Positions 1 through 64,000 are shown, counted from the first letter of the stretch. The stretch: 64,000 nucleotides of DNA from Vitrella brassicaformis CCMP3155 (GCA_001179505.1 CDMY01000688.1:186001-250000), one strand, 5' to 3'. The notes: generated by a model from the sequence alone, not told the origin. Numbers and translations: made by a program.

Positions 1-84
1 ACCGGCAAAATGTGTGTGCCAGCCAATCCACCAGCATAGCACCGACCCACAGACGATGCGTTCTTTTACCCCTTTCTGTGTCAG

Positions 85-1200
85 GGAGACATTGAGAAGT
101 TTGGTTGACCATCTGGTGCAGCTGGTGGAGGAGGGCCAAAGGAAGAGCCAGGTGTCGCAGGAGTGGTTTCCGCAGACCACACAGGAGATCCGGCAGCTCT
201 TCGCAGAACACCACGAGATGCAACACGCCGTAACCACTGACTGCACCAATCCAATGGCAGGAACACTCCTGTCGCCATCACCCCAGCCTCTCGCCTTTGC
301 TGTCCTGTCAGATCCATGGCCTGACGCGCAATCATGTCGAGACGGTGTTGGAGTACCTTGAGCTTCGACGAGAGACGGCGCCGACAGAGATTGGCTCCCC
401 TGTGGCGGGATTCTTCGACTTGAGGACAGACAAGGTGAGATAGATTGGCTGTAAGGCTTTCACGCAGTTAGTTCTGTATGGACACATGTCATGTGTGTGT
501 CACACGTGTGTGTGGTGGCGGTGCGGTCGGCAGTATGAGGACACCAAGTCTGTGGTCGCTGAGTTGGAGGCGCAGAACGCCGACATGAAGCGGATGATCA
601 ACGAGATACACGACAGGACACAACGAAACGAACGGATACAGCAGATCAAAATATGTATGGGCCTACGGGAGGGGGGAGGGGAGTGGGGGATCCACACACA
701 CACACACACACACAGACAGACAGACGTGTTGTTTTTCAGCATCTCTGCAAGACGCCCTGAGCCGCATGGATTGGGACGACCTGAGAGGCCTTGCAGACGA
801 CCGATCGCCCATTGACCTCATCGCCAACCCATTCTACCACAGCGACCCCTTGCTGACTCCTCCCCCTCCCCCTCCCCCTCCCCGACCACAACCCCCTTCC
901 ACCACTGCAGCCGCAGCAGCCGCAGCCTCCGCATCACAGTCCTACTGCCGCACCACACACACAGGGGACGACACCAGATATGCCAACACCAGAGACACTA
1001 GGTATGCGCCGGAGCGACCTGGGCGTCCGGTGGGTTACTACTACCAGAGAGACGACAGAGGGGATAATGACCCGACGCGGCAGTGTCCGAAGACTGGTCT
1101 CGAGCGGTGTCCGGTGCTGAGTTCGCTGCCTCCCTCTCTGGTGCGGGTGGACGAGAGGAGAGCAGAGGCGCAGAGGGAGAGGAGTAGGTGGATGCTCTAG
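85..1200 (+). CDS. 3' part of a spliced gene; unknown protein with a coiled coil and a Pro/Ala-rich tail (5' end lies outside the window)
   Basis: Exons join in frame across GT-AG introns: RETLRSLVDHLVQLVEEG...MQHA | IHGLTRNHVETVLEYLEL...TDK | YEDTKSVVAELEAQNADMKRMINEIHDRTQRNERIQQIKI | SSLQDALSRMDWDDL... to TAG at 1200. No family recognised. Confidence 0.6.
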
Positions 1201-1593
1201 GTAGGTAGGGGCCAGCTGGGCCCAGCTGGTGTGCAGTGTATCTGTCTGTCGGGTTTGTGTTGACGACCGAGGGAGGGAGGACATGCAATTGATTGATCGG
1301 ACATGACATGGATGTGACGTGTGCATTGCAATGTCATGTCGGCAAGTGTGTCAGTCATGGATATTTGCTGTCTGTCTAAGGCTACCCTACCTGGTGCAAC
1401 GCAATGCAACGTCACAAGCTCTTGTACCGCGCACACGCACACAAAGACGCTCTCTCTTCTCTTCTCTGTCTGTCTCTTCTCGTCTCCTACGAACACCGCA
1501 CGTAAGACACACACCAACGCACCGCAGCTTCACGGCCATGGCACGCATAAATGTGTAAAGAATAAGGTAATTCGACCCGCCCACCACCCCCCC

Positions 1594-1893
1594 NNNNNNN
1601 NNNNNNNNNNNNNNNNNNNNNNNNNNNNNNNNNNNNNNNNNNNNNNNNNNNNNNNNNNNNNNNNNNNNNNNNNNNNNNNNNNNNNNNNNNNNNNNNNNNN
1701 NNNNNNNNNNNNNNNNNNNNNNNNNNNNNNNNNNNNNNNNNNNNNNNNNNNNNNNNNNNNNNNNNNNNNNNNNNNNNNNNNNNNNNNNNNNNNNNNNNNN
1801 NNNNNNNNNNNNNNNNNNNNNNNNNNNNNNNNNNNNNNNNNNNNNNNNNNNNNNNNNNNNNNNNNNNNNNNNNNNNNNNNNNNNNNNNNNNNN
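1594..1893. other. Assembly gap (300 N) flanked by C-runs
   Basis: Run of N in the sequence. Confidence 0.99.
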
Positions 1894-1930
1894 CCCTCTG
1901 TCTGTACAAATGACACACTCAGTCACTCAC

Positions 1931-4900
1931 TCAGTCATCCACCCTATCGCACGGCTGCGGCAGCCCCAGCTCGAGGTCGATCGACACCACTCGCTCAGCA
2001 GCAGCATCGTCAGCTGCACCTTGACCCTGCCACTGCTGCTGCTGGTGGTGCTGCTGCTGATCTATCGCCTCCTCCCTCCTTGTCTCTTGTGGTACCACAC
2101 CAGCACCGACCATCCATGGGTTCACCAACCCTCCCTGTGGCTCTCTCGGCGACGGCAGCGCCTCGCTCCCTCGCCGCACCAGACGCTCAGGACCCCTCTG
2201 CACAAATGCCATCCCGCCACCCCCACCACCCCCACCACCTCCAGCAATCCTATCTCTCTCCTCTGCTGGGGGCGAGGGCACCGAGCTATCGGTCGGGATG
2301 TCCACCGGCGGCACATTCCCCTTGGCTAAGCCCTCAAAGAGCTGCGCCTGCTCTCTCTCCCCCTCTCTCTCCCTCTCCTCCTGCTGGTGCTGCTGGTGCT
2401 GCTGTGGGTGGGGGAAGAATGACACTGACGCATACTCTTGGTGGTCGAGAGACGGTGCGCTCCACGGCATCTCGGCGGGAGGCGGTGTAAAGGCGGGGCC
2501 GCCGCTGACATTGCCGCGATAAGACTTGGCAACGATGGTGGCCTCCTTCGGGTCTTCCCTGCTGATGCCGGGCGCGCCTCTCCTGCCCCTCAAAACAAGC
2601 CTTGGTCGGCTGCTGTCAGGCGAGAGGCTGTTGGGCAGGTTGAGCAGCGGCATCGTCACGGAGGACACAAGATCTTGCGATGCCGGGGAGAAGGGTGGTG
2701 GCGCAGCGGGGCTCTCCTTGGCCGCGGGGTCGGCGACACGTTCGCTCATCGGTGAGGCCCCCCGCCCTTGGCTGCCCGTCTCGCTCGTCCCTTGTAGTGG
2801 CTGTGGCTGTGACAACACCCCTGCAGCACCACTAGCACCAGCACCGACAGCAGCAGCAGCTGCTGCTGCTGCTGCTGTGGGTGACTCCTCCGCCCCGCTC
2901 TCTGTGTTGATGGTGGGGTCCGATATCGGCCGCAGCATCGGAGTCGTGTTCGAGACCTCCTCTCTGCTGCTGCTCACGGCCGGGAAGAACGACGGCGGCG
3001 ACCCCGACCCACTCATGGGCGTGAAATACTCCTCCCGAATCGCCGCAGCACCAGCAGCAGTAGGCCTGACGTGCAGCGGTGACGGCGCACGTGGTGGGAC
3101 CAGAGGCAGCCGTGGCGGCGGGCTCGGTGACGGCCCGGAGCTGCAACAGCTGGCAGAGGAGCCACCATCTGACGCGACAAGAGGCCCAACGGTGGCCAGG
3201 CCTGGTTGGCGATCGGCTTGTGACGGGACCGATAGCATGCCGTAGGAGTGCGGCGGCATCGTCATAATGGGCGTCGTTGGTGCAGGCAGGTGCATCCCCA
3301 CACCGCCCCAGTAAACCGGAGGGTTCATGAGAACGATCGTCGACGGCGGTGGGGGGTGGGCCAATGGCGGCTGATGCTGCTGGGGCTGCTGGGGCTGTGG
3401 GTGTGAGTGTGGGTGGGGATGGGTGGTGGTCTCACTGTCCGTCTGCACGCCTACAGTCTGCCCCTCTCTTCGTGGTCGTTGCCGCCGCTCCCGTTCCTCA
3501 GACGGCTCTCGTCTGCTCCTCCCCCTCTCAGTCATCATGCGAGCAGAAGTGCCCGGCATCCGGTCACGCAGAGGTGACGGCCCACCCAGCCGCACAGCCG
3601 TCACCGCCGGACTCGGCTCACGTGTGTCCGCAGGCCCAGGCCCAGCCCTGCCCCTCTCCTCATCCCCCTCTCTCTCTCCCTGCTGTTCAAGACTCCTCCG
3701 AAGGTCCATCTCTAGTGCACGGGAAGCCTCCAAGCTCGCCGAGAGGGTCAGGCTGTCGGCCAGGTCAACGGCCGTCCGGGTGCCGACCCGGCCCTGGCTG
3801 GAAAAGTCAGTGGGCGACGCTCTGCTGTCCATTGCAGGGGGTAATGGTGGTGGGGAGAGTTTGTCTGGTCGGGCTGGCGAGCCGTTCGAGCGAGAGAGGA
3901 ATGAGATGGACGTGGTAGGGGATCCCTGCTGCTCGACGCCGCCATCGACGTTGGGCTGCTCGGTCCGGTAAGACTGAAACCGCTGCCGATGCTCGCCGTT
4001 GTCCCCCCCAAAGCCACAGCCGGCACTCCTCTCTGATGACACGTTGGATATGGATGTGGACACGTGACCAGTCTCGCGCGACGGCACCCGCATGTGAGCA
4101 GGCGGCTGCGGCAAGAGCCCCCTCAACTCCGATGTGCGCATCCGCTGCTCTGGCGGCATGTCGCGAATGGGCCCCCTCTCGGGCGGGAAGGAATGTCCTC
4201 GTGCGGGCGGGATGGTCACACGCAGACGGCCGGGTGGCGGGGGGGAGGTCGGGATGGTGGTGGGGTGGTCGATTGGCGTGACGAGACTCACGTCACCGCT
4301 GCTGGATTCCCGGCTGGACTCGTCGGCCAGAGGGGGAAAGAGGTGCTGGCGGGATGGATAGGTGTGTGGGTGCGAGCGGGGCAGCGGTAGCTCGGGCAAG
4401 TTGTCCGTCTGGATGGTCAGCTCCCGCCTGATCGCTCCCCGCTGACCATCACCACCAGCACCGCCGTCGCTTGCCTCTCGATCCTCTCCTTCCCGCTCCT
4501 GCGCATCCCTCTGCCTCAACGACCGCATTATCTCCTCTATCTCGGCAAGCCGACCGCCCTCACCGTCTCCCTCACCCTCTCCCTCTCCCCCGTCGCCGTC
4601 GTCCTCCACCACTCGGGGCGAGTGGGTCGGTGGCGACAGCGGCGTCACCCTCTGCTGCCGTGCGCCACCGTCGGCGGCATCTCTCTCCTGTGGCGGCGAT
4701 CCGATGGCCCCGTTGCTGTGCAGCGGCGCTGGCCGGGCGGTCTCGGGTGTGGGGCCGGACGATGGTCGGAGCATGGCCGAGGCGGGTGAAGCCGCGTGTG
4801 TGGTGACGATGTGGCTCGAGACGGGCACAAGGGGCGCCTTACCCGCAGTGGGGGCTGATGCTTTGCTGCCCTGCCGGTGCGGGACCTGGGTGAAGGGGAG

Positions 4901-6775
4901 AGAGGTGGGGATGGCCACGGCTGCTGTGTCTGACGGCAGGGCAGATTGTGGTGCAGGGTCGTCAGCAGGGTCGTCGAGGAACCCCAGCCTGTCGATCGAT
5001 GAACCAATCAGAGCAGAGAGAGCCTGTGAATGGCAACCGACCTGCCTGGCTGCGCCATCTCCCCACCTCTGCTTGATCCGCCAAATGATCTGCTCGGGCG
5101 ACTCCCGCGCCACTTGTGACAGCTCGCCCTCCCTATCCGCCGCCACAGCAGCACCAGCAGCGGGCGATGTCGGCGCTGCAGACGGCGGCTCGAGCGCGGC
5201 CAGGGGAGAGGGCGGCAGTGGAGAGAGAGAAGAGAGTGGCGGTTGCTTCTGCAGGTCTTGTATCAGCCGCTGCATGGCTAGGTGTGGGTCGGGGGGCGAC
5301 GGGGGCTGCGATGCTCGCTGTGACGATGGTTCTGCGGGCTGCTGTGCCACCTACAGAAAGGTCACATCACACGTGGATGGGATGGAAGGCTCTCTGTGTC
5401 ATGCAGTGGATGTGTGTACCTTACCTGCCCGGCGAAGTGTCTTCTCCACTTGTCCAGTATGTCCTCCACCGAAGCCGTCGACGCCCTCACCACCACGTCC
5501 TCCGACCCCTCCTCACCGGTCGCCCCTGCCGCTGCCGCTCCCTCCTCCTCTTCCGCCTCTGTCGTTTGCGTCTGAATGGCCGCCTCCACCCCGACCGGCT
5601 TGTCAAGCGGCTCAATGGACACGTCCATCTTGCCAACCACCTCATATGTGATACCCTCTGGCGCCTGCGGCTGGGGCTGCTGCCGGGGCACAAGGGCCTC
5701 TTGCCGCTGCGCTGTTGGTCCTGGTGGCGTTCGTGCGGGGGGCGTCTTCGGCCGTGGGCGGGGCGGGGTCCTTCCCTCTCGCTGCTTCACGTCCCTCTCG
5801 CGCCTGGCGGCTCTCTCCTCCCGCTCTCGGATCTCTCGCTCGTGCCGCCGTTCTCTCTCCCTGTCCCTCTCCCTCTCTCTCTCCCGTCCGTCTGTGGCTG
5901 TGGCTGTGGCCTGTCCGTGGCCATTGTCCTCCACGGCCATTGTCGTGTTGGTGCCACTGAGCACTGACGGTAGATCCACAGGTGTGGACCGGCTGTGAAG
6001 TGCGATGGCTCGGCCGGGCACCTCAAGCAGCACCCCCTCGCCTCGTTTGGGTGTCCGCGCCGAACGGCCCGCCGTAGTGCCTCCCCTCGCCCATGGATTG
6101 CTCTGAGCACCCTGTGGCTGCGGCCGTCCGTCTGTCGCTGTGTCTTGTGGCCGCTTCCACGACGACCGCCGGATCACTCGGTTGTACCTGCCCTCCTGCT
6201 CCACCTCTGTCACCGCCCGCAGCGGACTCCTCTCCCTCTGCCGTGTCCTGCTGGGCGGAGGGGAGGGCGAGAGGGGCAGATCTTCGTGTTTGGTGTGTTT
6301 GGGTGCAGGCGAGGTGGCCTCTTTCTGCTGTGATCTGAGCTGCGGCGGCCGCAGACGTGTGGGCGAAGGGGAGCTGGGGGCGGGGGGAGGGGGAGATGGC
6401 GTTTTGTGGTTGGAATCCGGGTCTTCTCGCTGCGTGTGTGGATGGGGATGGGATGTCAGTGTGGTTCTCTCCTTCGGTCTGTCAGGTGCCGCTGTGCGAG
6501 GTGCCTCTGCTGGAGCAGATGGCTGCTGCGCCGATGGCGGCGGCTGACGAGCTGTAGATAAGCCTTGCCTGCAGCCAGATGCACACAACACACGGAGAGG
6601 AGAGAGCCATGCTTTGCTGTCAGTCGAAAGTGCTGATGAGATGCATCAGCGGAGAGGAGATCATCATCCCACCTCACCTTTCCCGAATGTGCTGCCGCAG
6701 CTGCTGTATTCGCTGGTAGAGTGGCCGTGCGTTGGGCGGGACGCTCCCCGACGATGAGGCCGACTGGCCGTCCAT
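1931..6775 (-). CDS. Large (~1,570 aa), mostly disordered Pro/Ser/Ala-rich protein with short helical or coiled-coil patches; unknown function
   Basis: ATG at 6775 (MDGQSASSSGSVPPNARPLYQRIQQLRQHIRE) splices in frame (GAAAG|gtgagg...ctgcag|GCAAGG) into the 5362-6591 ORF, then (GGGCAG|gtaagg...ctgtag|GTG) into the 1,139-aa ORF 1931-5350. The true 3' end may be affected by the adjacent gap. Confidence 0.7.
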
Positions 6776-7104
6776 CGCCCCCTTTGACCTCCTACTCACC
6801 CCACGCGATGGATGGAGGCCGGAAGAATGCAGATTGCGCCCAATCCGACGGCTGAAAACGACGACGAGCAACCGGATAGAAGCGATTACACACAAATGGC
6901 GTCCAGACGTCCAGATGCAGCGTGTTTACAGATGGGGGAAGATCACCTGACGTTTGTTGACGCCTTTGGATGACGGGGTAGGCTTGTGACGGTCACCATC
7001 TGCGAGAGCCGCTGTCTGGTAGTGATTCGTCGGTGCTTTCGGTGCTTTGCCTCTTCTGTCTGTCCGACGGTTCGGTTCTTGCCGCATATAGCTCTTTCGG
7101 CCTC

Positions 7105-8262
7105 ATGGCGGAGGCGATAGGGATGATGGAGGGCGTAAGTGGACTCAGTGGACAGACAGAACAGTGGCAGTGGCAGTAGTGGTCCATGCGATTTAATTTG
7201 TGTGCCACCTCCTGTGGGTTGCTGTTGTCAGGCCTTTTTCGTGCCGCGGGGCGAGTTGCTGAGGTGGGTCAACAACACGTTCGGGCTCAGCCTCACCAAA
7301 GTGGAGCAGTGCGCGTCAGGTAAGGCCGGGCGGACGGACGTCACGCCACACGCTCCGGGCTCTCTCGCCTGCCTGCCTGGGATCCATCCATCCATGCATC
7401 CATCCATCCGTGTGTCTGTCGTGTCTGTCAGGTGCGGTGTACATTCAGATCATGGACGCCATCCTGCCCGGCAAAGTGCCCATGAGCAAGGTGGGGATCC
7501 AGGATGGTGGCTCGCCGATGTCTGTGGATGTCTGTGTGTGTGTGTGTGTGTGTGTTGCAATGCATTGGGGTGTGTGTGTGTGTAGGTGAATTGGATGGCC
7601 AAGCACGAGTACGAGTTCGTCAAGAACTACAAGGTGCTCCAGGCCATATTCGACAAGAATAACATCACCAAGGTACCCCTGGCAGACACACGCACATCCA
7701 TCCATCCATCCCGTGTGTATCGTTGCTGCAGCACATAGAGGTGGAGAAGCTGACCAAGGGCAAGTACCAGGACAACCTAGAGATGCTCCAGTGGATGAAG
7801 GCCTACTTCGACAGGTAGGTACCCCTCCCCATCCACACCATCCACACCGTCAACGGGCCCTTGTTGTTTGTGTCATGTGTTCAGGACGGCCAAGGGCGAC
7901 ATCGCATACGACCCATATGAAAGACGCAGAGGTCCGACAACCACACCACACCACAATACACACACACACACACGCATCCACATACATCACACACGTCAAT
8001 CCGTCCGTCCGCTGTCTGTCTGTGTCTTCCTTCAGGCATGCCCGTGCCCGACTGGGTGAAGACCAGCGACAGCGGGTCAGGGGCAGGGGCAGGTGCCGGC
8101 CGGAAGGACAGCGGCGTCGTCCCTCCCGCCCGCCGCATCCAGAAGAGCAACACCGTACCCGACACAAAGACACCACACACCACAACGGATAACGACACCA
8201 AAGACGAAACAGACACCCGTAACCAGCCCCTCACACCCCTACACACACAGACCGACACACAC

Positions 8263-8293
<31 letters not shown>

Positions 8294-9275
8294 TCCAGCC
8301 TTCTCCCTTTCTCCATCCATCCAGTGGCCAAGTCGTCGGTAGCTTCCAAGGCGGCCCCCAAGGCGGCGATATCGAAGCGGCCACCCAAGGCCAAGCCCTC
8401 CGACGAGCACTTGGGGGCGGGAGGTGCCGGCGGGCCGGGTGCGGGTGGTGGGGGTGTAGCCGTTGGCGTTAAGGCCGGCGCCAAGAAGGTGGATAAAGAC
8501 GCGGGAGCGGGAGGGGGAGGGGGCGGGGCGGCGGCCGCCATCAATGGGGACGACTTGTCTGCGTGTAGGACATACAGACAGACAGAGAGAGGCAGGCCGG
8601 CAGCCCTTGTGGCGTTGGTTCGCTCCATCTCTCTCTCTCTCTCTGTTTTGATGGTGCATGCAGTGCGGAAGAAGGTGTGTGGGTATGAGGAGATGGTCCG
8701 TGAGTGGGAGGACGAGAGGGCGGCGTTCGTGCAGGAGCGGACGGCCAAGGACGCCATGCTAGAGGGACTCGAGAAGGAACGAGACTTCTACTTCGGTCCA
8801 CACACACACACACACACACACAACAGAGAGAGAGAGAGAGATACAATCAATAAAGCCACCCCAGATGCCGATCATGATGCCGTCCGTGTACGTGTGTGCG
8901 TGCAGGCAAGTTGCGCGACATCGAGATTTTGTGCCAGACCGAGGGCAAGACCGCCCTCGACGTGCAGACCATCCAGGAGATACTGTCAGGACACAAACCA
9001 ACCATTCCCCCCACCTCACCTCACCCCCCCACACACAGCCCGTCCGCCTCTCTTTCTGTGTGGTTGCCCTCTCTCTCAGGTACAAGACTGACGATGAGGA
9101 GGGCGACGAGGGCGGCGAGGTGTTGGCCAATGGCGACAGCGGCAACGGCAGTGGCAACGGCAGTGGCAGTGGCAGTGGCGGTGGCGATGCGAGCAACGCA
9201 CAGGAGCAGGCGCAGCACGCCGCCATGGTGAACGGAGACACCAAGAGGCCGCCCATGCCGCAGGACTCATTCTGA
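7105..9275 (+). CDS. EB1: Microtubule plus-end binding protein EB1 (RP/EB family): CH domain, linker, EB1 coiled-coil/EBH domain, acidic tail; about 10 exons
   Basis: Spliced product MAEAIGMMEG|AFFVPRGELLRWVNNTFGLSLTKVEQCASG|AVYIQIMDAILPGKVPMSK|VNWMAKHEYEFVKNYKVLQAIFDKNNITK|HIEVEKLTKGKYQDNLEMLQWMKAYFD...LEKERDFYFG|KLRDIEILCQ...IQEIL|YKTDDEE. These are diagnostic EB1 motifs. Confidence 0.97.
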
Positions 9276-10031
9276 CCGACATAGAGCATAGGCACAGATA
9301 CCCCACAGCACACCAGGTCATAGAGTGGGTGGCGGAGAGCAAGGGTGAAATACATGTTGTTGTGTGTATGTGTGTGTGCTTGTAGTGTATGCAGGTGTTT
9401 GTAGGGGCGGTGGGTGGGCGGGCACCCGTATGGCAGCCCTCACCTCGTAGCTGATGTTGAAAGCTTGGGGGTCGGCGGTTGGTGGAGGGGCGCATGAGGT
9501 CGGTAGCTCGTTGCCCGACCCGACCTACTTGTGAGTGACGATTGACTGACTGACTGATTGACTGCATGACTGAGAATCTGTTTGCTCAAACCAACCCGTA
9601 GCTGGCCCAAAGACACATCTATCTGCGTCATATATTTCGTGAATACACGTGTGATCCAATTCATGCTGGCCGTCTCATTGAAATGACCCCACACAGCCAG
9701 GCCAGGCCAGGCCAGGCCACCCCTCTGCAAAAGTGATGGATGCACTGCACACCAGGCACTCAACAGCCAGCAGTCACCAATAATCATTCTCGGATCGCCG
9801 CCGGCCGATTTCGCACACAGCAACCCGAGTCACATCAGTCACGACAAACCTCAGCGTGAATCGAATCCCCGCCACACTTGTGTGTGCCGGTATGCCCACC
9901 ACCTCCACCCTCTTGGAGTGGCACCCTTCGTTGAGACCGTGCCAAGATGGTGCAGGCGAAGGACATACCATCCCTCACACGTGTGTCAGACAGACGAAAA
10001 GACACGCTGGAGGACAGTGAAGCTATCTATC

Positions 10032-10331
10032 NNNNNNNNNNNNNNNNNNNNNNNNNNNNNNNNNNNNNNNNNNNNNNNNNNNNNNNNNNNNNNNNNNNNN
10101 NNNNNNNNNNNNNNNNNNNNNNNNNNNNNNNNNNNNNNNNNNNNNNNNNNNNNNNNNNNNNNNNNNNNNNNNNNNNNNNNNNNNNNNNNNNNNNNNNNNN
10201 NNNNNNNNNNNNNNNNNNNNNNNNNNNNNNNNNNNNNNNNNNNNNNNNNNNNNNNNNNNNNNNNNNNNNNNNNNNNNNNNNNNNNNNNNNNNNNNNNNNN
10301 NNNNNNNNNNNNNNNNNNNNNNNNNNNNNNN
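10032..10331. other. Assembly gap (300 N) followed by a poly-C run
   Basis: Run of N in the sequence. Confidence 0.99.
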
Positions 10332-10365
10332 CCCCCCCCCCCCCCCCGGACATGAGCCCCACCCA

Positions 10366-11117
10366 CTAACTCGCTGGCTCATGCAGACGAACCTCGCCAC
10401 ACTCACTCATGTGCACACACCACCTGGACGGACCGGACCATAGGCAGGCGGTGGAGTGGACGGACGGACGGACACGCCGTGTGCAGCACACACAGCCCGT
10501 CTGGCGTGCCCTTAATCACATGTGGCGCGCTCAGACGTCTGGTGCACCACGTCAGATGCGGCCAGCTTGTCGATCAGCGGCTTCGGCTCCCTCTTCACCT
10601 GCAAGGATGCCATCCATATTATCCACATGTATGTGTGTGTGTGTGTGTGTGTTGTCTCTCTCCAACTTACGCACCTACCAGCGCCTGTTGCCACACGCGA
10701 GGGTCGCTACGCGCCAGCCGAAGCACACTGAACAGACAGAGGGATGAAGGCATGTGCCAAGGACAGACCGACCAGGCAGTGTTACTGACCTCGGTCCTTG
10801 GGAGGGAGGGACACGCAGCCATTGCTCCTCAGGACGGCCATTTTGTTTGGCCTGGCAGTCGCCCTCCACTGCAGACAGCATCTACCATACCAGCAACACG
10901 CGATGGATGGCTCAACGCCCTGCAGGGCCCGGCAGCCATCCACACGAACGAAACACAGCAGAGATCTGACTGACATCTCTGTGTATGTGAGGTGGTTGCA
11001 GACCTGTCCATCCGCTCTTTCATCTTCTGTGAGGGCTGCTCAGCTCCACGGAGGTGCGGACACGGCGCTCATCATCACCTGGGCTGATTGTTGGTCGCCG
11101 TCGAATGTAACCATCAT
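10366..11117 (-). CDS. Putative small multi-exon protein of unknown function
   Basis: A chain of short exons with GT-AG boundaries can be joined in one frame (MMVTFDGDQQSAQ|KMKERMDR|ALSHPSRVA|VEGDCQAKQNGRPEEQWLRVPPSQGP|SVLRLARSDPRVWQQAL|VKREPKPLIDKLAASDVVHQT|WCVHMSECGEVRLHEPAS*). No homology recognised. Confidence 0.35.
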
Positions 11118-11392
11118 CTCATCGTTTTCGCTCTGAAGTTGGTCGGATCAAGATCACCGACGAGGGTCATCACTACGCCGCGCCATCACGGACCGCCACA
11201 AAGCGACGCAGCACCTTCAAGTTGAGCTCGCAAGCTCGCCGATTGGAGCAACGCAAAGTAAGGACCGCTGTGCGTCGTCCAGTGTGTCGTTTGACGTGTG
11301 TTGAGGTCCGTATCGAAGCGAAGCGAATACTGGCTCGCCCGTTCCTTGTGCCCCGTGGTTTGTTGGTTTGTTTGTCGTCTGGCGTCGGGGCG

Positions 11393-12317
11393 ATGTCGGC
11401 CAACGAGCGTCCGATCCAGTTGACGTTTCTGACGACCAAGGCGGGGTTCGCGCAGACGTGCCGCATTGAGGCGGACGAGGGCGAGACGCTGCAGAGCATC
11501 ATCGAGACGAAGCTCAAGACGATGCTGCTGGTGTGGCAGATAGCGATAGACAAGGCGGACGTGAAGCTCTTCAAGATTAGGGACGGCAGGGACCCAATCC
11601 AGCTCGATGTCAAGCTGCCTGTGGCCGGCAACGGGCTCGTTCAGTCGGACACCATCAAAGGTACGTCGGTGTCTGAGCGGGCAGACGGGCGCGGGAGAAG
11701 GAGAAGAAAGGGCAGGTGTGTGTGCGTGTTGTCACCGTGTGTGTTGTGTGTGTGTTAACTGCAGTTGTGGAGGAGCCGCGTGACGACGACCCTTTGGGTG
11801 AGGGGCTGGACAAGAGCGGGGAGGCCTACGACCTCGCTCCGGTGCCATCAGACCAGTTCGGCGTAGAGGACGTTGAGGTAACGAACGACCAGACACCCCG
11901 CACACGACACAGCAAACACACCATCATCACCCTCCCATCAGTGTGTCCGTCTGCTTCTCTCTCTCGTCCATTTGTCAGTGGAGGAGTCGCAACCAGTTGC
12001 GTGCGCAGCAGCTGGCGGCCATGGCCCCCGGGCAGGTCATCCACGCGCGGCGCGTCATCAACGACGAGATATGCGACGACTATGATGAGGAGGACCAGCA
12101 CGAGGCGCACCCAGAGTGGGACACCGACGAGCCCAACGAGGGAGGGGGCGAGTGGGGGGAGGGGGAGGGCGAGGGGATGGGGGAGGGCGAGGGGATGGGG
12201 ATGGGGGAGGGGGCGGGGGCGGGAGAGGGCGAGTACTTGCCCGACCCATCGCAACACCCATATGGCGTGCCCGAGGCTGAGTATGTGAGTGCGCCGCCAA
12301 ATGGCCATGGAGAGTGA
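11393..12317 (+). CDS. Small protein with a possible ubiquitin-like (beta-grasp) N-terminal domain and an acidic, Gly-Glu-rich C-terminus; 3 exons
   Basis: MSANERPIQLTFLTTKAGFAQTCRIEADEGETLQSIIETKLK...VKLFKIRDGRDPIQLDVKLPVAGNGLVQSDTIK has Ubl-like length and beta/alpha pattern. Two GT-AG introns keep the frame to TGA at 12317. Confidence 0.6.
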
Positions 12318-13715
12318 AAGAGTGTGACTAAAGGACGGCCGCTGGCTCCCTCGTCGCGTGCAGTGGGCCATTTTTTGGGGGCACGGGTAGAGTAGATGGA
12401 GGGACGGAGGGGTGGAGGGGCGTCCGTGTGTGTGTGTCTGTGTGCGTGTGGTATTGCGTGTCGCATGTGGGAGAACACAGCTTTTGAATAAAGAGGGAGG
12501 GAGGGAGGGAGGGGTGTGCATATAACAAACATAAAAGACACACGCGTCCACATACATCTGTGCAGATCAGATTCGATTGTTACCCTCTCGGCCTTCCTTG
12601 ACGTGATATTTGTTTCCGTGACTTGCTTGCGTCCTTTCCTTCACCTGTCTGGCAGCCACGCAATGCACCACGCTCCAACAGCAGCATGGTGCATTGCGTC
12701 GCCGGCAGTCGGGCGAAGGAGGGGACACGTGCAAGACGGCGAATGGAGATGAACAAACAGACAGACAGACAGACAGACACACACACAGACACTCAGAGCT
12801 GGCTTGAACTCTCTCTCTCTGTGTTGTGTTGTTGGTCTTGATCGTCCATGGCTGCTTTCGCGCCTCCATGCAGGAGTGTCTGCGCTTCTGACTGGAGTTA
12901 CGGAAGTCGCCCTGGATTCTCAGGTCTGCAACACACGTGCAGGAAGCGAGAAATGGTATGGCCCATTTTTTGTACTTTCTGCGATTCTCTCTGCTGCACG
13001 TCCCTCCCTCCCTCCCTCCCTCCCTCTCTCCCTGCCGTGTTCATGGCGATGATACCTACATACCGACCCACCCCGATTCCCTCCCTCCTCTCACTGTGCA
13101 GTCCACACCATCAGTCAGTCAACTCATGGCTTCCCTCCCTCTCTCTCTCTCTCTGTCTGCCTTCCATTTCATTGCATTCCATTCCATTGTACGGTGCGTG
13201 ACAGACCTGTGAGTGACCTACACACGATATGTGAAGACGACAAGAACGATCACACACAGACAGACACACGGAACGCGTGGACGTCTGGCTGTCTGCGTGT
13301 GTCTGTCTGTGTGTGTGTGTGTGGTTTTGTGTTGGTACGTGTCCGTCCCTCGGGTGTAAAGCTGTCTTGTGTGTTGCTGCTAGCTCTGACCGAGAGGGGC
13401 ATGTGTGGAGGGGAGGGGTGTGGGGTCCATTCCTGTGTGCGAGCGGACATTGTGAATTCAATGGCGCCTTAAATTCGCCCTCATCCATCGCGACTGACTG
13501 CTCAGTGCTCCCTCTTTCCATAAAGACTCCACAATGACGTACGTGTCCATCCTCCATCCATCCACTCCATCCATCAGTCACACCCCCGTCCACCCAGAGG
13601 CTACGCTCGTGTGAAGACACACTCATCAGTGAGTGCATTGAGACAAATACATACAGCTGACCCTCCCTCTCGTCGTTTGCGGAAGCCAGCACATCCATCC
13701 ATCCATCCATCCACA

Positions 13716-16452
13716 CTATCGCATTACATTTGGGTTCCAGCTCGTGGCGGCACGATCACCAGACCTAACAGGACCCCGGGGCCCACACATACGCATCCAC
13801 CAGATGGAAACGAATGTCATGTGCTGTTTGTTGTGATATTTGTGGTATACATACCTGCCTCCCCATCCGCCTCCCCCGCCCCGTCCCCCTCGCCCCCCAC
13901 GGCCGCCACGACCGCCACCACGGGTGTCGTGGCCACCTGCACACACACACACTCACACACGAAAAGGATCTTCTCATACTTATGGTTTGGTCTGGCGCCT
14001 TCCCCTCCTTGTACCTCCGTGCTGCTGGTACTGCTGCTGGTATTGCTGCTGCTGCTGCTGCTGGTAACCCCCCGGCTGCTGGTACTGGTATGCAGCCTGC
14101 TGGTCCCAGGCCTGCTGCTGGTGGTAGGCTGGCTGTTGCTGATACTGGTAGCCTTGCTGGTGCTGCTGGTATTGGTGTGCTTGCTGCTGGCCCCACTGGC
14201 CACCGCCGCCTCCCCCTCCTCCATATCGTCCGCCGCCTTGGTCGTAGCTGCCACCTCCCCCACCATACCTGCCGCCCCCCTGGTCATACGACGCAGCTGC
14301 TGCCGGTGCACCACCGCCTCCGCCGTATCGCCCGCCCTCATCATAGCTCCCCGATGAGCCGTATCGGCCTCCCCTGCCCCCTCCTCGTCCGCCTCCGCCG
14401 TATCGGCCGCCGGCTTGGTCGTAGCTCTGGCTCTGTTGGTAGCTGGGCTGCTGGTGGCCACCACCACCACCACCACCACGGCCGCCGTAGCGCCCGCCGC
14501 CCGACTGGTCGTAGCCTCCGCTGCCCACTCCCTGGCCGCTGCCCGTCCAGCGCTTTTCGCCGTCCTGACCTGAGGCACGCTCCGCCTGGGCGCTGAGCGA
14601 GAGGAGAGGAAAGGGCGAAGGATACAAATGGTGTCTGTGAGGGTGTTCCGGGTGGATCCATGTCTCACCGTTTCTTGGCCATGGCCTCGCGTTGGTCTTT
14701 CTGCTGCAGGGCGATGTTGGCCTGCAGGACAGAGTGAAGGGACATGGTATGGTGTCGTTCGTGTGTGTTGGAGGGGAGCCAGATGCATGGCTGTGTGTGG
14801 CGGGTGTTGTATGTACCTTTGCGACATCCCTGCCGACATCCTGGTGTGTGTAGCCCTCGGGCACTCCGCCACGATCTGGCACCTGCAACCATACCACACA
14901 CCCACTCTCCTGTGGGCCCATCTGCTGCCTGTGCGCCTGCTCACCTTGCCGATGGACACTGTCTTGAGTTTCGACTTGACGGCATGCTCGGTCGACACGC
15001 TCTTGGACTCCAGCAACGACCTGCAGACACCCACACACACGAACAAGGGTAAGGTATTGCCTTTCTGCAATCCGTCCCTCCGTCCGGCCATGTGAAGCGT
15101 ACCGTACCTGTCGGCGGCGAGGACGTCCCAGAGAAAGAACTTGGTGTGAGTGACTTCATCCTTCCACTCAACCATGTCCTGCAGTGCCTTGGTCAGCGCA
15201 TCCTCGTACTCCTGCGCCTTGGACGACCACAGAAACGCCTATAACAGCCACACACACACACACAGACATGGTGGAAGTGAATGTGGCTCTCTCTCTCTGT
15301 GTGTGTGCGTGTGTGTGTGCGTGTGTGCCTGTATGGTGACATCCAGGCGGCGCAGGAGGACTTTGCGCCGCATCTCGTATTCCTCGTTGAGCGACGTCGC
15401 TATCTGTTGGACTTGTTGCTGAAGAGGGCGACAACAGCTTCATCACAATGCCATGCCGTGCGATGCATTCGTTCACTATGTGTTTTCGGCTGGCTGACCA
15501 TTTTGGATGGGTCAGCCTTCCACTTGGGCAGCAGCAGGTGGTGGCTGGGCAGCTTCTTGATCTTGTCGAGATCGCTCTCCAGCTGAGCACAGACAGATGC
15601 CAGCCAGTGTTCGGTGTGCTACTGACAGATTGGCCCGATACTCCTATGCCATGCAATCTGCCTCTCGCACAGCTGTCGGTATGCGGTGCGTGTAGCAGAA
15701 GCCCAGCAGCCCCTCTCGCGAGCTCCCTTCTTATACACCGTTGCTCTGCCTGCGTGTCCGTCCCTCCCTACGACCCACCCACCCCCGCTGACCTGGTCAG
15801 CGACCTTGTGCATGAGTTTGCCGTCGATTTTGAGGTCGCCCTCGGTGTCTGTCATATCACCCAGGCCCTCAATCAGACCACGCACAGTCTTCTCGATGTC
15901 CTCGAGAGCTGGCGCCTCCTGCAGGACAGCAATTGACCAGTGGCTGACGTGCTCTCGCTGGTCGTGTGTGTCGTACCGTTGGCAGCTCGATGGTTTCGTG
16001 TAGAATGCGGCCGGCGCCGAGGCGACACACATGGAGGTCGATCATGATCTCATCTGAAGGACCAACAGACAGCACAGCACCTGCAGGCAGGCTGCAGGCC
16101 TTCTGCCAGACATCTGTTACACAGCATGGTGGCCCGGTTCTTGAAGTCGTCGAGGGCCGAGGAGTCGGTCGGATCGAAGCCGAGAAGGTAGCCTGAGGGA
16201 GGGAGGAAGGACGAAGGGGTGAGAATATATGAGGATGTGTTGACTGTGTAGATCTTCTTTTGTACCTCTGTCCTTGGCGAATTGGCACACAGACTCCATC
16301 GTTGGCTCGACGGGATTTGCATCGCTCATCTGCATCAACAGGGACAGACAACCCATCAAAGGATGTCACGACTGACATCAATGCAGCACTGCCGTCGTGT
16401 CGTTCCTCACCTGGGTGTCCAGCTGCCGTATCTCATCGGCCAGCTGCACCAT
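13716..16452 (-). CDS. FAM98: FAM98-family protein with a long Gly/Tyr/Gln-rich, RGG-containing C-terminus
   Basis: Spliced motifs LNEEYEMRRKVLLRRLDVTIQ|AFLWSSKA and KLKTVSIGK|VPDRGGVPE match the FAM98 core (EY..RR.ML.KRLDVT.QSF.WS; GRVPDRGG). The C-terminal RGG tracts are typical. The start codon and last exon are less certain. Confidence 0.88.
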
Positions 16453-17026
16453 TCAGCAGACAATGCAAGCCGGCTGCAGGTTGCCTGCCACGAACATGCT
16501 TTGCACGAGCGCTCTCACCCACCTTGTGTAAGAGGAGAGGGAAGCACCCATCAGAGAGCAGCAGCAAGATCTCGTGGCTCTGGTGCGCCTTGACAGGCCT
16601 GAAACAAAGCAAAGGCAAACAGGGCTGGCTTGTCATGGCGCCTTCATTGCTGTGTCCGCTGGTGGTGTTGGGAGTGCTCCTACCTGCCATTGAGCGTGGT
16701 GACCAGCGTGCCGAAGCACGAGTGGAGCTCATCCGCTGGAATGGGAAGCGCCATGGCGAGCCGAGTGTCAAACTCGACGGAAGCGCGGCAGATGTCGAGG
16801 CTCTTTCTCTGGAGAAGCAAAAAAGCTCGCCTCACTGTGCGCGTTCGTTCGTTCCCTTCCTCCCCCCCCCCCTTTTCCCGTCGTCTTCTTCTCGTCTTCT
16901 CTGTGACAAAGATCCATGGATCTCTTATCTGCCTCGCTTCAACGCGGTGAAATGACTGATTCGATGAATCTGCTTCAGCTCGGAGGACGATGGCGCTTTG
17001 CGGACCGGGTGCATTTGTTCGGCTGA

Positions 17027-20000
17027 ATGCGCTGTGCTATTTGCCGCCTTGGATCTTGGCTGCTCTTCCTGCTCTGTGGCTTCACGCGGCTGGTTATGGG
17101 TGTTCGGAGGAGCCCGTCTTCATCGCTGGAACCGCACAGACGGCTGTGCTTCTCTGTGCCGCGCGCCACGGGGATGCCTATACCTTCTGCAATGAGGCGT
17201 TCGACGAGGCTTACTCGGCAAGCCACCAAGTCTGATGCTGCACCGCAACTTGTGAGGCTCACTGGGCGGCAGGACGTGCCACTGGAAGAGTCGATCCGGT
17301 CGTCGAGGACCTTCACGGAGATGCTCAGCCGGCTGTCATCCGTTCGCAGCGATGTGTCCTCAGCTTCCTCACTGCCCTCTGGCCTCAGCTTCGCAGAGCT
17401 CTTGGCGGTGCTGTCGAACACTGCCCGCTTCTTCCGCATGAAGAGAGGCGGCACCAACCTGCCGCTGCCCGCTGAGCGGAAGACCTTTGCTGGCTTCCTC
17501 GCATCGCTGATGCGTGAGCTGCACTCGTCGGCCAAGACGTCACTGGACGGCCGCGTCAAGGTGGACGATGCCGTCAGCGCCGTCTATGACGTCGGTACAC
17601 TCGCCCCTGAGGTGGAGAGGGACAAGGCTGCCCAGAAAGACGCCAGCAACTTGATGCTCTTGCTGAGCGGCCACCTCTACAAGCAACGGGATAGTCCTGG
17701 CGTGATGAAGGCCATTGATACGCTGGATGGGTTTGCCCGCTGCTTGTCGTTCTTCAAGGCGCCTGAGGATCACTTGAAGCGTCTCCTGGGGGACACTAAG
17801 TCAGATCTTGCTTCACTCAAGTCTGTGGGAAAGGCCATCGTGCTGCTGAAAGCTGTGAAGCAACTTGTTCCCGTCAAGTCCAGACTGTGGCCTTTCCTCA
17901 CCCAGTGGCTCTATTCGTTTGTCGGCGGCTTCGCCATGCGGATCAGCGAGCTCTCGTCCATCCAACTGGTCGATATGGTCAAGACGATCGCGCAGCTCCG
18001 CGTTCGTGTTGACGAGTCCAGCGCGCCCTCCCCAGAAGCTTTTCGCGAGGCTCAGTCGTTCATGAGAAACGTGGAGATCGATGCGAGGCAGAGGATCGAG
18101 AGGGATGAGATCGACCCAGAGCGTATGTGCAGCCTTATCTGGGCTTTCGCCCATCTCCGCATACAAGACAACGACCCGCTCTTCTCTTCCGTCTTCCAGC
18201 AAAGCATCGCCAAGAAGGTCAAACGGCTGAAGCCTGGCGCTGTCGGCAACTTGGTCTTCGCCGGCAGCGTCTTCGGCCTCTGCGATGACGATAGCGCAGA
18301 AGGCCCGTCTCTGCCAGATGTCATTGAGGAGACCATTCGTGAGCGTGCGTTAGAGTTCCAGAACGCCAAGACGCTGATGGACCGGCTAGGACAGTGGCGG
18401 GAGAGGGCTTCTCGGAGGCGATTGGGGGCGTCGAAAGCAGCTCGCGCGACATCCCTTGATGAGCTCGCTGCTCTGGCTGAGTCTTTGCTGGCCAAGAACG
18501 AGACGAGTGCGGCCTATGCCGCCGCGCTGTCTTCCCTGCTACTGCGTGTGGCCAAGGTGAGTCCTGTGTCTGGCGGAGTCGACGTCACGGCCCCTCAAGT
18601 GTCACCTCAGCCGGCAGACGAGGACGAAGACCTGGAAGAGGTGATGCCTGACGAGGGTGAGGGTGATGAAGAGGAGCTCGACGATTCGTTTGTGGATGAA
18701 GCGGAGGGACAGCCGTCAGGGGAGCTGCTCGGCTCGGATGCCGACCCCCGACTCCCCTCTACGCACCCCTTCCGTCGCTGTGAGGCCTTTCAGTCTGTGT
18801 TTGACCGCTTGTGTGGCGTTTTGCAAGACTCTCCATCGGTGCTCGACTCACAAGGCCTGTCGAATGTGGTGTGGAGTGCGGGGACGCTGAAGGTGGCATC
18901 TCCCGCCTTATTCGCCGTCTTGAAGGCTGCCATCCTTCCGCGACTGGGCAGCTCAGCGGGCGCTGAAAAGATGCAGCCATTCGGCAGCACCGGTCTGACT
19001 CAGATTGTATTCGGGTTGAGCTTGCTCAAGAATCAGGTGGGTGCATCATGTGCGTGTCACTGTGGATGGAGGCTGTCTGTCTGTCTGTCTGTGGTACTTT
19101 GTGCAGGACCCTGAGCTGCTCGTTCCTCTCCTCAGCGAATGCGAAGACCATGTCGATGAGTTCCAGCCCTACGAGCTGTCACAAGTGCTCACTGCTATGG
19201 CCCTGCTCAACACAGCCCTGGATGAATCGCAGCAAGGCGCTATGAGTCCGCTGCGGGAATCGATCCTCCAGACTTCAAGGGCTGTGGTCGATCAGCTGAG
19301 GGGATCTCTAAGGGCGCTCACGGCCCGGCAGCTGGCTTTCATGATATGGTCTCTGGGTCAGCTGCGGCAGCGGTCTCGGCCTCTGCACGCAGGGCAGGTG
19401 TATGACTGGGTCTTCCTCAACAACCTGTGTTACGAGCTCCGAAACAAGTGAGTCAGCCACACGACAGCACGCGACACGGCAGCCCCTGTTCTCCTCACCA
19501 ACCGCAAATGGCATGTGCTTCTGTGCAGGCTGGATTCCTTGGTCGACAAGGAGTTCCCTCTGGTCCTCGATGGGTTTGCCAGCCTAAGGTGGACCGACGA
19601 GCACGTCCTGGAGGGCATCACTGGGGAGGTGGCGAAGCTATCCAGCCGCTTCACGCCTCCTCAGCTGATTATGCTTTCGGGGGCTGTCGTCAAGCTGGGC
19701 ATCACTGACAAACGACTCAACGAGGCTCTGGCCGCATCAGGTTTGCTGCAGGAAACCTGGCCAGACTGCTTTCTCATAATTGTGTGTGTCTTGTCGTGTA
19801 GTTGAGGGCGTGATTGACTCCTTCCACAGCGACACGTTCATCCCATGGCTGCTACAGTGGTTCGATGAAGGCAAACATGGTGAGGAGAAATCGATTCCCC
19901 ACACCGTATGGTGGAAGTCAACCTCTTCTCTGTCGCCAGGGTCACCGGAGATGCGAATGAGACGGATGTCTCGCCGGCTGTCGCAAGCAGGCTCCCATTC

Positions 20001-22677
20001 CTCCCTCATGCGGGTGATCAGCAAAGAGTTCGGTGGCGTTGACCACCTACCCGCTGCCCTGATGGGTATTGTGCTCAAGCGGCTGCTGGAACTTGACCTG
20101 TGCCACCAAGAGGTGGAGGAGCGTCTTGACGAGGCGTCAATTCGATGCGTCGAGAGGGAGTCTGCATCCGTGAGGGAGACCCTCGCCGCGAAGGTGGCGG
20201 GCATCGCTGACGTGCTGCGCCAAGACACTGCCATCCCGATGAGGGTACGAAGGGAAGAGGCAAACCAGTTCTCTCTGGTTGCGGGACTGCTGCCTGTTCC
20301 CCTGCAGGGCACTCTTGACCTCGTGGACTCTGTGTATCGGGTGACGAAGGCATATCCGGCGAGCGACGACACCCCAGCAGGCTCCCTTGCCCACACCGCT
20401 GACTGCCTCCTACCTCTGCTTAAGCAGCATCTACAGGAGCGACTTGGGTCTGCCGACCTGCTTGTGGGCAGGTCGGACACACACCCTTCGCCGCACCACC
20501 TATCTGACGAGGCTTTCAAGCAAACGGCGAAGGTCTGCTCCAGCCTCAGCTGGACCGATCGGGGGCTGGTCGACCCGGCAAGTGACGCGTTGCTGCGGCG
20601 GCTGGAGATGTGGAGGCTAGGTGTGAGGGAGCCCATGTCGCTGGACACACTCCAAAGGGTGGTTGGGTGGCTCTCGTGGGCACAGATGGCACCCAGCCGC
20701 CTTCAGCCCAAAGGCGAAGCTGAAGAGCATGGCTTGACCGATTCGCGTATCCGGGGCCTGGTAGAGGCGCTGTCACAAGTGACGTGGCACATGGTGGTGG
20801 AGAGGAGTGCTCTGGACGAGGTGCTGCGCTTCGGCCGGGCGCTGGCGCCCCTGTTGGTCGCCCACGATGAGGCGGACAGCCGCGATGACGAGACAAGGGC
20901 GTCGCAGATGAGCCTCGCCTTCTGCCAGCGGATCCTGCCTTCTGTCCGGCTGCTGACGAAGGAGAAGGATGGCCGAGCGCTTGGAAGGCTGCTGGCTGTT
21001 GCGAGTCGGCGCACTCCGGACGTCATTCAGTTCGCCGTCAATGAAACCCTCGCCATGCTCGAAGGTACGCACCTTCGATGACGACACCAAGAACACGGCA
21101 AGTGGCGCTGTTCTCAGGTCGTGACATGGGCACTGTTTCCTTCAAGGGCAGGGCCCGCGCGTCTCGTGCCTTCTCGGGGCTGGTGGACGGGCTGCTGACG
21201 AGGCCCGAGGTGGGCGAGACCTTCATGCAAGCCCTCATGCAAGCGGCTCAGGACCGCCTGCCCTCTCTACTGTTCGATAGCCTCATCAATTTGATACTGG
21301 CGACGGAGCGGTGAGAATGAATGCACACACAGTGGCATCGTTGACAATCTCGGGATCGTGTTATGCGTACGTCAGGGTATTTGGGTGGCAGTCGCATCGC
21401 TATTTGCTGGCGGAGAGGCGGGTGCGAGACCTGGTGCAGCAGTGCCTACGCGAGGCGGTCATGCGCGGCCCCGGGCTTTCGCGACACGAGACACTCAAAC
21501 TACTCACGACCTTCTCGCAGCTTGGGGTGAGCCATTTCGACACCATTTTGCCCTCCGTTGGCATATGTTGTCCCCCTTCAGATGTGTTTCGATGACTACA
21601 CTCGCTATGCCCTTGACGAGCTGGAGCCCTCTTTGCCATCCATGCCGCCAAAGGCACTGGCGTCGCTCGCGTCCTGCATGGGACAGCTTGGTCTCACTGA
21701 GGACCCATATGCGTCGTTCTTCCAGAAGATCGCCTTTGTCGCCACGTCGCGGGCATCCGAGTTCACGAGGCCGCAGGAGGTGTCCATCATCTCACGTGCG
21801 CTGTCGATCGCCGGTGTGTACGACGAGGAGTGGTTCGCCCATGCCCTCTCTCTCAACTGGACGGCCGCGCTGCCCCACACGCTTCTGAGGATGAGGGCGG
21901 CATGTGTCGGGTATCTCTTGGAGGGCCGGCAGGCGGGAAGGGCCACTGTCGATGACGAGGAAATCTCGGACACTCTGCTGGCCATCGCAACCAGCCAAGG
22001 GTGGGCAAGCAGACCAATACATGACTCGGTCAAAGGCCCATTCCCACTGCTGTCATCTGTGTGGTTCTGTGCAGGGCGTTTATGGATGTCAGCAGCCCCT
22101 CTCCGGTGTCGCGGAGTCAGCAGGATCTCTACTTCCGACTGGCGCACATATTCGAAGCCATGTCGCCTGTTCTTCCTTCGGCGAGGCGCAGCGGCAAAAA
22201 CAGCCCTGGCCTGCCGATGAGGTGGGAGGTGTTTCAGGAGCACCACACGGACTTCAACCTCACCCTGATTGATGTGGCCATTGTCGGCACGCCGGTGGGA
22301 GGGCGTGGGGATGTGCCCCTGGTCAAGGTGGCGGTGGAGCTCGATGGCCCACACCATTTTGTGGAGCTGCTGGGCTCCTCGCCAGTGCCACTGGCGCGCG
22401 TCAATGGATACACTCAGCTCAAGACAAGGTCAGCAGACTGAGGGCCGGGAGGGGCCTGGTGTCAATGGATGGGTGTGTGTGTGTGTCGTGCAGGCTGTTG
22501 TCAGCGATGGGGTGGCGGGTGGTCAGGGTGCCCTGGTGGGAGGCAGCGACGCTGGCGAGCCAGCATGCGGGCGACGCGTACCTGTTGAGCAGGGTGGAGG
22601 CGGCGATAGGCCCATTCGTGTTTGTGCCAGTCGATGTGGAGAGCAAGGACAGTCTAGAGGCTGTCGCGTCTGTGTGA
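17027..22677 (+). CDS. Large helical-repeat protein with a C-terminal RAP domain (FASTK/OPR-like organellar RNA-processing factor); predicted signal plus transit peptide
   Basis: C-terminus VAVELDGPHHF...NGYTQLKT|RLLSAMGWRVVRVPWWE is the RAP signature. Repeated helical units (e.g. QGLSNVVWSAGTL, RQLAFMIWSLGQL, QEVSIISRALSIA). Leader MRCAICRLGSWLLFLLCGFTRLVMG is followed by an S/R-rich stretch. Confidence 0.88.
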
Positions 22678-23182
22678 CAATGCAATTGCCACTGCATGTG
22701 CCCTCGTGGCTGCACGGCGCTGGGGCGGATCATGCCGCAGAAAGTGTCCAGATGCAAAGGCACTCGCACAAGCCGTGGCCAGGATGGACGTGGCCAGCTT
22801 GGGGCGGTTGCAACCACACATGTCCTTTCTGACGTCATGCACGCTGCCAGCACCACAAGCATGACGCCTGAGCCCGCAAGAGACGGCGAATATAGCGAGT
22901 AGCCCAGGGGAAAAACAGAAGGACAGGTCGGCGATCGGGCCGTTATATACTGTCCGGCGCGGGAGGGCAGGAGGTCAGACAAATGAATCTGTGAGGGGGG
23001 CGCTTCGGCGCGCGAGGCAGAAGTGTTTGGAGGACTGCAGGAGCTGAGAGCGGACGGAGCCACACAAGCCTCACATGACGTGCGTATGGCAGTGAGGGTG
23101 TGGAAGACCCCTCATTGTCAATCTGCAGACCGCTGCTACTCTTCTCTGATCACCGCTCTGGTGAGGTGTCAACACTGCTCAT

Positions 23183-26100
23183 ATGGGCCGGCTGCTGAGG
23201 GGCTCTCTCGTCCTCGCCGCCCTGCTCCTCTGCGCAGCCCTGCCCGACGATGGTAGGCCGCCACACACAAAGCAGGAGGGACACGCAGACGGCACAACAC
23301 GCACACTCTCTCCATTCGTGTGATTGTGCGTGATAATCAGAGTACGGCTCGATCAAGTCCCCCTCGGTGCCGAAGCCACCGCCCAAGATTGACTCCGCCC
23401 TCCACCTCATTCAGCGCATCCGCAATGGCGGCCCCGGTGACCGCGCCCAGTCGGCCTACGGCCTCTATGTGTCACAGGGCCGGTCTCACATCATTCGAAC
23501 GGTTGACGAGGACCACGTCATTATCGATGCGGTGGCGACCAACGACACGGCGGCCCTGCTGGCCGACCTAGAGGAGGTCGGCATGAAGGGCGGCGGGGCC
23601 TATCACCGGTGGGTCAGCGGATGGCTGCCCATCCGTGCCATCCCCAACCTCGGGCAGCTGTCGTCGCTCCACCACGCGAGCCCCGCTGCCGTGGCCACAC
23701 AGGCGGGCATGAAGAGGATGGACATTCTTGTGGAGAGGGACATCAAGAGGCGGCTGCTGCAGAGGCAAGAAGAGGGAGAGGGCGGTGAGAAAGACGAGGG
23801 CGCCATGTCCGGCTTTGACCAGGACAAGGTGGCCAGCGATGCGATTGAGAAGAAGATTCAGCTGGGGCTGAGGTCGCCCCCAGCTGCCTTCAGGCCCCCG
23901 GCCGAGGACATCATTCCGCCGCCATTCCAGGACATTGTCCCGCCGTTTGCCGGGCAGGAGCCGTTCATCCCCTTCCCAGGGAGCCCCAATGTCAGCCCTA
24001 AGCACAAGCAGGGGAAGGGCAAGGGCAAGAAGCACAAGAAGGGCAAGTCGGGCAAGCAGGGCAAGAAGGGCGGCGGGGCCATGGGCGGGAACGGCAAGAA
24101 CAAGAAGTGGAAGGACAAGCAGCACCGCTTCAAGGAGCACAGCTGGACCAAGGGCACCATGGTCAAGGAGGGGGAGAGGGGCAGCATCGTCTCGGAGGCC
24201 GACGCCGCAATGGGCACCGACCAAGTGCGGGCCACATACAACATCGCAGGCGAGGGCATGACCATCGGTATCCTCTCGGACTCATTCGACAAGGCCAGCG
24301 GCCTCAGGACCGACGCCGACCAGGACATTGAGGACGGCAATCTGCCCGACATGGGGCAGATCAAGATCCTCAAGGAGGGACCGAGCGGGTCGGACGAGGG
24401 TCGCGCCATGATGCAGCTCATCCACGACATCGTCCCGCGAGTCGACTACCTCTTCCACACGGCCTTTGCGGGCCTTGCAGACTTCGCTGCGGGCATCGAC
24501 AAGCTGGCCGACAAGGAGGTGGACGTCATGACCGATGACGTCATCTACTTCCGGGAACCCATGTTCATGGACGGTACACACCGCACACACAGCATTTGAT
24601 TCCGACACATGTGCGCATTTCTTCGGTGTGTCTCATTCACTTAGGTCCCATCGCACAGGCAGTTGACGACGCGTACCGTCGTGGCATCCCCTATTTTTCC
24701 TCTGCGGGCAACAACGGCCGGCAGGGCTACAGCAGCGAGCTGAGGCTCTCTGACAAGAAGGGCGTCAACGGCGGCATCGCACACGACTTCGACCCAGGCA
24801 GTGACGTGGCCGATCGGCAGAAGGTGACCATCCCTGTCGGCTCGCGGATGCTGCTGGTGATGCAGTGGGATGAGCCGTACTACTCAGTGACGGGCGACGA
24901 GGGATCGCAGAGCGACCTGGACGTCTACCTGCTCGACGCCAAGGGCAACGCCGTCAGCTATGGCGGCAACAGCAACAACATCGACGGCGACCCCATCGAC
25001 ATGTTCGAGTACTTCAACGACGGATACGTCGACGAGGACGACGATGACGGCGCCGACGAGACGTTCTACCTGCAGATCGTCAAGGACAGCGGCAGCACCC
25101 CCACCCGCGTCAAGTACGTCATGTTCGGCTCCAGCAGCGTCAAGATCGAGGAGTTCGCCGGCGAGTACACGGGCACCCTCTACGGCCACGCCAACTCGCA
25201 CGGCGCCATGGCCGTGGGCGCGGCATTCTACGCCAACACGCCCTACTACATCAAGAAGATGCGGGGCACCAGGGGCGAGGATGACGACGATGACAACGCC
25301 AAGAAGAAGCTGGCCGTCAAGCCAGAGACATTCAGCTCGGCGGGACCGCAGGCGATCTGGTTTGACAACGACGGGAAGCGCCTCCAGACGCCCGTGCTGC
25401 GGCAGAAGCCGCAGGTGACCGCGCCCGACGGATCGAACACCTCGTTCTTCATCCCCGGCGTCGAGTAAGGGATCAAAAACCCGCCAGATTGCCGTCATGT
25501 CTCGCTCCATGGCTGCTGTGTCTTGTGTATGTGTGTGTGTAGTCCTGAGGACGACGGTTATTTTAATTTTTACGGGACGTCAGCTGCCGCGCCTAACGTG
25601 GCTGCCGTGGCCGTCCTGATGAAGCAGGTCAACAAGAGCCTCAAGCCATCGCAGCTCTACAACATACTCATGGAAACGGCATCCGACATCGACGGTATGC
25701 ATTCATTGACTGCAGACACACAGACGGGAGGAGCAGAGAACAGCCGAGGCACATACGGGTGCATGTTCATGTCTGTGTGTGTCTGTGTGTCTCTGGCACA
25801 GATCCTGAGCATGAGGAGCAGCAGAAGGGTTTCGACTATAGCACTGGTGCGGGCCTCATCGACGCTCCCGCTGCCTTTAAGGCCCTCAAAACCAGATGTA
25901 TGTATGAAACAATCCATTCAGGCAGAGACGAGACGCCACCACACGCCCATGTGTCTATTGGTTGACGTGGCGCGTGTGCACGTGCAGCCGAGTACGAGAT
26001 GTCGGCGTCTTTTGGCGGCGAGAACCCAGCTGAGTACTGCCGTCAGATGAACGGCATCTTCGACCTGGACTCGGACGCCTGCTGCCACAGAGGTGGGCCC

Positions 26101-26295
26101 GGCACGACAATACGCTCTTGACGCAGACAGACGTCATGTGTGTGTCTATCAGATTGCGGTTCGTGTGGCAACGAGGATGATGGTGACGTCAAGTGCGAGG
26201 CGCGGCCACTGGGCGTCGACTGCTGCATCGATACGGCCAAGGACATGGACGACGACTGCATCAAAGCCGCTGGACCGCCCTGCATCTTTCCGTAG
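23183..26295 (+). CDS. Secreted subtilase-clan serine peptidase of the bacterial S8/S53-like type, with prodomain, inserted beta-domain and C-terminal Cys-rich module; 7 exons
   Basis: Signal peptide MGRLLRGSLVLAALLLCAALPDD. Motifs IGILSDSFD, SDEGRAMMQLIHDIVP, FAAGIDKLA, DDVIYFREPMFMDG|PIAQAVD, YFSSAGNNG, KPQVTAPDG, FYGTSAAAPNVAAVA, GFDYSTGAGLIDA. Confidence 0.92.
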
Positions 26296-26299
26296 CCAT

Positions 26300-29200
26300 C
26301 CTTGGCTGTCTGCCTGTCTTGCTTCCCCCCCCTTCTCACCCCTCATCTGTGTATATGCGCTGGCGTGTATAGCCTCTCTCTCCATGTCAGCCTACCCGCC
26401 TGCCTGTCTGGCCTCGATCGCGAATATCGTATACATATGCTGAGGGGATTTGTCAAGTCTGTCTGTTTGGCCGTTCCCTCCCTCACCATGTGCATGTCTG
26501 TCTTTAGTGTGAGGAGCCTCGTGTCTGTATGGCGGGAGGGGTGCAAGCGTGTATGCGCAGCAAGTTGTGGATACGGTGCCAGACATCTGTAGGTATTGGT
26601 CTACTTGTGTCGATAGGTGCCAGCAAACTAACTCTTTGTGGTCATACGGAGATGGACAGACAGACAGACAGACAGACACACACGGTTGCGTATGATGGTT
26701 ACGTGTTCGATCTGTGCCGCATACATACTGATCTAACATATACACATACATATATACATATATCGCATGTTGTACATGCGGCCGTGCTGCGTGTACGTGT
26801 GCACGTGTGTGTTCGTGCGGTTTGCGTTTCGTCTATCTATCGCATGGCATGAATGACATGTGGCGTGTTGATGTCCGTGTGCGTGTGGATGGTGCTCGAT
26901 CCATGATGGATGGACTCGGACTAAGTATATGTACGTGTGTGTGTGTGTGTTTGTGTACCTGCGGGTGAGAGACAAGGGATTCAACGTCCATCCCATCTTT
27001 TCATCAAGGTGGGGTTCATCCGTCCACGGCCCAGTCAGTCAAGTCTTGTTACCATCGCACACACACACACACACACACAGACACGTGTGCGCGCAGCGCA
27101 TGTGTGCACGCACACGCGAATGAATGGAGAAGAATGAATTGTGTCCGCAAACAGCAGCAGCAGCAGCACCAGCAATGCATGCAGGGAGGCACACAGTCGG
27201 GAGATGAGGAGGGAGGGAGGGAGGGAGGGAAGGAGACAAGGGCGGGAAGCATCGAAGCAGCAGCTAGGCGACCATACACGGCTGGCGGGCGATTGGGCAT
27301 CCATCCATTCATCCATCCATCCATCCACACACATCCGTACACATCCCACCGACTCACCATCACCACTCACTCACTCACTCATCAGTCGGATAAATGTGGA
27401 GGTACGCATTATTGTTATTATGTATGTATGTATGTATGCATGTATGGTGTACGCAGATATGTATGTATCATGGGATGTGTGTAAGAAAGCAGGCAGCCAG
27501 CCAGGCAGGAAGGCAGATGCGCCATCCCGTCCATCCATTGTGAGTGATTGGACCGCCCGGATATCGATCCATCAGGCCGCCGGCCAGACGAGGCGAGGCT
27601 GCCTGAATGAGAGAAAGAAGAATGACAGCAAGCCAAGCCAAGCAAGGGAGAGGGACGAGCAAGACAGAAAGAAGCCACCATTCAATCAATCAAGTCAGCC
27701 CGTCGGCCCATCAATCAGGAAACACCAGCACGTAAGACTCTCTCAAACAGGAGAATGAAGCACGGGCAGGAAGGAAGCCAGCAAGAAAGAGAGAGAGACG
27801 GCAGGGATCGCATGGCTGCATGGATGGATGAGCCGAAATCCCGTCCAAATCGGTAACGCCAGCCGCCCAGCAAGGGCAGCAGGCAGGCAGGCAGGCAAGC
27901 AAGCAGCCAGGCAGGTAAGAACATGGTGGCCTTGTCTGTCTGTCTGTCTCTCGAGAGACATTCAGACAGATGGGCCGACGGGCAGGCATTTACACAAATA
28001 CAAGTGTGCAAGATACGCCTTCGCCCCGCCCCTTCACACATACACTCACCAGAGGTAGGTGGGCAGGTCTGCCTCCCTCTCCCTGTCTTCCCATCGGTCC
28101 ATTGCACTCTCTCATGTAAACATGGACCACGTAAACAGCTCATGGCGCGGCGCTCGTCCCACAAGTGAGTGAGTGTCGATCATGCCAGGTAAAAAACTAC
28201 CAACCATTGAGTGTACCACACCACATCACACCACACCACACGACGGGATGGATCGCTCCAATCCAATTTATAGCTACACACACACACACACCACACACAC
28301 ACACACACACCCGACAGGCTCACGCGCACCCCCGCGTGAGCAGACCAGCCACAGCACCCACATCACACAACACGCACATCGCCTTCATGGTCATGAGACA
28401 CTCTTCTTCATTGGAAAAACAGCAAAGCACGTGCCGATGCACCCACTGCACACATCCATCCATCCATCCGTCCATCCATGGGACCTCGCTCCCCTGTATC
28501 TGCCCGCCTCACTCACCCACTCACACGGCTACCTACAGGCCTTACCGCACCCACCCATTCCCCTCCCTGCCTCCCGTCTACAAACACCAACACCAGCTAG
28601 ATTGCAACATCCATTCATCGCTGTGCTAGCTCAAACACCAAAATGCCCCGCCTGTTTACCATACCATAACGACTCGGCTCCTCTTTTCTTCCTCAGTACC
28701 AATCACGCATCGATCGCATAAGGCAGACAGAGACATGGACCAGAGAGGGGGAAAGTAGATGACAAGTGAATGACCAGCGCGAAACGAATGGCAAAACCTC
28801 TCTCCCTGACGGCAACAACAATCAAACCTGATGTATGTCTGTCGTCACTTCATGGTGTCCACCCGCGGACTCACTCCGGTCACTCAGTCAAGAAGAAGAC
28901 ACACAGACACACACACACACACACATTCACACACACTCAGATGCGTGGGTCCCTGTCAGCGGTGCGGTCGATCGCGCCAAACAAGCATCCGTCCATCCAA
29001 ATGCAAACCAACAACAATGCAAACAACACCTCTGGCCAACGCAGCTAGTCCGTCTGTCTGTCTGTCTATATAAAAACCAGCGTGTATGTGTGTCCTGGGG
29101 GGACGGGCGCTTACACGTACACACACATGCATGTCGAGTGAGTGGGTGAGACAAAATGGATGGCCCCACACAGAGAAAATACTGGCAGCAGCAATCGTGG

Positions 29201-31800
29201 GCGGGCGAGTGGGTGAATGGGTGGGCAAGGGAAGCATGCATCATGGCGTCATTACCGGCAGCAGCAGCAGCAGGAGGAGCGTCATCACATAACTACGTAA
29301 ATGCAGCGCAGCCATATGAGTGGTCGTAAACCGCAAAGTGGATCGCAGAGAGAGAGAGAGAGAGTGAGTGAGAGTGAGAGTGAGAGAGGGCAGGCGCCGG
29401 TGAGCAGCGAAGGGACGACCGACACTCATTGTTCCATTCATCCACTGTGAATTCATCCATCCACTCATTGGTTAAATAAGCCGGCCGGCCAATCAGCCAG
29501 CCAGCCAGGCAGCCAGTCTGTCCTCCGCTCGCTGCCCACGGCTAGAGCAGTCAGGAGAGAGAGAGAGAGAGAGCCAAAGAGCGCTAGAGGGGAGGAGAGA
29601 GAAACAGGGAAACACCGATCACCAAAGTGGCTGGCTGCTCGCTCGCTCACACACGCGCACATCAGCTACCTACGGCACACAAACGGATGAAATGAATGAT
29701 TGACTCAATGACCGGGCGCACGCAGAAAACGCATCCATCCATCCATCCATCCGTCATGCTGAATAACGTAACGCACACACGGGCAAAAATCCCTTCCCCG
29801 TCGGATTCGCCGTTCATTGCTCGCGTACGTAGATAGATATGTACGCATGCCTGTGTATGTGTATGTGTGTGTGTATGTGTGTATGTATTTGTTTATTTGT
29901 GAGAGTGTGGGTCTCCCACAGGCACCCGCAGCAGGCAAGAAGCACCCATAGCCGCGTTTTCACACACACACACGTACTGAGTGATTAGATAGGATTTGGC
30001 TGTCCGGTCGCGACGACAAAGCGACTGACACCTGAATTAATACACACACACGTACACTCAACACACCCACACACGTACACACATACACACGCACTTGCAC
30101 ACACACGTAGACACGAACATGCACGCACACACAGCACACACCAGCGCCTGCCTTATGCATGTATATATGCGTCACACACCACACCACAGAAACCACACCC
30201 ACCGTACCACACACCGCACGCACCACACACAGCCAAAAACGATCAGCTGGGCGACAGACATGTCGACCACGCACAAACACACGCGCAACGCAACGCAACG
30301 CAACGCAACGCATAGACTTACCTACGTCTGTCTGCCTGCCTGAATGCCTCATGCTCGGTACTGACGTACGTATACATATATGTGCGTATGCATTGATCAT
30401 CGCCCCCCATTGAAACGAGTGAGCGTGGAAATAGCCAGCCAGCAAGCCAACGACACTAAACACCCACCGACGTACTCACCTCTCCCTGGCTACGTAGCAA
30501 GGCGCAGCGCAACACACGCACACGCACACGGACGAAAACCAAAGATAAAACACCATTCATTCAAGGGAAACCAAGCACCAGCAGCGATCCACAGGCAGGC
30601 AGACACAGCAAGAGGAAGGAACAGACAGATAGACAGGCAGACAGGCAGACACGCAGACAGGCAGACAGGCAGGTCGGCATGCATTTGGGGAGGTAATTAG
30701 ACAGACAAAAATACCGATAGAGGTAGCACGTCAGCCAGCCAGCCAGCCAGCGAGATTCAAAGAGCCATCCAGCAAGCGACACACGCAACGCAGCGCAATG
30801 CCACGCCACACCACACCACACAACAAGTCACACACATCGACCGCCACTCTGCCCATGTCAGTGGCTTCCTCTCTCACTCAATCGAGCCTGCCTCCTCTTC
30901 AATCTCTCCAGCTGTCTTCATGTCCGTCTTTCCGTGAGGTTGATGTGTGTGCGACCGAGACAGAGGAGAGATAGAAGGCATGCCAGCTACTTGTGGACAC
31001 AATCCTCCCTCCCCTCTCTCATCACACACACAAAAAACAGTACTTTGGAACAAAGCCGGCGACACACACACCCGCGCACACACACACACACACACGGGAT
31101 GGAAAACCGTGTGGGCGCATCCATGGATGCAGTCATGCATCCATCCGTCTGTCCGGTAACGAGTGGCTGGTCTCGTTCGACGCATGTACGAAAAGACCAG
31201 CCTGCTTGCGTCTCTGCGCCCACTCCCTACTCCTACCTAGTTCCCCTTAGCCAGTTACATATACACCCCCGCGACGAACCCCAATTTCCCCTACCCCACC
31301 CACCCATTATACAGACATTACATACATACGTACATAGATGTCCACTCATCGCCTGTCTCTTTCACCTTCACAAGTCCTTTACTCCCTCCCTCCCTCCCTC
31401 CCTCCCTCGCTGTCTGGCTCGATCCGCGCCGCGCCCGCGCAGCTGTACGGGCTGTCACGTATCACTGCTCCTAGACGGAAGGAATGACAGACGGATGATT
31501 GGACGTCTCACTCACTCGATGCGATGTGATGCGATGGATGGATGGAATGAACAAAATGGCCGTCACAACACAGCAAACACAACACAAACAATAATCCTAC
31601 CTACCCCTTCTTGCCTGTCTATCTGTCTGTCCGCCCCCTCCCCATTGCATCTCCTTCCCTGTCTGTCTGCCTGTGTGGAAACACCACACACATGCCAGCC
31701 ACAAGCAGGCGGCTAACCACACACCACAGCACAACACACCAAGACACAACCTACGTACCAACCAGAAGCCAGTCCCCGCACCCACCCATAGCAGAGAAAA
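26300..31800. repeat. 5.5-kb gene-free region dense in mixed microsatellites: (CA)n, (CAGA)n, (CCAT)n, (GA)n, (GCCA)n, (GGCA)n, (TATG)n, (CAACG)n, (CACCA)n
   Basis: Repeats are directly visible. All ORFs here are low-complexity repeat translations. The region lies between two convergent 3' ends. Confidence 0.85.
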
Positions 31801-31831
31801 GAAAGCATCACGGCGCGTGACCTCCTGTGAG

Positions 31832-34800
31832 TCACAGGCAGTCGTAGTCGCTGGCGAGCTGTCTCTTGAGAGATGGGCTGGGCACGCTCGTCTCGCGTGG
31901 CCGGGAGTTCTCCACCGTATGAATGGCGCCCGACACGAGAAATATGACAGCGAAGACCAGGTAGAGGAACAGATACAGCTTGCGGCGGTCCTTCAGCTGT
32001 CGCTCCTCCCTCTCAGCCTCATCGTTTGCTGCTGACGGGTGAGAGGCCTTGTCGTCATCGGCCGGGCCCTTGAGGTAGTCGACCAGCGACGGCAGGCCGG
32101 CGGGTGCAGCGAAACCCAGCTCCACCAGGTCGTCACCCGTCCAGTCGCCGTGGCCGATGTGCGACGATCCGACAGTCGCATTGGTCTCGGCCGCCTCGCT
32201 CTGCACGTCGGGCATGGCGCTTGACTCGTCGGCCTCTTCGCTGCTGCACTCGGCCACGGTGGGCAGGGGGCGGGGGGAAGGGGGCGGCATCATCGCGTGA
32301 ATCGCCTCCGTCTCGCAGTACCGCGTGATGGACGCTGGATGCCACGCCATGCGGTCGATTTGGTCGCTCAAGTGAACATGGCTCATACTTGGGGATCCGC
32401 TGTGGAGCGAGTAGCGCTCCTCGCGCAGGCAGCCCACACCTGCACCCATCGATGGCGGGGTGATGGACGACGATACGGACGAGGTGACACTGACGTGGAC
32501 GCCCGCCTCGCTGTAAAAGAAGGGCGGCACTGGCGCGGATGTGTGGGAGTGCTCGGATGCTGTGCGCGGTGTGGTGGTGCAGCGGGAGGTCAGATCGGAC
32601 GACAAGAGCGACTGGGAGTCAGCTCCACGAGGCTTGCGGACCTGGAAGACGGATGGACGGACACAAAAGGAAAATGTCTAGGCATGTCAGGAAGCAATCG
32701 TGTGTGGGTGTCTGTGGCTTCTCCTGACCTTGAGCGGTGGCACGGACAAGTTTAGGTGCGTCTTGGATGAGCTGCCGCAGCCCGACAGCGACAAAGGCGA
32801 GGGGTCATCGGACATGACGCTCTCAGCGGCCATGGTGACGTCTTCCTGCTCCCGACATATCGCCCCATCGCAGTCCTCGCTCGTCAGGCTGCGCGTCAGG
32901 ACGGGAAAGGGGTCACATTGCTGCAAACGGCGCCCGTACATGCGCAAGCAGTCGTCGTAGTCGGGCAGCGTAACGGTCGACGGCGCGTACGCGGCGAACC
33001 GTCGCTCGCTGTCGATATCGAAAGGGCCCTGATTGGCATCATAGCACACGTCAGTGTCGCCATCAAGGTCCGTCTTGACTGCCAGCGACAGCTGCCCACT
33101 CTCGTGCTCCCGAAAGTCGCTGCTGGACGGCGACAGGTCGCCGGCCGATGAGGGGGGGCTGGGGAAGTCGCCCTTGTCGCCCAGCATGAAGGCCGCCACG
33201 GGCTTGACCAGCTCCACACCCGGCACAGACCGGCAGGTGAAGCGGGGCAACACCGACGCCTCAGAGGTGTGTGATGAAGGCAGGTCGGACCGATAGGTCG
33301 ACAAGCTGCTCCTCCTCTCGCCACTGCCTCGCGAGGGCTTGCACTTGAAAACCGACGGCGTGTTGACGTGGATTTCCCTCAGGCCGTCGCGGCTCCTCTG
33401 GCTCTCCCTCTGCAGCTCGTGCAGCGGCAGGCGGGGGATCTCGGGGAGGGACCGCCGCGACGAGCACGGGGGGATCTTCTGCGCCACCAGCGACTCGCTG
33501 TCCTCCGACTGTCCTTTGGCGCGCAGGGAGAGCCGCGGCACCGTATTGTCATGGGAGATGAGGGATGTGGCTGTGGATGACGAGAATGTCCTCCTGCCGC
33601 TACTGACCCTCACTGCGGCTGAGCTGTGCAGCGTCTGCAGCATGCTTTCCAGTCCAGCCACGTTCTGCTCGGTCGGCCGCAACGGGTGCAGAGGGGTCTT
33701 CATGATCTCGTCCTCGTGTGCCCCGCCATCGCGCTCCCCCCTGGCTCTCGCCGGTGTCACCTGCAGCACGTGGCCCCCTCCCTGTATCTTGAGACCACGT
33801 GGTGACATCTTCTGTCGGCCCCATTGCTTGGGCACCGGCGTCTTGGGCGGGGCCAGGTACGCTGCCGACCGATAGAGGGCGTCTGCGTCGGCCGATGTGG
33901 GTGTGATGGGGGCGGATGTCGACTGGCCCTGCTGTGGGTGCCTGCGCTTGGGAGCGAGTCGCTGCAGCTGGTTGATGGTCTGCTCCGTGAGGGTGTCGCC
34001 CTCCACCACACTGGACGACAGGGCCGGGACGTGCTCGGTGCTGGCGTAGCCCATAGACGACGATGCCGGCGCCAAATGGTAGGACACCGTCGTCATGTTG
34101 GAGGGCGTGTTGGAGGGGAATGAGCTGTCGAAGGTGCTCGGCTGGGCTGAGACGGTTGTGGTGCCCGTCAGGCTGCGATAGAGGCCCGCCCGATGCCCCG
34201 ACTGGTCGCCGGGGGGCGTCAAGGCTGTTGGGGGGAGGGTGTCTTGCGACAGTGAGCCTGCCATCGTTGTCGGTGTGTAAGTCCGCATCAGGCCGTGCTC
34301 GTTGCGTATCCCGCTCGTCGCCGTCAGGTCGCCGTCGCCATCTCCCTCGCCCTCCTCTTCATTCACCTCCACAGAGACGCACAGCGCCGGGACATTGCTG
34401 CGATCGCCCCTGTCGCGACCCCGCTTCATGATCGATGAAAGCGGGCCGCCCTTCTCCAGGTTATCCCGTGACCGAGCGAGCTTCCGTGAGAAGGCGTGCA
34501 CCGGGTGGCATTCGTCGTCTGCTGCCTCGAACGACCCCATTGATGAGCCGAATATGGGTGTCTTCTGCTTGCGCATGACAGGGCCGTCCATCTCGAATGG
34601 ATCGCCGTCTGATGGGGTGCCGTCGTCGTTGTAGAGATTCTTGAGGGTCATGGGGCGGCCTTGGGATAACGAGATGCGCCTGAACCGCCGACGGAAGGCC
34701 CATGTGGAGGCAATCACCTCGACAGTCTCCAGCACGACCAGCGCCAAAAAGGCATACACCATGTTCTGCCACACAGACACATCCATGCAAAGATACAAAC

Positions 34801-36815
34801 GAATGGTAGGTGGGGCGCTGTCTAGGGTCAGTCAAGTGGTGGGTGGCCTCACATGTGCGTGGATGAGTGTTCCCGGTCTCGATAGTGCGGGGGCGCCAAT
34901 GTCGTTTGACAGCAGAGCAATCTCGGCCACCAGAGCGACGGGAGGGATCCACGCGGCGATGAAAGCCGACGAGAGATTCGTCTCCTCTTGCCTGCATGCA
35001 TCACATCCATGGCGCACAACACGCAATTAGCATGAATGTATGTATCCATCCATGCACCGCACTTGTGCACTCACTCACCTGTATAGGTACCACCACAGAT
35101 TGTTCATATGTCGGTCGTGCTTCACACCACACACCCATCGCAGACCCTTCTGACCCAAACACCACAAAAGCACACGACACAAAGGAGAAGGCAGAACCAT
35201 TCAGCATGTTCTGGGAGTCTGTCGGCTTCTATCCACGTGCAAATTCTGTACCTCGAGGAAGCAGCCTCGGCTGGCCACGACGGCGGTGCGTATCGCGTTT
35301 CTGGCGAGCACTGCGAAGCCCAGAGCAAAAAACTCATACGAGAAGGGCTCGATGTTGCAGAACATGAGGGCCAGGAAGAGGTCGGCGGCGAAGGTGAAGA
35401 CGAACGACACCAGCGGCACCAGGTGGAAGGGGAACGCGAGGCGGGCAGACAGCCGGAAACACAAACTGATCACCTCAAACGCCGCATAGAAGATGACAAC
35501 GACCCCGATCTGGTGGATCGCCTGATACATCATCCAAGATACACACAGAGAAGATGCGAACAGCGGTGGTCCGTTTGACACTTTCGTTGCTTACCGATAT
35601 CCCTGATTCGCTGAGCAGGTCATAGCACGCTCCGCCGAGCAGTGAAGGCAGGAAGATGAGCACGAGCGACAGGAACAGCAGGATGGCATCGTCGGATTTC
35701 ATGTCAGCATCACAGGCCAGCTGACAGCGGGGCTCCTCACCCTCCTTCCCGCCACCACCGCAAGGATGCAGGAGGCGCCCCACGAGGCCGACGGCCTTGA
35801 TGCACAAGTCGCGGACTTGACTGAAGCGCTTCTGCCACTCCTCCGATCCATGCCTGCTCAGCAGCCTCTGCACCGCCGTGTTGTCTCGTGGCGTGCTGTT
35901 GGTCGTGTCGACACGCGGCAGGCTGTTGTGTGCCGCAAGCGACGCCTCCGCATTAAAGATGGGCGAGACGAACTCTCGCGGCCGCGGGATCTTGCTGCGA
36001 TTGATGAGCAGGTACGATGACCACAGCAAGAAGCAGATGGCCACGCCGAGGTAGGAGAGGTTGAGGGGAGTCGCTGCATTGTAGTAGATCATCCAGCCGA
36101 AGTCCTCCAGTGCCGTCAGGATGATGGCGGGGATCAGCACCAGCCAAAGGAATGATGTGCAGATGTTCTTGGGTCGGAACATCATGGGCACGGCGACCAC
36201 AGCGGTGATGTAGTAGAGCATCTCGCACGCGAACTTGATGTTGTAGCGGTAGGACTGCATCAAGCACAGCCGACCCGACAGGTCCCTGGCTGTGGCCGCC
36301 ACGACAAGCACGAGGCTCATGATGCTCCCTCTCCAAAACATCTTGCTGGGCGTCAGGCGGCCTGGGTACCGGATGCCCCACATGAACATGACGGTGAGGT
36401 ACTGAGCCGGCTTGTAGATCAGCGTGAACTCCACCGTCTTCGGCACGAACCGCAGAGGGAAGTCAATGTTGCTCACCACGATCAAGCAGTTGACTGCGGC
36501 GGCCGTCAGCAGCGCGATGAACAGCAGCCGAAACGTCACCAGCGACAGGTGGCCACGCAGTGACGCACACAGCCCGCCTTCCCGCCAGTGTTGCTGTGGT
36601 TGCCGCTGCGGGCCGAGCCGGCACTGTATGACGCAGCAGCGTGTCTCCCATTTGCGCTGGCTGCCGCCTCCTCTGCTTGCTTCGTCTGAGGGCTCGAGCG
36701 AGACATCTTGGTCGGCGTGTTTCGCCTGGGCAAGCTTGACGTGGCCGACAGATGAGGGAGGGAACGAGGGAGAGGCGGACGCCATGGGACGCGAAGACCT
36801 GTTGGACGCCTTCAT
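31832..36815 (-). CDS. Polytopic membrane protein: ~12 N-terminal hydrophobic segments, a ~900-aa Ser/Pro-rich loop and one C-terminal TM helix; family not recognised
   Basis: Long ORFs 35475-36965, 35201-35581, 34832-35026, 32687-34798 and 31832-32605 carry hydrophobic helices (e.g. FRLLFIALLTAAAVNCLIVV, FLWLVLIPAIILTAL, YLGVAICFLLWSSYLLI, MVYAFLALVVLETVEVIA, LYLFLYLVFAVIFLVSGAI). The start codon is uncertain. Confidence 0.75.
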
Positions 36816-37129
36816 CGTTAGCTCAGGCGTCTCCTCAGGAGAAGCAGCACTCCTGGCTCTCCCAGGCCTCAGTACAGCAGCATGTGAGATCTCCGGACAT
36901 GCCTTTTGTTTCTCAGGTCCGCCGGTGGCTGTTGCCTGACTGTGTCGACAGAGGAAGGGAAGCAAAGCACCAGAAACGGGAGGTCAGATCTGTCACAAAC
37001 AACGATCCAGGCTCGCAGGTTGCGACGATGCTTGTCAACTGCTGCTTCACTGTGAAAGATCTCCCTGTGCTGCAGTTGACGTGAATCAGCGTGAATTGGG
37101 CCCCGATCTATGCATTCCTTACAGATACG

Positions 37130-38014
37130 ATGAAGCAATTGTTAACCGTTGCCGCTTGCTTCATCACAGCGCTGGCGTCGGCTGCCAGGACTGCACTGCG
37201 GAGCCCCCTCTTTGTCAGCAACGCTGCTTCAATCCCAAGACCCTCTCGTGAAGCCAGAAGGGCAACCATCACACGAGCAAACGCTGCTCAGAACGTTTGC
37301 GGCGGTTCACTTGAGTGCTGCTGCGCAGGTGGGTGAGCCAGAAAGCAAAGCGGCCTTGATCTATCGCTGGTGGTTGTCCTGCCTGTGTGCACAAACAGAG
37401 CCGTATCAGACTGGCTTCTACCGCGATGGATATTGCAACACAGGTAAGGTAGGTAACACATCGATTGATTGATGGCCTGCATGCCTGTTGATGAGTGTGA
37501 ATCGGATAATACGTCCAATACAGGCCCATCAGACTTCGGGACACACACCGTCTGCGCGAAGGTAGGAAGTCCTTGATGAGCACGCAGTTTGACTGTTTCT
37601 TACAATGTGCGTGTTGTGTACTTTGTGCACAGGTGACTGACACTTTTCTCCAGTACACCAAGGCGAAAGGCAACAACCTCAGTGATCCGGTGCCGCAATA
37701 CAACTTTCCTGGCCTGAAGGAAGGGTCGCTGTGGTGAGCCTTGAAAGCATGAGTCACAAACGGTGCGAATTGAAGCATGCAATGTGTGTCTTCTGTGCAG
37801 GTGTCTGTGTGCGTCACGGTGGCTGGAGGCGCATGAAGCCGGAGTCGCTCCGCCAGTAAAGACACACGAGCACCACCGGTGCTTGTGCATGTTTGGCGCG
37901 TGTCTTCAGATATACTTGAAGAGGACTCACAGCAAGACGCTTGAGACCATTGACATGTCTATCCTGCAGCAGTACGCTCTAGACGCTGGGATTGACGTGG
38001 CTGTGCCCTCTTGA
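37130..38014 (+). CDS. DUF2237-family protein with a bipartite (signal plus transit) leader; 6 exons
   Basis: Spliced product ...QNVCGGSLECCCA|EPYQTGFYRDGYCNTG|PSDFGTHTVCAK|VTDTFLQYTKAKGNNLSDPVPQYNFPGLKEGSLW|CLCASRWLEAHEAGVAPP|IYLKRTHSKTLE carries DUF2237 motifs (TGF.RDG.C, H.VCA, GN.LS.P.P...FPGL, WCLCA.RW). Confidence 0.93.
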
Positions 38015-38379
38015 AGAGGATGACGTCATGGAACGAGGGCATGTCTGACAGTGTAGTGAGTGGATGTACAGTGAGTGTATGTGAATCGATTGAGACTCCC
38101 TGTTTTTCTCCTGTGTGCTGTCATTGAATGATCTCTTCGCCTGCCAAGAAGCCCGATCACATGCACTGAAGGGATGGATGAGGCGACTGACCACACACGC
38201 ATACACATACAAGGGGTGGAAGGGGTCGATAGCTATACAAGTCACACACTGTCTTGTATACAGTGGACCCACGCCATGCCACAGACAGATGTACACGCAT
38301 TACCCATTGGTCAGTCAATTCACACGCTATGTGCCGTCCGTCCGACCGGTCGTCATGAGCACATGCGGACCGGGTGGCA

Positions 38380-40816
38380 TCACGAGTACTTGAGGAACAG
38401 CAGCAGCCTATCCTTGACATCGCCAGGAGTCTTGAGCAAATAGCGGCGACCCGGCGCGTATGAACTGGACACACGGGCAGGACATGTGGCGTGTCGAGGT
38501 GAGAAACGTCGCCAGTGTGTGTGTGCTTACGAGTCGAGCTCCAGGTTGCCAGCCGCGATGCGCAGCTGCTTCTCAGATGCCCCGTGGATCCACTGCTCAC
38601 TCAGGCCTGCACATACAGGCACTCAGACACAACACAGACATCCTTCATTCGGCCATATTGTAGAGCGACGCCATCGCTCCTACCGACGAGCTCGCAGTAG
38701 AGTGTCCTCGCCTCCGCCCCCTCGTACTTCGACACGCCGCCACTGAACCTGACTCATACGCACACACATGGCTTCGCGTGTGCATCTGCCTGTCTATGCG
38801 GCCTTACGTCTGTTTCTGTTTTCTGTTCCATATGTTGCCGATGGACAGGAACTGCTGGTGCTTCCTCTTGGCCCTCTCGACCTGCCTCCGCAGCTTCGCG
38901 CACTCTGAGTGCGTCGCATCCAACAGCAACACACGACATACACAAACACGATGAGTCAGAGATCTTGTGCGTGGTCCCATCCATGTCCACGTCTCTCGGC
39001 CCTTTGTGTCAGCCCTGACCCACCGTTCTCCTCCTTCTCTCTCCTATCGACCACCTGCTTCTGACCTGAGAAGGAGAAAGAGAGTATCGTACGCTCACAG
39101 ATGTGAAAGTGTGCATATGGTCAGTGGCAAATACGGTTCTTGAAGTCTTTGAGTTCCTCCTCGGTCAGCGAAGTCGCCACGCTCTTCGATATGATGTTGT
39201 CCAAACTGACGTTGCCCACCGGCACACGTGTGACGGCCTGCCTGCACTGCGGGCACTCCTTCTTCTTGGCGCTCCGCAGCCAATCCTCAAGGCAAGAACG
39301 GCAAAATGAGTGGCCTGCACGATGGATGCACAAAGACACACATCGGCATCGGTAGGTCGAGAAATCTCCATCTCTCTCTGTCTGTCTGTCTGCCTGTGAC
39401 GTACCACACTCGGTGGTAGCGGCCTTTACGATGACTTCCATGCACACGCAGCACTTGAGCTCATCGGCCACGTCCGATGCCGCCGCCTCCGCCGCCCTCT
39501 TCTTCTTGGCTGCTTCCAGGTTCTTGTCATACTCATCATCTACACACATAGAAGAGACACACACAGACACATGGAAGCACAGCCCCGCTGGCCTCGCGTG
39601 GCCTTCCCTGAATGTGTGTGTTGCTGTCACCGACCGAAGAAGATGTCGTCATTGTCGAGGTCTATGGGTGGGGCGAACAGGTCATCATCTGACTGGTGGG
39701 CGGGCTCGGCAGCAGCAGCAGCAGATTCGGGGGGAGGGACGGGGGCGGGGGGCTCAGGAGCGACGGACGACTCGGCATCTGGATGCAGATCCATATCCTG
39801 TGGCTCACTAGCAGCGGCCACCGCAGCAGCAGCCGTCTCGTGTTCCTCCATCTGTCTGGTCCGGACGTTATCGGCGTGGCTGGCCGCCGGCTGCTCCACT
39901 GCCGTTGCCTCCCGCCTCCCCGCCTCCAGCCGACGGCGCTTCAACACCTCCTGAGACCTGCATGCGACACACAACACAACCCACCCAACACACGGATCCA
40001 TTTGCCGTCCATGTGTCCCCTTTTCTCTGTGCAAATCTCACTCATCAGCGTCTGTGTGAGCTGCAGCAGCGGGTTGCTCCTGTGGGTGGGGTGCAGACGC
40101 AGGCGCGGCGGGCTGCGCAGCGGGCGCCTCTGCGGGTGGCTGTGGATGTGGTTGGGCGGTCTCGTCGATACGATAGTTGGCTGCAGTGGCTAACGATAGG
40201 TGGGGGGGTAGCTGGGGGTGGCGCGAAAACATGAAGACGTACTCAAACTCAGGGGGCTGCAGACACGGGCAACAGAGGGACACAGACAGACACACAGATT
40301 CCTGGCCCTCCGTCCATCCCCGACGCATATGGTGTTTCTTGCCGACCTGAATGGTGTTGGTACCGAACACGACAACATCTCCCTCACGCAGCTCCCTCGT
40401 CCCGCCCCCCACCTCCCTCCCATTCACCAGCACACCGTTCATCGACCGCTTCTCGCCGTCACCGTCAACAATGGTCCACCGGCAGCCGCCGCCGTCCATA
40501 CTGGTGCGGGTGATGAGAGCATGATGGCGGCTGATCATGGCCACAAACTTGGTGGAGGTGATGACGACATGGTTGAGCGACGAGCGGCCGATCCGGGTGC
40601 TGTCCCTGCTCAGGTCGATGGTCAGGGGAATGCCGCAACTGTAGAGGAGGAAAATGCACAGAGGGATGAATCGTTTGTATTCAGCTTCATCATCACCGTG
40701 CCCTTCTCGTGTATGTGTTGTCACCTGGGGAAGGAAGTGGCGAGAAGGAATAGATATGCGGACTCATTGCTGCCGGCGGCGGCACTGCTGCCGGCGGCGG
40801 CACTGCTGCTCGCCAT
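38380..40816 (-). CDS. FHA-domain plus RING-finger E3 ubiquitin ligase (RNF8/CHFR/Dma1-like architecture)
   Basis: FHA: IGRSSLNHVV...ISRHHALI...SMNGVLVNGREV...LREGDVVVFG. RING: CCVCMEVIVKAATTEC|GHSFCRSCLEDWL...ECPQCR. A short helical C-terminal domain ends at TGA 38380. Confidence 0.9.
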
Positions 40817-41002
40817 CACATCACTCCTTCCAGCACAGGCAATGAATCTCCATCACGAGCAAATCATGAGCCCTCCTTTGTCCGTGGGATCATTGCCATG
40901 CCTTCCCTCTTTGAAATCTCTCCTTCCCTGCTAGCGAGCTTTTTCTGCGAGCTTGGAAGAGCTGACTCGGAGGGCGTCGCCAGTCAAGCCTGACGGTTCA
41001 CA

Positions 41003-41728
41003 ATGGCGGCTGCTCGGCAGGAGACCATTTTCATGCCAGAGTCACAAGAGGACATCGTGGGATACGGCAGGGAGGTGAGAATCGTGTGCTGAGGTCCCAT
41101 CACGCAGACGAGCATGATGCATGCGCCATGCGCCTGTTTTGTGCAGGACGTGATAGCCATGGCGGCGCTGCTGCTGAACGGGACGAAGCGGTGGATGATC
41201 CTGTCAGACAAACGCATTGAATCCTGGGAGGCCGCCACCGACCAGGACGAGGTGGGCCAGGCACAGACAGACCAACACACCATGCAACGCCACCTGGAGT
41301 GTGGTGTGTCATCAGCCTGTTGCGGTGATGGAGACCGCCAAGATCACCAAGGCAGTCGGTACACACACAGACGCTCGCAGAAAGAACAAGGCGGCATTAG
41401 TACTATGGCATGGCACTTTTTTGTGTGGTTTGATGGTCGGTTGATTGTTTGGCTGCAGCTGATATCCACGCCGAGGACCCCTCCCTCTATGTGGAGGCGG
41501 GCGACGACAAGTGGACCATCGTCGTGTACTCGAAGGAAGGCAGGGCCACACACGACGAGAAATCAAAGGTCAGTGACTAAGGCGAGCACCGCAACAATCA
41601 TCCAGAGACCTGTCTGTCTGCCTGCCTGCCTTGCTCACCAGGAGCTCTTCAGGTGGATGGCGGGTCTCAAGAAGAAAGGGGGCGTGCACGTCGACGAGAA
41701 GCCGGCCGAGGCCGACTCTGCGGTCTAG
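41003..41728 (+). CDS. Small PH-domain-like protein; 5 exons
   Basis: Spliced product MAAARQETIFMPESQEDIVGYGRE|DVIAMAALLLNGTKRWMILSDKRIESWE...|PVAVMETAKITKAV|ADIHAEDPSLYVEAGDDKWTIVVYSKEGRATHDEKSK|ELFRWMAGLKKKGG. The KRW.IL strand and terminal E..RW...L helix are PH-like. Confidence 0.6.
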
Positions 41729-42419
41729 CTTAGGTCTAGAGAAAGGCCTGAGGCCAGGCCTACCTTGGTGTGCCTGTCCCTCCGTCGGGCCGTCCTCTGT
41801 TCTGGGTCGATGGGTGGGCGTGCGCGTTTTTCCCGCTTGGTGTACAAAGAAAGCAGCGATCCGATCCGTGTCAGTCAGTCAGTGAGGGACGACCATGGCG
41901 TGTTTGTGCGATTCCCTCACTGATGTGATAGGGAGGTAGCCAGGTGGTCCAGGGATGGATGGATGGGTGGACGAGTGAGTGTCCGGATGACTTCACAGGC
42001 GGGGCATACACATCTGCCGCGTTGGAGTTTTGTATCTGTGCCGCACAGGTATATACGTGCGCGTGAACGTGTGTGTGTGTGTATGTGTGTGTGTGTGCGT
42101 GTGTATGTGTGTATGTGTGTGTGTGTGTGTGTGTTGTGTACAGCGGTCGCTGATGCGTCAGTCAAGTGTGCGTGCCGCTGTCTTGCTCTCCCCCTCTCTG
42201 ATTCCGGCTCAGCTTCCCTCTCTGCCTCTCTCTCCCTCTTCGTATTGTGTGTGTGTCGGCGTGTTCTGTGTGGACCAAATGCATAGAGACTGTGTGTGGC
42301 GACGAATACACATGCAATTGATGCCCCTTTCTCCCCTCCCGACAAGCCGGAACCACCCGTCCTTCGTCTTGCGTGGCCAGACGTTCTACGGTGGCCAGGA
42401 CGGGGCGCGAGCTCGGGTG

Positions 42420-44746
42420 ATGAGTCTCTTCACGGTTGCTCTGCCTGCGCTGCTGTTTTGCCAGCTGCAAAGCACAAACTGCCTCAGTGCCCCTCCGTCT
42501 GCCTCTTTGGACCCCGAGCGAAAGAGATCTGCTTCGGCAGCCGAGGGTATCATGGCGGCTGGTGGAGGCAATGAGACGTCCTACTGGTTCAGCGACAAGG
42601 CATCGTCGACGCCTCAGCCCATCTTGGAGAGCATTCGTTCATCGCCGCCTCACTCTCTGGTCAAGGGAGGCTGGGAGCCACTTGAGGACCATGAACTGTA
42701 AGTGAAGAGCATGCATGGGACACTGACACGGTGTTTCTGCTTCTGTGTCTGTCTGTCTGTCTGTCTGTCTGCAGGTATGAGGTCCCTCCCGAGAGCATCA
42801 CCGGCGAGCTGCCATCAGGGCTGAGAGGAACGCACTTTGTCAACGGGTCGGGCAGGATCAGGTATGCACTGCAGAGATCCACCCACACAGCATCAACATC
42901 GCTCATCGCCTTTCTCTCTGTATGTCAGGCTCGGCGGCATGCGCTACGGCCACTGGTTTGACGGCGACGGCTTCATCGCTGCGCTCAGCCTCACGGGCGA
43001 CGGCAGGGCCTTCTTCCAGTCAAAATACATCAGGACGAAGCGGTACCTGGCTCAGGAGAAGATCGGCGGCGGCAGTGCGGGGAGGCTGGCCGTGAGGGCG
43101 GCGTGGACCAACAGACCGGGGGGCATCCTCGGCAACATGTGAGCAGCTGAGGCGCCACAGCTGAACGGGCATGCACCCGGTTGCTGTGTGTGTGTGAAGA
43201 TTTCGTCTGCCGACCAACCCGAGCAACACGGCCGTCCTGTACTACGACGACAAGCTGCTGGCCTTGTGCGAGGGCGGCCTACCATTCCAGGTGGACCCGT
43301 ACACCCTCCGGTCAACCGGCAACGACACAGGCGACTACACCTTCGGCGGGGCCGTCACGCAGACATTCAGGTACACATACACTTGGCATGATGTAAGCTG
43401 ACGCTTCGTTGGGTCACTCCTATCTGTGTTGGCTGCAGCGCCCACTACAAGCAAGACCCGGCCACCGGCTACGTCTACAACTTTGGTGTGGACTTCGCCA
43501 ACGCCAAGATGACCATCTTCAAGACCGCCCCGCCTCACACGGCAGGCGAGCCGGGCAAGACAGACACGGCACACATCGCACTCGGCAGTTTCATGCCCTT
43601 CGTGCACGACTTCGCCATCACCGAGAACTACGTCGTCGTGTTGTTCCCTGCGTATGGCGTGGAGCGGCAGTGGATGCTGGCCCTGCTGCTGGGGTGGGGG
43701 ACGTTCGGGCACTCATACGAATGGAGCGAAGATAGAGGTAAAAGAGTCGGACAGACAAGAAGGCTCGGCAAATGGTTGCCTGTCCTGTGTGTCAGGGAGT
43801 CGTGTGGTGGTGCTCAAGAAGAGCGACCTCTCCGTCGCGGCCGACTTCAAGACGCCAGCAATCTCTTTTTATCACGTGGCCAATGCCTTCGAGGACCCCA
43901 AGAACAACAGCACCATCAAGCTGCACATCGCCAAACACGCCAACGGCCAGAGAGAAGTGGTGCGCAGACACACACACACATAGAGAGAGAGAGACAAGCG
44001 ATAGATCCACACGTGACCCACATGGCGCCTCCCTCCCTCTCTGTCTGTCTGTCTGTCTGTCTGTCTGTCATGGATCAGGTGGAGAAGTTCCTGTCGAGTC
44101 CCCAGCTGGAGCAGTTCACACACGGACATGTGCCCATTTTGCATGAGCTGGACATCAGCCTCTCAGAGAAGAGCATCCTCCGCATCGAACCCCTCACGTC
44201 GCCCTCGGGGGCCACCAAGGCCCTGCAGGGAGAGTACCCCACCATCAACAATGCCATGACCGGCAAACCAAACAGGTACACGTCCAGTAGACAAAGCCCA
44301 TCGCTATCTCAGTCCCGCGAATGGTTTGTCTGCCCCTTTCTCTGCCCAGGTACATCTATCAGGCGTGTTTCGAAGACGAATCGACAGCCAGTGGCCACGT
44401 CCAGTTCTTCAATGCGATCCAGAAGGTCGATCTGCGCGGCGAGTCCTGGCAAATCTACAGTTTTGGGCCCTACAGAGCGCCGCATGAGGCCTACTTCATC
44501 GCGCGGGAGGGCTCCAAGGCCGAGGACGACGGCTGGCTGCTGGTGCCCGTGTACAACGGGTACCAGCACATCAACGAGTATTGCATTTTCGACGCCGCCG
44601 ACGTCGCCAAGGGACCTGTTTCGACGATATCGCTGCCGCACCACTTCCCCTACACCTTCCACGGCACGTTTGTGCGCGACCCCAAGGTACCCGACGAGCT
44701 GCTCAAGGGCAAGGGGGAGGCGGCGCTGGCTCAGACAGTCAGCTGA
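42420..44746 (+). CDS. CCD: Carotenoid cleavage oxygenase (CCD/NCED/RPE65 family) with an N-terminal signal-like leader; 8 exons
   Basis: Motifs GELPSGLRGT, HWFDGDG, PSNTAVL...LLALCEGGLP, FS|AHYKQDP, FVHDFAITENY, FYHVANAFED, EYPTIN, HEAYFIAR...AEDDGWLL, LPHHFPYTFHGTF. All four Fe-binding His are present. Confidence 0.95.
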
Positions 44747-45152
44747 GTGGGCAGATTCTGTTCATCTCATTTTTCGTGTTTGTGGCTTTTATACGTTGAG
44801 CGCTTGAGGAAAGACGGGCGGACAGATAGATAGGTTGGGTGTGTGTGTGTGTGTGTGTGGTCAAGTTTCTGGGTTCTGTGCCCTTTGCACTGATTGATTG
44901 ATTGTGTGTCTTTTCGCGCTTTATCCTGTGGAGCTGTTGTTGTGCCATGATTGTAGACAGCCTTTCCATGTGGTTCTTCGTCGACTCACTGTGTACGGGC
45001 CATCACCACCTTAGCACTCATCACACTTGGCACGGTCCCGTTCGGAGAATGATACGGCTGCATCCAAAAAGGGGAAGGGAGAGATCTGCATGCTTCAAGC
45101 TCGCTGTTCTTCGATCCCGCGAGGAGAAATATTTTGAGCTTCTGCTGTCAGA

Positions 45153-48100
45153 ATGCTGTCGAGTGGTGCACGTTTGAACGCCCCTGAGGCGCCTCCGTCA
45201 CCTGCCTACGCCGGACTTGGCACAATATTCGGTGGGCCTCGCTCAACTCATCGCATGCTGCAAAAGGGACGTCACAGTCGTCTCACTGTTGCTGCAGGGG
45301 AGCTGCGTAAGCTGAAGGAGCAGCTGGCGTGCCTGCAGAACAGCCTCAAGGACCTGGAGGGATGGAAGGAGGCCGTCTTCGAACGGGGCCCTGGCGGCGT
45401 GAGTCCGCCCTCCCAGGGATTCCTCAAGCAGACTATCCAGAGGGAATCGGAATCGCTCATCAGAATGATATCAGAGGTGCGCATCGCATTCAAGGATGGG
45501 CGAAGGGGGAGAAACTGATGTGATGTCGTGCGTTGTGGATGGGATTCAGCTGGAGGGTCGTATAGGTGTAGTAGCGGAGCGGCAGCGGGCCGACCTCGAG
45601 CAGGCCCTGCACCGACTCACCATCCGCATCGAACGCATCACACAACGGCTGGACAAGTATACAAGGCATCAACACACAAATGCGTCAATGTCAGCTGAGT
45701 GTGGACGTCTGTTTGCCCTGGGTCGTCAGGTTGTCACGTGACGGTGAGGACCGCCATGCCGCCCAGTCCTCCGAGACCGTCAAGAGCATGCAGACTCTCG
45801 ACTCGCGCATACGGGCACTGGAAACCTCACAGGTGGCCACTCTGTCACAGAAAAAAAAGAAAAAGAACGGGGGCCACCAGCCTCTCGGGTCCGTCTCGGT
45901 GTTTGGTTCAGGGTGCGCTTCGTCGGTCGTTCTCTCAGCTGACATTTGGTGGTGGGAGTGCCAGCGGCAGCGGTGAGGGTCTGGGCGGCAGGGCCGCCAC
46001 ACGCCAGTTGGTCAAAGGGGTCCCCAGCTCATCTGCTCAGGAAGGAACGGTCGCGCACGGGGCGCAGAGGGAGGGTGCTACCACACCAGCACCAGCACCA
46101 GCTGCTGCAGCTGCTGGTGCGGCTCCTGCTCTGGTGGTTGCTGCCGAGGAGGTGTCGAGTGCCGATGCGATCGCTACACTCGAGCGCAAAGTCAACGGTG
46201 AGAGGGAGGGGAGGGCACCATACAATACATACATGCTGACAGAATGGTGCATGGGATGTCATGTGTGTGCAGAGGTTGACGAGAGGGTTCAGCACCGTGT
46301 GATGCCACTGATCCAGGAGCTCTACAATCGTCTGGTGGCCCTTGAGAGCGATCGCAGCAAGGAGATGCGGGAGCCATCGCAGCTTCAACACCGATTCAAC
46401 GAAGAGATCGCACGACTGAGGGTGAGTGTGTCGATGGCGCAAGCAAGACAAAGCCGCAGTGGGTGGGGTAGGAGTATTGTGTGTGTGTTCAGGATGAGAT
46501 GGATGCCGAGCGCGAGAGGAACGCCGAACAGATTAATCGCCTGACACAGCAGGTGATTGCATCGACACACCACCATCCATCCATCCATCCGTCCACGTCG
46601 TCTCTCTGTGTCGTCAGATGGAGGCCATGCAGCTCTCCCTGCTGCAGCAGGGCATTCACGTGGACATCCCCGCCGAGCAGCAGCCAAGCGAGGAAGCACC
46701 ATCCTCTACGGCCATGGCAGGGCAGCCCCCGACAGCCATGGCAAGACCTCCCTCGGCTACCGCTGTCCCGACGGTCGCTGCTGCCGCTCGTCCTTGCGGC
46801 GACCTGGAGGGCCGCGTGAGGGAGCTAGTACAGGAGTATCTCGACAACCTGCAGCAGAAGGAAGAAACGATGCTGCAGGAGGGAGAGGGCATCGTCGAGG
46901 GTGTTCCTGGCGAGGGCGAGGGAGCATTCCCTTCTCAGGAGGGAGGAGCAGTGGGGCATCCCCATGAGGCAGAGCCTGTCATGCCCTCTCGCGTGCCGGA
47001 TGAGAGTGCCGCGGCAGTGCCGTCTCGCGATGGACGGCCGGTGCCACGAGCCGAGGGCGCTCCTGGCGCCGCCTCGACCCCTTCTGCGCCTCCTGTCGGC
47101 GCTGCTGGTGCGGCCCCCTCTGGTCGTCCTGGTGGTGCCCGTCGATGGCGTGCCACGATGCCGCGTCAGCAGATCGTAGAGCTGAGATCGGCAGTAGACT
47201 CTTTGGCGGACCAACTCAGCAGGTATGGACCAATGGGAAGAAAGACACATTCTGAAAAGCCAGACGATTGATTGGGTGCGGTGTTTGTTCCATGCTGCAG
47301 CGTGAGGGTGGCAGAGAAGGTCGAGGCCAGCTGGGGCAATGAGCTGGCAGGTACTGTCACGCACTCAGCACAAGAGGCGAAGTGCTGGCGTACACACATG
47401 TCCGTGTGTGTGTGTGTGTGTGTGCAGGTCGGCTTGAGGGTCTGAGCACCGCCGTCCGCGACACGCTCGAGACCGTCCGCATGTCCCAGCACTACCAGAC
47501 CGACAGCCACCAGAAGATCCGCGAGACCGTCGAGGCCTTCCACGCCAACCTACAGCCATACTTCGCACAGCAGCAGGACCTCGCTACCCAGATCGACGAA
47601 CACTCACAGCAGCGGGCCGAGCTGGCCGAGTCCTTCGGTCGCATGGAAGACGCCATCGAGACGGCGGCGAGCACCGTGGACGGGCTAGAGGGCCGCATCG
47701 ACAGCCAGCAGGTTGCCATCGAGAGTATTGTGGAGGAGGTGGAGAGCAGCGGCAGTGCTTTCCAGCACACAGCCTCTCAGATGTCGGAGCAGCTGACGGC
47801 TCGCGTGTCTGCTGTCGAGGCCAAGGTGGATCAGGCGCACGAGCAGACCAGCCAGACCCTAGCCGTGGTGCAGGAGGACCTGCAGCTGCGCGAGGAGGCC
47901 CTCCGCCACGACCTCGAGACCAAGATGACTGCGGAGCTCGAGAGCCTCCACGTCAGCATCGACCGTGACCGTGAGCGGCACATAGAGGTCGGCAACGCGC
48001 TGGACAAGAGCCGAGAAGAAACCGGCCAGCTCAAGGAGCAGCTCACCGGCCTGCAGCAGTCGTTCGACAGCGAGGCCGGCGAGCTCCGCTCTTGCTTCGC

Positions 48101-51100
48101 CCGCATGCAGCAGACCGTCTCGGACACATTCAAGTCCAAGATAGAGGAGAACGGCCGGCTGGTCGGGCGGCAGGTGGAGGCCATCCAGGCAACCACCGAG
48201 CGGCGCGTCACCGCGGAGACCGAAGCCATGGAGCGCAAAGTGCGTGACGGGGTCCGGGCGGAGGCCGACCAGCAGCAGCAGGCGGTCTCCCAGGCCATCG
48301 AGCGGCTCGACGCCCGAGTGGAGGAGACCGTCCGGGGCCGCTTCGCCATCGACCAGAGCCTCAAGAAGTTCCAGCGCGCCCACTCGGATGAGCTGCAACG
48401 GACCATCCAGCGCATCGAGTCCATCGAGCAGGGCCAGGAGCAGACAAAACGCGGCCTCACACGCGCACTGTCGATGCCAACCGAGAAGGTCATGGAGGCG
48501 CATGAGGAGCTGAGGGGCGAGGTCCAGCGTGTGGCGCAGCTGGTGCGCAAGTCGACGCAGGAGGCCGACGAGAGGGTGGGCAAGGTGGCGCAGGACGTCA
48601 TGGGTCACGACCGTGAGTGCGCTGAGCTGTCGGCCAAGCTTGAGCAGCTGGAGCGGCAGGTGCGGGAGGCCATCATGGGTCAGCCGCAGATGAAGGCCGT
48701 CTCGGCCAAGGCCGCCGCGGGCGAGAAGGCACTGCAGGTGGTCGAGACGCTGCAGAAACAATACAAAGGTGAGAGAACCCACCATCCTACGTATGAGGTG
48801 TGACGACCCACGTGCGTCTTGTGTGCGTTCGTGTGGCTTAGGTATGGGTGCTGAGATGGACAAGGTGCGTGAGTTGCAGCGGTCGGTGAAGCTCCACGAC
48901 GCCCAGCTGGCGGCCCTGGAGAAGATCGAGACTGAGGGCACGCCGGGCGAGAAGGAAATCGCCACAAAAGTGGAGCACCTCGAGGGCGAGATACGCAACC
49001 AACGACGGGTCAGGCAAAACTGCACCCTCACAACAGGCACATGGCAAGCTAGGTGTGTGTTGGTTTGCAGGCGTCTGAGGCCCAGGTTGACGAGCTGAAA
49101 GCCCAGCTGACGCTGGAGACCAAGAACATCAAGGTGAAAGGACGACAAAGAATGTGGTCCGTCCAAGCGTCACTGCCTCTCCTGCTCTGTTCAGGCGTCT
49201 CATGAGAAGGTCATGACGCATCTGAGGGAGGGGGAGAACTGGATGGCCACTCTCAAGGGCCACATTGATGACACACACTCTCGTGTGCGGTCGGTGGAAT
49301 CGGCCCACTTGCCCACCATTACACAGCGGCTGGACCGCCAGCAGACATCCTCGGAGGAGGTCGCGTCACAACACGACGTGAGCGAGATAGAAGGAAAGAA
49401 AAGGCCAGGAGATACATTGGCAACAGATGACATGTGCATTCTCTCGATCAGGAGTTACGAGAGACGGTCAGGCGTTTGTCCGACCAGGTAGAGGAGCTCT
49501 CGAAGCGACCAGCCGGCCCCTCTGACGCCAACGACTCGCTCACACGCCGCCCAGCTGAGGCCAGGCACACACACCAACCCAAGACAGCCAAGGCGTCCCA
49601 GAGAAGAGCCCTCGAGGCCTCTCCCCGACCCACTGGCAGCCCACCCACCGCCCCCATTGGTCGATCTGTGTCGGGGCGAGGTCCATCGGGGCTGCCGGAG
49701 GCCCTGCAGCGAGTCGCATCCCTCGAGGAGTTCAGACACCAGACACACAAGGATGTACAGGTGCGCGGCAGATGAGTGCTTGCGTGATTTGGTATCTGTT
49801 GGTCGCATCTGTCTCGCCTTACCTTGTCCTTTAGAACGTGAGTCGTCATGTGGAGCAGCTGCGGGACAAGCTGGAGGCACGCACAAACCGACTGCAGGTG
49901 ACGGACGTACCTGTGAATTGAGGAAGACCACACCACCAAATGCATACATGTGCATGCTGTGTGTGTCTATGCAGGAGGAGCAGCGGCGGCTCGGTGACAA
50001 GCTGGTGCGTCAGGATGGCGCCCTGCGGGCGATGGAGCAGCGAGTCGATGACGCCATGCAGACACACGAGGGGTCGGCACGCCACAACTTCACGCGCCTC
50101 AGCGGCATCATCCGCACCCTCGTCGCGTCATGCGAGAGCAATGCCGAGCAGACAGAGGTGCGCGTGGGTGTGGGCTGGAAACGGGAGGGTCCTTGTCGAC
50201 TGTGTCAATGTTTTCCGTGTTGGTGTATGCAGAGTGTGAGGCGCCGCGTTGAGGAGCTGGATATGACGGTAGATCAAAGCGTGTCACTGGTCAAAGAACG
50301 CGTTCAGGTGAGTGATGCATCCCTGCACAACGACAGTGTGCACCTTGATCCCATCCATTTCCCTCTCTCTCTCTCTGTTTCCTCGCCCACCTGTGTGCAG
50401 CATGCAGAGCGTAGTGTGAGCGAGCAAGGCGGATGCTACAAACAAGAGATACACCAAATGGCAGCTGGTAAGCAAGACAACGATCGTGGGACCCTGAGGC
50501 GTGTCATACAAAAGCGTCTGTCTGTGTCCTCAGGGATGGGTCAGACCCGTGCTGACGTAGAGCTGCTCAAGGCCAGGAATCAGGAGCTGCTGCAGTCCAT
50601 CGACCAGCTGCGGGGAGACGTCAACCACATTGGCGAGCATCTGGCGCGGACCGTGACCTCAGACACACGACCGAGACACACATTCACGTAAAGAGAGAGA
50701 GAGCAGCACGCCCAACACACCCATACCTCCCCCATTCATGTGTGTGGATGTCCCCTGGCAGGCGTCATGTGCCTTTGGTAGAGGATGTGTGCACAAGTCG
50801 GACCAGCCGCCTGAACACCATCGAAGAGGTAACCACCAACACCGACACCACACCGCCCTGCACCTCAGTGAACATCGCCACCTTGCGCACATGTCGATTT
50901 CTCCAGGCGTCATTCGCCACCCCCCGTTGCGCATCCACCGTCCCTCCCTGCGTCCGCAACGCTCTCGCCACCATGCCGCCCTGCCCCAATGCATCGTCGC
51001 CCTCAATGCCACCACTGCTGACTGCCCGCACCCACCGGCCCGAGAGCATGCCGCCGGGCAGTGGGTCGCTGACCCATCGGGCGAGAGGGGGAACTGGCGA

Positions 51101-51143
51101 GGGTGCGACGGTGCTGAGGCCGCCACGGCTAGGGAGGAAGTGA
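45153..51143 (+). CDS. Long multi-exon coiled-coil protein (cytoskeletal or centrosomal-like); unknown function
   Basis: Many GT-AG-bounded exons with continuous heptad-rich E/Q/L/R sequence (e.g. the 47428-48768 exon: LEGLSTAVRDTLETVRMSQ...VVETLQKQYK). Low-complexity termini. Start and end are approximate. Confidence 0.75.
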
Positions 51144-52189
51144 GGCCCGGGGCAAGTGCTCCACATCACTTCCTTCGAAGTGATGCCTTGTGTTGACTAT
51201 GGTCAACACAAGGCAGCATTTGCTGTTACCTGTGACAATGCTGCCCGGCATTTGTAAAGTGGGGGGCTGTGTGGCGTGAGGGTGTGAGATTGATGTGCAT
51301 GGACTAGGGGTGACGTGTTTGCATGGTTGTTCCTCGTGTCAATAGCCTTTTCTCTAGCAAGCGCAGCAACACGGCACTGACGGCAGGGCCACTTTCTGAG
51401 TATCCACTTCCTTCCCATGCAGGTCAGTCGTATCGTTGGCAGCACTTTCACTTTTCGAGGCGGCCGGCTTATCGATAGGCATGCATCAGTGTCACATGTC
51501 AAAGTGTGCGTGGGTGCGTATTCACCTCCATTCAGATCCAGAGCGAATCATCCATCATCACACCGCAAGATTGATAGAAAGGTGAACAATCCGAAGGCAC
51601 GGCTGCCCATGCACTCATTACTGCTTCTCTCTCTGTCCGCCTTTTTGCATCCTCGCGTTGGAGGCGGAAACATCCGGCCACTGCCGCCATTGTCAAGAAT
51701 CAGCACCCAGGGGCTCTCTCAGGCCACGGCCCTGGGGCAATGCATAATGATCGTGCATGACTCGTTGTCGACGGCCAATTGTGGAGGAATCAGCACACAG
51801 CCGAGCTCCGACTTTGTTTGTTTCATTGCAGAGAGGAGAGAGTGGGGGTACTGAAGCGGTGAATCGCCAAGAAGCGAACGGAGACGGCAAATGGAAACTG
51901 TTGCTTTTGTCTGTTATTCCCTGCTCTTCTATCAGCGTGTGTTCTCTCTCTCGTCCCCTGTTGTCTCAACGCGATGCCTGCACGTGGGAAACCGCTAGTG
52001 GCGAGATTTTCGCGAGCCGAGACGGAGACAAAATGATTTACGAGCTCGCAGTCACTTTTCACATTTTCCGTCCGCGTTCGGCTTTCCAGCCTTGTTTCGG
52101 CCACATCTCCTCCGGTTCTCTTTCCTTTCGGCTGGTTGTTGGCTTGTGTTGTCCGCTGCGTCCTCCTCTACTCCTCCCAACTCGTCAGA

Positions 52190-53870
52190 ATGTCGTCCGC
52201 CACTTCTTTCTTCGACCACCGTACCCCGGGAGAGGCCTCGTTTGGTGGTGCCCTGCCTCCTGTGGAGCGGCTGGCGTCTCCCTGGCGCCTGCCGAGTGCG
52301 CACGCCCCTTCTTTTCGCCCAAACCGACCTCCAGCAGGTGAGTACATATGCGTGTGGCCTCGCGCGTCATCTCTGTTGGGTGCGGTGATGGTGTGGTGTG
52401 TGGATGATTTGTAGGGATGAATACGTGGTGCATTTCGTTGCCATGGGTGTGCTCAGATGCCCTCTGTTGCCGTGTTTGTGCGTGCAGATGAACTGGCGGC
52501 TTTTTCTTTTTATACCCGTCTCTTTTTCTCGACGCATTTCTCTTTAGGTGGGTGAGGTGGGTGACTGCCTCATTGAGTTTGGTGTTGACGCGCACGTCAG
52601 AGTCCCTGTCTGCTGCTTTCCAGATATGCGTTTCCTTTGGCCCGACGAAAAGAAAACCGAGAAAAAAAGACAGATTTTAAGCATTTTTCTAATCAATCTT
52701 TCTGTCTTGCAGCAGGCCGGGAAGCTTCACTTCGATGACAACAACCTGCCCATGGAGGAGACATGCGCATGAAACACAATGCCTTGGTACCTCGCTCCAG
52801 AAATTTTCTTGGCTCGGCCACAAGGCCACGCAGCAAGACGGTACACATTGACCGAAAAACGCGCCAGCCATCACGCCACCTTTGATGCGGTGTGGTGTGT
52901 GTGCGTTGTGGATGGGTGAGTGCAGGTCTGAAGGACGACATCGACACGACATTCGGCGGGCCCACCAAGCCATACCTCGCTCCAGAGGTTGTCTTGGGTG
53001 TGCCGTACGACAAGAGAATCGACCTCTCAAGCCTGGGACAGCTTGTGGCCAACCACCCCCCACCAGCCACTTACAAGAAAGGGGTTCCGGGACTTGGAAA
53101 GCAGCGGGGAAGGACACAAAGGGCGGTGTGCTGTGTCTCGACAAGATCGACGAAGTCTACACGCAGCAAGACGGTACACATTAACCGGAACACGGAACAC
53201 ACGCCATCACGCCACCTTTGATGCCCTGTGGTGTGTGTGCGTTGTGGATCGGTGAGTGCAGGTCTGAAGCACTACATCGACTGGACCAAGCCATACCTCG
53301 CTCCAGAGGTTGTCTTGGCTGTTCCGTACGAGTCAATCGACCTCCTAAGCCTGGGACGCCTTGTCGCCGGTCTGCTGTTGAAGAAGCCCAAGCACCACCC
53401 ACCAGCTACCTTTAAGAAGGGGGTTCCAGGACTTGGCAAGCAGCGGGAAAGGACACAAAGGGCCAAGGAGGCCCGACTGCGACGACAGGCAAGAAAACAA
53501 TTGGATCACTCATAGCACAGATTCTCATGAGATGTGTGTGTGTGTCTGTCCGCTCGCCCTGCAGGCCTGCCTCGACACAGCTCGGCCATCAGGGGATGTT
53601 GGCAAGTATGGTAAGGATGGGAAGGCATATATGTGGACTGTCTTCATCGCTCTGTGTGTCTGTGTCTCAAGGTTGAGGGTCGTGTGTTACGGCCGTTCAA
53701 GACAGGGCGACTTCGCCCATGGCTGCCTACATTTTATATCCACAGTCCCATTCTTCAGTCGTCTATTGCTGCTGTTGTCGTGTGCTGTGGTCGCAAGTCA
53801 TATCGTGCTCTTGAGACAAGGCGGCGTAGGTCAAGGCACTGGCCATTCCGGCACTTCTCGCTCGTAAGAA
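52190..53870 (+). pseudogene. Chimeric or degenerate unit containing three Ser/Thr kinase activation-segment fragments (subdomains VIII-IX only)
   Basis: TCA*NTMPWYLAPEIF (in-frame TGA), TTFGGPTKPYLAPEVVLGVPYDKRIDLSSLG and TKPYLAPEVVLAVPYESIDLLSLG. No Gly-loop, VAIK, HRD or DFG nearby. Confidence 0.7.
52830..53465 (+). repeat. Diverged tandem duplication, period ~333 bp (intron plus kinase-fragment exon)
   Basis: GCAGCAAGACGGTACACATT...GCCATCACGCCACCTTTGATGC...GTGAGTGCAGGTCTGAAG...CCAAGCCATACCTCGCTCCAGAGGTTGTCTTGG starts at 52830 and again at 53163. Confidence 0.92.
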
Positions 53871-54354
53871 TGGATTGAAGGGAAATGTCAGCCAGCCTGT
53901 GTGTCTCTGCGTGTCATGGTTTAGAGACGCCCTGGCTTCCTCTTCTGGCGGCGGCGACGGCGACACCCTCAAGCCCATCGCCGACGACGACAGCCTCAAC
54001 AAATTACCGGGAAAGCCGAGAGGCAGCGAAGCAGGGAAATCGGGTGAAAGGGGCACGATGAGGTGCATACTACATGAGAGAAGGCATCCAAACATCCCTC
54101 TTTCGCGGTCCGTGTTGGTTTCAGGGCAATCGGCCCACAAGCTCGCACGAGGTGGAGCTGGTTTCTCTTTCTCTTTCCCCACGTTGTTCTCGCGCTCCGT
54201 AGAGTTAGACTAAGTTATTCTCACCATGAATAACGCAGCCCACGACTTGGCCCACCGCCAGGCCACCTCCTCCGCACGGTTCGGCGACTCGCCTTACGAC
54301 ACACTCTGATGCAGCACACACTCTGCCGGCCCTCATGTGTGTGCGTGGTGTGGG

Positions 54355-55110
54355 CAGGTCGCTCTTGAGTTCACGGGCAACGTGCTGCCGCGCCACGGCT
54401 TTGTGTGCCACCGGGCACTGGAGACCGTGGAGGGCGCGACGACCGTGGAGGTGGTGGACCAGGATGATTGGGAGCCCGACCCAGATGACGCCGAACAGCC
54501 CGACCCGCTGGTGTTCGAGCACTTGCCCCCCAACGCATTCTCCGCCGCTACACTCCTGTGGATTCACACCATCAATGGGCTCGCGATTGCCCGAAGGCTG
54601 GTGACCAAGATGCCCGCCGTCAAACGCATTGACCTCTCCCAGCCCTACCCGACAGAGGAGGACGCGGTGGGGGTGCTGCAGGCGGTGGGCGGCGAGAGGG
54701 AACTGGAGCGTTTCGAGGCCAAGTGGGTGAAGGGTGTGGGCGAGGGGGGGCTGACGTGGGGCGACATAGCGGACCAGCTGCCGACCATCTCAAAAGTGGA
54801 TGTTACTGTAGAAGGTGAGCTGCGAACAATTACCTCCTCAGCTTACCGGCTTATTCATTCGGTGCTGTGCTGTCTGTGTGTCTGTCTGTCTGTCTGTCTG
54901 TGTGTGCAGTGCCTGACGATTTGGGTGATGGCGATGCCGCCGGTGAGTTCGGCATCGCCTGCGTCACCGAGGGATCAAGGAGCTCTCCTTCCGGCCGTGG
55001 CCCGGCGACGCCTTCAAGCGGCTGGTGGATGAGCGGACGCATGGCGACGCCATCGAGGGGCTGGACGGGCGATATGACATTAGCTGGGGGGGATATTTGG
55101 GACAACATGC
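54355..55110 (+). pseudogene. Internal fragment of a lineage-expanded hypothetical protein family (helical/LRR-like), frameshifted and fused to a dynein fragment
   Basis: Well-formed exon VALEFTGNVLPRHGFVCHRALE...LPTISKVDVTVE|VPDDLGDGDAAGEFGIAC with host codon usage. The frame then breaks. No intact start. The family assignment is from recollection of chromerid proteomes and is not verified. Confidence 0.5.
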
Positions 55111-55174
55111 GAAACGGCCTCCCTCCTTGATGTGTGTATCTGTGTCATATATGGGCTTCTCGTGTGTCTGGCAG

Positions 55175-55520
55175 GGCGATCGCCTTGTTCCACGAGAGGG
55201 TCTACGTGATGAGCCAGGAGCTGATGCGCGCCGCCAAGATGTACAACCACGTAACACCCAGAGACATACTGGTCTTCATCAAACACTTCCTTGGTACGTT
55301 TCTCGCGCCACTCAAACGACACACATACACCATGGCTAGGTGGCTGTGCGATTTGCTGTGTGTGGTATGTGGTGTGTGGCAACAAATCAGGTTTGGTGAG
55401 GGAGAAGCGGGAGCTGACCAAGTTCAAGGACACGGAAGAGCAAGTGGACGAGATGCTGGTCTGGCTGGCCGAGAAGGACAAGGACCTCGCGGTCCTTGCC
55501 GCCAAGAAACGACGCACGGG
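55175..55520 (+). pseudogene. Cytoplasmic dynein heavy-chain fragment (end of AAA4 / start of stalk), two exons, with an internal deletion
   Basis: KMYNHVTPRDILVFIKHFL|GLVREKRELTKFKDTEEQVDEML aligns with the DHC1 segment [45 protein letters not shown], minus ~11 residues. Confidence 0.8.
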
Positions 55521-55579
55521 TGTGTTTTTGTTTCCTTTTCCGTTAGCTTAGCATTTCCATCATCGCATCGTCTTAACCA

Positions 55580-56640
55580 TGAATACCGCCAACCCCCACT
55601 TCCACGGAAGCCGCCAGCCTGCCGCTGTTGTAACCGCCAAGACCTCGTCATCCCCTGCCCTGACCCTCAAGCCCATCTCAGACGAGGGCAGGGACGCCCA
55701 GAAGGCCAAGGACGCCCAGCCGCCCACGCCCACGGCCAACGGCAGCGATGCGACGGCGGACGGGGGGCTACATGTACATGATGGAGAGGGCGGGGGAGGG
55801 ACTGGTGATGTGGCGGTGTCGCGGATGGATAGCTCTGCGTTCAAGGCGCTGTGTGGCAGGGCCGGCGAGACCAAGAAGAGGGGCGACATCAACTGGCAGC
55901 TTAACAGGACTCGGTAGGCAAGGCGGACAGCGCAGAGCAGACCCCGACACGTATACATATACATGTATGTTATGTGTGTATGCATGCATGTATGTCCTGC
56001 ATGTGTGTCCTGTTGTCTTGTCTGTCCCTGCCTGCGTGTGTCAGCATTGCGGTGGCCGAGTGGGAGGCGGCCTTGAAGCTGCTAGAGTCCCTGCCCTGCG
56101 CGTCGCTGCCGGCCCCCAAGGACACTGACGAGAGATTCTGTGCGAGGTGAGGTCACCGACCGACCAACCGACCGACCGACCGACAGGCCACACGCACATC
56201 TATCTGTCTTGTGTTGTGTGTGTGTATTGGGTGTTTGGTCAGTTGTTGGCGGGCGACGCCGATGCGGCCCAGGAGGACACCAGCAAGGAGGACGAGGCCA
56301 CCCCCGAGCCCCTTGCCACCGAGCCCCCCGCCCCCGAGCAGGCAGCGGCCACCGCCCCGAAGAAACAGAAGAAGAAGAAGAAGAAGAGCACCAACAAGAA
56401 CAAGAACAAGGACAAGGCGCCAAAGGAGGCGGCGGGGGAGACTCTGCCATCCGAGGCCCCCTCTCTTGTCCCCGCCAAGACGCCGTCATCCCCTGCCCTG
56501 ACCGTCTTCAAGCCGCCCATCCTTCCAGAGGAGGCCAAGGACGCCCAGAAGGGCAAGAAGAAGCCGCCCACGCCCACGGCCAACGGCACCGAGACCGCCC
56601 TCGAGGGAGCGGCCACCGGCAACAAGAAGAAGATGGCATT
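55580..56640 (+). pseudogene. Chimeric low-complexity ORF made of duplicated AKT(S/P)SSPALT..KP..DAQK..PPTPTANG modules and a poly-Lys tract
   Basis: The module appears at ~55630-55750 and ~56470-56590, with a short remnant at ~53965-53995. The exon runs directly into the TACATTTTATAT segment at ~56636. Confidence 0.6.
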
Positions 56641-57175
56641 GGTGCCTACATTTTATATCCAGACGAGATTTTATCTCATACCCAGAGGTATCCGCAGGTC
56701 TGCATCTTTGGATTCATGTGTATACAGCATGAATATATGCCTCCTTCTTGGGTGTCGTATGTGTGAGGCTGCCCAGGAAGGAGCCCGCGTGTGTTACGGC
56801 CGCTCAAGACAGGGCGACTTCGCCCATGGCTGCCTACATTTTATATCCATAGTTTCATTCTTCAATCGATTGCCCGTCGACTCATACATACAAGCGCTTC
56901 TACAAGAACATTTCCACAAAAGGTACACACTTTATCGCCACATCTAGCCAGCTAGATTTTGTGTGTCCCCATGTCTGTCTCCGCATTCGTTGTGCTTTAG
57001 GTCGGTATCAGCTTGATCGAATATATGGGGGGCCTGATCCAATGGTGCACTAGTTCGAGGGCCCGATGTGGACAAGAAGCGGTCCGAGATGCTGAGACTC
57101 ACCGTACACGTCCTTATGCGCGTCGATGTGATTTGTGTGTGCCTTGGCTCCCTGTCTGTGGTGGTGGTGTGTCAG

Positions 57176-57525
57176 GCGAGTTCCGTGTCAAGATTAGCGA
57201 GTTGGACGACAGCCTAAAGATGGCGCTTGCCAACGGCAAGGGCAACAGCACCACCCTAGACGACCACTCCGTCATGGCCATACTGGAGACGTCCTTCGCC
57301 GACACATCCTTCATGAAGAGCCTCCAGAGCGCCCTCCAATTCGGCACACAGCTCCTCGTCGAGGTAAGATGACCAAATAGCATCTCACACCCATCCCCCC
57401 CATCCATCCACACGTGTGTGTGTGTGTGTGTGTCCTGTCTGGCAGGATGTTGAGCGTGTGGATCCCATACTGCTGAACCCGGTGCTGACCCGCAAGCAGG
57501 GCGGGCGTGTGCTCCTCGTCCAGGT
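57176..57525 (+). pseudogene. Cytoplasmic dynein heavy-chain fragment (AAA5 and post-AAA5 buttress region) in permuted order
   Basis: GEFRVKISELDDSLKMALANGKGNSTTLDDHSVMAILET (cf. [37 protein letters not shown]) is fused to TSFADTSFMKSLQSALQFGTQLLVE|DVERVDPILLNPVLTRKQGGRVLLVQVG (cf. [52 protein letters not shown]). Confidence 0.85.
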
Positions 57526-58329
57526 GGGTGAGCTTTGAAAGCACAGACATCTTCAATCTATGTGTGTCAGGCCCAGGACAACGTGCCCCATGTGACCAAT
57601 CAATCAACACAGACACACACATACACACACACGCACTCACACAGAGGGAGAAGGCAGTGCTGCAGGCAGGTGTCTGACTGTGTGTCTCTTATGTTGTATG
57701 GTCTATATCAGGATTGGACACACCCTCTCGTGGCCAGGTCTGTGGTCCTCACTCTCAAGAAGATCATCAAAGCCAAAGGCAAACACGACCCACAACACAC
57801 AGGCACTAAACCGACATGCGTCCAGCCTGTATATGTCTTGTTCAGCTGCGGGCCGCAGTTTGGTATGGCTAGGTGGGTTGCTGTGGCCGGAGGCCGTCTC
57901 CCTAGCGACGGCCACCGGCCACACGACTTAGAGGCCGACCCATGACCCCTCTACCACCTTGTCCAAGACCGCGCAGAAGGCCGAGCAGGAGGAGAAGGCC
58001 GAGGACGACGCGGGTGCTCTGAAGGAGGGGGGCAGGCGGATGTCCAACCATGCCCGGCGAATACAAGAGGGAATCAGGGGGAGAGAGGAGCGAGAGGCCG
58101 CAGAGCAGAGGATAAGGGCGGAGAGGGTCGCAGCGCGAAAGGAGAGGAAAAGGCTGGGGAAGCCGCAAAGAAGAAGACGGCCAAGGATGAGAAGGAAAGA
58201 AAAGGCTGTAGGGAAGGCAGGCCTGAAGTGCTTCATTTGACGCTTGTTTGTCATATTCCCTCAGGAATGCAGCTGCCGTCTGCGTCGACCAAGATCGAGG
58301 CACCCAGCCAAGTGCCTAAGTTCGTCGCC

Positions 58330-58600
58330 GCCCCGGCAGGTGATTGTTGGCAACGTAAAGCGTGTCCTTGATCCCTATGGCTACTCTCTAGAGGACATCC
58401 AAGAGCTTGTCGAGATATGCGGATACGACCAGAGAGAGGTACGTACACACACCTGCAGCCAGCAGACACACGAGACACCAAAGCTCATCACACACACACT
58501 CCCATTTACCGCATGAATCATCTGTGGGTTTCCCTCCCTTCCTTGACTCCTTAGGTCGAGATTGCTGTGTGGAACATCTTGCAGGACCAGAAGGGCCACG
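58330..58600 (+). pseudogene. UBA/CUE-like three-helix domain fragment (two exons)
   Basis: VIVGNVKRVLDPYGYSLEDIQELVEICGYDQRE|..IAVWNILQDQKGHE has a UBA-like pattern (V..V......I...L..C..D....V..I). Confidence 0.5.
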
Positions 58601-58618
58601 AGAGCGGGAAGCCACCAC

Positions 58619-59150
58619 GCGAGAGCGGGCCAAGGCCAAGCGCGAGGAGTTGCAGAAGGAGCAGCAGGAGGCCGCCAAGCAGCGCCACATACCCGGCCTC
58701 ACGGCAGCTCCCACTGCGAACGCATACGGAAGAGGGAGCTGCGGTGACGTGAAGCGGAGATGGGTCGTGAAGGGAGCGATTCCGACATGAAGCTGCTCGA
58801 GAGGGCGGCATGGACATCATGAAGGCAGTCGGCGTGCACCCACCTGCTGCTGCCGCCGAGGCTGCAGCGCCCAAGCCTTCTCAGCCCTGCCGCAGACTTG
58901 CACCGCCTGCCACCGTCCGGCCACCGCACCCCGGCAAGATATGGGTCGTGAAGCAAGCGGCGACATGAAGCTGCTGTGTGTTTATGTTTTGCGTGTTTGT
59001 GTTTATGGTTTGTGATGTGGGGGTCTTGCTGAGACCTGCCCCAAGGCCGCCAAGCGAGAGCGGGCCAAGGCCAAACGGGAAGAGTTGGAGAAGGAGCAGC
59101 AGGAGGCCACCAAGCAGTGTGACGTCCCTGGCCTGATAGCAGCTTTCCAT
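58619..59150 (+). repeat. Local duplications of a K/E-rich module (RERAKAKREEL.KEQQEA.KQ) and of a GGGTCGTGAAG...CGACATGAAGCTGCT segment
   Basis: GAGAGCGGGCCAAGGCCAA...GAGTTG.AGAAGGAGCAGCAGGAGGCC.CCAAGCAG at ~58621 and ~59056. The second segment is at ~58762 and ~58943. Confidence 0.85.
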
Positions 59151-60039
59151 ACGGCCTGCAGCAGGCCATTCAGCGTCGAAAGCGGCCCAGCGGCAAGGCC
59201 CCGGTAGGCAGTAAGTTCGAATTGTATAAGCAAGCTTTATACCTCCACCACACCCGGGAATGTAATGTCTCTCATTATCCGTTGCTTGCTGCGTGTGCTT
59301 GTCTGTTTGTCTGTCTGTCTGTCTATGACTTTTAGGGAGGGAGGATGAGATGGGTGCCAGTACGCAAACGATGGATTGGGTCAAGGAGGGCTTTGACGGC
59401 ATGCGAAAGAAAAGCGGCAGGCCCCCCCCGGTAAGAAATTGTGCGTATCATGACAAGATATGTGCTTGCACTCGGTTGCTGCGTGTGGTTGTCTATGCCG
59501 TGCAGGGCATGAAGTGGGTGCCGATTCGGGCTTGGAAAGCAGCGGAAAGAACCCACCGAGCGAAGGAGGCCAGACAGAGACAGCAGGCAAAAAAACGCGA
59601 TGAAGCGCGGTAATGTAAGTCAGTTCAATTGTGCCTCTTATGTCTCGCAGATGCATCGGTGCCTACATTTTATATCCAGACGAGATTTTATCTCATGTGA
59701 CGAAGCTGCGGTCTGTCGATACCCACAGGTATCCGCAGGTCTGCATCTTTGGATTCATGTGGTTACAGAATGAATATGTGTTTTTTGACAGATGCCGGTA
59801 ATTGCGCCGCATCTGGAAAACAATTGGAGCCACGCCTTTGATGACCTGATTCGCAAGACGGCCGACGATTATCACGTGAGGTGGGAGGACTATCAAGAGC
59901 GCGGCGGTTACGACAACAGAATTGAAGTGAGCTTCGCAGGTGAGTGTACACGTAAAGGAACGACACAATGTCGTAGATGACTGTGGTCCTGTCTGGACCC
60001 GCAAGCACCGAAACAAATGTGTCATCCACCACGGCCTCT

Positions 60040-60480
60040 GCCGCCAGGCAGCAGTGCACCGGGGAACTCTTCACGGCTCTCAGGAACCTCATTGATGAGG
60101 AAGAAGCGGCTGCTGGCGTGCCCGAGGAGGACAGGTTTGCCTCCTGGTTCGGCGTCGGCTACGTCCACGAGATGCGGTGCATTGGGTGTGGACACGGGTG
60201 GTTTGGCGCCAGTCAGCATGAGGGCAGCGTGCTGGTGTGTGTGGATGAGACGATGGAGATGCACAAGGGCGAGTGGGACCTCATGAGGGCTGTCGACAGG
60301 GCGGTGAGACGGCCCGAGCCCAAGGAGGCCGTGTGTGGCGCACGAGAGACATGCGATTTGTGTGGCGCCCAGCTGCTTTGTCAAAGGTCAGCTCGACAGG
60401 AAGAGACCAAAGACCCATTGCCATATGTTCGTCTCCTTTTTGTTTTTGTTATCAGGCGGTCGTTCTTCGACTCACGCGAA
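60040..60480 (+). pseudogene. Ubiquitin-specific protease (peptidase C19) fragment: Gln-box to fingers Zn-ribbon, lacking Cys and His boxes
   Basis: QQCTGELFTALRNLID...FGVGYVHEMRCIGCG...E.SVLVCV...LMRAVD...TCDLCG...PYVRLLFVFVIRRSFFD follows the USP pattern QQDA.E...L / F.G......C..C / L...L / C..C / P..L.I.L.RF.FD. Confidence 0.7.
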
Positions 60481-61384
60481 GTGGGCACCAATGGCTGATT
60501 TCATCGTCTCGCTGCCTGTCGCCCCCGCCGCCACCTCCCACCCCTAGCTGACCATATCAACAAATCTGCCATATCAACACGGTGAGCGACCGATCACAAC
60601 ACAACACAACACAACGCAACGCAAGGCAACAACATTCGCGCGATAAGCAGAGGATGTCTTTATTTGTGTTCCCCCGCATCGCGCATGTGGGGCGCTGTGT
60701 GTATGTCTGCAGAGGGAGGAGAATGTCGGCATTTGCTGTCTACATTTTATATTCGTGGCATCTTCTTCAATTCCTCCGCACCCTATCAGTGAATCGATTC
60801 GGCTGGTGACAGGAGTGGTGCCTGTCCGTCTGCAAGAGCTACCCCAACTATGACGTCTTCTTCGTCGGCTTGACACACACCGACACACCCAACGCCACGA
60901 TCCCTTCTGCCTCCCTCTCCCTCTTCGTCACACACCAACACCAACACCAACACCAACACCAGCAGCTGAGGTGTCAATCATCGTGTCTCACGTTCTTGCG
61001 TCCGAGATGGAGCTGTTCGCTGGCTTCCCGGATCCCGCGCGCCCGCCATCAGTACTGCACTGGGAGCATTTCAAGACCGAGGCAAAGAAGATGCTCCATC
61101 TGACGGACGAGGCGTTTGAGAACTTGCACATCGGCGCCCTCTTGGACCGCACCGCAGCCGTCGTCCAGTGGGGGCAGGCTATAACACAGCAACAGGTATT
61201 TATCCAGAATACAAGTCAGGCCTGGACATGCACTCGCACTTAGACAGGCCAACGGTGTGGTCGCTGGATGTGTGCCTTTTTGCAGCTTTCTGCGTTGAAG
61301 CTCAGTGAGGCCCCTTCCCTGGGGAACATAGCATAGGTGCGGCCATTGGCACACGGAGATTGAGCGATGGCGTTTCCACCGACA

Positions 61385-61422
<38 letters not shown>

Positions 61423-63024
61423 CCTATCTCTCCGCACAGGTTGACCTGACGGGCGGCGCCGCTGCTGCGGCATCAGGACCGGTTTCGGGGCCTCCGCGAT
61501 CCAAGGTGTGTAGAAGCACATACCCACAGGCCCCCTTTTGTCGCTCTCTCACTGTGGGTGCCTTCCTCGCTCTGCCAGGCGCCTCCTATTCTAGTGCGCC
61601 CACCGCCGCCCAAGCACCCGTGTAAGTGTGCGCACCTGCGACAGCAGCAGGCAGCCACAGAAGAGGGACACTGTCTGTGTGTTGTCTCTTTGTGGTGTCA
61701 GTCGAGATAGAGAAGTACACTCCGTGGATGCTAGGCCAGCGAGAGTCATCGCGGGTACGTATGAGCACGCAGATGGGGGAGAGCACCTACGCGTCATCCG
61801 CCCCCACACACCACACGTGTCTTGCCTGTTGGTTGCCTTGTCTGTCTTTCTTTCTGTCTATCAGGCGCCACTCAAGCAGAGACCCGGTGAGGCGGGGCTG
61901 GAGACGCTGGAGACGCCCCCTATGCCCATCCCTCCGCCTTGACATGCAGCACCGGGTGTGCCAAGGCCCAAGATGGCCTTCTACGGTACGTCCATTCAAA
62001 CCCGCACTTGAGTCCTCTCAATGATTGTGTGTGTATGTGGGATGCCTCCAGAGACGTGCCAGCGTTGGCAAGAGGGCCGTCTGCAGGACCCCATGGCGAC
62101 CATGCTGCAGCCGCGACACACGGAAGGGCCGACAGGGAGGCCTGCACACCGCCACGCCGCAAGACTGCCGCGCCCACGCGACGTCAGCCAGCGGCAGGGG
62201 CACTTGCTTCTAGCCGATCGCTGTTTACATTTTATATCAGCGGTCTTCTTCCATTCCACTGCACCAGCGATCGAGCTGTAGTACCCATGCCGAGTATGCA
62301 TTTATCCGCGCGTCACGTGGCGCGTGTGTGACCTTTTCTCAGACCCTTCTGTCGCCCCACATACGGTCGCGCGTGTTTGTGCGTGTGTGCGTGTGTGTAT
62401 CGACTCGACTCCTGCCCGTGGGGCACTTCAAGTCGATATGACTCCGAGGGGCAGAAGTCGATATGTCTCCCTCCACAGCCTGTGCATGACATCAATCCAC
62501 AACCCGCGGAGTCCCAATCCTCTTTGATGGTCTCTGCAGGTAGGCACAGACACATCGGCCTCATCCCTCCGGTAAGATAGAATATGGGACTGAGGGGTGA
62601 GTCGTTGCGGCGAGAGAGGGTTTGGCTGATGTAATCTCGTGATGGTGTACGTGTGTTGGTGGTCGGCATCATGATCATGCTTGTCTGTGCATGAGGTGCA
62701 CCCGTTGTGTCCACTGCGTTGTGCGGCCTGCCTGGCGCTCCTCCCCTTGATGTGCGTACGTGTACATGTATAACACTCTGTGTGACACGTGTGTTTGCAA
62801 GTGAATGCATCAATTGCTGCATGGGGGATCGCGCACGCGACCTGGCAGCAATGGCCGTGACAACGCGTACGAGGAAATTGACGCCGCATGTTTTTGGCCC
62901 CCAGCATGAGACCTGTGGGCGTCTTTTCAGAATTTCACTCCATATTCTACACTCCGCTCGTCGCAAGGCTTCTATTGACCGTCCATCCAGTATCCACACC
63001 CACTGCCAGTCTGACACACTCGCC

Positions 63025-63418
63025 ATGAAAACCGCTGTCTCCATGCTGTTTGCCGTCGCCCCTCTGCTGCTCCACGTCATGGCCGCCACTGGCAAGCCTG
63101 TTCGGCCCCAGCTGAGCGCTAGCCTCGCGCTCATCCAAACCCAGGCGCAGCGGGCAAAGGCCATGGCCCTCGCCGCTAACGAGATGGCGCTCACCGCTGA
63201 CGAGACGGCAGCCACGGCTGTCAAGACCATCAACGCGGCAGAACAACAGCTCAAATATCTCGCAGGTACATGCGTTGTGTGCATCGGAAGCAATGCACAG
63301 CTTGGATGCACGGGTTTACATAACCGATGTCTTTCTTGCGACAGGCCAATGGCCCACCAGCATGGAACCGCCGACTGACAAAGGCCGGCAGAACGCATGC
63401 GCATGGATCCGTACATGA
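63025..63418 (+). CDS. Small secreted Ala-rich helical protein (or 5' fragment of a secreted-protein gene); 2 exons
   Basis: Signal peptide MKTAVSMLFAVAPLLLHVMAA, then ...AQRAKAMALAANEMALTADETAATAVKTINAAEQQLKYLA|GQWPTSMEPPTDKGRQNACAWIRT* across a GT-AG intron (63266-63345). Confidence 0.55.
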
Positions 63419-64000
63419 GAGTTCCTTTCTCTCTTTATTGGTTCAGATGAGATGTCTCGAATTCTGAAGTTCCACTCAAAGCAGGAATACAAATGAACGG
63501 ACTGGTTTCACATTCTGGGGCTCAACGTTCAATACCCAGACATAAGCACTGATGACGTCGCAAGGGCTTACACGAAGCTGAGCCAACTAGTAAGCGTCCA
63601 CAGCCGATCAGAAAACACATAAACATTTGTACTCTCCGGTGCGTCCACATACAGATACAGCCGGCGAGAAACCACCCTAAGCTACAGGAGAGATTCACAG
63701 CCGCCCAAAAGCTGGTACCACAAACCTCTACACACAGACAGACAGACAGACAGACAGGGGGAATTGGGCCTTCACTCTATGACATGCATGTGATGCAGCT
63801 GGATATGGCAAAACAGCATTTGTTGGTCGAGTGCACAAAGGATCACCAGTGCGGGAAAGTCGGTTCGTGGGGACAAGCCTTCAAGTGCTTCGCGAAGAGA
63901 GACTTCACCGGTATGTGCAAGGTTAGAGACTTGATATGCAGATGCGGATCTGAAACCGTCATCTTTCTTTGGTGGCTCTCTTGCGCATGTCGCGAATGAA

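What the first reader, a model, noticed from the sequence alone, without database searches (positions are those of the whole stretch)
52190..62300. Array of ~3-kb chimeric cassettes built from unrelated, intron-retaining gene fragments: candidate gene-capture/shuffling element
Seen in sequence: after ~51 kb of intact genes, 10 kb contains no complete gene. It holds pieces of a kinase (x3), a lineage-expanded family, dynein heavy chain (x2), a UBA-like domain and a USP, mixed with recurring K/E-rich modules. Every recognisable piece is on the + strand and keeps its introns, so capture was at the DNA level rather than by retroposition. TACATTTTATAT segments fall at 53728, 56647/56835, 59664 and 62226, dividing the region into ~2.6-3.0-kb units with different cargo. 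In two units the same AKEAR..RQA.K module (53410-53500, 59515-59600) sits just upstream of the motif. Established: Helitrons and Pack-MULEs capture intron-containing fragments from several genes, and Helitron cargo is biased to one orientation. Inference: this is a tandem array of non-autonomous capture elements, or a recombination-driven exon-shuffling factory, with a conserved end. No Rep/helicase, transposase, TIR or TSD was found here, so the mechanism is open.
Basis: partly seen in the sequence, partly recalled or inferred. Interest (0 to 1): 0.8.

Follow-up and report, generated by a model that had tools for sequence, protein, structure and literature searches.

The report
Chimeric gene array sharing one end-signal
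Ten kilobases of the alga Vitrella hold five or six same-direction, partly broken genes stitched from copied pieces of other genes, each followed by a nearly unchanging 22-letter word that occurs about 1,300 times in the genome just behind genes; it is not a jumping element, and what the word does is unknown.

Summary
The sequence observation largely holds.

The dynein pieces are DNA-level copies of a dynein gene on contig C477, 75-84% identical, with introns kept and the order permuted. Window 61010-61425 copies the 5' end of a gene on C438. The family domain is frameshifted, and a kinase piece carries an in-frame stop. UBA and USP identities were not confirmed.

The capture-transposon reading is not supported. 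The word is the core of a 22-nt block with 1,325 genome copies at up to 3 mismatches, against 0 in the control. Its flanks are unrelated on both sides, it has no inverted partner, and it lies near none of four checked Helitron Rep loci.

In 56 distinct copies from other contigs, gene-like composition runs up to the block and drops after it. Splice acceptors pile up just upstream. I read the block as a class-specific gene-end element (a terminal-exon or 3'UTR element).

The block's function is not settled.

This scan has met the same motif on other DNA of this genome (s1-221653, s1-218434, s1-242742).

The parts
52000..52780 (+). 'Head' module: 5' region, first exon (ATG at 52190) and first intron of a multi-copy family. 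Its second exon carries an in-frame TGA at 52770-52772.
   Evidence: At least 45 genome copies at 71-91% identity. In most copies the similarity continues further upstream, so this is not a sharp transposon end. Other copies continue differently after position ~52775. TGA checked.
52779..53463 (+). Three kinase activation-segment (APE) pieces, made by a ~336-nt tandem duplication of an exon plus its intron.
   Evidence: Repeat families D5, D6 and D8. 52827-53124 matches 53160-53463 at 77%. Pfam Pkinase E 0.013 and 0.019, below the curated cut-off.
53429..53498 (+). K/R-rich AKEAR module. Its twin lies at 59528-59596.
   Evidence: 79% identity over 70 nt.
53681..53761 (+). 81-nt element with a small GC hairpin plus copy 1 of the 22-nt block (53719-53740). 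Its twin lies at 56788-56868.
   Evidence: 94% identical pair. Only 7 copies genome-wide, nearly all on this contig. It is the joint at which flanking modules are reassorted with the sister array.
54074..55551 (+). Annotated model P0003: lineage-specific family domain (54349-54816) whose C-terminal part is out of frame, fused to dynein piece A (55176-55491).
   Evidence: mapping; frameshift seen against paralogues P0005 and P0006. for the dynein homology, which includes the intron.
55579..58790 (+). Annotated model P0001 (466 aa): K-rich exons, then read-through of block copy 2 in frame VPTFYI, then permuted dynein pieces and K/E-rich exons.
56638..56659 (+). 22-nt block, copy 2.
   Evidence: Part of the module 56631-56739, which matches 59649-59780.
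56826..56847 (+). 22-nt block, copy 3, 188 nt after copy 2. It lies inside an intron of model P0001.
57043..57531 (+). Three dynein heavy-chain pieces in circularly permuted order, with introns kept.
   Evidence: On the gene strand of locus L098 (C477:231600-235200), parent positions run 3173-3241, then 3276-3448, then 2722-2950. Identity 77-84%. Junction at a GAGAC/GAAGAC microhomology near 57285-57290. The parent is a dynein gene by Pfam.
58340..58610 (+). Identity not confirmed.
   Evidence: No Pfam or PDB-sequence hit. A 72% paralogue lies at C688:169492-169909.
58611..59144 (+). Local duplication of a K/E-rich exon (58611-58709 and 59046-59144).
   Evidence: 84% identity.
59655..59676 (+). 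22-nt block, copy 4. A splice acceptor lies 4 nt upstream.
59792..60498 (+). Annotated model P0002 (170 aa). Possible USP-like finger region, weakly supported.
   Evidence: Atlas look-alikes 0.90-0.91. Not hit by Pfam UCH.
60582..60712 (+). Predicted 131-nt intron in the 3' untranslated part of P0002, ending 19 nt before block copy 5.
   Evidence: GT..AG read from the sequence. It fits the genome-wide excess of donors at -125..-100 and of acceptors within 25 nt upstream of the block. No RNA evidence.
60732..60753 (+). It lies 234 nt after the stop of P0002.
61010..61425 (+). Copy of the 5' end (ATG, two exons, introns) of a gene on contig C438.
   Evidence: 85% identity over 431 aligned positions. 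Homology ends in a (CT)n(TG)n intron microsatellite. The 4 kb fetched around the C438 copy hold no copy of the 11-nt core of the block.
62217..62238 (+). 22-nt block, copy 6, at the end of the array. The next gene, which opens with a signal-peptide-like start, begins near 63025.

Best explanation
Window 52.0-62.3 kb is a tandem, same-direction array of five or six small lineage-specific transcription units of Vitrella brassicaformis. Most of them are chimeric or decayed.

Shown: the units were assembled at the DNA level. The processes were segmental duplication (an inverted sister array lies 75 kb away on the same contig), local tandem duplication, and ectopic joining of intron-bearing pieces of other genes at microhomologies and intron microsatellites.

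Shown: the recurring AT-rich word is not a property of this locus or of a transposon. It is the core of a 22-nt block, consensus ATCGCTGCCTACATTTTATATC, with a weaker tail reaching about 50 nt. The block sits on the gene strand immediately behind about 1,300 genes of a particular class. In many copies it opens a terminal exon after a ~100-nt intron.

Inferred: the block acts at the RNA level as a class-specific 3'-end element, either a processing signal or a binding site that controls stability, translation or silencing. Because every unit of this class carries it, it also serves as a patch of shared homology at which neighbouring units recombine. That would help explain the reassorted cassettes.
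For: Mosaic and DNA-level copying:
- Dynein pieces match the parent at 75-84%, with intron homology and permuted order.
- 61010-61425 is an 85% copy of a gene start on C438, ending in an intron microsatellite.
- There are tandem duplications inside the region.
- The family domain is frameshifted, and one kinase piece has an in-frame stop.

Sister array and reassortment:
- Homologous modules lie in scrambled order at C688:153-164 kb on the opposite strand.
- Around the shared 81-nt element the combinations are U1+D1 and U2+D2 here, against U1+D2 and U2+D1 there.

The block:
- 280 exact 14-mers against 0-1 in the control, and 1,325 copies at up to 3 mismatches against 0.
- Information jumps from 0 to 2 bits at position 1 and falls after position 22.
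- The flanks are unrelated. There is no consistent reading frame and no RNA structure.

Gene-end position, in 56 distinct copies from other contigs:
- The upstream 380 nt have GC 0.59 and GC skew +0.12. Downstream they have GC 0.54 and skew -0.01 (Wilcoxon p = 5e-6 and 2e-5).
- Acceptor-like sites are 4-5 times enriched in the 25 nt upstream, and donors about 3 times at -125..-100.
- In locus L058 a kinase-like ORF stops 13 nt before the block. P0002 stops 234 nt before copy 5.
- The first unit of the array has no block upstream of it, and the last unit has one downstream.
- Ordinary genes in window 1-52000 have nothing resembling the block.
Against: - No RNA data could be used, so no transcript end, splice junction or expression level was seen.
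- The public model P0001 reads through copy 2 as coding sequence and places copy 3 in an intron. If that model is right, the block is not always terminal.
- In 27 of 62 copies a GTRAG donor lies within 110 nt downstream, so some block-bearing exons may be internal.
- In a tandem array a signal behind one gene is also in front of the next. The composition argument is statistical: 44 of 56 copies have positive skew upstream, not all of them.
- An intron placed after the stop codon would normally expose a message to nonsense-mediated decay.
- Invariance over 22 nt is far stricter than any known polyadenylation signal.
Confidence: 0.5

Rival explanations
1. One reading: a tandem array of non-autonomous Helitron-like or Pack-MULE-like elements that captured gene fragments, with the motif as the conserved terminus.
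For: - Intron-bearing pieces of several unrelated genes lie on one strand.
- Helitron Rep genes exist in this genome, with about 8 loci over the Pfam cut-off. The genome paper lists 18 kb of Helitron sequence.
- Position 1-3 of the block reads A-TC, which is what a Helitron 5' end in an A|T target would look like.
- A small GC hairpin lies just before two of the six copies.
- The permuted dynein piece could derive from a circular intermediate.
Against: - Conservation is a 22-nt island. Both flanks are unrelated among 62 copies, with no family-level terminal homology running inward for more than ~50 nt.
- There is no CTRR 3' end and no inverted copy.
- The hairpin is absent from the other copies.
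- Copies sit regularly behind genes and just after splice acceptors.
- No 0-1-mismatch copy lies near the Rep loci on C200, C219, C227 or C239.
- Parent-copy divergence of 15-25% with local reshuffling fits duplication and recombination.
Confidence: 0.08
2. The block marks the 5' side of the following unit: a relic of a 22-nt spliced leader carried back into the genome with recycled messages, as in dinoflagellates, or a leader exon or initiator of the downstream gene.
For: - The length is 22 nt, with a sharp 5' edge and unrelated sequence after it.
- It lies on the gene strand in same-direction arrays, with an AG acceptor often just upstream.
- There is a loose resemblance to the dinoflagellate leader around ATTTT (my own knowledge, not tested).
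- In this window each annotated start lies 116-800 nt after a copy.
Against: - Gene-like composition abuts the block upstream, and low-GC, unskewed sequence follows for ~350 nt.
- The first unit has no copy upstream.
- The units keep introns.
- No sub-family with a conserved donor and downstream part, as leader-RNA genes would have, was seen among 62 copies.
- No paper in the library reports leader trans-splicing in chromerids.
Confidence: 0.08
3. The block is a DNA-level site for a site-specific recombinase or endonuclease. Units between blocks would be mobile cassettes, integron-like or mating-type-cassette-like, and breaks at the site would draw in foreign fragments.
For: - Co-oriented units are separated by a near-invariant site.
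- Modules are reassorted at the element that contains the block.
- A circularly permuted insert is present.
Against: - The reassortment joint is an 81-85-nt shared element, so ordinary homologous exchange suffices.
- Among the 62 copies sampled genome-wide, the pairs that are similar upstream are similar downstream too (8 pairs; none is similar upstream only). Four pairs are similar only downstream.
- The fragment junctions that could be mapped lie away from the block.
- No recombinase gene was seen in the region.
Confidence: 0.07
4. Assembly artefact: the mosaic arises from collapsed or mis-joined repeats.
For: The region is rich in repeats and microsatellites. The assembly is a short-read shotgun assembly in 1,064 scaffolds.
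Against: - Paralogous copies are 72-94% identical, not identical.
- The same module types recur in an independent sister array.
- Junctions are in frame at microhomologies.
- The public annotation spans the junctions.
Confidence: 0.03

Closest known systems
Helitron and Pack-MULE gene-fragment capture (maize, rice)
   Same: Intron-bearing pieces of several unrelated genes are joined in one orientation and annotated as chimeric genes.
   Different: There is no terminal architecture: no 5'-TC/CTRR-3' with hairpin, no terminal inverted repeats, no target-site duplication. The recurring word is a 22-nt island behind ~1,300 genes, not an element end. The genome's Rep loci are not associated with it.
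Conserved 16-mer in the 3'UTR of Trypanosoma brucei VSG genes (own knowledge, not tested here)
   Same: A short, AT-rich, essentially invariant word lies in the 3' part of the genes of a large, recombining, pseudogene-rich, co-oriented set. It doubles as the downstream homology for gene conversion.
   Different: Here the genes carrying it belong to many unrelated families. Its role in message stability is untested, and it often follows an intron.
Relict spliced leaders in dinoflagellate genes (own knowledge; no chromerid report found)
   Same: 22 nt, near-invariant, on the gene strand, with unrelated flanks, in tandem arrays.
   Different: Composition places the block at the 3' side of genes. 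The genes keep introns, and no leader-RNA gene was found.
Bacterial integron cassette arrays (attC sites)
   Same: Co-oriented cassettes with different cargo are separated by a recurring site.
   Different: No integrase is present. The site is conserved in sequence rather than in structure. No breakpoint was mapped inside it, and the host is a eukaryote whose cassettes contain introns.
Short conserved gene-end motif linked to polyadenylation in Blastocystis (own knowledge)
   Same: A conserved short word at a fixed place at gene ends in a protist.
   Different: That motif serves most genes. This one serves roughly 6% of genes and is absent from the ordinary genes of this window.

Membership tests
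Helitron (non-autonomous) | 5'-TC and 3'-CTRR termini inserted between host A and T | tested here: not met
   The block reads A-TC at its 5' edge, but no CTRR end exists. Conservation spans both sides of any possible junction.
Helitron (non-autonomous) | GC-rich hairpin 10-12 nt before the 3' end in all copies | tested here: not met
   A 6-bp hairpin is present before only two of the six window copies. It is absent from the 56 distinct copies taken from other contigs.
Helitron (non-autonomous) | Ends shared with an autonomous Rep/helicase element of the same genome | tested here: not met
   Rep loci exist. No 0-1-mismatch block is listed near those on C200, C219, C227 or C239. The other Rep loci could not be fetched.
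Pack-MULE / other cut-and-paste elements | Terminal inverted repeats and target-site duplications flanking the cargo | tested here: not met
   The only inverted repeats in 50-64 kb are microsatellites. All six motif copies are on one strand.
Retroposed (processed) copies | Loss of introns relative to the parent | tested here: not met
   Introns are retained and alignable to the parents on C477 and C438.
Gene-end (3' terminal exon / 3'UTR) signal | Lies on the gene strand downstream of coding sequence, at the gene-to-spacer transition | tested here: met
   Composition and skew shift at the block in 56 distinct copies from other contigs. Examples are L058 and P0002.
Gene-end (3' terminal exon / 3'UTR) signal | Transcripts carry it in their 3' part, or end a fixed distance after it | not testable with these tools
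Spliced-leader relic | Leader-RNA genes: the same 22 nt followed by a donor and a conserved intron part | tested here: inconclusive
   Five of 62 copies have a donor within 4 nt, but their downstream parts differ. Only about 5% of all copies were inspected.
Integron-like cassette system | Homology between cassettes in different arrays ends inside the recombination site, and a recombinase is present | tested here: inconclusive
   Reassortment occurs within an 81-85-nt shared element and cannot be placed inside the 22 nt. No recombinase was seen in the window.

The most novel reading that the evidence does not exclude
The 22-nt block is a DNA-level recombination or break site, or the footprint of a templated addition. 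It would define mobile gene cassettes in a eukaryote. The same-direction arrays of reassorted, fragment-laden units would then be the product of a site-directed cassette-shuffling system, with circular intermediates such as the one suggested by the permuted dynein piece.
Probability: 0.07. Interest if true: 0.9.

Novelty: new variant of a known kind. Interest (0 to 1): 0.5.

Why it matters
Chromerids are the free-living relatives of malaria-type parasites and of dinoflagellates, two groups with very unusual gene expression.

A 22-nt word kept almost letter-perfect behind some 1,300 genes, yet absent from ordinary genes, points to an undescribed layer of control. That layer could be 3'-end formation, message stability, silencing or recombination. 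It would be tied to the fast-evolving, duplication-prone part of the genome.

The word is easy to test with existing culture strains and standard RNA sequencing.

The mosaic itself shows how new chimeric genes are assembled from intron-bearing pieces without a transposon.

Tried and rejected
- **Protein-coding motif.** Rejected. No reading frame is preferred, stops follow at random distances, and two sister modules are read in different frames (56647 against 59664).
- **Shared C-terminal peptide (WVPK) across the class.** Rejected. It is seen only in this array family.
- **RNA structure around the block.** Rejected. Fold energies are no better than for control segments.
- **Degenerate general polyadenylation signal.** Rejected. 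Window 1-52000 has no sub-word of 9 nt or more, and TGTAA or AATAAA are not positioned relative to the block.
- **Rfam.** Nothing relevant in 51-64 kb.
- **Other organisms.** No exact match in JGI metagenome contigs or in viral contigs. No paper in the library contains the word in a relevant organism.
- **The head module as a sharp transposon end.** Rejected. Similarity continues upstream in most copies.
- **Breakpoint test among 62 copies.** Few informative pairs.
- **USP and UBA identities.** Pfam, PDB sequences and a genome-wide UCH scan gave nothing.

Tools and limits:
Rep loci and more motif copies could therefore not be read.
- Spliced proteins were not joined. Exons were searched one by one by reference.

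Full report
**Organism and place.** The window is G000:C688:186001-250000 of a 72.7-Mb assembly in 1,064 contigs. Those figures match the published Vitrella brassicaformis genome. The public proteins encoded here are named Vitrella brassicaformis CCMP3155. Nothing here is human or viral.

**Checking the observation.**
- TACATTTTATAT occurs six times, all on the + strand, at 53728, 56647, 56835, 59664, 60741 and 62226. Chance expectation is 0.01.
- Spacings are 2919, 188, 2829, 1077 and 1485 nt, so the '3-kb cassette' picture is only partly right.
- The AKEAR module pair is real.
- The three kinase pieces are copies of an activation-segment region created by a ~336-nt tandem duplication of exon plus intron. 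Of the two scanned, neither reaches the Pfam cut-off (E 0.013-0.019). The piece in the head module has an in-frame TGA.
- The lineage-specific family is real. The window's copy is frameshifted relative to paralogues P0005 and P0006.
- UBA and USP identities could not be confirmed.

**The pieces are DNA-level copies.**
- A whole-genome DNA search finds the parent of the dynein pieces at C477:231.7-235.1 kb, at 75-84% identity.
- The alignments run through introns. The parent's exons hit Pfam AAA_8, the MT stalk and AAA_9.
- In the window the three downstream pieces lie in circularly permuted order. They are joined in frame at a GAGAC/GAAGAC microhomology. This agrees with earlier notes s1-248808 and s1-231271.
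- Window 61010-61425 is an 85% copy of the ATG, two exons and the introns of a gene on C438. The homology stops in a (CT)n(TG)n intron microsatellite.
The mapped junctions look like microhomology or microsatellite joins.

**A sister array.**
- Many modules of 52-62 kb recur at 75-96% identity in scrambled order at C688:153-164 kb, on the opposite strand, 75 kb upstream.
- Both arrays begin with the same head module on the side facing each other.
- Around an 81-nt element that contains the motif, the window has the combinations U1+D1 and U2+D2. The sister array has U1+D2 and U2+D1. This is a clear sign of exchange at a shared joint.

**The head module.**
- Window 52000-52780 belongs to a family of at least 45 copies at 71-91% identity, often in short-plus-long tandem pairs.
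- Similarity continues upstream in most copies, so this is not a transposon boundary.
- Typical members continue with small exons and end, about 1.2-1.4 kb after the head module ends, in two motif-bearing exons.
- The window's copy switches to kinase pieces after 52775.

**What the motif is.**
- The exact 14-mer occurs 280 times in the genome, against 0-1 for the reversed control.
- Aligning 62 distinct copies shows a 22-nt block with consensus ATCGCTGCCTACATTTTATATC. Information rises from 0 to 2 bits at position 1 and collapses after position 22. A weak tail follows (YGnnGGnntnTTt), and about a quarter of copies have CCGCAC at +44..50.
- With up to three mismatches there are 1,325 copies, against none in the control.
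- Flanks are unrelated on both sides. No reading frame is preferred, and no fold is favoured.
- Ordinary genes in window 1-52000 have nothing like it.
- It is absent from JGI metagenome contigs, from viral contigs and from the paper library.

**Where the motif sits.** These figures come from 56 distinct copies on other contigs.
- The 380 nt upstream are gene-like: GC 0.59, and GC skew +0.12, positive in 44 copies.
- The 380 nt downstream are not: GC 0.54, skew -0.01. Wilcoxon p is 5e-6 for GC and 2e-5 for skew.
- Acceptor-like sites are 4-5 times enriched in the 25 nt just upstream. GTRAG donors are about 3 times enriched at -125..-100.
- So the block frequently opens an exon after a ~100-nt intron.
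- In L058 a kinase-like ORF stops 13 nt before the block.
- In the window, P0002 stops 234 nt before copy 5, with a predicted 131-nt intron in between.
- The first unit of the array has no copy upstream of it, and the last unit has one downstream.
- I therefore read the block as belonging to the end of the upstream gene. This agrees with earlier scan reports on other DNA of this genome (s1-218434, s1-221653, s1-242742). Their estimate of 1,000-1,500 copies I re-measured as 1,325.

**Against a transposon end.**
- A terminus should share family-level homology running into the element. Here conservation is a 22-nt island.
- There is no CTRR end and no inverted partner. The hairpin precedes only two local copies.
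- Helitron Rep genes do exist in the genome (18 kb of Helitron sequence in the genome paper). No close copy of the block lies near four of those loci.

**What remains open.**
- The public model P0001 reads through copy 2 in frame VPTFYI and splices 29 nt later. Copy 3 then lies in an intron.
- The sister module at 59664 would be read in another frame.
- Either P0001 fuses two units, or some block-bearing exons are internal.
- Without RNA data I cannot tell whether the block directs 3'-end formation, binds a regulator or a small RNA, or acts on DNA.
Exons were searched singly, by reference.

**Verdict.**
- The capture-transposon reading is not supported.
- The recombination and shuffling reading is partly supported.
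- The conserved 'end' is a genome-wide, class-specific gene-end element of unknown function.
- The same motif has already been found by this scan on other DNA of this genome.

Noticed in passing
window 52000-52780; loci L010-L037: A 0.6-0.8-kb 'head' module (5' region, first exon, intron) is present in at least 45 copies at 71-91% identity. It often occurs as a short copy followed 35-60 nt later by a long copy. Introns are as conserved as exons. It is probably part of the 13 Mb of 'unclassified repeats' reported for this genome.
   Followed up: partly
G000:C688:153029-164672 (loci L002, L004-L006, L009): An inverted sister array lies 75 kb upstream on the same contig. It holds the same modules in a different order. 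The two arrays point away from each other and flank the block of ordinary genes.
   Followed up: partly
about +44..+50 from the start of the 22-nt block, e.g. window 60775-60780: A second small conserved word, CCGCAC, lies at a nearly fixed distance after the block in about 14 of 62 copies, preceded by a T-rich stretch. It is a possible cleavage-site region or a remnant of a longer ancestral element.
   Followed up: partly
window 60582-60712 and genome-wide: A short (~100-130 nt) intron often lies between the stop codon and the block. This layout would normally expose a message to nonsense-mediated decay.
   Followed up: no
proteins P0004 and P0006: Two relatives (58-60% identity) of the lineage-specific family come from ENA assemblies on 2-4-kb contigs, not from the reference genome. 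They may come from another strain or a related organism and could show whether the block is conserved.
   Followed up: no
G000:C366:90944-91594, C200:166527-167153 and about six further loci: Helitron-type Rep domains are present, and some lie in long open frames (804 aa on C366). Potentially intact Helitrons therefore exist in this genome.
   Followed up: no
window 56647/56835; L012 3463/3657; listed pairs on C214 and C336: Block copies often come in pairs 170-200 nt apart on the same strand, as if the terminal exon were duplicated in tandem.
   Followed up: no
window 63025 onward: Directly after the array a gene starts with a signal-peptide-like hydrophobic N-terminus. It is not part of the mosaic.
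   Followed up: no
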